Of a stretch of DNA of 64,000 nt, positions 1-64,000 are shown piece after piece; positions within the stretch are counted from its first letter, which is position 1; every line of letters begins with the position of its first letter. This DNA is from Octopus vulgaris (taxonomy: Eukaryota). The notes beneath the pieces are model-generated. The model worked only from the letters and a program-made list of their open reading frames with translations, did no database searches and was not told the origin of the DNA. The DNA is taken from NCBI GenBank assembly GCA_951406725.2, contig OX597817.1, positions 62,558,001 through 62,622,000 of the forward strand, written 5' to 3'. Position numbers and translations under genes: made by a program.

Positions 1-1560
<1,560 letters not shown>

Positions 1561-1695
1561 GAACTCACACATGCGCGTTTGCTGCGTCTATTTATATTTT
1601 TTTCTCGGGTTCTCTACTCAAAAAGAAACTTTTGTTTTAAATAACTCTATACAAATTTGAAAATGATCGCTAATATCGACTTTCATATAATTCCG

Positions 1696-1746
<51 letters not shown>

Positions 1747-1914
1747 CCACCACACCACCAGCAGCAGCAGAAGCAGTAGAAGCAGAAGCAGCAGCAGCAG
1801 TAGCAGTGTTAGTACTGGTGGTGGTGGTGGTGATGGTGGTGGCGGCGGCGGTGGTGATGGTGGTGGTGGTGGTGGTGGTGGTGGTTAGTGGTAAAGCGGT
1901 GATGGTGGTGACGA

Positions 1915-1955
<41 letters not shown>
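1696..1955. repeat. Compound trinucleotide microsatellite (CAT)n-(CAG)n-(GTG)n-(TAG)n
   Basis: Directly visible. Confidence 0.95.
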
Positions 1956-2422
1956 ATTTTTGTTGTTCGTTTTTATTTGTTTTTGCTGTGTATTTTTTTT
2001 GTTAATAAATTTCTGAACGTCCATATAACTAAATATAGAAACTGAACGTGAATCTATGTTTACTATCAGTACGGCAGTGCACAAGCATAATCTGAATAGA
2101 ATACCAAAACTATTTCAGTTGTATAATATTCTTGAAATGTCTGTAGCTTTGATCTATGTCATAGGTGTGTGTGGTCGTGCTTAGCTGTATCTTAAGCAAA
2201 AAAGCAAAAAAAAAAAAAAGTGTGGCAAGCTTCCTTTGAGAGGAAAAGCAGTTTATGACCTCTTTCTTTTGTTACTCAAGGAAATTGCTTGTTTTCTAAA
2301 TTGCTTGAAGGAGAATTGCACGGAACACGTTTAGAAATATCGAGAGGAAAAAAATTGCCAGCGTATCAATTTATCAATTCGTATGAACAGAATTTCTGTT
2401 TGTCGGTTGAATGCATGTTGTG

Positions 2423-2453
<31 letters not shown>

Positions 2454-2456
2454 AGA

Positions 2457-2498
<42 letters not shown>

Positions 2499-2982
2499 TA
2501 GATAGATAGATAGATACACATGTATATATTCAAATATATCTATATATAAATATATTACATAATATACTATATATTATACACTTACACACACACACACATA
2601 CACACGCGCTCACACACACACACACACACATACACACGCGCTCACACACACACACACACACGCACACATACATACACACATGCAATGAGTTTATATGTTT
2701 AGCTAAGCGGGATAAATAATTTGTTGAACTCATTTAGGAATGCGATCCTGCTACCACAGATTTTATATCAGTGAACATATCGATCAGTAACATGAAACAT
2801 TTGTTAATAACTTCAGATGTATAAATTATTTCGAGAGAGAGAGAGAGAGAGAGAAAGAGAGTGAGACAGACAAAGAGACAGACAGGTACGCAGGCACGCA
2901 GGCCGGCAAACAGACAGAGAGACAGGTACGCAGGCAAACTGGCAACAGAGACAGACAAAGAGACAGAAACAGACACAGAGAA

Positions 2983-3213
2983 GGCGGCGAGCTGGCAGAA
3001 TCGTTAGCACGCCGGGCGAAATCCGTAGCCGTATTTCGTCTGTCGCTACGTTCTGAGTTCAAATTCCGCCGAGGTCGACTTTGCCTTTCATCCTTTCGGG
3101 GTCGATTAAATAAGTACCAGTTACGCACTGGGGTCGATATAATTGTCTTAATCCGTTTGTCTGTCCTTGTTTGTCCCCTCTGTGTTTAGCCCCTTGTGGG
3201 GAGTAAAGAAATA
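2983..3213 (+). mobile_element. SINE family A, young full-length copy (tRNA-derived head)
   Basis: Head GGCGGCGAGCTGGCAGAATCGTTAGCAC with B-box-like GAGTTCAAATTCC; body GAGGTCGACTTTGCCTTTCATCCTTTCGGGGTCGAT..AATAAGTACCAG (resembles the Deu/Nin-type SINE central domain, from memory); A-rich tail. Probable TSD AGAAACAGA(C/G)A(C/G)AGAGA at 2965-2981 and 3214-3230. Many homologous copies in the window. Confidence 0.9.
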
Positions 3214-3215
3214 AG

Positions 3216-3250
<35 letters not shown>

Positions 3251-3753
3251 GGAAACGTGTATGTGAATATCAGTGTCTCGAAGGATTAGGTTACTGCAAC
3301 TCTGTAGAGAAAACCTGTAGACGAAACCTGTAAGAAATGGCATAAACTAAAAACTTATACAGAGTTTGTAATACATCAAGCTTATAATCTCCGTGAAAAC
3401 GACGAAGGAATAGGCTTCGGCGCTTGTCCATAGATGGAGTGTCCTATGGTTTATCTCACACGTCATGTACTAAAAACACCAACTAATAAATGAATTATTT
3501 TATATTAATTCAATTTATTTATACTTTTGTATATTCTCTTTTACTTGTATCAGTCATTTGACTGCAGCCATGCTGGAGCACCTCCTTAAAGGATTTTAGT
3601 AGAACAAATCGACTTAAGCCTAATACTTATTTTAGCTGTCTCTTTTATCGACCCGCTAATGATTATAAATAAACAGTGATTATAAATTAAAGAACTTTAG
3701 GTTATTTAAAATAAGCTTGTGACTTATAACTTCTGGAGGGAAATTCACTGTAA

Positions 3754-4163
3754 TTACCGAGGTGAAAATTTTCTTTCTTACAAAAAAATTTGTAAAAATA
3801 CTATATCTACCAAGTCCTTCAGCTTACCAGATTCCAAGACGGCTGTTTCTGGCTCTTCAGTCTTCCCCAATGGGAAATACCGAAGGGAGATAACCCTGAG
3901 CAAATTCAATGCCGTTGCTTTAGCTAAAAAAAAAACAGTCAGATTCATTCGACCCCTTGGTTGAGATTAATATAACAACTTCAGCACCGAGCAGTGATTA
4001 AGAATAAACGAACTTTATGTGAGTTACCGTGGAGAAAAAAATTCTCTCTTACCATTGCTTCTTCCCAAAGGATTCTTGGACGGCCTTTTCTGGCTCTTTC
4101 CCCTCCCTCAATGTGAAATACCGAAAGGAGATAATACTGGGTAGATTCAATGTCGTAGCTTTT
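3754..4163. repeat. Diverged direct duplication (two copies, ~3754-3922 and ~4024-4163)
   Basis: Shared blocks TTACCG..GAAAA(A/T)TT(T/C)CT(T/C)TCTTAC, GACGGC..TTTCTGGCTCTT, AAATACCGAA(G/A)GGAGATAA and ATTCAATG(C/T)CGT.GCTTT. Confidence 0.75.
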
Positions 4164-4494
4164 ACAATAAGACGCACAACTTTTTGTAACTATGGAGTTA
4201 AAAAGAAAAAAGACGTGCACACATAATGTTTTCAAAATCAAAATCAAACCTGTATTTCATTGAAGAAATTTGAGTGACTGTTATTTGAATAGATGTGCAC
4301 ATACGTTGCAAAGAAAGATCAAATTTGCACACAATATAAATTTCCGTGCACACCTACCACAAAACGATATTAGAGAGAGCATTGGTTTTGTATTCCATTA
4401 TAGAAGTAGTTATGTCCGGAAAGGTTATTAAATTAAGGCCATATGAATGGAGAGTGAACAACTCAAAAGCATTCAATTCCCAATTATATTACAT

Positions 4495-4700
4495 TAGGCT
4501 ACGGCAATGCAGTTTAGAACTCCACTTTCGAAACACGTACTTTTGGGTTCAGTCCCACTGCACAGCCCTGGCAGATGTGTATGAGACTAGACAGACCAAT
4601 GTCTTATGAGGAAATTTGGTTGATGGAGATTATGTGGAAAACCTTCGTGTATATGTATACATACAAACGTATACACACACACACACATACACACGCACGC

Positions 4701-4776
<76 letters not shown>

Positions 4777-5011
4777 TCTCTACTCTTTTATTCTTTTACT
4801 TGTTTCAGCCATTTGACTGTGGCCATGCTGGAGCACCGCCTTTAGTCGAGCACATCGACATCATGACTTATTTTTTTGTAAGCCTAGTACTTATTCTATC
4901 GGGCTCTTTTGCTCAACCGCTAGCTTACGGGGACGTAAGCACACCACCATCGGTTGTCAAGTGATGTTTGGGGAGGGGGACAAACACAAACACATAAAAA
5001 TACACACACAC

Positions 5012-5055
<44 letters not shown>

Positions 5056-5522
5056 GACTGGCTTCTTTCAGTTTCCGTCTACCAAATCCACTCACAAGGC
5101 TTTGGTCGTCCCGAGGCTATAGTTGAAGACACTTGCCCAAGTGCCACGCAGTAGGAATGAACCCAGAACTATGTGGATGGTAAGCAAGCTACTTAACACA
5201 CAGCTACATACATATGTATATATATATATGCATATGGAGATTTAATTTATATATATGTATATATATGAAAGTATGTGTGTCTGTGTCTGTGTGTGTATGT
5301 GAGTGTGTATTTGTGTGTTTGTTTGACTCCATCCTTACACCGTCTTACAGCAGATGTTTGGTCGTTTCCGTCCCTGTAATATTGCGATGCGACAAAAGAA
5401 GTTGATAGAATGAGTACCTTAGAAAGATTATTAGTTCTAAGATCGACTTGTTTAATTAACACACTCCCAGGCGGTAACGAGCATGGCCACAATACCATAA
5501 CTGAAACAAGTAAAGAAATAAA
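4495..5522 (+). mobile_element. Old SINE family B copy split by a younger inverted family B copy
   Basis: 5' half at 4495-4650 (GGGTTCAGTCCCACTGC...GAAATTTGGTTGATGGAG) and 3' half at ~5320-5522 (GATAGAATGAGTACC...AGCATGGCCACA..ACTGAAACAAGTAAAG). Confidence 0.7.
4774..5207 (-). mobile_element. SINE family B full-length copy (tRNA head, CORE-like segment, internal microsatellite)
   Basis: Reverse complement reads GTAGCTGTGTGTTAAGTAGCTTGC..GGGTTCATTCC..GTGGCACTTGGGCAAGTGTCTTC (CORE-like)..(TA)n(TG)n..GGCGGTGCTCCAGCATGGCCACAGTCAAATGGCTGAAACAAGTAAAAGA. Colinear with copies at 10252, 18195 and 53844. Confidence 0.9.
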
Positions 5523-5989
5523 AAAAGACGGGGACTCGTATCCGAAAATAACGCAACAGAAAACTTCAGAACAAATATACTTTATACGCTGTATTTTTAT
5601 TGACCTAAAGATGAAGCCAGAACGCAACATGTTATGTGGCAACCAGGTAATTCTTGATTACTTTTATGCATTTACAAGTAAGGTCTTCTTTCTCCGAAAA
5701 GAGAAATACTAGTTTATCACGTATCAGACTTTTGAAAGCATAAATGTTGTAAATGAATTAGCTCCAAAGACAATTTGAAACTGTATCGCAGTCGTTGGTT
5801 TGGAAGAATTGATTTTCCATACATATATTAATATTGGACATCCATTCGTTTAAATCCGGTGTAAAGATTCAAGAGATTAAAAGGTCAAAGGATAGGGAAA
5901 TATAGCAATAAACCTATTTTTCCTCGCTTGATCCGATACACACATAGAGATCAATATTAATCCATATGCACATGCACATCGACAATCAC

Positions 5990-7738
<1,749 letters not shown>

Positions 7739-7854
7739 TCCCATCGAACACCTGTAGAAGACGTGACTACATTCAGGATAACTCTTCTGTACATATACAC
7801 CACCGTACAACTTGTCGAAACACGAATATAGAGAATACCTATTTTAGGCATATC

Positions 7855-8350
<496 letters not shown>

Positions 8351-8429
8351 TAAAGTTCATTGAATCCTATGGCAACATATTCTTAGGTAAAATAATAAGA
8401 ATATATTGAGTCAAACAAAGGAAGTTTAT

Positions 8430-8790
8430 ACCGCGATTAAATTGACCCAGTGCTCAACTTGTATCTATTTCTTTGTCACCTAAATGACGGGAGATAAATT
8501 CGACCTCGACAGAATTTGAATTTTGAACATAAAGTACCGGAAGAAATAACATGCATTTTGTCTGGCATTTTGTTGCATTCTGCCAAATCACTATGTTTAA
8601 ATGGTTTCAAATTTTGGCACTAGCCAGCAATTTTAGGGAAGATTGGTGAGTCTATTACAGACTCCAATGTTCATGTGGTAATTATTCTAAAGTTTAATAG
8701 GATGAAATGCAAGGTAGATTTCGACAGAATTTGAACACAGAACTTAAGGTGCCCGAATAAATACTGCTAAGCATTTTTTTTTTCTTCGGA
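8430..8790 (-). mobile_element. Two adjacent degenerate SINE family A copies
   Basis: GACCCAGTGCTCAACTTGTA..CGACCTCGACAGAATTTGAA and GGATGAAATGCAAGGTAGATTTCGACAGAATTTGAACACAGAAC match the reverse complement of the family A body. Confidence 0.65.
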
Positions 8791-9989
8791 AGCATTTTCT
8801 CTGGATAAATCTCTTCGTCTGGGAGGGCGCGATAAATATCTTATGACTAGCGAGAGGGAAAAGACAGAGGTTGGGTAATGGAAAGAGTAGAATATATAAG
8901 GCTGGTGGAAGGAGAGGTTAAAGCAGTGATTGCAGTGGTGGGCAAGAGGAAATAAAGTGAACGCCAAGAGATTTGAAAACTAAGCGCAGGTCATACGAGT
9001 TTTCTTAATTGGACAATGAACTACATTGAATTAACAAAAGCCATTTGTAAAGTAATATTTAATGGCCACGAGGTGAAAGAAAGCTATAAAAGGTCGACAG
9101 GAAGCGGAAATACATGTGATAAATTGTGAAGGAAAAGAATTGAAGTACGGAATGAGTAGCGTGCGCAAACCTGAAAGGTGGAAGTAACAGTGTAATTGCA
9201 AACAAAGGTAAATGACAAAGACCTAACTGAGAGAGAAAGAGGGGGCAATGGAGAGATGTTCAGAGAAAGAGAGAGAGAGAGAGGGAGAGAGAGAGAGGGA
9301 GAGAGAGAGAGAGAGCGTTGGACTGTGAGGAATAATGATGGAATAACGAGTTAAAACCGGAGAATCGGAAGAAAATAGAGAAGGGATGTGAGAGGAAAAT
9401 AGGGGGTGATGGAATGATAAAGAGGTAGAAGGGAGAGAGACGAGGGAGATGATAGTGTCCGTCAAAGACAAGTTTGTAATAAGAAAGAGAGAAACGAATA
9501 TAGGGAGTAAGTTGCTCGTAGATAGATTTAAATAGTGGCTGTGTATATGAGCGAAAATATAGGCCAAAATGAGCTGGTTGTCTGCAATGAAGCCGAAGGG
9601 CCAGTAGAGAAAGGAGAGAACGTATGAGAGAGGGAGGGGAGAGAGGATTACACTAATGTTGAATGAGAGGTACAATGCAAGAGAGATACAATGAGAGGTA
9701 CAAGCAAGAGAGATACAATTAACAAGGCTTTCGAAAAGAGAGGCAGAAACTTGGAGGGAGACAATCGAAGAGAGAAAGAGAGAAATAGTGGTGAATGGAA
9801 AGAGTTGAATGAAGATTTATGGCAAGTAAAAGCAGGTTACATTGAAATCATACAGGTACATCATAAAATTAATAACGACAACTAATTCACGTCAAATCCA
9901 CATTTCACTTGTTCCTCAGTGAATAACAATTCAACAATTATAGGTTAGCTGATAAATTCATGAGAGAACAAACAAATACTTTAGAAGGG

Positions 9990-10189
9990 ACAAAGGGGTG
10001 CTGAAAAGTTCCCGAAAGGCTTGGTTGGAGGTCCAACGTTCCGAATTCTTTTGCAGGGCTTAGAAAAACTGAAGGACCACTGCATTAAATGTGTGAATCT
10101 GAGAGGGGAATAAGTTGAATAAAATCATAATTAACTGATCCTACTGTATTTTCTTTTACCCAAGCCAGGAATTTTTCAACATCCCACTA
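9990..10189 (+). mobile_element. Internally deleted mariner element (MITE-sized)
   Basis: Imperfect TIRs GGGGTGCTGAAAAGTTCC / GGAATTTTTCAACATCCC. The interior encodes a mariner transposase C-terminus, GLEKLKDHCIKCVNLRGE*VE* (consensus GI.KL..RW.KC....GEYVE). Confidence 0.8.
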
Positions 10190-10251
10190 ATATCATTGCA
10201 GTTTCTGAGATCAGTTCCGGTGATTTTGCACAAATATAACACACACACGCA

Positions 10252-10466
10252 TATTCTTTTACTTGTTTGACTGTGGCCATGCTGGAGCACCGCCTTTAGT
10301 CGAACACATCGACCCCAGAACTTATTCTTTGTAAACCTAGTACTTATTCTATTGGTCTCTTTTTTGCCGAACTGCGAAGTTACGGGAACGTAAACACACC
10401 AACATCAGTTGTCAAGCGATGGTGGGAGTACAAACACAGAAACACAAACGCATACATACACACACA

Positions 10467-10534
<68 letters not shown>

Positions 10535-10697
10535 CGACGGGATTCTTTCAGTTTCCGTCTATCAAATCCAATCACGGGGCTTTGGTCGGCCGAGGCTATA
10601 GTAGGAGTCACTTGCCCAATGTGCAACGTAGTGGGACTTAAACCAGAACCATGTGGTTGGCAAGCAAGCTACTTACCACAAAGCCACTCTTGCGCCC
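10252..10697 (-). mobile_element. SINE family B full-length copy
   Basis: Colinear with 4774-5207, including the internal (CA)n(TA)n. Confidence 0.9.
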
Positions 10698-11508
10698 ATA
10701 TAAAGATATTTGTTGTCTCTCCAAAAGCATATAGGTTATCACTCTTTTAATTGTTAAGTCTTTGTGTTAGCATAAGACATTCTTCAGTAAGAAGAGCAAT
10801 ATGACAGTTGTGGTTGTATTAATGTGTTTTGTTATAATGACATTTGTAACATTCTCGTTAGAATAACAACATGGTAAATATAAGCGGATCTTCTCATGCT
10901 AGAAATAGCAGTGATAGCAACTGGGCAAGAACGCATTAAATCAAATAGACAGGAAGATTATTAGGTGAAAGATTTTACAGTTCGTAATTTTTCTTTTACA
11001 GAGCCTAGCTTCCATTTATTTCTTTAGGGGAAAAAGGAATTAAAAAATGTAACAAAAACGGTTAGCTGAATATTGCAAAAGCTATCACCGAGATTACAGT
11101 CAGTGGGAGATTGATTGAAGTTCGTCGCTGAGTCGTTTCGGTTCAGGTATATGGTGTTAAACACCGAAATGAGGTCAAACTGAATGGAAATGTATGTAGC
11201 GACAGAACCTACAAAAGAGATTAACTATGTTCTATTATAGGCCTAGAGGTATCCATTTAGCATGTTGTTTTTAAACTTTTGATAGGATGTGGCGGTATAG
11301 ACGCAGGTTTGTGCGTGTGTATCGTAAGAAGTCTGCTTTTCAATCACATGGTCCTGGGCTCAGAATTTGGTAGATGGAAACTGAAAGAAACTCAACGTAC
11401 ATATAAATATATATATATATATATACATTATATTATATTATGTGATATTATATATATGCATATATATCCATGTATGGCTGTATATACAGATGTGTTTTGT
11501 AATGTATA

Positions 11509-11555
<47 letters not shown>

Positions 11556-12057
11556 CTCAAATATACACGACATATACGGTGGGTGAGAAGGCACCGATAA
11601 AACTGTAGAATAGGTAAGCACGAATTCTACACTTAGTGTAGTACTACATTAGTATTCGAACTGGCACTGATTCTTGAAATTCAGCATCCTAATCGTGAGG
11701 AAAATAATCCAGCTAAGCCAGAATTGACTATAAGAGTGGTAAAACGTCGAGCGAATAATATTAAGTAGCAAGATGGATGGATACATGTATTACCCGAAAC
11801 AGTGAGTGCAACAAAATGCATATTCTCTTTCGCCTTCAGGGACTAAATAAGGATTGTGATCTAATCAAGTTACCCACAAAAGAAAAAGATATTTTGGGAA
11901 GAAAAAAATACCGTTGTGCAGTTATCGATGGTGCTCATTGACCTGTAGTATGGGCTGTAGAAATGTTGAAGTTGATGATGTTGGTGCAAGGTATAGGGAT
12001 AATGTTAAGCGGAGTTTCGGGCCCCCAGAGATTAGTTATGATATCAATAGTGTAGGT

Positions 12058-12302
12058 CAGAGTTTCTCAAACATTTTGGGGAGCTATGGACCCCATTGAC
12101 ACTTATGTTACTAATATTTATCCGCTGTTTAAATGAATCATTATTATATATCTGTAATGAAATATTTTCAGGAATTGTATGAAAGATTGTGAAGATAATT
12201 TGTGCGTTGTAGAAAAATAAGCAATTTATCGCACATCAGTTTTAAGCACAAGCTTTTATAGGGACTTCCAACCGTCATATGGACTCATCTTAAGAACCAC
12301 TC
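12058..12302. mobile_element. hAT (Charlie-like) MITE
   Basis: TIRs CAGAGTTTCTCAA / TTAAGAACCACTC (cf. CAGTGGTTCTCAA). Degenerate 8-bp TSD GTGTAGGT (12050-12057) / GTGTAGAC (12303-12310). Confidence 0.7.
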
Positions 12303-13232
12303 GTGTAGACAATTTTCATGTACTGCAATGAGGATTGTCAATTTCACTTTATCACCAGATTCTTGTAATATATGTGATGCATAACGCTGTTTTTGTCCGA
12401 TAAGGGTAAGGATACATGTGTTCGAAAGAGTAGTGATGATGATGGTTCTTTAGAGTGATAATGGTAATATATTTAAGCAATGGTAGTTATAGGTGGGGAA
12501 GTGTTAGTGCTGTACGGTTGAATTAAGTGTGGGGCTGAAGTGAGTTGATGAGGTGAGAATATTGATGGTGTTAATGTTGGCAGTCATGGAAGTGATGGTG
12601 AAAATGAAGATGGTGATATCAGATTGTGCTAGAGTGAAAGACGGTAATTGTGTTGGTGATAGTGGTACTGAGGTTTACGAATATCAAATTGGGGATGACG
12701 ATTGAGAAGATGGCGGAGGCGTACATAAAAGTTGTATTTGCCATAATAAAATGGTTGTGCGTGATAGTGATAATGATAGTGAAAACAATGAAAGAAGAGA
12801 AGCGTAGATATAATGGTCGTTGTTATGTTTATGGTGGCGGCGGCGGCAGTGGTGGTGGTGGTGGTGGCGGTTTTAGCAGTGTCGGTGGCGGCAGTGGTGG
12901 CAGCAGTGATGGGGGTTATGGTGTTGAAGAGGATGGGGGAAGTTAAGTTAGAGATATCTGTAAGTACATATCCGTGAAGGTATATGTACATGTGTATGTA
13001 TATATATATGTGTGTGTGTATGTGTGTGTGAGTGTGTGTGTGTGTGTGTCTGTATGAGTGTGTGTGCGTGTGTGTCTGTGTCTGTCTGTGTGAGTGTGTG
13101 TGCGTGTGTGTGTGTACATTCTTAGTTTTATGTTTTAATTCTTTCTTTTCGGATTTTAGCGTAGAATCAACACTCTTTCATTGGAATTTCGATAACATCA
13201 AACAGGGTAGTTTGCATGCATGTATGTATACC

Positions 13233-13276
<44 letters not shown>

Positions 13277-13719
13277 TGTGCATGACCATATAAGCAGTAT
13301 ATATGTATACAGAATTTATATAATCATATATATATATATATATATATATGTGTGATATATATGTATACAATATAAATATTTTGTACAATATATAAGTATA
13401 ATATATATTATATAATATGTTTAAGTGTGTGCGTTTGATATTCTGGATGCCTTTTCTTGACATGTGTGTTGCATACGTTTAAATAACGTTTCACATTTTA
13501 CTGGTTTATTTCAAAGCGAGGCCTCGTAGGACCATAACTAAAAGATGAAAGAATGTGCAATATTTCTAGCTTTTTATATGTTTCTATTACAGACCGGAAT
13601 TCTGTCGCACGTCTTGCAGTTGCCTCGAAATAGGATGTAAAACGTAAACAATAATAATCCTTAAAGTGTATTTTCCATTTAGCGATGCTTCTGTTTGCTG
13701 CTGGATGCTTTTAGCTTCG

Positions 13720-13830
13720 CAGTATACTGTATTATATACGCACTAGTGTAGTACGGGATTCTTTTCAATCTCCCCAGTACACTGTATTATATATACACTA
13801 ATGTAGTACCTGTCGAAATTGACGGGTTTC
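13720..13830 (-). mobile_element. Probable Helitron 3' terminus, locally duplicated
   Basis: Hairpin ACCTGTC-GAAATT-GACGGGT (13808-13827) lies just upstream (minus strand) of (C/T)TAGT. A ~35-bp direct repeat CAGTA(T/C)ACTGTATTATATA..CACTA(G/A)TGTAGTAC gives a second CTAG end at 13742-13747. Confidence 0.45.
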
Positions 13831-14582
13831 TTTTTAATATACAACAAATTATGTAACCCTTATTTTTGGCAATTCAGCGATACTGGGTTGTATAGAAGCA
13901 AAATTATTCAGCTAAACTTGTAGCCGTAGAATTAGGTAGGTGAGAGAGAGAGTGTGTGAGAGAGAGTGTGTGTGAGAGAGAGAGTGTGTATATGTGTATG
14001 TGTTAAAGAGAGAGCGCGTGTGAGCGTGTGTGAGCGTATGTGTGTGTATGTGTGTGTGTTTGTGAGCGAGCATGAGATAGAAACCGTGTCCATGAGTGTG
14101 TGTATGTGTGTGTGTTTCCGCAAGAGAGACAGAGACAGAGACAGAAAAACTGACGAGGAACGAGCAAGAAAGTAAGTGAAAGGAATGAATAACATAGTAA
14201 TCCATTGCGTTTGTAAAGCTCCTTAGGCAGGTAATCTCACTCTGTTATCTAATTACTGTTTTAAACGCATTGTATCATCTACATTTACTCTCTCTGCCTC
14301 AGCTACACTCTCTCATGCATTCAATATAACGATGTAACCTGCATAGCCGAAATTACGATAGAACAATTGCTTTGCTGATGATACCTTAAGAAGCAGAAAC
14401 ATAGGAGCCCAGCCGTAATTTTATCTCCGAACAAAGAATCTGACTTTTACTGAAGAACAGTTTTAGGAAATTCTAGATACTTGATTATACACCTACATAT
14501 TTGGAGTTGGTTCCAGTAGATTCTAACCAATTTGTCAACCCTGTCTGGAAACGGAAATGATTGCAATATATCAAGAGCTTCA

Positions 14583-14905
14583 GGCGGCGAGCTGTCAGAA
14601 ACGTTAGCACGCTGGGCGAAATGCGTAGCCGTATTTCGTCTGGCGTTACGTTCTGAGTTCAAATTCCGCCAAGGTTGATTTTGCCTTTTATCCTTCCGGG
14701 GTCGATAAATTAAGTACCAGTTACGCACTGGGGTCGATGTAATCGACTTAATCCCTTTGTGCGTCCTTGTTTGTCCCCTTATCCCATTGTGGGCAATAAA
14801 GAAATAAGAAATGTTAGCACGCCGGGCGAAATTCTTAGCGGTATTTCGTCTGTCCTTACGTTCCGAGTTCAAATTACGCCGAGTTCGACTCTGCATTTCA
14901 TCCGA
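14583..14905 (+). mobile_element. SINE family A head-to-tail dimer (full copy plus a copy missing the first ~15 nt)
   Basis: The full copy 14583-14807 runs directly into AGAAATGTTAGCACGCCGGGCGAAAT...CCGAGTTCGACT. Confidence 0.88.
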
Positions 14906-15059
14906 AAATTTAGGGTGATGTGCCTAGAGTACAAAAGAATATATGAAGAACTTATCTTCTATGTTATTTCATATACTTCTATTGGTTTTTGTTGTTCAAA
15001 TACATGACCCGCAGTTACTCCTCTTCGGTGGTTCTCGTTCATTTTATATACAAATTTAC

Positions 15060-15102
15060 ATTATATAAATATATACACACATATAAAGATACATATATAC
15101 AT

Positions 15103-15181
<79 letters not shown>

Positions 15182-15505
15182 AATATATATATGTATATGT
15201 GTGTGTATGTGTGTGCTGGGTGCATATAATCAAGAATCAATATTTCTCCAAAACTGACATGCCCTTCAATAAAACGCAATTTGATTGTTGGGAGTAAGGA
15301 TAACGCCTGGGCACATATGAGTATATGTGTACGTATGTGTTTGTTATGTATATATATATATATATATTTACATATGCATATTATCTAAATTTGTTTATAA
15401 AGTAAACGAAAATCAACCAAGAGAAGTCAGTGGCTAGTATCGTGTATTTGAACAACAGAGAACAAGAGTATATTGAAGTATAATGAATGTGTGTGTGTAT
15501 GTGAG

Positions 15506-15568
<63 letters not shown>

Positions 15569-15632
15569 TTGTGTGGGGGTGTAAAGAGAGATCGACAACG
15601 AAATAAAGATACACACACACATATGTATATGA

Positions 15633-15683
<51 letters not shown>

Positions 15684-15998
15684 TGTACGTGAAGGGCATG
15701 TGGTTGTGGGTGCGGGTGTCTGTGTGCGTACATGCGTGCGTCCGTGCGTGCGTACGTGCGTGCATGTCTTTTATTATCTCTGCTACACTTAATTATTGAA
15801 TGCTCGTAGGCAGAAACACATACACAAATATACGCACACATTCGCACACAACAGTGACTGCGCGCACCGCAAGCGTGCGTTAGTGCTATAATGTTGCAAG
15901 AGTCTGGCTATATAGAGCAACATTACACACGTTTCAGATATCTCTGGCATCAACGTTAATGCTGATGTAACCAGTAACGAGAACCTGTAAAGAAATAC

Positions 15999-16048
<50 letters not shown>

Positions 16049-16490
16049 CACAAACATACATACACGCATACACACATACGCACTGGTATGCACACACAGA
16101 CGTGCACATGCTTCCAGGCACAGATACATCAAATACAAATGATTTTTTTTATTAATAGATTTCTCGAGGATCATTATCAAACGATGTACATATATGTATG
16201 TGTAGGTATGTATGTATATTGTTTTTATGTAAGTTCATATATATATATATATATATATATACATATGTATATATATGTATATATATATATATATATATGT
16301 GTGTGTATGTATATATATGTATGTATGTATGTATGTATATATATATGTGTGTATATATATATATATACATGTATGTATGTATATATATATGTATAGTATG
16401 TATGTATATATATATATGTATATATATATGTATATATATATGTACATATGCATATATATATATATGCATGTATATATATATATGTATATA

Positions 16491-16534
<44 letters not shown>

Positions 16535-16615
16535 AGTATATATATATGTATATGTATATAAAGATATAGTGTGTGTGTGTTTGTATGCGTGTGTGTGTGC
16601 GTATATGTGTGTATG

Positions 16616-16646
<31 letters not shown>

Positions 16647-17300
16647 CGTATGTGCGTTAACAAATAAATAAATTTATCAATTTAAATGATCGCTGATATG
16701 ATATACGAGACGCCTCTAAAAATCGAATTATATAATCATTACCTGAAGGCTTCAATTGCACCTTCGCCTATTTATATATTTATATATTTATTTATTTATT
16801 TATTTATTTATTTATGTTTTTATTTATGTATTTATTTAGAGGCATGTTTAAAGACGCATCTTCCTATCTGTCTGTCTACCTACCTGCTTTTCAAATTTAA
16901 TTTTTCTCACCAACATTTCTTTGTACATGCTTCTCTGCTAATCACGCGGAGCTACCGAGTAGGGTACAAGCAAACAGACACACAGAAACACACACAGACA
17001 AACTGCCGTTTATATAGAGAGAGATGGGTCGTAATGAACAACAGCGTCATCTGTTACCGGTTTCAGTCGGACTAAATGTAAGGGAGAGTGACATCCGTCT
17101 TTAATTCAGTATGAAGTAAACAACTCAGAAAACACACACATACATATGTGTCCACATACCCGCGAAAAGACACATATGCACGCACACACTCACGCACGCA
17201 CGCACGCACGCGCGCCCACACACACACACGAATACACACACACAGACAGACACACAACGCACAGGCACACACATATATATTCTATCTACCTCTCTCTCTT
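15060..17300. repeat. Microsatellite field: (TA)n, (TG)n, (GA)n, (TTTA)n
   Basis: Directly visible. Confidence 0.9.
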
Positions 17301-17318
17301 TATATGTCTTACTGCTTG

Positions 17319-17408
17319 GCACATTGGAAAAGTGTCTTCAACAATAGCCTCAGGCCGAACAAAGCTTTGCGAGTGGATTTGGTAGACGGGAACTGAAAGA
17401 AGCCCATC

Positions 17409-17499
<91 letters not shown>

Positions 17500-17658
17500 C
17501 ATATATATACATGTGTGGGTGCGCGTGTGTGTGTGTGTGTGTGTTTGTCTTTGCGTCAGTTTTGTTCCCCACCGACGTCACTTAACGGCTGATGATGGTG
17601 TGTTTACGTCCCTGTAACTTAGCGGCTTGGCAAAAGCAACCGATAGAATAAGTACTAG
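17319..17658 (+). mobile_element. SINE family B, truncated copy with expanded internal (TA)n
   Basis: AGTGTCTTCAACAATAGCCTCAGGCCG..GGATTTGGTAGACGGGAACTGAAAGAAGCCC-(TA)n-..GTAACTTAGCGG..GATAGAATAAGTACTAG. Confidence 0.85.
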
Positions 17659-18194
17659 TGTCCGCACGTACTCAATGTATGTGCTTTGCATGTTCGCCGG
17701 TTCACTGCGGTAAATCGCTTGAAGGATGACACCCTCTTTGCACTGGGAATTAAAACACTTGGAAGTCATAGACATTCGAGACAACTCGTCCTAGATCCCA
17801 TTCAGGAGTGATGGTTACCGATATTAATATTTCGCCATTTCTGTGATGATGATAATAATAGCCGATATAAATATTGGGTAGTTGGTTGCTTGTTTGTTTG
17901 CTTGCTTGCTTACTTGAATCTTCCGTGACGCTTTACACCATATAGAGGAAGAAACAGATGTAACAACAAATAGTACCGAGAGAATTATTATGAGAAGTGC
18001 AGGCGGAGTGAAGAGAAACAATCATTGCGACAGGGAAGGAGGATAAGGAAGAGGAACATACATGACACAGTAGTAAAAGGAAGAGTTATATAAATGAGAA
18101 TTTCGCTTTATTTAATTCTACTTAACGTAATATATAGTTTTCTGTTGAAAATTACTATATTCGCTTCATTATTTTGCATAAATTACAGTTATTA

Positions 18195-18625
18195 TTTACT
18201 CTTTTTACTCTTTTACTCCTTTACTTGCTTCAATCATCATTTGACTGCACCCATGCTGGAGCACCACTTTTAGACGAGCAAGTCAACCCCAGGACTTATT
18301 CTTTGTAAGCCTAGTACTTATTCTATCAGTCTCTGTTGCCGAACAACTAAGTTACGTAAACACACCAGCATTGGTTGTCAAGCGATGTTGGGGGGACAAA
18401 CACAGACACACAAACATATGCACACACACATACATGTGTGTATATATATATATACATATAAACGACGGGCTACTTTCAGTTTCTCTCTACCAAATCCACA
18501 CACAAAGCTTTGGTCGGCCCGAGGCTATAGTAGAAGACTTACGACCAAGGTGCCACGCAGTGGGACTGAATCCGGAACCATGTGGTTCGTAAGCAAGCTA
18601 CTAACCACACAGCCACTCCTACGCC
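18195..18625 (-). mobile_element. SINE family B full-length copy
   Basis: (TTTTACTC)n tail and head ending CCACACAGCCACTCCTACGCC; colinear with other copies. Confidence 0.9.
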
Positions 18626-19422
18626 TAAGTCATGTTTCCTGATATCACCCATGGTGGGAAATATACTACCAAAGTTACCAGCCATATCATAAGTAATTCA
18701 AGGGGCAGGTAATTCGGTTGATCGAACATAAAATCTCATCGTCGAACGACGGAGGACCACTCTTAGTTCTATGATACCAATATATAACTTTTGTTAGTCT
18801 AAACTTGTATTGTTTCTGATAATGAATATATGTGTGTATAAGTGAAATTTGGCCAATATTTCTTGCATTTTTTAGTGATTATTTACAACCTTCTTTACTA
18901 GAGACAGCATGACGGGTGAAAATTTACTGTTGCAATACGAATAGAACGACATGCTTTATGATAGATGCATTAAATATTTTATGGTTACAACTTCCATAGA
19001 ATCTAGTTTCCTTTTTGTATATATCAAGCTAACGAGTTGAACGTTCGTCTATTTTTCTTTCCGTTTTCCGTTTTCTTTGTCTTTATTGCTTGTATGATTA
19101 TTAATACAAATATCTTCATTCTGCTATCAAACACTCGTAGATTGATGGGTGGTTTGGGTGACTAACAGAATGTTGGTGGCCATCTTCTATATTTTTACAT
19201 TAAATTCTCTTTTACACTTGCGAGAAAAAAAAACATTTAAATATGAAAATTACATATTTATTGATAGAATATTTGTAAAGTATATTAGACTATGTATAAG
19301 TAAAAGTCATGAGGGCATTGACTCTCTAGCATGAGATAAATCCCAATTTAATTTTAACGTAATCTTTAGGATTTTTCATTTAATCTTTTACATCTCAATT
19401 ATTTATAAATAACAGTTTGTTA

Positions 19423-19803
19423 TATTGGGGTTTGACAAAATATCAGAAACACCATAGCACCATAGCATCATAATTTTGAAATATCTATAAAACCGTCAAA
19501 AGCTTGTTTATTTTTATGTTTTTTTTATTTATTATTAGTGTTGCCTAATATGTTTTGCTAAAATTGCTGTTTCTTTTCAGATATCAGAAAAAGGTAGTTA
19601 AAATTTATTAAAATGATAGATCTACCGGACTTTCAAAGAGGTTAAATAGAGTAACGATAACAACCGAAATGTTTGGTGAATCAAGATGTACTGTCTCGAA
19701 AGTAATGACAGCCTTTGAGAAAAAGGGGGAAAATCATACCTCATATTAAAATCAATTTGTTTGAAATTTCAAGGTGTTTCCATTATTTTGTCCAACCCCT
19801 GTA
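19423..19803 (+). mobile_element. Internally deleted Tc1-like element
   Basis: TIRs TATTGGGGTTTGACAAAATATCAGAAACACC / GGTGTTTCCATTATTTTGTCCAACCCCTGTA. The interior encodes a Tc1 HTH-like N-terminus, M.DLPDFQRG...EMFGESRCTVSKVMTAFEKKG. Confidence 0.8.
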
Positions 19804-20289
19804 GAAGCACAAGTCCCGAAACTTCTAATCAATTATGCCGACTCAAACACTTGACTATTACCTTATTTCACTCACCTCAGAAAAATGAAAGACAAAGTTC
19901 ATCTTGATGGGACTTGAACCCAGAACGTAAAGAATCTGAAAAAAAATATTGCTAGTTATTTGGGATAGTTTCCTAAAATATTTTATCCATCGGTCCAAAC
20001 GCCAACATGCATCTGACGCTGTCGCTGGTCGCAGCTGGAAACAACTTTTATTTCTCTGATAGTTGTCGTGCTTTTCACCTATGTCTGCACGTGACATTGT
20101 CTCATATGGACAAATACTGCAAGAAGTGGCCTATCGACACTGCGTATACATGAACTATGACACGTCGTTGGTTATTTGATCCATTTTTTTTCGAAGTTGC
20201 TTTTGGTTTGATATTGTGTCTGAATTCAAACCATTTGCTTATGGTTGTAGGCCAAAGCTTTTTATTCATTCTAGTTTTTACTCTGGTTT

Positions 20290-20418
20290 ACTCTGGACAG
20301 ATGAAAGGCAAAGTCGACCTCGGCGGCACTCGAAGTGAGGACATAAAAACGGACGAAATGCAGCTAAACATTTTGTCTGCTGTACTATTGATTCTCACAA
20401 TTCGCTGCTTCAACAATA

Positions 20419-20454
<36 letters not shown>

Positions 20455-20665
20455 GTTTCAAATTTTACCACAAGAGCATTCATTTTGGTGGAGGGGATGA
20501 GTCGATTAGATTGACCTCAGTATGCACCTGATACTTAATTTATCGACACCGAAAGTATGAAAACCAATGTCAACTTCGGCGGAATTTGAGCTCAGAATGT
20601 AGTGACGGGAGAAATACTTCTAAGCATTTTGCCCGGTGTGCTAACAATCCTGCGAGCTCACAACC
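20290..20665 (-). mobile_element. Two SINE family A copies (older tail subtype) separated by (GAT)n
   Basis: GATGAAAGGCAAAGTCGACCTCGGCGG and GTCAACTTCGGCGGAATTTGAGCTCAGAATGT..GCCCGGTGTGCTAAC; tail GGTTTCAAATTTT. Confidence 0.8.
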
Positions 20666-20680
20666 TTAATAATGATGCTG

Positions 20681-20747
<67 letters not shown>

Positions 20748-20959
20748 TGATGATGATGATGATGGTGGTAATGAGGAAGAGGAGGAAGGGGAGGAAGATG
20801 GTGATGATGGTGATTGCGACGACGACGATGACGGTGATGATTATAATTGTGGTGGTGGTGGTGGTGGTGGCGGCGGCGGCGGCGGCGGCCATAGTACGGT
20901 CAGTACATCTATTTATTTACCAACTGTAAACAATTCTGCAGACAATCTATGAACTTACT

Positions 20960-22710
20960 GCTTATAGGAGTTGGTATGTTTAATTCGGATTACAAATATG
21001 ATCCAAAGTAACCTTGAAGAGAAGAAAATTAACAAGATAACCAAAACGTGTTAGGTATATCTTCTTGATTTACTCACCGAAGACAGCATTCGGATTTATA
21101 AGAAGAATTAATATGATATTCGGATTAGGAACATGCGACAAGGCAGCCTTGCAGACAGGAAAATTAAGAACACTAGTATTATGTTAGATAAAGAGAGATA
21201 GAAGACTTAAACCAGGCACAGACTTACAAATACTTAAGAATTAATGAACTAGACAGAGTTTAACACAGAGAAATGAAAAGAAAATCTAGACAGGAATATT
21301 ATAGACGTATTATATTAATACCTAAAACTGAGTTAAATGCGAATACTAAAAAAAAAAAGTAATAATAATAAACCTCAATACTCTAACTGTCCCGGGATTA
21401 GCTTATAATGATATACTCAACTAGTCGCTAAATGAAGGAAGGAAGCTAGACAGAAAAGCAAGGAAAATGATAACTGCATTTAGATGATACGACTCAAAAT
21501 TTATCATGGAAAAATTATATTTATCAGAAATAGGGGAGATGTGATATTTGTACAACTACAAAATTATTATAATATAGATAATACAGAACTACAAAAATAT
21601 TTAGTAAAGAACAATGAGAAATTATTACAAACAATAAATAAGTATTTGCAAACGGCCTCCCTTCATCGAAAACCGGTGATTGCCGTACGCCGAAGACAGG
21701 CAAATACCTAGAAACTGCAGTCCGTGCGTATCACTTAGGTTGACGAGAGAGGGATGACCCCCCTTTGCAAATACCATAAGAGCACAGAAAGTGTGCCTAA
21801 AGCCAGCTGGAGACGATGATCTCCTGGGGCTAAAAGCCACAGTAACATCCACCCTTAGTGCTTAGCCATATTGAGATGGCTAGTATACTTTACAAATCTA
21901 TTTTGTTTTCTTGAAAATTTCAAAGAAAAGCTGAAATGACAAACAATTGTGAGGAGAAAGAACCAACAGCAATAGAAATTATGGAAAAGAAAATTAAAAT
22001 TAAACTAAAAATGCTGCTACCGAAAGCCTACGTTGCCAATACCTAAAACAATAAATGGATGAGATGAAATAAGCACAGAAAATTTGCAATATATTTGGGA
22101 AGTGAAGGACCCAAAGTTCAGAATGAAAGATTTTTAAGTACGACACAGTGTCAGATTGGTTCCACCAGCCACCAAGTATGTAATGATACAGAATGCTTTA
22201 ATTAACTACAAAGTTCATGTCGTTTAGGAAGAATTAATATACCACACTATCTCTGGCTGCCAAGAAAGAATATTGCTACATGGATGACGCACTTGTTTTC
22301 ATATGACAGAAGTTATGCCTGCGTAAAAGAAATGTTCCAAATATGCAGCAGGAAATCTGTCGGATAATGGCATAATTTGGGAGAGGCCAAACTATACTGA
22401 CAGGAATATCACAGTTAATCTATTGACTATTATTGTCATACTTCCTATTCGTCAATACGTGGAATGTATCATAGAAAGAAATGGAGAAATTATCTGCGTA
22501 TAAAGATCTAGAAATACCGCTAGCAGAATATGAAGACTTGAAAGATAAAACAATTTCTATAATAATAAATACCTCTGAAATTACTAAAAGACATAAACAA
22601 TAAATCCAATATTTATAAACATGCAGAGCATACAGAAAGTAGAAACAATAGATGCGGTAATAACCAGTGAGAATATTGTATTTGTATCATTATGAAAAGC
22701 ATATTATCAC
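20960..22710 (+). pseudogene. Decayed R4/Dong-clade non-LTR retrotransposon (RT C-terminus, Zn knuckle, restriction-like endonuclease)
   Basis: Frameshifted remnants of FGL..C.KA.L..GK, TYKYL.INE, EYYRRI..I.KTELNA, KLDRKARKMIT, HTISGC, TDRNI..N..TII and EKLSAYKDLEI, in the order expected for R4/Dong ORFs. Interrupted by a GC-richer insert at ~21650-21885. Confidence 0.75.
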
Positions 22711-23797
22711 TAGAATTGAAGATTCTAATGATCTTATGGGAATCTGTACTCCCACAATGTGAACCTCTTTTATGTACAACTACGAAGTAAATACAGCATG
22801 AACACCTCTTCTCCGTTCGTTGGAAAACGGCTAGAGGAATGCACATGCTAGCCTGAATCTCTTCGGACGGAAGAACTCTGTTAAACAACGATATCCACTA
22901 TGAAGACCAAGTTTTACTTTAATAAATTCATCTATTTGTATAAAATCCTCATTATGCTGACATTCGTTTTCTTTACACCCGAGATGACACCGCAGCAATT
23001 AGGAACTACAGTGAGAGGAGATGCCCCGGGGGAATGATAAGACCAAATTCAAACCTGATGTGAGATTCCCAAATCACAAGTACCTGCTCAAATACCTTAT
23101 CAAATTATGACGCAGCAGATATCTTTTAAGGGATCAGCACCCGCCCCGTTCTACTTGCACTAAAACATTAGTAGAAATATATATAATACTTAAAAGTTAT
23201 ATCTCGATTTATTGTTCCAATAGCTTACATACAGGATTCTGTTTATTGTTCAAATAATATCATACACTTGTCTTGTATCTTTGGCAGGGCTGATAATTCC
23301 ATACTATTAAATAACAATAAATATGGTTGAATGTAAACTAAATCATGCAGCGACTGCCTGCTACTCTTTTCCTCCTATTTCTACTATAAATAGTCTCTTT
23401 TTTAAAAAAACCAGAACTTCTAACACTTTCGCCAGTAGAACTACTGTAAATCCCCATGTCTGTTGGTTTATGCTTATTTGAAATGTTTATGCATCAAATT
23501 CGAATTATGTATTCCTCAGCTTCAGCTGAATAATACTTGTTTCACTAATGTCGTTTGTAATTTTTTTATGGTGGCTCTGAACCGGTCTGCTGCTAGTATG
23601 ATTTATGTCTCACTAGTTTGTTTACACGCATTATCCAGACGCCTTCTAATACGAGCATACATAATACATTCATAATACATTTATGATACAGAGTAACGTT
23701 CGGCACAGGATTGCTTACAGTTTGATTCATTGTCTTTTAATCAGTGTTAATGGATTTTTTTTTCGGAACAGCTAAGTAGTATTATTCACGCTAAATG

Positions 23798-24520
23798 TGT
23801 TGGCGAGCTGGCAGAATCGTTAGCATGCCGGACGAAATGCTTAAGCGGTATTCTCCCGTCTTATTACGTTCTGTGTTCAAAGTCCGCTGAGGTTGACTTT
23901 CTCCTTCATTTTTCGAGGTCGATAAAAGAGCCAGTTTAACATCAGTGTCAATATAATGGTCTATCCACTTCATTTAGTTTGCTCTCGTCTGGAAACAATT
24001 ATTATTCAAGTAACAAAGAGGCAGAAACGTTTGCGCCTCAGCTAAAATGCTTAGCAGCATTTCTCCCGACTCATTACATTCTTCCTTCAAACACTATCGA
24101 ATTTAATTTTGTCTTTCATCCTTTCAGTGTCGATAAAATAAGAACCATTTGAGCAGTAGAGATCATGTAGTTGACATCCCCACTACCCTAAAATGTATGA
24201 TCTTGAGCCAAATGTTAAAACCATTAAAGGCGTGGAGCTAGCAGAATCCTTAGCACGTCGGCAAAGATGCTTCGTAGCATTTCTTCTGCTTCTTTACGTT
24301 CTGATTTCAAATCCTGCCAATATCATCTTTGCCATTCACCCTTTCGGGATCGATGAAATATGCACCATTTGAGCAGTAGAGATCATGTAGATGACATCCC
24401 CACTACCCTAAAATTTATGACCTTGAGCCAAATTTTAAAACCATTAAAGGCGTGGAGCTAGCAGAATCCTTAGCACGTCGGCAAAGATGCTTCGTAGCAT
24501 TTCTTCTGCTTTTTTTACGT
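23798..24520 (+). mobile_element. Tandem array of ~3.5 SINE family A copies containing a recent 220-bp-offset duplication
   Basis: Heads at ~23798, ~24018, 24228 and 24449. Segment 24144-24299 is nearly identical to 24364-24520. Confidence 0.85.
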
Positions 24521-27049
24521 GCTGGCGGTGTTAGAATGGACGAGAAGGTTAAGCCAACCACACAACAAGATCATGGTAAGATTTGAACCAGTTATGTCCA
24601 GGAGCCGATGTGATCGACAAGCTCCATTCCAAAAATATTTCTGACCCTGTGACCATGACACGCTAAAGACTTATCCAGGTTGGTGGGAACATGAGAGGAA
24701 AGTATCATCAAATGCTCTGACGACTCTGCAAAAACGCCATCTTAAGGGAATGCTTACAACAGAGTGAACGACACTACAGGTACCCAAGGTGCTAAGCGGC
24801 GGTGTTAGGGCCGATGAAGTAATTACCTGATAAACACTGGGTTTTGATGTAATTGAATTCCTCCTCCTCCTCCTCCCAAAATTCAAGCCTTATATTTATG
24901 TTACAAAGAATATGTCAGTCATTCTTACTGTTCTACCAACAGTACTTGGATCAGTACTTTATTATTGACCACGAAATCATGAAAGGCAATGTAGACCTCG
25001 GCCGGATTTGGGCTCATATCACAGTTGAAATGTCTCGAAATATATTTTGCAGGAGCTAGTGTTAGCCAATTTGATACAATTTTGCGGGAACTTGACATTG
25101 GCGACATATTTTTTCAACACTACTCTGAAAGACCTAGAGATTTTTTTCAATATATCTGTGAGATAGCTTGTTCTTATATATTACATTTCGTTGCTTCTGC
25201 TGTCCACGTCATGACAGATTTGTACATCCAAGTGAATCTGAGTGATGATAGGATATTTAATTGAATTTATATGTGTCTATTATATATGTTTTTCATTTAT
25301 ATTCTTGTTAATCTTGTAAACTTCTATGCTTGTTGTCCGAGGTATGTCTAATTCTAGTTTTAAGATAAGAACCCCTTAAAATATTTATGCTGAAATCACG
25401 TAAGTCCCTGTAGAAACATATAGTGAACTATATAGACATATATGCTTCCCTCCACTTCTAACAGCACACAGAATGTAACCACATAATATCTCAACTTGTG
25501 AACCAGAGATAAGACTGAGAATGATCTAACAGTGGCAATCAAGAATGTTGGAGTATATCAAGGAAAATAGATCTGGACACTGAATCAGAAAGTTACAACA
25601 AAAACATTCATATAAGTAGTGATCAAATCAAATTAACAGGAAAAATATATTATATATTCTCGTTTGTTTTGGAGAGAATGTTTGTTGTGTAACTGTGTAT
25701 GTTGTGTGTGAATTTCTGGATGTGTGTGTTTATCCATTTTGTTGGTTTGTATTATGTGGTACTTTCACAGGAGAGCCGTCATCTGCGAACATGTATACTT
25801 TGGTGGCATCTATCGTTCTTTCGCTAATTGTTTTAGGTGCTTATGTAGTCGCAATCAGACAAAAACATACTCGATTGATTCACTTGTTGGTAAAGACTGG
25901 CAGTAGATTAAATCAACCCCTAGCAGGATTTCCACGCGAAATTCAAACAGCCGGAATAAATAACGCCGAGAATTTTATCCGGCGGTGTATCAGTTTTGTC
26001 GGTCAAACTTCTATCAAACAGATAACACGAAACAAAAATATCAAGAGAAAACATACACAAGATCACTAAGAGAGAGACACTAGAAGGGAGTCCTACAGAA
26101 ACATCATGAGGAGTACTCAAGGAACGACTAACAAAGATACCTAGGAATACTAAAGAGAGACTACATTAACGCTAATTTGAAAATAGTCACCGACTCCATA
26201 CTAAAAATAATACACCAGCGCAATTATGAAGTACTTCAACACTTAAATAGGAGAAGAAAGAAAACTACTACTAGAATTCTAAAGCAACATATTTGTTGAT
26301 GATCTCTTAGTTGCGCACATGTCATTGTTCGCTTGCTTATTGGGTTATCCTGATGAGTTAAGAGTTGCGTAACATATTATGCAATCTTATGAATGTTGTG
26401 CATTCTGCATACTTGGCTATGCTATGCTTATGTCAACAAAAAGACTTTTAACGAAAAAAACTGTAGCAATATCAGATAATTCCTTTATCTATTTTTATTA
26501 TATGTGTATATATATGCGTGCTGTGCGAGCGCGCTTTCTTGTGTGTGTGCGTATGCATGTTCATACGTACATACATGCATACATGCATGCATATATACAT
26601 ACGTACGTTCATACGTACACAGATTTATACACACATATACATACTAATATACTTATATATACAAATGTGTGAGTATGAGAGAAACTTAGACTGCACAGAG
26701 GGCTGACAGCGCTTGACAAATAAAGAACCAATACAAACAAACAACTAAAACACTATTTAGCTGTAATAAAATAAACAAGTGGAAAGTAATTAGCCTAATG
26801 AGAAAACATTAAAGTACAAATAAGAAACTGTCTATACTCTAATGAAGAAAAAAAAAACACTAATTAAAACGAAATATTATTACTCATTAGTCTGTAAGAC
26901 TTGTCATTGCGCAAGTAATTCAGAGTGAAAGTCAAAAGAGAGTTGAAATATTTGGAGTAAAAGCAAGAACAGCGGTAAGATTTTAGGTGGCTGAATGAAT
27001 CAATGCATTGTGACATTAAAAATAAAGACAAAATAACGAGACAGAGTGT

Positions 27050-27430
27050 TAATTTCAAGATTATGTAATCAGATGAATGGAGCTATTTACCTCACCTATC
27101 TGTCCAGTCGTTAAGTCAGTAATATATCGATAGATGCAGGACTCTCACAAGTGATTTCCAAGTGATGGCTTCGTAGCAGGATAAATAACGATTAACTAGG
27201 CGACATTTCAAATTATTTATACTAGCAATAAGAACAAAATAATGTGACAAGGGTCTAATTTCAAGATTATGTAATCAGATGAATGGAGCATTTCACATCA
27301 GCTATCTGTCTAATCGTTAAGTCAGAAATATATCGATAGACGACATGCATTCCGATGTTAGGTCCATGTAATGGTTTCGTGGTAGGTTAAATAAGTTACT
27401 ATTAACTAGGTGACATTTCAAATAATCTAC
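27050..27430. repeat. Tandem duplication, ~206-bp period
   Basis: TAATTTCAAGATTATGTAATCAGATGAATGGAGC at 27050 and 27256; ATTAACTAGG(C/T)GACATTTCAAAT in both units. Confidence 0.85.
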
Positions 27431-27750
27431 AACTATATACGTAAAAGAAGAACAGGGTGACAGCCTAGGCGACAGTGCAATTGAGTGTCGACCAATTCAA
27501 CAAAACAACTGAGAGACATCACAAATATGTAACAGGGCATCTGGGTAACAGTGACAACAAAGTAGGTGACTCTGCAAATGGGTGTCCACTAAGAAGAGGA
27601 CAAAACAACTGACCAGGCTAACTAAACAACTAGACATTTTATCATTAATGAATAAATCTTAGGGTAGCAAAAAATTTAGAAAAGTTCTTTGCCTCCAGTG
27701 GTCTAGCGAGAAGAAAAGACTAGACTATATATTATTTATATAAAAAAATA

Positions 27751-27912
27751 CAGTGTACATAAGAGATGGCCATAACATGACATAAGGTAAATGTTTTTAT
27801 TTTTCATTCTCTTTCGAAATTACTACTATTTAGTGGTTTGTAGTTTAACTATATTTTCTTGCGAGTCAGATGTCCTGTTATGGCCATCTCTTATGTGTTT
27901 AAATGCACACTG
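27751..27912. mobile_element. Small inverted-repeat element (Tc1/mariner-type MITE candidate)
   Basis: TA|CAGTGT..ACATAAGAGATGGCCATAACATGACAT ... ATGTCCTGTTATGGCCATCTCTTATGT..ACACTG|TA. Confidence 0.65.
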
Positions 27913-28949
27913 TATTTTTATATACATTATTTTGGTAAACAGCAAAGTCCTGAGGCACGGGGTAATATGCATGAGGGACCTCTTAAAAAATTCCAAACTT
28001 TTCATCGAGAATTTCTGCTTCTACCAAGTTTCAGACTTACCGCTTTGTTTTTGTGATAGAGGGGCTCTTTATTTAGTCTACAATACATATTTTTTTTACT
28101 TTAGTATACAGTATGTTTGTTTTAGTTATTGAACACTTTCGTTCCTTTAATACCTTCATTCGCTAGGTCACCCTTTACCAGTGTCATTTTTGTTTAGCAT
28201 GTATTACAGTTAGGCACTAACAATAGAAAACTAATCTATCTTACAGAAAAAAGTTGTGCATTATTAAAGCTAGTAGTGTGTTGTATTATTTCTAATAAAC
28301 CTATCTCCACAAAATGGAAATAAACAGCCTACATGTCAGTATATATGTTTGTTTTTAAAGAACAGAATGATTCAATAATGACATTAAATCGACGGACTCA
28401 GTCGTAGAAAAGTGTCTAATTTGTTCCTAAAACATGATGAAAAATAAATTATTAAACATTATTTATACAATTACAGTTATAAAACCTTGTTATGGTGAAT
28501 AGCTGTGTGACATGATAAATGGGCAACAACATACCTAGAATAGTGTTATATCACACCCTGTGTTTTGTTTTGTTTTTGTATAGATATAATGAATGCTTGA
28601 TAATACGCAACTACATTTCTGTTCGTCCATTTTTTTTCACTTAAATCTTCTTACATAAATTCTGTGTTACGTTCTCATAGCCAATACTAACTGGATTTAT
28701 TATATAGACCCTGAGCGATACCGTTACGTCCTTAAAGCATTCAGCGGCGAAAATGTCAATGCCTTGTTTATTTTCATCAAGTTACGTTTTGTGCCATTCT
28801 CTTGCCATAATATTAGTTCTAGCTTCATTTACCATTGTTCATTAATCCGCACCACACAACGCAATCGTATATCGTGGTCAATATGCCTCCAGTTAAGTCC
28901 AGCTTGTCCGCGGATAAACACTTTATGAAGATAATGTAAATTTATTTCA

Positions 28950-29560
28950 TATCGCTGTTATCACATTATTCATCATATCCACCATTAGTTTAAAACATTC
29001 CACATATCACGTTGTTGCTTGTTCATTTTCATTGCTTTTTCCTTTAGTCTTATTGCTTAAGAATATAGAGCTCGAACTCTTCCATTTTCCATATAATAGA
29101 TATCCTAAACGAAACAGTCATAGATATATCGCAACATGTGGAAGCTTATTTTGACAAGCATTTATAGTGGAGAGTTTTAAATCCACCAATACGGTGGTTT
29201 TCCAATGTTTGGAATTGGAAATTCTCATGCTATTTCTTGAAAACTTCATCAAATGTCAAATTAATTATCTTCTCATATATTTTACATGAGAGTGCACAGA
29301 AGAGGAAATACCGTTTCCGACATTTTCCATGCATCGTTCAAAGACAATAAAAACATTTCTGGAACTACTAGGAAGCTTCCATAAATTTCCAAATTACTTA
29401 AAAGAGACAGGTAACGGACATTGTCATCAATGGATTAAAATGGATTTGCTCTGCGTTGTCATAATTTAAGCCAGTGTTAAGAAAACAAAAGTGAAGACCT
29501 GACACTATAGTGTCATATCTACACTCAGGATTTATCTTACACCTTGTCAGGGCTGACAAT
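28950..29560 (-). pseudogene. Probable highly decayed MULE-family transposase, DDE region
   Basis: Minus-strand remnants across frameshifts: GLN-YD, IL(I)DD..V.CL.SN, VPEMFL, LNDAW..VFPLLC(T)..HV, ILK...K...NK. The order matches the MULE pattern DxTHxxNxYDF..DE.G.G.PVA..SN / P..FMSD / NAW...F...LLC.WHV. Manual reading only. Confidence 0.4.
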
Positions 29561-29865
29561 TCTACAAACACAGATAAATCCCAAATATATTCAACAACAT
29601 CAATAACAACAATGAATTCTTGCCTACGCACAAATCACACGTTTTGTTGTAGGTTACAGTCAATTAGATTCCCTACAATATATAACTGGTTCTGTGCTTT
29701 ATCGACCTCTAAATTTACATAGGAATTGTTGACCCTGACAGACTTTGAACTAGGAAACCAATGTTCCATAATTAAATACTATCTGGCGTTCACCCAATCG
29801 CCATAATCTTTCTATCTCTCCTACTATAACGACGACTATTACTCCTACAGCAACACTAACAACTA

Positions 29866-30175
29866 TTATCACCCTGCGTGCGCAAGCAAGCCAGGGTATT
29901 GTAATCACTCGTCTTTGTCTGTGTTTTTGCAAAATTACAGGAAAACGACTGAACGGTTTTTCACCAAATTTGGCAGAAATATTTATTAAGTGGATTAAGA
30001 TGATGAAAATTTAGTTTGACTATCTATAAAACTCGTGGACGGGTGAATAAAAATGTTTTTCACACTGCAGATTTTATGCGAAAAAATTTATGTGCACGCA
30101 TCATTTCGACATGTTCTCAGCACAAAATTTTTTTACTAGCACATAAAAACATGTATTATATCTATTAAAGAATAT
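29866..30175 (+). mobile_element. Helentron/DINE-1-like non-autonomous element fragment
   Basis: Starts TTATCACCCTG...CAGGGTATTGTAATC (short 5' inverted repeat), then a GTCT-like tract and the CTGAACGGTTTTTCACCAAATTTGGCA core typical of HINE-type elements. Confidence 0.5.
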
Positions 30176-30194
30176 TTATCTCTCACCACATGCA

Positions 30195-30321
30195 GTACAT
30201 TTTTGTTGATCTTATCATCATGGCGATAAAATAAGTACCAGTTGAGTACATGGGTCGATGTAATCGACTATTTCCGTTCCCCAAATTTCAGGCCTTATGT
30301 GCATAAAGGATTATTATTATA

Positions 30322-30380
<59 letters not shown>

Positions 30381-30585
30381 GTTGGTGAGTTGGCAGAGTC
30401 GTTAGCACGCTGGATAACGCTGGATGAAATGCTTAGCAACTTTTCGTCCTTCTTTACGTTCTGAGTTCAAATTCTGCCGAGGTCGACTTTGCCATTCATC
30501 ATTCTGGTATCGATAAATTTAGTGCCAGTGAAACACTGGGGTCGATGTAATCGACTTATTCTCACCCCGATATTACTGGCCTTTT
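30195..30585 (+). mobile_element. SINE family A 3' half plus a full copy, separated by (ATT)n
   Basis: CGATAAAATAAGTACCAGTTGAG..GGGTCGATGTAATCGAC; second copy GGTGAGTTGGCAGAGTCGTTAGCACG..GAGTTCAAATTC..GAGGTCGACTTTGCC. Confidence 0.85.
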
Positions 30586-30678
30586 ATCATTATCATCATC
30601 ATCATCATCATCATCATTATTAACAAAAGTGTCGCTGAAGAGATCACGGATGCATGACGAAAGATTTCCGGTCAATTA

Positions 30679-30718
<40 letters not shown>

Positions 30719-31515
30719 GAAACTAATACTGCTACAACTGCTAAAGGTAATAGTCCTACTACCTCTATTTCAAATGCGAATATTAAATTGTTAATGCTGC
30801 CACAGCTGTTGCTATTACTGCAGCGATTACCACAACTGCTGCTATTACTACTACAAGTGAATTTTGGTGTCCCCTCATGGTTACTCATTCTCAGTTAAAG
30901 TCCTTCATGTTCAAAGTTCGTATACCTCCGAGGTCAACTTTACCTTCCAAACTTGTAAGGTCGATATTGGAGTCAATGACTGTTCGCCTACAGCAAAATT
31001 CTGGCTTGATGGAAGTAACCATTACTTAAGGTGGTAAACAGGGAATAGCCAGAATAGTCTTAAATACATCTCATTCTTTCAGACTCACTGGAATCGATAG
31101 CATCAACTAATATTCTTGCCTCAAAATTACTGGCCGCGTCTCTAAATTAGAAAAGAAAACTTATTATATACAGAAACCATTATTATTTCATTCCTCCATT
31201 ATTATTTCATTGCTCATTATTATTTCATTACTAGATATAAGAGCTAAAATGCTCTAATTCCGCTCTAAATGCTCTAATGAAAACATATACACTAACATGC
31301 CGACCAAGAATTCTTAAGTAAGGCTGACGTCAGTTTCCGGAATTTCCGTTGTCACCATCAGTTAAGCCAATTTGGTGTTCAGCTTTTTCCGTACCTGTTT
31401 CTCTATTAGTATATATGCTTTCGTCATCCAAATTAATGGATGATTTAGTGATTCACTGTGTATACATAAAATTAATATAAACAGCAGGTTGCAATGTTGG
31501 ACCAAAAAGGAGAAT

Positions 31516-31757
31516 TATAATTGTCACTAAACGTGACGAAGGTTTTAAAAAATACCTACATTACTAGAAATGGGAGCTAAAATACTCTAATTTTGTAGTT
31601 AACGCACATGAATGAAAATATATACACCAACAGGAACCATAATAGTCCGAAAATACCGACCGAGAATTCTTAGTGTATGTGTTTTAGAGCATTTTAGCCC
31701 TTATTTCTAGCAATGTAGGTGTTTTTAACACCCTTGTCGCATTTAGTGACAATTATA
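31516..31757. mobile_element. MITE with ~75-bp imperfect TIRs; a partial sister copy lies at ~31227-31320
   Basis: TATAATTGTCACTAAA..CCTACATTACTAGAAAT..GCTAAAATACTCTAA versus TTAGAGCATTTTAGC..ATTTCTAGCAATGTAGG..TTTAGTGACAATTATA. Confidence 0.8.
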
Positions 31758-32080
31758 TATATATATATACGCGTACACCCATGCACACGTGCGTACACAC
31801 AAACACACACTTACATAAATATTTATAAAAATATGTAATTGTAAGATCCAAGGATCGAGGTGTAGGAAGTCAGTAAGCTTCACGCAGTCCGGGATCTCCG
31901 GCAAGTTAACTTGGTATTCCTTAATAACAATGCATCCTTCATATAACTAAGGTATCTTCGGCTTCATGAATAGCTAGTGGAGTACCTCTTGTTGATTAAT
32001 ATTATTACTTCTGAGATTCTGCTCACCAGGAAGCATATGTTGCCTGGATCTTACCTATCTACTTCACTCCTTCAATTTGG

Positions 32081-32120
<40 letters not shown>

Positions 32121-32867
32121 TTCACATTTTATTAATTCTGCATTGTTTTATTCCAACACACCGATATTCCGCAATGCACATGTTAACTAAAACTTACATT
32201 GGGTAACGAAACCCCAAAGCGTTTTTAGAGCCCTGTATCGGTTATATGAAGACGTTGGTCTCCCTTTTAATTTATCCTTCCAAGTAATTCTAAGTAGACA
32301 ATCAGAGAGAAATAATTCTTTTGTATTATATTACTCCTGATTACATTCACGTCCTTCGCGTATTAAATGTCACATACATCATTGTATTTATGTATCCTAC
32401 ACTAACTTGGCATTGGGTGATATTATACATATAAATAATTTGATATCATCGGTTCTCACTTCATTCTCCTCTACAGTAGAGATCAATGTTTCCGTTTCAA
32501 GGTTTAGGTCAAAATTATTTATTTATCACCATATTTCATCTACAACCACACTTTCATCCACTTCCTGAAAAAATATTTTCTCCATAGATTTTTCTTGACA
32601 TAGATTTTTCGTTTTATTATGACTATTGCATCTCGTGGTGCCATATATATTTTTCAGACTTTTGAAGCCTAAATTTTCTTCTTTTGCATATTGCTTCTGG
32701 TTGCATTTCTACACTATTATTTACATACGATGCTACATTATTTTCTTCTGTCAATATACATTATTTAAAAGTAATCAATCCTTTTAGGTAAAGCAGTATT
32801 ACTAATAACAATTCCAGGGAACGAAGCGAAGCACAATATATTCCTATAATTTTCACTGGTCTCCAAC

Positions 32868-33030
32868 ACCAAAGACTGGTTGGAAAGGAATGGTATTAAA
32901 AGGCTTCCATAGTCAAACCAGTCACCAGATATGAACTCTATTGAACACTTCTGTGGCATAACGGACAGAATACTTCATAGAAAGAAAAAGAAAGCATCTT
33001 CAAAACCAGATTTTTTGAGTTTACTCCATC
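32868..33030 (+). repeat. 163-bp near-identical copy of the Tc1 pseudogene segment 35401-35563
   Basis: Two mismatches seen by eye over 163 bp. Confidence 0.95.
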
Positions 33031-33857
33031 TGCTCCGAAGTCCATCAGATCAAATTCAGAAAGATAGAAACAAAAATGAACATAGATGGGATTTGAACTC
33101 AAAACATAAACGTGTCTACATACTACAGTTTGTTTTGTCTGACTCTTTACTAATTCTACCCAGCCGCTACAATGTCAGTAGGAAAAGTCTTAGTAAACTA
33201 AACCACTCCCTTTTGAGGTTCGGTCACTATATTTAAAAGGAATATAGCTTATGTGTAAATAGATATTATCGTGTGTTTTATTATAGAGCCAACTGTCACC
33301 AGTGACGGAATATAGTTTGGTAGCATTTATCTATCATGCTTTCGCTGATTGTTTTAGAAGCCTATGTAGTCATGAATAGACATAGACATTCTCATGCGTT
33401 TTCCACCCTCTGACCTACCGGTACATTCAGGATGAACAAGCTGGAAGAAGAGAAAGAGGGAGAGAGAGAGAGAGAGAGAGAGAGCTGCACCAACATTCTG
33501 TTGGTACTCGGCTGTCTGACCTGCGACAAGGTGATATGAAGTGCCTTACTCATGGAGACAGCGCACCAGTAACTGAACCCATGATATTATGATTGAGAGG
33601 TGAGCATCGAAACTAACAACGGCTTTTAATTTAGACACAAGGCCCGCAATTTCGAGCGGACAGGGTAAGTCATTGACGTCGGCCACCCCCAGTACTTGGA
33701 TCGTGCTTTCCTTTAGCAATACCGTAAGGATGATAGATAAAGCTGACCTTGATAGCATCTGAAATCCAAAAGAAACACCGCAAAGTAATTATCCAACGCT
33801 CAAACGATTCTGCTAGGTTACCTCTCTATGGTATACCAATAATAAAAGGGATAATGT

Positions 33858-34097
33858 TCCTTCTCCAGTCATATAGATTCATAGGGCCGGTTTCCCGGCT
33901 TCTGCAGAGTATAATTCCCCTTTGGACGGGACGCTGGTCAGTCGCAAAAATACTCATTTTTGCCAGTTGAGTGAAATGGAGCAACGTAAAATGAAGTGTT
34001 TTGCTCAAGAACACAACGCATCATTCTGTCCAAAAATCGAAATTACAATCTTAGTATCATGAGTCCAACACCCCAGCCACTAAGCCACGCGCCTCAC
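33858..34097 (-). mobile_element. SINE family C copy
   Basis: Reverse complement of the element at 42308-42565 (CCACTAAGCCACGCGCCTC head, AAGTGTTTTGCTCAAGAACACAACGC, GGACGGGACGCTGGTC). Confidence 0.85.
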
Positions 34098-34607
34098 ATA
34101 TACACTTACAATAGTGACTATAGTAAATTGAAGATCCCTCAGTAATAATCGGTTTAGGGCTGAAATTCCAACAGAAGAGTGAAACTAATCAGGTTTGATT
34201 CCACTTTTAGTGTCCATGAAAATATTGTATAAAAATGAAAGGTCTCTACCTATGTCGTTGTATACAGTGTTGGATTTGGCTAAAACTTATAGTTCATTTT
34301 GAAAGTAAAATGAAATGCTGTTAACGAACCAGTAATTCATTAATCGTGCTGCTTGTCATCAATGCATTAAGTATTTATATCTCTCTATCCCATTTACTTA
34401 AGCTCTAAGGCTTAAAGGATTTCCAAGCATTATTACTGCGAACTCTTGAAGACGGGACTCAATGGTTAGTGCATCAACTCAGAATTGAAACAAATTCGGA
34501 TTATATTTCCTTTGTTGCCTACCACGTATTGTATATAATAACAGTGTATTTGCGTGTTTGCATTTTTCTCTACATTCCGGGTTCAATAACATATACATAT
34601 ATCTATA

Positions 34608-35672
34608 TACATGACAGAAGTAAATAAACACCTCATAAAACATCGTTTTATGTCTATTTTAACTTGAAAAGGTTTATATCTTTTTAGTAATTGAAATTTT
34701 TATGTTCCGGGTTCTATAGGTGACTGTTTAATCATGCCACATACAAAAGAAGCCTTGGAACTGACCGAATTTCAAAGAGGCTGTATTGTGGGTCAATCTG
34801 AAGGTGGACTTCGTGTAAAATCGCAGAAAACCTTGATATTCCGCTTTCTACAGTTAATAGAATGACTGTGCAATTCACCAGAGAAGAGAAGGAGTCAATA
34901 TCACTTCACCAAGGTTGACCAGAGCCCTCTGTTAAGAGGATAATCCTCATTGCAAGGCCTCTAACATAGCTGAACAAGTTGATTTAGGGTCCCAGAGCAG
35001 CTGCCAGGTATCTCTACAAACTTGGCCACTATGGCAGAGCAGCAAGAAAGAAGCCACTTCTTCGACCAGCCAATATCAAGCGGAAAAATGATTGGGCCAG
35101 TGAGATGGTGGAAAGGCCACTGTCATATTCTGTGATAGTCGAGATTTGCTCTATTTTCTGACAGTGGTCGAGTGTGTGTCTGGAAACTCAGTGATCAAGA
35201 ATTTCGCGTGAAAAGATTGCAGCCTACAATGAAACACTGCAGCTATTCTGTGATGTCTGGGGAGAAATTTGAAGCAATGGTGGGATCAGTGCTGGTGTAC
35301 TGTGAAGAAAATATAAACTCAGATAAATATTCAGTGGTGAAAATATTTAAAGAAGAATTTATTTATGGAAGGTGTGGTTCCTTGTCACATGGCTAAAAAG
35401 ACCAAAGACTGGTTGGAAAGGAATGGTATTAAAAGGCTTCCATAGTCAAACCAGTCACCAGATATGAACTTTATTGAACACTTCTGTGGCATAACGGACA
35501 GAATACTTCATAGAAAGAAAAAGAAAGCATCTTCAAAGCCAGATTTTTTGAGTTTACTCCATCAAATTTGGCAAGAAATTCCTCATCAGAATATTCGTCC
35601 CATGATCAGTAGCATGCCTAATGGGGTCCTTGCATTGGAAAACATGTGAAGGGGATGTGTAGCAAATATTAA
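34608..35672 (+). pseudogene. Tc1-family DDE transposase pseudogene with putative left TIR
   Basis: ATG at 34734: MPHTKEALELTEFQRGCIVG..KIAENLDIPLSTVNR; GRAARKKPLL; VIF.D(E)SRF..FSDSGRVCVW; QPTMKH; PCHMAKKTKDWL; P*SNQSPDMNFIEH; ISSMP..SKY* (stop 35670-35672). Several frameshifts. Left end TACATGACAGAAGTAAATAAACACC; no matching right TIR found. Confidence 0.9.
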
Positions 35673-36022
35673 GTATTTACATTATATACATATATATATT
35701 TTTAAAATATATTATTATTAATATTAGGAAATCAATATCAAAACTCCTCAGAAAGATACACGTGTGAAAAAATAATAGTTGGATTAAAAATAATTAAATA
35801 AATAAATATAAATATGTATCAAAATATATGTAAATATGTATAGGTATAAATACATAATGTATATGACAGTTTAAAAGTTTACATTATATTATCATTTACA
35901 TTATAATAATAAATAATTTGAATGTATAATTTCAGATTTAAATAAACTTCAATTATAAGAGTTGTCTATTTACATTTGTCATGTCTGTGTGCATGCATGC
36001 GTAGGAGAGTATGTGTGTGTTT

Positions 36023-36058
<36 letters not shown>

Positions 36059-36059
36059 G

Positions 36060-36302
36060 TGTGTGTGATGGGGGTACAAATACAGACACAAACACACAAA
36101 CACACACACACACATGTATATATATATGTATACGAGGGGCTTCTTTCAGTTTCCGTCAACCAAATCCAATCACAAGGCTTTGGTCGGCCCGAGGCTTTAG
36201 TAGAAAATGCTTGCCCAAGGCACCATTGCGTGACACCTTGTGCAAGTGGGACTGAACCCAGAACCATGGGGTTGGGAAACAAGCTTCTTACCACGCAGCC
36301 AC
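36060..36302 (-). mobile_element. SINE family B 5' part, followed by (GATA)n
   Basis: CTTCTTTCAGTTTCCGTCAACCAAATCC..GGTCGGCCCGAGGC..GGGACTGAACCCAGAACCATG. Confidence 0.85.
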
Positions 36303-36310
36303 AATCAAAT

Positions 36311-36421
<111 letters not shown>

Positions 36422-37842
36422 ACAGATAGATAGATACTTTTGTGCATTACAGAGTACATGATGGAGTTTTGAAAATAATATGAATCGACGACCGCTCTTT
36501 GTCTCCGTTCTTGGCGTGTCACAAAATATTGTTCCATTACTGAATTCCAACAACTGCCTAATATTTATGCAGATCTCGCTTCTGAATAGGAATGTCCAGC
36601 TGTCTGCATATTTCCCAATGGAAAATATCCAGTTGTTTTGTCATATCTATGGAGATATACAGACTTATTACATTGGGACATTTATTGTCATATGCTATGG
36701 TGCTAATGGCTGCCATTTTATGTTGCATAGTGAAATACCACAGTAGTATTGTTGTCAGCCTACACTAATACACTTTTCAAAGTCTTTCTTTCGTGTTCTT
36801 TTATATTTTATGCACTCTCCTACGTACATTTAGATTCTAAACTTTATAGTTAATGATTTATATCAGGCACATACCATTAATAGCTGACTTTCTATATCAA
36901 CTTTTGGGAAAATTGTTTTTGACATAATTATTTTTATCACGGCTATTCCGAAGTTAATGATGAAAATGTTCCCATATATACTTTCCTGGATGAAAGAAAA
37001 AGGAATAGGTTTATACTTTCTGTGGAAACTACATGAAAAGAAGGAAGAAACACGTTTATGCATCAGTGTCTATAGAAGCTAAGACAAGAAAGAAACAGTT
37101 TATTAAGGGTTTTGAGCGGTATAAGAAATCACAGAGGCTGTACATTATAATCACAGATTTCTTTAAATCAAGATATATCATTATATTTTGTTCAGTATAC
37201 GATTTCTATTTCCTTCTGAACTATTTACTAGATTTTGTCCGCGTCACCACGAAATCTTCGCAAGGTTCAAGATTGCTAAACTTACAACCAAAAGAAGTAT
37301 GCCTTGTATACGGTTAGTCTCCGATCGTTAGATGAAGACAGATTTCACAATCAACAGATCATCATTATATAACTTTAATTTCATTATGATACGTCCCAAC
37401 AAATCTTATTCCATTTGAATCTTGAGAATGGAAAACTACGAGATGCCAGGATTGTCGTGCAATTTAAACATCCAAATCGAGTAGAAGCAGAAAAAGAAGA
37501 CATTCATGTTTAAAAGCACATAGTCTGCTTTTTTAAAGTTGATGTCTTATTTGTAATAGTACAGCTAAAATACAAGTATATTTACTGTCACCAGACCGGT
37601 ACATCTTATCTGAGCAGTCAACAGAACTTAAAATGGCCCCAAAAAGAAACACTCTCTCCCTCTTTTTTTTCGCTTTCTCTCACTCTCTCTCTCCCCTTCT
37701 ATCTCTCTCTCTCTCTCACTCTCGCTCTCTAGCTAACTCTCTGTCTTTTATTTTTTCTGCACATTAATGCCATTAAAATGTACTTGCATTTCTTATCCCT
37801 CTGCAGTGATGTTATGTAATATTTACATTTATATCTCCTAAC

Positions 37843-38028
37843 CTCCCTTAAAGAACATTCTCCAGTTAAAGTTACATAAATGCTTGTCAAAATACGGAGG
37901 TTACAGTTTCTAGCCAAAGTACGCAATAAGACTATTGGACACCTTTTATTAGTAGTTCCATCCGGAGGAGTGGGCAGCGCCCGTGTTCTTCCCAGGCACA
38001 GCAAGACTGTAAGAATGATGCCTTTCAT
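37843..38028 (-). CDS. Speculative first coding exon of a small secreted, Cys-containing precursor
   Basis: AAAATC-ATG context; MKGIILTVLLCLGRTRA (signal-peptide-like), LPTPPDGTTN-KR (dibasic site), CPIVLLRTLARNCNLRILTSIYVTLTGECSLRE, then a GAG|GTTAGG donor. Lies in a non-repetitive island. No family recognised. Confidence 0.3.
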
Positions 38029-39291
38029 GATTTTATTTGGATCAAATCAATGTAATCAAGTATATTGTAGTTATTGCCGTTGTACAAAGGACTGCTTCGT
38101 CAATGTTGTATGTTTATAAATTGTATGGACGAAAGGAATGGAATAGGTAATTATTGTACTACACGTGTTTCAAAAGTTGCACCAAACGCACGTTATATAA
38201 CTTTAATTTGTTACATAATTATTCAGTGTTCTTTTTCACCAGGTACCTGCTATTTCTCATTTAGTAATCCTCCTGTAATGAATTCAACAACAGAAACCGC
38301 AAGACATTTGCACATTTGAACAATCAAGAGGGTGTGCCTAAACATTGAATTAGCAAAGTAACCAATCGTGTGCCGCAACATATATATATATATATATATA
38401 TATAATTGAGAAAAAAACACCTTTTATCAATTCAATAATGAAAAGTTAAATTATACCATTTAGAAAAATTACATATTATAGAAAGATTAAATATAAGATA
38501 AAACAGAACGATGATTAAGTAATGTGCAAAATAATAAATAAAACGTATATATTTGGTAGAATAATATTCCCTCATATTACTAATAAATATATATATATGT
38601 ATATATATGTGTGTGTGTCTATATGTATGTGTACAAAAACATGTGTATGATCATATATGCACACACACACACACACACACGTTTATATATACATACATAG
38701 CGGTGATTACACCACAGCCATATCGACCGAAGGTCTACCATATTTGTACACATATGTGTGTGCATGAGTGTGTGTATGCGTGTGTGTGTGTGTTGGTAGG
38801 GGAATGGCGCAGAAACCCCCACCCACCCACCCATTCATGTTTCTGTGGCGTTACATATATCCAGTATTATATTTACAACCTCATCTAGTATTCTTCCTTG
38901 TGTTACACAGCGTGACGTTATCCGATATATGTTTGACTATTGTTTCTAACCGGATCAATGCTTATTTAGAGGTCCCCATCTCGATTTGTACAAGTGTTGT
39001 GTTTCAAACACAAAAGAGAAATGAATTATGAGAAACCGTCTGTAGCTAAACAATTCGCTCTGTCTTTGATAAAAATATCATAATGGAAGAATGAATTTTA
39101 TCATAATGGAAAAATGAATTTTATTGAGCAAGAAATTTTGCTGCTTGCATATTGGCTTGTAGAACATTGTACATAATTCGGTGCCAAGGTTATTCGCAAG
39201 TAACGCAACCATGGGTGTGTGGATTACAAGTTTGCCACTTGACCATGTAGTTCAGTGTTTGGTATCATTGTCTTGTATTGAATGCATATAA

Positions 39292-39445
39292 TGTGTGGCT
39301 ATGTGGTAAGAAGCTTACTTCTTACATGGCTCCGGGTTCAGCCCCACTGTGTGGCTCCTAGGACAAGTGATTTCTACGATTGCCTCCAGAAGTGACCAAA
39401 GACTTGTGAGTAAGTTTGGTAGACAGAAACTGAAAGAAACTCGTC

Positions 39446-39482
<37 letters not shown>

Positions 39483-39540
39483 TATATATCTATGTGTGTG
39501 TGTGTGTGTGTGTGTTTGTCTCTCTCCCCATCACCACTTC
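39292..39540 (+). mobile_element. SINE family B 5' half
   Basis: GTGGCTATGTGGTAAGAAGCTT..GGGTTCAGCCCCACTG..TTTGGTAGACAGAAACTGAAAGAA-(TA)n(TG)n. Confidence 0.8.
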
Positions 39541-39831
39541 ACAAGTTCATATAGCTAGATCAGAAGCTTCATTCCCAGAAATTATATAGAGAGTATCTTA
39601 ACTCTATTGGGCTGTGTATAACATACACACATACACACACGCGTGCGCGCGTACACACACACACGCACACACACTCACGTACACACACACACACACATAC
39701 ATGCACTCATGCCAGTTTATATCCATATATCGTCATACGAACTGCCTACGCCGTATCTCTTCGCTTATTCGCTAAATTTGATTTCGATTTCAATACATAT
39801 AAATACCGCCTACATAACTTAAAAGATATAT

Positions 39832-41672
39832 ATAACTCAGATAACTTAGATTGGTTTCGGCCATTATCGGCACAGGTCATAACTAACTCAATAGCACCAC
39901 CTGGAAAAGTCTTGTAGTTAACTATTTCGGGACACCATTGACCAATCGAGCAGAGGGTCGTTGTTGGTTGAGATTTATCCAGGTGTAGGTATCTTATCCG
40001 GTATTTCCTGGAGGAATTTGTCCAGGTACCGTTTGAAAGTTGTGAGGTCTTTTTCTACTTTAATTTTTTGAGGGATAACATTGAAAAGTGCAGGACCATT
40101 CGCAGAGAAGAAATTGTGTCACAATGTTCTTATGTGATGTGATCTCGACCTTTGTAGGGGACGCATTGCACGGGGGCCCAGTTTTGGGTGAATTGTAAAC
40201 ATGTCAATATCATTTGGATAATATTGGTGGAATATTTTCCACATGGTGCAAATAATGTATCGCACACGGCGGCGTTGCAGAGAATAGAGCTTCAGCTGTG
40301 TAAGTCGAACCCAATAATCAAGTTCCATCATGCCATCTATTATTTTTTTGTATGTGTGATTGGTCTTTGTGGCGCTTCGATCCTTTTTATGTCTTGTTTT
40401 ATGTAGGGGGATCACAATGGGCAGCAGTATTCGAGGTGGGGCCTAGCGACTGTAGAGAAGAGAAGGATGATGGTTTCATGATCCCTAGATTAGAAAGTTC
40501 TGAGGATCCATGAGCACATTCTGCGGGCAACATGGACTTTTTGTGGATGTGCACACTCTAACTAAGGTTGCTGTCGGCAGTTACACCTAAGTCTCTGATA
40601 TTATCCGACGGTTCAATTAGGTCTCCTGACGGTAGTGTATATGGTTGTTTGAGTGTGCCCTTTTTCCAAAGTGGATGAGCTCAAATCTATTTCGTTCAAC
40701 TGCATATTGTTTTTGTTTTTTTGTACCCACTACGTTACTGCGTATAGATCCGATTGAAGCTTTGCTCGGTCATATGCCCCCTTAATGACTTTCTGGAGCT
40801 TAGAATCATCTACAAATATTTTTATGATGCTATGTTCTAATGAATCTGCAATGTCATTGATATAGACAATAAAAAGAAGTGGACCCAGTACACTACCCTG
40901 CGGGACTCCGCTGATGACTTTTCTGGTCTTAATTGAATGCCATCAACCACAACATCCTAGGTCCTGTTTGTTAGGAAATATCTAATCCGTTGAAGTAGCT
41001 TTCCACCGACTCCAGCGTTGGATAGTTTCTTTAACAGTATATTGTGGTTGACTCTATCAAAGGCTTTACTGAAATCAAGGTTTACGACATCCGCTTTGGA
41101 GCCTTCACTTAGTGCATTTAGATGTTATTCTTAGGCTGTTATTCTTGATCTCAACACTTTGATGATATGTGAGGTGAGAGAGATTGGACGGTAGTTTACA
41201 AGGAATAATTTATTCCCCTTTTTAAAGATAAGAACGACTGACTGGGAGAGAAGGTTTTGAGGGATAAAACCGGCGTCCAGTGGTTTCCTCCAGAGCTTTG
41301 CAAGAGGAGCTGCAAGTTACTACCTGCATTCCTTTAGCACTCTAGCAGGGAACCTGTCTGGACCCACTACCGAATCAGGTTTGATTTCTTTTATTGCTGC
41401 TAGGTTATCAGTGACGTCGAAGTTTATCTCGGAAAGGACATGTTGAGGATTCAGAGAAGCAAAGTTGCTGGAGTCAGCTAAATCAGGGTCACTGAAGACA
41501 GAGCAGAATTGATTTTGCAGGATCTCAGCCATATTTTTGGCATTACTGTGAATGATGTCGTTTCCGTCCGCCAGTGGGGCTATAGAGGAAACTGTGGTCC
41601 TATGTGTTTTTGCAAAGAAGTAAAAGACCTTAGGATTATTCTTGATGTTTTTAATAGCCCAGGTTTCCTCTG
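39832..41672 (-). pseudogene. 5'-truncated CR1-clade LINE: RT domain, C-terminus and 3' UTR
   Basis: Minus-strand motifs GPDRFPARVLKEC, NYRPISLTSHIIKV, DVVNLDFSKAFDRVNH, SGVPQGSVLGPLLFIVYIND, IFVDDSKL, RDLGV, RPHLEYCCPL, YSLQRRR and FKRYLDKFLQEIPD, with stops and frameshifts. Confidence 0.92.
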
Positions 41673-41679
41673 CTACACG

Positions 41680-41749
<70 letters not shown>

Positions 41750-42307
41750 CGTGGAGTATAACTAACATGTATAATGTAATGATATATTTGATCGTGCGTT
41801 TTTTACAAATATTTGAACCTTGACTTCAAAGCAATAAAATACTGTTAATGCGTAAGTCGAAAATATCTAGTAAATAAAACTTCTCTAAAAGATCATACAT
41901 GTAAGTAAATATCTTTAAATAATATAAGCTACATATACTCAAACAAACATGTACTATATACATATATATATATTTGCATATATATATATATGTATATATA
42001 TATATATCCATTCAGGTAAGGCAATATGTTATTCTACAAACTATTTCTCCTTTTCTATAATAAACGGCAACTTTGCTGTTGAATATTGCTCAAGTACGTG
42101 CCGGTACTCAATAAACACCGGTTACTCTCATTCTTAAATTGTTTCTAAATTATAAATTAACCATTCTGGTCATATGCTGTGACATGAAGCAATGTAAAGC
42201 TAATTAAACAAGACACAAGGTTTGTTTATGATTAGAATAACAAGGGAACTTCTGTTCATGAAAAATATCCAGTAAAACATTTGCACGATAGTATGAAGAG
42301 TGATTGT

Positions 42308-42565
42308 GGAGGCGCATGGCTTAGTAGTTAGGGTGTCAGCATCATGGTCGTAAGATTGTGGTTTCGATCCCTGGACTGGGCGACGCGTTTTGTTCTTGAG
42401 CAAAACACTTCATTTCACGTTGCTCTAGTCCACTCAGCTGGCAAAAATTAGTAACGCTGCGATGGACTGGCGTCCCGTCCAGCAGGGGAACATATACGCC
42501 ATTGAAACCGCGAAACAGGGCCCATGGCCCTGGGTAGGCTTTACAAGGGAGCATTTATTTTATTT
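42308..42565 (+). mobile_element. SINE family C full-length copy (tRNA head, CORE-like body) with 14-bp TSD
   Basis: A-box-like TGGCTTAGTAG and B-box-like GGTTTCGATCCC; GTTCTTGAGCAAAACACTTCAT; GCGATGGACTGGCGTCCCGTCCAG; (TTTTA) tail. TSD TATGAAGAGTGATT at 42292-42305 and 42566-42579. Confidence 0.92.
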
Positions 42566-42599
42566 TATGAAGAGTGATTATGGGTTTTCCCTTTTGTCT

Positions 42600-43262
<663 letters not shown>

Positions 43263-43407
43263 TAATGTATACACACTCTTGTACTTTTAATTTGATATCT
43301 CATTTTATTTTTCATTATCTATAATCCCAAATCTATACATTTTGCAACGCTCTCTCCAGAACTAAATAGTAAACTGTATGCAAAGTAATAAATTTTAATA
43401 ATAATGA

Positions 43408-43482
<75 letters not shown>

Positions 43483-43519
43483 GGGGAAGAGGAGGAGGAG
43501 CTGTAATAATAGTAATAAT

Positions 43520-43735
43520 CTCAAATATTGGCACAAATCCAGCAATTTCGAGGGAAGAGGTAAATCGATTACATCGACCCCACTGCTCAACTGGTACTTT
43601 ATTTTATCGACCACGAAAAGATGAAAAGTAAAGTCGAACTCACCGGGATCTGAATTCAGAACGTAGAGAACCGGAAAACGTAGCATATTGCATTTTGTCC
43701 GACACCCTAATCACTGCGCCTATCCAACGCCCTTC
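43520..43735 (-). mobile_element. SINE family A (older tail subtype)
   Basis: GGCACAAATCCAGCAATTTCG..CGATTACATCGACCCC..CTGGTACTTTATTTTATCGACC..GAATTCAGAACGT. Confidence 0.8.
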
Positions 43736-43916
43736 AAATAATCCTTTCTGTTATAGGCTCAAGACCAGAAAATGCTGAGGGTTGTTAACATTGGCTTCAG
43801 TGTTCAACTGGAATTTTTTTATCAACCCCGAACGGATGAAAATTTTAATTCGGCCTCGGCTGAAACGCCCTTTCAATAGAATAAAGGGTAAAGACATCCC
43901 TCGGTCAGGAATAACC

Positions 43917-44063
43917 TATTTTTTTACTACCCACAAGGGGCTGAACGCAGAGAGGACAAACAAGGGTAGACGAACGGATTAAGTCGATTATATCGACCCC
44001 AGTGCGTAACTGGTACTTATTTAATCTACCCCGAAAGGATGAAAGGCAAAGTCAACCTCGGCG
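43917..44063 (-). mobile_element. 5'-truncated young SINE family A copy
   Basis: TATTTTTTTACTACCCACAAGGGG...GAAAGGATGAAAGGCAAAGTCAACCTCGGCG is the reverse complement of the 3' part of 2983-3213. Confidence 0.92.
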
Positions 44064-44559
44064 ATGATGAACAAACGCTTTTTCAAAATTAGTGGCATTT
44101 CACCCAATTTAGAAGTTATTATTTGGAGGTGCATGGCTCAGCGACAAGAGCATCGGGCTTACAATCGTGAGGCTGTGAGTTCGATTCCCACACTGGACTG
44201 AGTGTTCACCCAGTTCGTTCAGTTGTAGAAATGAATTGTGATGTTACTGGTGCCGAGTTGTATTGGCCTAGGTGCAATCGCATGGTTATTCCAGCCCAGT
44301 GTAGGAATCGAACTCACAGCCTCACGGTCAGGAATAGCCATGCGATTGCACCTAGGCCAATACAACTCGGCACCAGTAACATCACAATCCATTTCTACAG
44401 CTGAACGAACTGGGTGAACACTCAGTCCAGTGTGGGAATCGAACTCACAGCCTCACGATTGTAAGCCCGATGCTCTTGTCGCTGAGCCATGCACCTCCAA
44501 ATAATAACTTCTAAATTGGGTGAAATGCCACTAATTTTGAAAAAGAGCTTGTTCATCAT
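44064..44559. repeat. Near-perfect inverted repeat: 229-bp arms, 38-bp spacer
   Basis: 44064-44292 is the reverse complement of 44331-44559 with about 5 mismatches by eye. Each arm contains a tRNA-type SINE head (GGAGGTGCATGGCTCAG..GAGTTCGATTCCC). Confidence 0.95.
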
Positions 44560-44850
44560 ATCGTTGAGTACACAACTCAACTGGTTGTTTATTTTATCGT
44601 TCCTGAAGGGTGAAAAGCAATCCATCACTGTTTTGTTTCTCATTAAAGCATGGGTTCAGATATCTCCGGAACGCGGATTAAATAGATCCCAGAAGTTGAT
44701 TCAGTAAAATATATTAACAGTCAATAAATTTGCAGTTGGACACTGCAGATAATAACCAATTGAAAATATAACTATAGCTACAATATTATAACCATATCTT
44801 TTCATTTAGCTCCGGCTTATCAAATGCGTTTTAACATTCTATCCGAACAA

Positions 44851-45062
44851 GGTGGCAAGCTAATAGAATCGTTACAGCGCCGGGCAAAACTGCTTAGCGG
44901 CATTTCGTCTATCTTTATACTCTGAGTGTAAATTCCGCCGCGGTCCTCTTTGCCTTTCATCTTTCGGGATCGATAAAGTAAATACCAGTTGAGTACTGGA
45001 GTCAATGCGATCGACTAACTCCCTCTCCCGAAATTGCTGGCCTTGTATCAAAATTTGAAATC
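44851..45062 (+). mobile_element. SINE family A full copy (older tail) with ~13-bp TSD
   Basis: TSD AT(T/G)CTATCCGAAC at 44836-44848 and 45066-45078; tail GCTGGCCTTGTATCAAAATTTGAAATC. Confidence 0.88.
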
Positions 45063-45199
45063 AGTATGCTATCCGAACGTTTACTAAAATCTATGCAAAT
45101 TTTAAGCTGTCTAGTTCACTGATTGACCTCTGAAGATAATACACTAGATGGCCCACCACTTCAAACAGTACCAGGGATTTAGCGGCGTAATTTGATACG

Positions 45200-45830
45200 A
45201 GATTCAGATTACAAAGAAATGCTTCAAGGCGACCTTGAAGTAAGGAAAATTAATTAAGTATGCTAAAGTCATTACTCGATAAAGCAATAGATATAAGATA
45301 ATTGACTGAAATACAGATGTACAAATACACAGTAATCAATGAACTGGACTGCACAATTCACATACAATAAATAAAACGTTAAGAAGGAGTATTAAAATGT
45401 ATTAGATAAAACGAATTATGAGTGCATTTTAAAAACCATACAAAATTTTATATAGAAAGATTATATACACAACTATTACATTGACAGAGGGGATCTTATG
45501 TAATCGGAAAATTATAAAATATCATAAAATCTTCTATCGTAGTAGAGTCACACAGATATCTAGAAGTGATCGAAGGGAAGTTAATGCAAACAACTAGGAA
45601 ACGTCAACATGTTGTAGGTGATCAAACAATATGGAGAGAGATAGAGATTCCAAATCACATGATTTGTAAATATGTAACAGCATAAAGAAAACAGCTCTAA
45701 GAGGAACTGCATACAGATTACATAGCAATAACAAGATCAAGGCAAAACACTGTATGTCTCGAAGGCACATAGATCTGCCCGTGGTAACATAACAAAATAA
45801 ATTAAGAATTCTTCTTAGATTAGTTATATA
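45200..45830 (+). pseudogene. Very decayed R4/Dong-like LINE fragment
   Basis: Remnants KCFKATL, YKY..INELD, KEY and ERLY...RG in the same order as at 21120-21545. Confidence 0.45.
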
Positions 45831-46774
45831 CAGATACAGAAAGTCCTAAAATTTTCCAAGGAAATGAAAAGGAATGAACGAAAATGAAGTAGAGTCTTTC
45901 TGTTCTTACATTTTTACGTCTAGTGCTGGAGATGATTGTCCCTTTCATGTAGTAGCATCACAGTCTTTCTCTAGCGCAAGACGAACATTCTTAAAGGTAA
46001 TACTGTAAATATTCTATTTTATTTTACATTATTTTCTTTTATTTTATATCATTCCATTCCGTTTCATTTCGTTTCTTTGGAAAATTTGAAGACATTCCGT
46101 GCTTTTGCATAAAGTAGGGTACAGTTTCTTCATTTCCTCTAACCAACTTTATTGTTATTACCAATATACTATTCTGTACCAAAAGCATTTTATTACAATA
46201 CACACACTCACATACACACATACACACACACATACATATATATCGTACAAGGAGTGTATGACTTCTGAATCTAAGTCCAAGAAATAATCAAACTTATGGT
46301 AGTAAATGATACGATATTCCAAAACGATATACATCCTGCTGTGTTCGTTTAGAATAGTTCTGGTTTGGTCTCATGTGGTTGGCATATCCAAATGTTGGAA
46401 CCAAATCAATTTTACGATCACAAAACAAACTTGATCGTGCTGTTAATCCTTACGGTTAGGAACCACACCAGGAATTTAATATCGAGGTCCAATAAGTTCT
46501 AACCTCAATAAGAAATATTCCGTTGACCCATACTAAACACGAAACACTGTATAATCTCATATGGATACTTATTAATTATAGTTAGTTTAAAGGTAAGATC
46601 TAACGAAACCATAAAGATTTTTTCTCTTTAGAATGACCATGACTGTGTTGGAAAAAGGTTGCTTCTCAGCGTGACACCATGACCAAATGTACTGAATAAA
46701 TCTATGGCCTCAGGCCGACCATTGTTTTGTCAGCGAATTTGATAGACAGAAACTCTTTGGACGCCCGTTGCATA

Positions 46775-48310
46775 TCGTATATATAAATGGCAATTTCTCT
46801 TTGTTTATCTGTCTGGCTGGCTCTCTGTCCCTCTGTCTGTTAACATGTTGCTGCCAAAACCAGGAAATCAATATTCACCAAACTTTGTATACATGTTGAA
46901 CTAAAATCGAGTTCAATTATAGGCGAATTAGATTTCAATAAAAATCTATGATTGTCCGACAATGGGAGCTGGGCTATTTAAAATGGGTGTGGTACAACAG
47001 TGTTAGGTTCAGGAAAATGTGGTATAATGACGGCGGCTGACATCAGGGAAGGGCAGGAGAGGGAAGAGACAGACGTAATCTTACGGCTACTAAATAAACT
47101 TTATTTTCATTTACATATTTGCATTACAAAAATTTTACATTATAATCTTTTCTATAAGTCAACTATCGTAAACATTTTATAACACAACGATTACGACGAC
47201 GACGTCAGATTTTCTATATTATGAGTGTGTAACTTAAAAGACATCTATTTCTCGATATGTTATGACGAAATACAGTCATTCACTCTCTCTCTCTTTCTAA
47301 CATGCACACGCACACATATATACAAAAAACATGTATGCACATGTATTTATGGATATGCATATGAAAGATGTGTGTGAGACAGAGAGACCGAATGAGTGCC
47401 ACTTACACATACATGACAATACACACCTTCACTCACTCACTTTCTCTCTCTCTCTCACAAGCATACCCACACACACACACGCGCGCGCGCGGGGCGCGTG
47501 CACAAGTCCATTTCATAGTCACGTGCATATATCTTTCACTTTCTCTTCTCTTTCAATTTTTGCTCCCTTCAAAGTATAAAGAAAACATTCGGAATTAAAC
47601 GAATACATTCAAAAACTGACTTACCGATTTTGACGTGTGGGGTATCAAAAGATTCACTAAACTTTCGGGTAACAAATAAACTTTATTTTCATTTACCTAT
47701 TTGCATTACAAACATTTATCATTATAATCTTTCTATACTTCAACTATCCTAAACGACATTTTATACCACGACGTAGATGACGTCACATTTTCTATATGAG
47801 TGTATACCATAAGAGACATCCATTTCTCTATTTGTTACGGGGAAATACAGTCACTCACTTTCTCTCTCACATGCATACGCAAGCACGCATACAAAAAATG
47901 TATGTATATGTATTTATGTACGTGTATAGGAAAGATAATGTGAGAGAGAGAGAATGAGTGTCACTTACACGTGCATGCCAAAAAATCCACACTTGAAAAC
48001 ACATAACTTCACTCAATCTCTCTCACACAAAAAAACGCACACATGCACACGCACACGTGCATGTCATATACACGTACATATATCTTTCACTTTCTCCTCT
48101 CTTTCACTTTCTGCTCTCACTTCAAAGCAAATGTCGCATTTTCACTTTCCCCTCTTTTTCAATTTCTACTCTCTTCAAAGCATAGAGAAATTTTTTTTAA
48201 TTTTACAGAAACTAACGAACAATCATATGATCCCTTATGATCGACCATAAGATCGAGCTGACAACTTCAAACGAAAGGATGCCATAAAATAACTTCATTT
48301 GGTACGCGCG

Positions 48311-48381
<71 letters not shown>

Positions 48382-49470
48382 GGTAAAATTTCTGTACGCA
48401 AAATTATATCTCAAATCCAATTGAAATCACCTAGACGAACCCAATTGAAACCACCAGATCTCCGATATAAATTTTAAAGGAATTTCCCCCAGAAATCCTG
48501 CCCTTCACCTATTTTTTTTAGCATGTCCGAGGTGACATTTGCGCCCCACCCCCAGCCCTGATTTTTTCCTAAATTTCTTCTGATTCCAATGTTTTCAATA
48601 TAGGAGATTAGGATTTCACCCAAAAAACACGTTCTGAATATTTTAATTTCCTCCCTTCCCATCTCAATTTTTTTATTTTTTACACTTGCGAATTTTTTCT
48701 TGGTAATCCACGGAAAAAAACAGAGAATACGAGTCTTTAAGAATTTTTTTCTTAAAGAAACACTAAAATCTCCTTTTTAAACATTCACCCATCACCTCAT
48801 CAGTCTCAAAAAGCTACAAACTCCCAATGTTTCACTTTTAGCTTTTTGGAAAGCGAGGAAATTTCTTCAGAAATAATGTCGTCTACCTGTTGGTTTTAGC
48901 ATGTCGGGTTTTCTGGTGGTGGTCTGTTATTTTTTATGACTGCTATTTCAGAACAATTCTATGCAGGCGTGAAACATCAGATGGAAATGAAACATTGGGT
49001 GTTTTTAGCTTTTTGAAAGTTGGTAGGTGAGATGGGGGGGAGGAGCACTGAGTGTTTCTTTAAGAAAAATTAAACTTTAAAAAAATATATTCCCCAGATT
49101 CTTAATCTATGTATTTTTCTACATGGATGCAAAAAAAAATTCGTAAAAAGTTAAAAATTAAGAAATTTCGGTGGGGATTGGGTAAAACAAAATATTTTGA
49201 AAACGTGATTTCCGGGCAAAATCATTTTAACCCCACATTTATACAATGAAACAATACATAGTTTGTGATCCTTCTTAAGAGCAGAAAGCACTTTCATGCA
49301 AACCCATGCAAATTGTACCCTCCCCTTCACTTTTAAACAAAAAATAACTTCCATTACGCCAGTAATTCAGTTCAGTATATACCAGCTGTCCTGATTCTGC
49401 CCATAAGAAAGGAACAAATAATGCAATATGGCTGTAGTTCATAACACCCGGACAACGCCGGGATGCATTG
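46775..49470 (+). mobile_element. ~2.7-kb non-autonomous Helitron-like element nested in a SINE family B copy
   Basis: 5' A|TCGTATATATAAATGGCAA followed by a (TCTG)-like tract and TTCACCAAACTTTG. 3' hairpin CCCGG-ACAACG-CCGGG at 49447-49462; terminal CTAG not preserved. SINE B 5' half (46640-46772) and 3' half (~49470-49705) flank it. Confidence 0.6.
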
Positions 49471-50531
49471 TGTGTGTGTGATTGCGCGCGCATGTGTGTG
49501 AGTGAGTGTGTGCTCACTACTCTCTGACAACCGATGTTGATTTGTTTACGTCCCCATAAGGTAGCGGTTCAGGAAAAGAGGCGAATAATTGTGTACCAGG
49601 CTTAAAAAGAAATAAGTACAGGAGAAGATTTGTTCGACTAATCCGTTGAAGACAGTGCTCCGGCATGGCCGGAGTCACATGACTGGAACCGATAAAAGAT
49701 AAGAAAATTAGTGAACATGAAACGCAGCAGCAAACACACAATTATGACAAGGCCCTAAGTTATTCTTTTCACACGAAAAAATTCAAATGTCAAGAGATAA
49801 AGATTATCGAATTTATTCAGGAGTAATTGTTTTGTGGAAGGAATTTTCGTTTGATTCCAAATGAGTTTGAAAACCCCACAAGACATTCAAAACTAACTAT
49901 TATGTGTACGATTAAACAAACAATTCTTTAACATTTATCCTTCGTTGGCGAAATGGAAAATGAGAAATCTGTCATGGAAAAAAAAAAGAATAACATAATC
50001 AAAAGACGTATAACAATAGTACAAAAATAAAGACATTTTGGCTTTAAGCAAATCATATCAGCAAAGCCATTTCAGATAAAATACTGCGAGAAACCTTAAA
50101 CGGTTTTTTTGTTTAAGAGAATAAGGTATATAAAATAAATGGCAAAAAATTTTACAGTTATATCAATGAAAAACGTGACATAAAATGGTACACTATCAAG
50201 AGTAACGACTGAAGCATATTAGGAGAAAATATGGCAGTGAATTATTTAGCCCTTTTAAGGTACAAAACGGATTAGATTTTTTATGGTTTTTCGCCATAAG
50301 TAGCGAACAGTTTAGAAGAATGAGAAAAACCAACAACAAACTGGAAATTGCTAGAATTGCTGAAGTGCGTACTTGCTGGATTTTACAATAATTAACGATT
50401 ATTCATCGAATTAAAGCAACAGATAAATCATATCTGTTTTTAAATCAGTACAGAAACAATTGCAACCATGGAACCAGCTGCTACAGACAGTATTATGCAG
50501 ACAAAGATAGAAGGCTATCACGTATAATTAT

Positions 50532-50732
50532 TTCTAATTTTAGCACAACACCAGCAATTTTGCGGATAGGAAGCAAGTCGATAATATCGATCCCAGAATT
50601 TGACTGATAATTTATTTTATCAACCCCGGAAAGTAAAAGGCAAAATTATTGTCGGAGGAATTTAAATTCAGAACGGAATGAGTCGGCAAGCATTTTTTCC
50701 CACCCTCTAACAATTCGGCTAGATCGCCGCCT
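50532..50732 (-). mobile_element. Degenerate SINE family A copy
   Basis: GCACAACACCAGCAATTTTG..TTATTTTATCAACCCCGGAAAG..GGAATTTAAATTCAGAACG..GATCGCCGCC. Confidence 0.7.
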
Positions 50733-50781
50733 CAGTCCATCCCAACTAATCGTTTCTATTATGAGCACAGGGTCTGATATT

Positions 50782-51107
50782 TTTGTTTTGTTTGTTCCTT
50801 CTCGAGCCATGCCTGGCTCATAAGGGCAGGGTTCTCGGTTTCCTTGGCGTTTAGGTTCCCCACCTGGACGGGACGCCGGTCCATCGCAGGTGTAATATAA
50901 CAAGGATATTGCTATAATATGATATAATATAATATAATATACTATAATATGATATAATATAATATAATATAATATGATATAATATAATATAATATAACAT
51001 AGATATTGCTATAATATAATATATCGCCCGGTCCGGTCTGAGATTCGAACCCACGATCCCTTGACCGCGAGTCCGCTGCTCTGACCAATAGGCCATGTGC
51101 GTCCACT
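50782..51107 (-). mobile_element. SINE family C relative with 13-bp TSD and an (ATATA/ATATT)-type tract in place of its central domain
   Basis: TSD AGGGTCTGATATT at 50769-50781 and 51108-51120; head TGGCCTATTGG..GGTTCGAATCTC; CCTGCGATGGACCGGCGTCCCGTCCAGG; (CAAAA) tail. Confidence 0.9.
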
Positions 51108-51354
51108 AGGGTCTGATATTAGATGGCGGAGCCTAGTGGATTTCCTCTGCCACAGTGCTCAACTGGTTCTTAGTATATCGACCCCGAGAGTATATAGCAA
51201 CTAATATAGATGTACCTACATATATCTTCCACCATAGAAATCACATTACGATAAAAAGAAGAAATAATAAACGAGTGAGAAGATCATCAGAAAGATACTT
51301 GAAGTCTTAACTAAATTGGATCAATATATCACACAATTGTCACTTCCAAACCTC

Positions 51355-51710
<356 letters not shown>

Positions 51711-52249
51711 GCCCTGATGCAGTACCAGGCAGTGGCTCTCATGGCTTCTGATCTTAACTGATTGGAAGTGTTATCATGTACATTGTTTTGTCTTGGTATA
51801 AAAATTGATGTCAGAGCGGACATACAATAAAATTTTGTAACGCTGTGATTCTCTTAGACAAGTGACACTCAAATTCGATTTGTGACACCCAATGCTACAT
51901 ATATAGCAACTAATATAGATGTACCTACATATATCTTCCACCATAGAAATCACATTACGATAAAAAGAAGAAATAATAAACGAGTGAGGAGATCATCAGA
52001 AAGATACTTGAAGTCTTAACTAAATTGGATCAATATATTAAAGAATGACTCACTTCGCTAAGCCAAAATCCTTAAACAACCACTATTCAGGACCGTTTGA
52101 GGGATGGGCTACTCAACCTGAAGAAAATTCTAACTGGGCCCCACCTGCAAGGTCATGTGCTGTTTATCTTGATATGAGATCACCATGTCGCGCACATATG
52201 GTTGTGATGCATGTGCCTGGTGTACCTTTATCAGACGGTAATAATGATG

Positions 52250-52320
<71 letters not shown>

Positions 52321-52700
52321 TTGCTAATAGAAATTGAAATGCTAAAAGAAATTGAAAAAATTTAGCATCTCAAGGCAACTACAGTACCAGTGATTGTAGG
52401 ATCTCTAGGAATGATAAAAAAAAAGGTACTGAAACCTATTTAAACATGATTCCAGGCTTACCATCCCTACAGGAAGTGCAAAAAATCGTATTAACTGGAA
52501 CGGCTCATGTACTATCGCTGTGAAAATAACATCCATCCATGAATTTATTTATTTATTTATTAATTTTTAAATGCATATATTATCTGTGAATTTGCACGTG
52601 TAATCTGGGAATGCATACAATGCCCTTCTCTCTCCTATGTGTATGGAAAACACTCGGCGAGAAACGGAAAATTTAAAGAAAGAAGGAAAAAACAATAACA
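52321..52700 (+). mobile_element. 3' end of an R4/Dong-clade LINE inserted in (AAT)n
   Basis: LLIEIE..HLKATTVPVIVGSLGMIK.. / GTETYLNMIPGLPSLQEVQKIVLTGTAHVL is the C-terminus of an RLE domain. It is followed by a 3' UTR and A-rich end, and is flanked by (AAT)n and (GAT)n. Confidence 0.85.
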
Positions 52701-52747
<47 letters not shown>

Positions 52748-52869
52748 ACGGGTGAAAACTCCTCCTCCTCCTGAGCTGATTAATGATACATCTAGTGATG
52801 ATGTCACAATAAAAAACACTGGTAATTGCGCAACCTGATAATCGCTACCTCATATGAGTGACAATGAAA

Positions 52870-53185
52870 AAACATAGTGGAACAGAAGAATCCAGGCAGG
52901 GTTAGACATGCTCTGGAAGGAAATCTTTGTGTTTGACCGAAAAGAGAAAGGGGAGCTTAAAAGCGAAAACAAATACAGGGCCCTGAAAAGGAAGTTTAAT
53001 ATTGAAAGAAGGGACCTGAAAGTAGTAGTGGAGGAACTGGAACAACCCCTCGTAGCAAAGAAAGATACGTAAGAAAGATGGAAAGATACGACCAAAGAAT
53101 GAAGGGTTACCACCAGAATAGGTTATTCGGAGTAGACCAGAAGTGATTCTATAAAGAAATAAATGGAAAGTGTACAGATTAAAAG
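52870..53185 (+). pseudogene. Fragment of the pre-RT region of an R4/Dong-type ORF
   Basis: WNRRIQ..L..L.KEI...RALKRKFNI...VVEELEQ.LVAK.. / RYDQRMKGYHQNRLFGVDQK*FYKEING. Confidence 0.7.
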
Positions 53186-53247
53186 TTGATACCAGATAAC
53201 CTGTCATATCTCTCAACGTTTCTTTCTTCCTTATAGCATACCTTGTT

Positions 53248-53322
<75 letters not shown>

Positions 53323-53344
53323 GAATTAATAAAAATAAATTGTA

Positions 53345-53830
53345 GCCTGAAGAACACTTGTACATTGTCTAGCCTGAATTTCAACACGGTTAACTGGAAA
53401 TCAATCTAAAAGGAGATATTCAAACATAACTGGCTTGAAATCATCTCTCAGCAAGACAATGACATTAAGCTAAATGAATTTATGTTAATAATGCAAAAGG
53501 TATGCATTCAATTTGTCTCAGAAAGAAAGTTCAATGTATAATTTCCAGAGGCCGAAATCTTCTGGTGAGAGAAGTAACACATTTCTCAGTTTGATCAAAT
53601 ATACAATTTATTAAAAGTAAATAACACTTGAAAAAGAGTAACTATTGAAAATTGAGAATAGGTTATAGCACATACATCAGAAGCAGAAAGTACGAAGGAC
53701 AACCAAATCTATACGTAAACATAAATGCTCAACGCATGTTTGTTTTCTAGTGATGGGCAAACATACTTGTTCAGTGACTTACAAAATAGAGCCACTATTT
53801 GAAAGAACTACGTAAATTATACCAATTATT
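53345..53830 (+). pseudogene. Old CR1-like LINE fragment (linker between endonuclease and RT)
   Basis: Remnants LNFNTVNWKSI..EI...NWLEII, KLNEFM..MQKVC..FV.ERK and IEPL (for IGPL). Confidence 0.45.
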
Positions 53831-53843
53831 TGAAGGAATCAAT

Positions 53844-54248
53844 AGGAGTGGCTGTGTGCTACGTAGCTTGCTAAAGAACCGCATGGTTTCGGTTCAGTCC
53901 CACTGCGTGGCACTACTATAGCCTCGGGCCGACCAAAGTCTTGTGAATGGATTTGGTAGACGGAAACTGAAAGAATCCATCGTATATATGTATGTATGTA
54001 TATATATATGTATGTGCGTGTGTGTGTGTTTGTGTGTGTGTACGTTTGTTTGTATGTGTTTGTCCCCCAACATCGCTTGACAACCGATGCTGGTGTGTTT
54101 ACGTCCCCGTAACTTAGCGGTTCGGCAAAAGAGACCGTTAGAATAAGTACTAAGAATAAGTCTTGGGGTCGATTTGCTCAACTAAAGGTGGTGCTCAAGC
54201 ATGGCCACAGTCAACTGACTGACACAAGTAAAAGAGTAAAAGAGTAGA
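53844..54248 (+). mobile_element. SINE family B copy with a small deletion in the CORE-like segment
   Basis: AGGAGTGGCTGTGTG..GGTTCAGTCCCACTGCGTGGCAC^TACTATAGCCTCGGG..GGTGGTGCTCAAGCATGGCCACAGTCAACTGACTGACACAAGTAAAAGAG. Confidence 0.9.
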
Positions 54249-54794
54249 ATCAACTAACTTCACCAAAGATGTATTGGTAAGTCCAAAAATGTTTTAATTT
54301 CTCCGTTGTAACATAGGTGAAAAAAATAGAGAAGGCAAACAGTGGCGTATGTGCAATTGTAGTTCCACTGAGACACACGCACAATGCCCCGAAAAAGATA
54401 CTACAGCATGCTCCACTTCCAGCGCTAAATTTGCTTTTTCTTCTTTCTCTTATTCTTTTAGGATGTTTATAGATGTCTTATATATAATTTACATTTAACA
54501 TTTCATTTCTTTATGTTACATCTAAAAGCAATATGGCCGAATAGTTAAGAAGTTTGCTTTGCAACCATAAGGTCCCTGGTGCGATCCCTCTACCTGGCGT
54601 CTTGTGCAAACGACATTGAATATAACTTCAGATTGACCCATAACGCCAGAATGAAATCGGGTTAACGTAAAATAAAGAAGCTGGTTGGGTGGATTTTACT
54701 TGTAATTCAAACGGTACAGCTTCGTTACATACAGTAAAACGCTCTCTGTCTCTCTGTCTCTCTCTGTCTCTCTCTATCTATCTATCTATCTATC

Positions 54795-54825
<31 letters not shown>

Positions 54826-55394
54826 CACTATCTCTCTCTCTCTCTCTCTCCATCTCTCTCTCTCTCTCACTCTCTCTCTGTCTCTCTCTCCCTCTCTGAG
54901 AATCCCGTTCAGGGTACACATGTCAATGGATTACTCAGCTACCTGCACGTTAATGTCTCAGCTGATAATTCACTTCACTCAACATTCGAATCCTCATCAT
55001 CAGACGACGGACATCCACCAACCGACATTATAACTAAGCAGTATTCTTGTTCTGAGTTTGTTCAAAGTGAGAAACATCAAATGTCAATGTGATACTGAAC
55101 AATATTAGCCACTGGTTCAGTCAACCAATATCTTCCTGTTGATTGAGTGGCCACAGAATTATTTATGATCAAGCGTGATATAAGGAAAGGTTACTTTAAC
55201 CCAGTAAACACTTGTTGTTTGTAATTCAACCGCCTTTTGGGGTGGAAATTAATGATGTAAATAATACCGTGGTCTCATACGAAGTGGTAGATAGGTGATT
55301 GCTACATTTTAGTGGCACAGGCCATGTTTGTATTGCTTTAGTTTTCAAATGTTGACATGTACTTTGTATACACCACAACACACTCGTACATAAG

Positions 55395-57199
<1,805 letters not shown>

Positions 57200-57633
57200 G
57201 GACACACATATGTATATATATACATATATGTAAATATATATATATATACATATATATACGCATATATTTATACATGCATATGTACATAAATGTATGTATA
57301 CACATGTGTGTGAGTATGTGTGTGTGTGGGTTGGTGGCTGTATGAATGTGAGTGTTTGTGTGTGTTAGTGTGTGTGTGCGCGCGCGTGTGTGTGTGTGTG
57401 CGCGTGTGTGTGTGTGTATTTGCATGTGTGTATGTATATGTATATACAGACTACCGTTAATGCAGCTCGCCTCAGAATTCTCATCCAAGAAATTCCATGG
57501 ATTTTCATACAAATAACGTTATAGAATATAAATATATAAGCACGCATAGTCATACACACACGCGGACGCGTACGAATATGTATGTATTTATACCCACGTA
57601 CATTTATGTGATCGTAAGTTGTATGTGCATGTG

Positions 57634-57664
<31 letters not shown>

Positions 57665-57784
57665 ATTAACATCTTGACAATGATAATAAATAAGGCTGCA
57701 AATCTAACAGCTCTGGACTGGTTTGTTTCTAATTATCGATCGATCTTCTTTGGATTGAACTGTATCTTAATTGTACGTTAGTAA

Positions 57785-57802
57785 AATAGATAGATAGAAA
57801 GC

Positions 57803-57873
<71 letters not shown>

Positions 57874-57908
57874 GCGGACGGACGGACGGACGGACGGACG
57901 GGCGGACG

Positions 57909-57995
<87 letters not shown>

Positions 57996-58034
57996 TGACG
58001 GACGGACGGACGGACGGGCGGGCGGACGGACAGG

Positions 58035-58127
<93 letters not shown>

Positions 58128-58132
58128 GGATG

Positions 58133-58217
<85 letters not shown>

Positions 58218-58279
58218 GCGGACGGACGGACGGACGGACGGACGGGCGGGCGGGCGGGCGGGCGGGCGGGCGGGCAGGC

Positions 58280-58371
<92 letters not shown>

Positions 58372-58372
58372 T
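57785..58372. repeat. Compound tetranucleotide satellite GATA/GACA/GACG/GGCG
   Basis: Directly visible. Confidence 0.95.
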
Positions 58373-58527
58373 GACAGCGGATAAATGAATGAAACTTAGT
58401 ATTATGAAATTGGTAGGAATTACAAAAAGCGCGGCAAATAAAGAGTAGATAGTGGAAGATGCAACATATGTGTGAGTGCGTAAGTATGTGTGTATGCGTT
58501 TGTGCGTGTGTAAGATAGTGTCTGGTT

Positions 58528-58610
<83 letters not shown>

Positions 58611-58739
58611 TAACACACACATGTATGTGTGTATATACATAGAAGAAGAGGGGGAGAGAATGAGGGACTCAGATTTATATTGATAACTGGTGGACGGATA
58701 GATGAATGTATTTACATGCATATATGTATACATACATAC

Positions 58740-58806
<67 letters not shown>

Positions 58807-58842
58807 CATATACATACATATATATACATATATATACACACA

Positions 58843-58903
<61 letters not shown>

Positions 58904-59007
58904 TTATGAATTTCTGTATGTGAAGAGTATTTGCATACTTGGATGGGTGTACGTGCGTATGTGTACGTGAAATGTGTTTTGGTCACACAAGCAATAGTTA
59001 TGAAACC

Positions 59008-59038
<31 letters not shown>

Positions 59039-59689
59039 CGTGTGTGTGTGTGCGCGCGCGTGCGTGTGTTTGTGTGTGTCTGTGTGTTGTGTCTCGAGAG
59101 GCCTATATTTCTTATTCGTCTAGGACATACATTATATGCTATGAATCCTTCAACTTGAAACCTAGCATCGTCTTGTCATGGCCGGCTAAGAAAGGACAAA
59201 GTATGGACATATGCTTACATGCCTCCATGTGTCCGTTTGTGCGTGTGTGTGTATGTGTGTGTGTTTTTCTGTGTGAGTGTGTATTGAAGTGTTTATGTCT
59301 GTATATGTATACGCATGTGTGCTCTGAACATATGTTTATGCAAGTGAGTAGCGTCGTTTTCTCTCAGTAGCAAGTAGTCGGTCCAGATTGCAGATCTCCT
59401 TGTCGCCCACGTTTTTGCTCTTTTACTCTTTTTTTACTTCTTCTTTCGCAGCCATTGACCTAGAGATGATGAGGTATTGAGGCTAGGTATATCACCTGCA
59501 TTAATTTCATCAGTGTGAAGCTGATGAACTACGAGTAGTGGGGTGGTGGTAGTATTGGTGGTGGAGCTTATAAAGCGGTTCGTAAAGATGTGTGGTAGTG
59601 TTCGGCTGCCCTTGAAAAAAATTATGGAAACAAACGAAAGGACAATGAGAAAATAACGATGTGAGGGATTATTTGTGTGTTGAGTTGAT

Positions 59690-60358
59690 GAGGATGAAAG
59701 AGAGAGACAGACAGACAGACAGGTAAAAGGAGATAGAAAGAGGAAGAGAAATACAGAGAGAGATTGTAATAGATAGATAAATGAAGAAAGACTGAAAGAG
59801 AGATAGAGACAGACAGGCAGACAGACAGATAGACAGTGACAGAGAGTAGGAGAGTGATGAGAGTGGAAGAGCAGAGTTAAAAACAGACAGAAAATGAGTA
59901 CGAGACAGAGAGATAGGTTGAGCGTGAGGAAAGATAGAGAGAGAAAGAAAGAGAGAGAAAAAGAAAGAAAGAAAGACAGGAGAGAGAGAGAGAGAAAGAG
60001 AGATAGAGACAAAAATACAGACATGTAAACATGTAGAAAAGGTGAAATGTGAACTGAGAGCGAATGAGCAAACAATAAAGAGAGAGAGAGAGTGAGAGAG
60101 AGAGAGTGAGAGAGAGAGAGAGAGAGAGAGTGAGAGAGAGAGAGTGAGAGCAGGGGCAAAAAGAAAACGAGAAACCGTGGTACATAAATAGAAAGACAGA
60201 GAGAGAGAGAGGAAGAGAGAGGAGAGAGAGACTGAAATGTCAGAAACGGGATGGGAATCTACGTCTGTGTGTATATGTGTGCGTGTGTCTGTGTGTCTGT
60301 ATGTCACTATCTCTGTAATGACATATGTATTTAGAAATCTGTGCTTGTGACACACGAA

Positions 60359-60409
<51 letters not shown>

Positions 60410-61223
60410 TTATGTATGTATGTATGTATGTATGTATGTATGTATGTATGTATGTATGAATGTATGTATAGAGTCAGACAGATTGAGAGAAAGAGTGACA
60501 GAGAGTGATAACCTAGGTAATATACACCACATGTGTATAAATGCATATGTGCACAGACTTGTGTGTATTACAGGGAAAGGTTGAGAAAATGACAGCAGAG
60601 ATGCAGGGAAATCTTGTCATGAAAGAGAGAAAGAGATAGGTAGAAAAAAAAGTGTTGACTGACAATGTGTATGAGAAAGGACGTATCATTATGTATGTGT
60701 TTGTGTGTGTGTGTGTGTGTGTATGTGTGTGTGTGTGTGTGTGTGTTAGTGTGCCTGACAGAGAAAAGAAGAGAGTGGCAGTGACAGGAAGAGAGAAAGA
60801 GAGAGAGTAGAGGTGAGACCTAGAGATAGTGCGAGAGGTAGAGTGGACGAGCAGCGATAGAGTACAATGGTGTGTGTCTAGAGTGTATGTTTGGGATTTA
60901 CAATTAGCGTTTATAGAGACGGTGATAGTTTGTTAGGCATTATATTATTATGATATTATTATGTAAACAGCTTCTAGTATGATGTTCGCGCGTGTATTCC
61001 TACGTGTAAATATATTAATGGGAAGAAAGGTGAGTTAAAAAGAGTGATATGAAGACAGAGGAGGAGGGGGAGACTTAGAGAGAGAGAAAGAGGGAGTTGG
61101 AGAGAGTGAGAGAGAAACAGGTAGAGTGACAGAGAATGGTAGACAAAGGTAAGTAATATTAAGAGAGACAATAATGCGTGAGTGTATGTGCGTCTATCTG
61201 TGTATGTGTGAGTGTGTGCTTGT

Positions 61224-61278
<55 letters not shown>

Positions 61279-61500
61279 GCAGTACATAGATGAGAATATG
61301 TTCCTATAAAAACACACGCTCTCGTTCTCCCTCTCTCTCGTTCTCTGTCTCTTTTCTCCCTACCTCTCTCTCTTTTTCTCCCTCCTCTCCCTCTCTTTTC
61401 CTTTTCGCCTGTTTGACAGTCTGTCCCAATACCTGTCTCTCTCCTTCTCTCTCTCTCTCCTTTCATCTCTCTGTCTTCTATCAATCATATACACATAACT
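59690..61500. repeat. GA-rich, (TATG)n, (TG)n and CT-rich low-complexity field
   Basis: Directly visible; accounts for the SL-rich ORFs. Confidence 0.9.
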
Positions 61501-61632
61501 CATTTTTATGTATATATATATATATATATATATATAAATGCAAAATAAGGTCGAAGGTCGAAAACATAGTACTCAAATACCAGAGATAGAGTAATATACT
61601 CTATTAAAAAGCAGCAAAAAGTATCACAAAAG

Positions 61633-61670
61633 ACTGTTACTCAGTTTCATGTTCTCGTTCGTCGGACAGT
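61633..61670 (-). ncRNA. Candidate minimal type I hammerhead-ribozyme-like motif (variant core)
   Basis: Minus strand ACUGU-CCGACGA-ACG-AGAA-CAU-GAAA-C-UGA-G-UA-ACAGU: 5-bp stem I, CUGANGA-like box with U4>C, weak stem II, GAAA box, GUA triplet and a minimal stem III. Confidence 0.45.
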
Positions 61671-62155
61671 TTTGTTTAGGATCTAAAAAAAAAAACTTCT
61701 CAAAACCAGGAAGAAAAAAGCTGAGACGAAGACTATCGATCCAATCCATCAGTGGAAGTGTAAAAATCTATAAAACTTTCCTGAAGTTTATCATTAAAAA
61801 ATATATGAGCATGTCTAGATATGCAACTATATGCATGAGAACATATACATAAAACGAAACGTACAAATTTGCACATATACATACATGCATACATACATAC
61901 ATACATACATACATACATACATAGATACATACATACATACATACATACATGCATACATACATGCATACATGCATACATACATGCATATATACATACATGC
62001 ATACATACATACATAAATACATACATACATACATAAACGCATGTATATAGATAATTCCCTAGAAATGTACGCGTGCTTGCATGCGTGTGTGTTTGTGTGT
62101 GTTTGTCCATCTCTCTGTGCGTTTGTGTGTTTGTGTGTATACGAATATGTGCCTC

Positions 62156-62205
<50 letters not shown>

Positions 62206-63651
62206 ATGAATTGATGAATTGATGAATGGATGGAGGCATGGATGGATGGGTGGATGGGTTGCGCATAGATATGTAACTCCTTTTAGAAATGAAATATTTA
62301 ACATTCAAACATAGTTGAAAATTCTGAGAAGCATATGGGACACAAAAAAGTATATGTGTTTAATGGCACAGGGATACAATCACCAGTCTACGAAATAGCG
62401 AGATTTCTTATTAACTGAAGTGTCCTATTATTCTACTTCATTATATGTATATTTCCTATTGACTTTCAATCGTACTTGTGTATTTCTCCCCCTTCTTTTC
62501 TCTTTTTTTTTTTATGACAGCAGTCCGTGTGACCGAACTGCTGTCATCTGTGATAGTACGGATATACAGGAGGAGAAAAATGAACACTTAGTTGAAAATT
62601 ATAAAATTTTATTTAAATATTGTCCTGGTTCAAACGGGCTTAAACACTTTCCGTGGTTTCAGATAGATATATCACCACCAATACTTTTAAAGATAGTTTA
62701 TAATTTCTTTAATGTCTTATGCAATATAACGGGGGTCAACCATATGAAGTTCTTCAAATTTTGATCAGATTATTTTTAAGACATTTAGTTCCGAAGTATT
62801 TGTGCATACTGATGATGAAAATCGAATTCATTTTTGCTAGAAACCATTAATTGTGAAGTTACAATCATTTAAAGTTATATATTTTTACCCAATCGTAAAT
62901 GTCCTTTGCCAACATATCAGAAATTGTAACTATGTGTTCTCATGGAAATCAACGGAAACAAGGAAATTTCAAGCGGTTGGAATAAATTTAACAAAATCCC
63001 ATAAATATACAAACAAGAAAGAAAACGATTATTAATGATAGTAAGCTCTGCGTAGTTCTTCCCCCCAAGACATGGAATGTATTTCAAGGATTACCGGAAA
63101 AGATAAAGAAAAATTAGTTACATGATGAGCAAAGAACGAGTTTCAACATGGTCATTTGAGCTGCTCTGGACCCGCGATGCATTTATTTTATTTTATCTAG
63201 TTTCAGCTCACGAGCTGTGGCCATGCTGAGAATGAATAAACATCGAAAAAATGTATAAAATATGCGGTAATTATGAGCTCAGTTAATTATAGGTCATTAA
63301 CTTCCTAAACGTTATTTACATTGCAGGGAATCTAAGGGAGACTCACTTGCACATAATTACAGGATCGTAAATAACTGTGTTTTAACATATCTAACTGCAG
63401 AAAAATGGGAATTTCACATATTATTCATACTTTAATGTACTCAACAGCTATTTCATAAGGATAAACAACGCAAATTCCAGGAGGTGTAAATGATGGCAGC
63501 GACATCAAACTCCCTTCTTCACCAAGTGCCACATATTAGAGGAGGCTCTCAATAATAACATCGTAGCAAAAGGGCGGTACTCCAGCATGGCCACAGCGTT
63601 CACGTGAAAATGATAAAATAAACTAAAATATATATATACATATACAGACAG

Positions 63652-63729
<78 letters not shown>

Positions 63730-63765
63730 ATATATGAATACGTATATGCATATATAATTTTTTTT

Positions 63766-64000
63766 TTTTTAAATCTAGTTTCAGCTCACCAGCTGTGGCC
63801 ATGCTGGGGCACCGCCATTGGGTGTTGCTACATGATTTTACTTCACGAATGCTTTTTAGCAAATGCCATTTGGTGCATGAGAGATTTCGATGCAGCTGCC
63901 CTCATCTGCACCTCCTGCTGTGAAGTTGGGTCATCTAGAACACCCGACAGGAAGAGATCCAGTTTTATTTTAAAGACATCTGCATCCACCCCATGCAGGT
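63766..64000 (-). mobile_element. 3' end of a second CR1-type LINE family (continues beyond the window)
   Basis: Minus strand LHGVDADVFKIKLDLFLSGVLDDPTSQQEVQMRAAASKSLMHQ..* then 3' UTR GGCGGTGCCCCAGCATGGCCACAGCTGGTGAGCTGAAACTAGATTT and poly(A). A ~40-bp tail-only copy lies at ~63190-63229. Confidence 0.85.

Follow-up and report, generated by a model that had tools for sequence, protein, structure and literature searches.

A 5'-truncated SINE joined to an inverted copy of its own flank in Octopus vulgaris, compared with foldback inversions at human L1

Foldback inversions in described systems

Foldback inversions upstream of human somatic L1 insertions have been described in three events (0.3%) and one further event (0.1%), and were termed 'process C' by Nam et al. 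2023, being ascribed to extra DNA synthesis late in insertion (PMC10191854). Two L1 cases that kept the target-site duplication have been put down to a reciprocal end that anneals to itself (bioRxiv 10.1101/2024.12.14.628481, Fig. 4A,D,E). Such ends are expected from target-primed reverse transcription (TPRT) with duplication, where the second nick is made at the other edge of the target and 3' overhangs are left (PMC4760211). In the repair of DNA breaks, SD-MMEJ produces direct repeats by loop-out and inverted repeats by snap-back (PMC5728401), and fold-back synthesis by yeast Pol delta is a long-tract alternative (PMC10622511).

The octopus locus described here works like the foldback inverted duplications at human L1, a described class that is rarer than ordinary insertions. 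As in 'process C', flanking DNA from the 5' side follows the element in inverted form, over 52-220 bp there and 229 bp here (PMC10191854). Those were L1 insertions in human somatic clones (PMC10191854); here the element is a SINE in the genome assembly of an animal, the copies are old enough to have accumulated substitutions, and a 32-nt direct copy lies in the loop. The likeness to the reciprocal-end model of L1 lies in the kept duplication and in a 3' end that would self-anneal, prime synthesis and join the end made by reverse transcriptase (RT), whereas a small hairpin with 2-bp homology directly at the end was described there (bioRxiv 10.1101/2024.12.14.628481) and a prior loop-out plus an imperfect 4-of-6 fold-back, around a loop of 38 nt, is proposed here. 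With SD-MMEJ the locus has in common a direct repeat as expected from loop-out and an inverted repeat as expected from snap-back, together with candidate short primer repeats; however, SD-MMEJ is known from breaks made by nucleases, where synthesis is short and non-processive and 229 nt would be long (PMC5728401). The extra nucleotides at the 5' ends of zebrafish LINEs and the snap-backs of R2 likewise place DNA from the flank or from a fold-back at the 5' junction, but they mostly comprise a few nucleotides or are primed by the cDNA end, and come from cultured cells (PMC4245944, PMC4760211, PMC11371274). No SINE or invertebrate example of the foldback class was found in the main text of open-access papers, which makes this a weak negative. 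What the locus adds is a SINE, an inherited non-mammalian site and an extra templated loop, with two successive templated steps.

Architecture of the locus

The window, by which we mean the whole 64-kb stretch analysed, is repeat-rich, with a GC content of 30-39% and long simple repeats. Within it, a 15-bp direct repeat (14/15 identity) brackets an insert in three parts: a truncated SINE, then 229 bp of flank copied in inverted orientation, and finally 32 bp of flank copied in direct orientation. The first-pass annotation had proposed such a repeat around three pieces, and all of its coordinates hold. Even with up to three mismatches allowed, the 15-mer matched the + strand of the window at these two places only. 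The features, from left to right, are as follows.

43867-43901, - strand: repeat left of the target, with a depth of 611, 1163 and 183 in public runs X1, X6 and X9
43902-43916, + strand: left target-site duplication, 13-15 bp, its first 2 nt common to the loop-out template
43917-44063, - strand: tRNA-type SINE 'A', 5'-truncated, with an A-rich tail against the left duplication and promoter boxes absent
44064-44292, + strand: left arm, an inverted copy of 44331-44559 and putative snap-back product, with a tRNA-like head from 44128
44128-44538, + strand: read-through unit predicted for Pol III, with 407 nt up to the first T4 and a 165-bp stem
44293-44324, + strand: loop piece, a direct copy of 44424-44455, where the head of the older SINE has its B box and T-arm, and putative loop-out product
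44325-44339, + strand: right target-site duplication, presumably the 3' overhang of the second-strand end
44331-44559, - strand: original flank and right arm, comprising an older SINE 'B' with its head at 44495 and 64 nt of unique flank
44495-44088, - strand: predicted mirror Pol III unit

The insert carries the hallmarks of target-primed insertion, namely a bracketing duplication, an A-rich 3' tail against one duplication, 5' truncation and a dispersed high-copy family. The SINE A fragment, already recognised in the annotation as a 5'-truncated minus-strand copy, is 91.8% identical to the full-length copy at 2982-3213 and is without the first 85 nt. There are 22 SINE A matches in the window, the query and the 43917-44063 copy included, and the summed depth of the family in public runs reached up to 8e7. 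Public reads of this family extend beyond 44063 with letters unlike those of the window. L1 targets the motif TTTT/A, and the target here is not such a site. Named octopus SINEs are OK, OR1 and OR2, of the CORE superfamily. OR1 or OR2 appears as a CORE SINE in the literature (PMC4824008, PMC4758252).

The structural features of the foldback class are likewise present: an inverted flank copy lies 5' of the element and is joined to its truncation point, the duplication is kept, and the fold is near the reciprocal end. The ends of the extra DNA coincide exactly with the SINE truncation point and with the edge of the right duplication, and because both sit there, the extra DNA is tied to the SINE insertion. 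The left arm agrees with the reverse complement of 44331-44559 at 224/229 positions (2.2% different, 95% CI 0.7-5.0%) and stops 9 nt within the right duplication, so that the proposed 229-bp inverted copy of the downstream flank, ending inside the duplicated site, was borne out. One SINE pair 41 kb apart aside, the two arms form the sole local inverted self-match in the window of at least 80 nt at 88% or more. At 44223, where the arms differ, both letters are present among paralogs. The direct copy, which had been put at about 30 bp, comprises 32 nt strictly between the junctions; over the extended match, 44292-44326 equals 44423-44457 at 33/35 positions, and two differences have a probability of 0.18 at the substitution rate of the arms. 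This piece makes up most of the 38-nt loop of the hairpin. The 496-bp palindrome at 44064-44559 folds at -447 kcal/mol, which none of 100 shuffles matched, a trivial outcome for such a repeat.

SINE A is truncated at 44063, where its B box ends; the loop piece corresponds to the B-box/T-arm of the older SINE. Three B boxes are thus left within 270 bp around 44063 and 44293-44324, possibly by chance.

The repeat at 43867-43901 is likely the tail of the older SINE that was interrupted by the insertion: these 35 nt left of the target had a depth of 611 against 40 on the flank contig in run X1, which fits, without proving it, the first-pass reading that the empty site would be one continuous older SINE. 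No second copy of SINE B was found in the 64-kb window, where one extra match was at chance level, and scans of metagenome contigs and genome contigs for relatives gave 0 matches.

Older SINE A-like remnants in both orientations crowd the site (43513-43700, 43798-43864, 44564-44620 and 44849-45066), and two of them form a 92-nt inverted pair of 74% identity, 1370 nt apart. The inverted flank copy terminates right where the remnant at 44564 starts. Elsewhere in the window, a tandem or nested insertion at 14582-14903 (+ strand) consists of a full SINE A copy with about 97 nt of another SINE A head directly behind it. A stop-free frame at 41320-41802 (- strand) and two frames at 55395-57364 (- strand) had no Pfam match at E 0.01, and the Pfam search with four ORFs of the window gave nothing at the cut-off. 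We take the later part of the former to resemble a fragment of a LINE ORF2 from the region that precedes the RT domain, and the latter frames presumably resemble a decayed Penelope-type RT plus GIY-YIG endonuclease.

Origin of the inverted and direct flank copies

The locus was probably formed in one retrotransposition event, during which the broken end opposite the cDNA would have extended itself twice before joining. Judging from the orientation and the tail of the SINE, the + strand would have been nicked after the target, priming the cDNA that is now 43917-44063. Under the established TPRT geometry, a second nick, in the minus strand 13-15 nt away, would have provided the right-hand end with a 3' overhang. 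The tip of this overhang may then have looped out, pairing over 2 nt with the + strand at 44456-44457, upon which 32 nt would have been copied. In a subsequent snap-back, the new 3' end would have folded over and paired imperfectly, at 4 of 6 positions, with its own overhang, and 229 nt of its own strand would have been copied. Unwinding of the product and a join to the truncated cDNA at 0-2 nt of homology would have followed, gap filling then fixing both strands. Candidate polymerases are host enzymes of the theta or delta type, or the RT.

The geometry of the nicks argues for the overhang as the copying end. As the SINE lies on the minus strand, its cDNA is the + strand. The first-strand nick is placed at 44339/44340 in the right copy and the inverted copy runs 9 nt across it; the cDNA could not have copied the arm from the same molecule, because the + strand template 44559-44331 would span the nick. 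By contrast, both templates are found on one end, where the minus strand is unbroken over 44331-44559 and the + strand over 44424-44457, and the minus-strand 3' overhang, unlike the cDNA, is able to make both pieces in cis. Furthermore, the copy begins 6 nt from the overhang tip at the edge of the right duplication, which agrees with the requirement for a fold-back. The first-pass annotation had attributed the flank copies to jumps of the cDNA, by RT template jumping or by templated insertion with a repair polymerase; a single target-primed insertion with templated flank copies stands as the best reading, whereas the cDNA as the copier is disfavoured, since its template would cross the nick. 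A drawback of the fold-back from the overhang is that the + strand has to be present during the loop-out and displaced or resected during the snap-back.

The short homologies were less telling. The observed fold-back register ranked 6/50, 2/103, 4/289, 3/52, 3/105 and 4/298 in six models and was never first, and its energy of -3.1 kcal/mol was equalled or bettered by 163 of 200 shuffles. The 2-nt homology of the loop-out at 44325 is offered by 12 of 361 sites. At the outer junction, what looked like homology was rejected as chance, since 15.6% of 5000 random pairs did as well or better.

The best of the alternatives, which we regard as unlikely, is that the 3' end of the cDNA jumped to an intact + strand template, such as the sister chromatid, the homologue or a nascent + strand transcript read by the RT, and copied 44559->44331; in this form the reading of the annotation would survive. 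A switch to the minus strand or a self-fold for 32 nt would then have followed, and annealing to the overhang tip. The same junction homologies would be usable for these jumps, and precedents for their parts have been described: insertions by the R2 protein include a class of junctions in which the cDNA snaps back on itself or on target DNA close by (PMC11371274), a nearby pre-mRNA was co-inserted in one case (PMC10191854), and the extra nucleotides at LINE 5' ends are often templated by the flank (PMC4245944, PMC4760211). Nevertheless, a second molecule is required whose template is continuous over the first-strand nick, and the stop 9 nt inside the duplicated site is left unexplained, while a fold-back from the overhang predicts it. 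The junction homologies and the fold-back fit both routes equally, and the nick argument alone separates the two.

It is quite improbable that two events were involved, with an ordinary truncated SINE inserted first and the copies added at its 5' junction by a later break or replication template switch. In favour of this order, the SINE looks further removed from its family (3-7 differing letters out of 147, up to 9 with ambiguous sites) than one arm is from the other: 7/147 letters of the fragment are unlike both of two young window copies, while the arms differ at 5/229 (Fisher p 0.011). The gap is not significant when only the 3-4 letters backed by read majorities are counted (p 0.23-0.41), and it could also come from variants of the source element or from arm-to-arm conversion as well as from a later event. 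In addition, the later event must have hit the SINE/duplication junction within 2 nt and without loss.

An assembly artefact is more improbable still, whether through a chimeric fold-back read or through the mis-joining of haplotypes. We compared contigs of four public runs (X1, X4, X6 and X9 of 24 listed, X2 and X3 being the other good matches) to 43490-44339, a stretch of 850 bases with one arm, at 90% likeness; three of the 24 listed runs, which come from two studies, contain more than half of the locus words. The difference of 2% between the arms is of the size that two haplotypes could show, and none of the contigs listed crossed the inversion junctions at 44063/4, 44292/3 and 44324/5 under a 31-letter bridging rule, paralogs flooding the output. 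However, independent substitutions distinguish the pieces, five between the arms, two in the loop piece and one in the duplication, and because arms, loop piece and duplication each have their own, a read chimera is disfavoured. A chimera would not give a third, separately mutated 32-nt copy ending on the duplicated target. One site is moreover present three times, the A at 43914 in the left duplication being common to the left arm and the G at 44337 in the right duplication differing from both other copies, as in copies ageing in place. The depth of the outer arm in X1 was also 1.9 times that of the flank contig (77 vs 40), depth not being copy number.

The individual runs agreed with the window to different extents. 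Run X1, which may be the source of the assembly, has a 344-nt contig over 43596-43939 with 0 differences that enters the SINE by 23 nt. In run X4, which belongs to another study, an 89-nt contig matches this SINE copy at 43914-44002 with 1 difference, compared with 3-8 for the listed paralogs. In run X6 (organism B), record 24 follows the arm for 100 nt at 44193-44292 with 3 differences like the right arm and leaves it at 44292; a filled allele of the window type would break it after 72 nt, which leans towards an empty site, but the start at 44193 is the fork expected from two arms, and the arm depth of 97-144 in X6 exceeds the 30-50 of its contigs. Among the listed contigs of the four runs, organisms B and C included, there was no clear empty allele. 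Zero depth at 44331-44339 in X4, X6 and X9 (9.2 in X1) had been considered a sign of one and was dropped, as these letters can be placed on the left arm.

A DNA element of the palindromic foldback or MITE type, or a recurring composite, is scarcely credible as the identity of 44064-44559: the 496 bp do form a near-perfect palindrome and repeat families of palindromic build are known, frog Harbinger among them (PMC5625713), but the palindrome is not bracketed by the duplication, of which one copy lies inside it, and the near single-copy outer arms largely refute it at 90% likeness. The depth of the outer arm 44070-44127 was 77, 97-144 and 13-14 in three DNA-type runs, against 1e5-1e7 for true repeats, and at this likeness the recurrence of the composite at unrelated loci, which the annotation had raised against its own reading, did not materialise.

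Predicted hairpin RNA and its meaning for octopus

Each arm carries one tRNA-like head, and the two converge. Both scored 22.7 bits with the Rfam tRNA model, below the gathering score of 29, and each has an A box with one mismatch and a perfect B box against the box consensus. The near-perfect inverted repeat with two convergent Pol III-type heads, as described from the first inspection, is therefore present with near-consensus A and B boxes and sub-threshold tRNA scores. ARAGORN gave 0 tRNA genes in the window, and Rfam, besides these two heads, gave simple-repeat miRNA matches only. From either head, a Pol III RNA of 407 nt with a 165-bp stem could possibly be made, and a role of the hairpin as dsRNA or ADAR substrate is possible as well. 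No RNA run was listed among those rich in the locus words; run X4, which we guess to be RNA, has no cover at 44099-44127 and is uninformative on expression.

Most likely the hairpin is a neutral scar. In octopus, an unusually high share of random loci, 0.44% (4.4 in 1000), can form long dsRNA (PMC5625713), and because the genome is already rich in such loci, one more hairpin is unremarkable. A more far-reaching reading, to which we give little credence, is that SINE fold-back repair would be a standing source of near-perfect hairpin loci in this lineage and that the present one would be a newborn Pol III hairpin gene, its RNA being ADAR-edited or diced; the long dsRNA reported in unusual abundance for octopus would then be fed by retrotransposition.

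As read here, the locus cleanly documents that in retrotransposition the end facing the cDNA stays free and is remodelled, and it extends an observation on human somatic L1 to a SINE and to an inherited, non-mammalian locus. If the rate of about 0.4% seen among somatic human L1 insertions held for so abundant a family, many such palindromes would be expected, which would make them a testable source of dsRNA.
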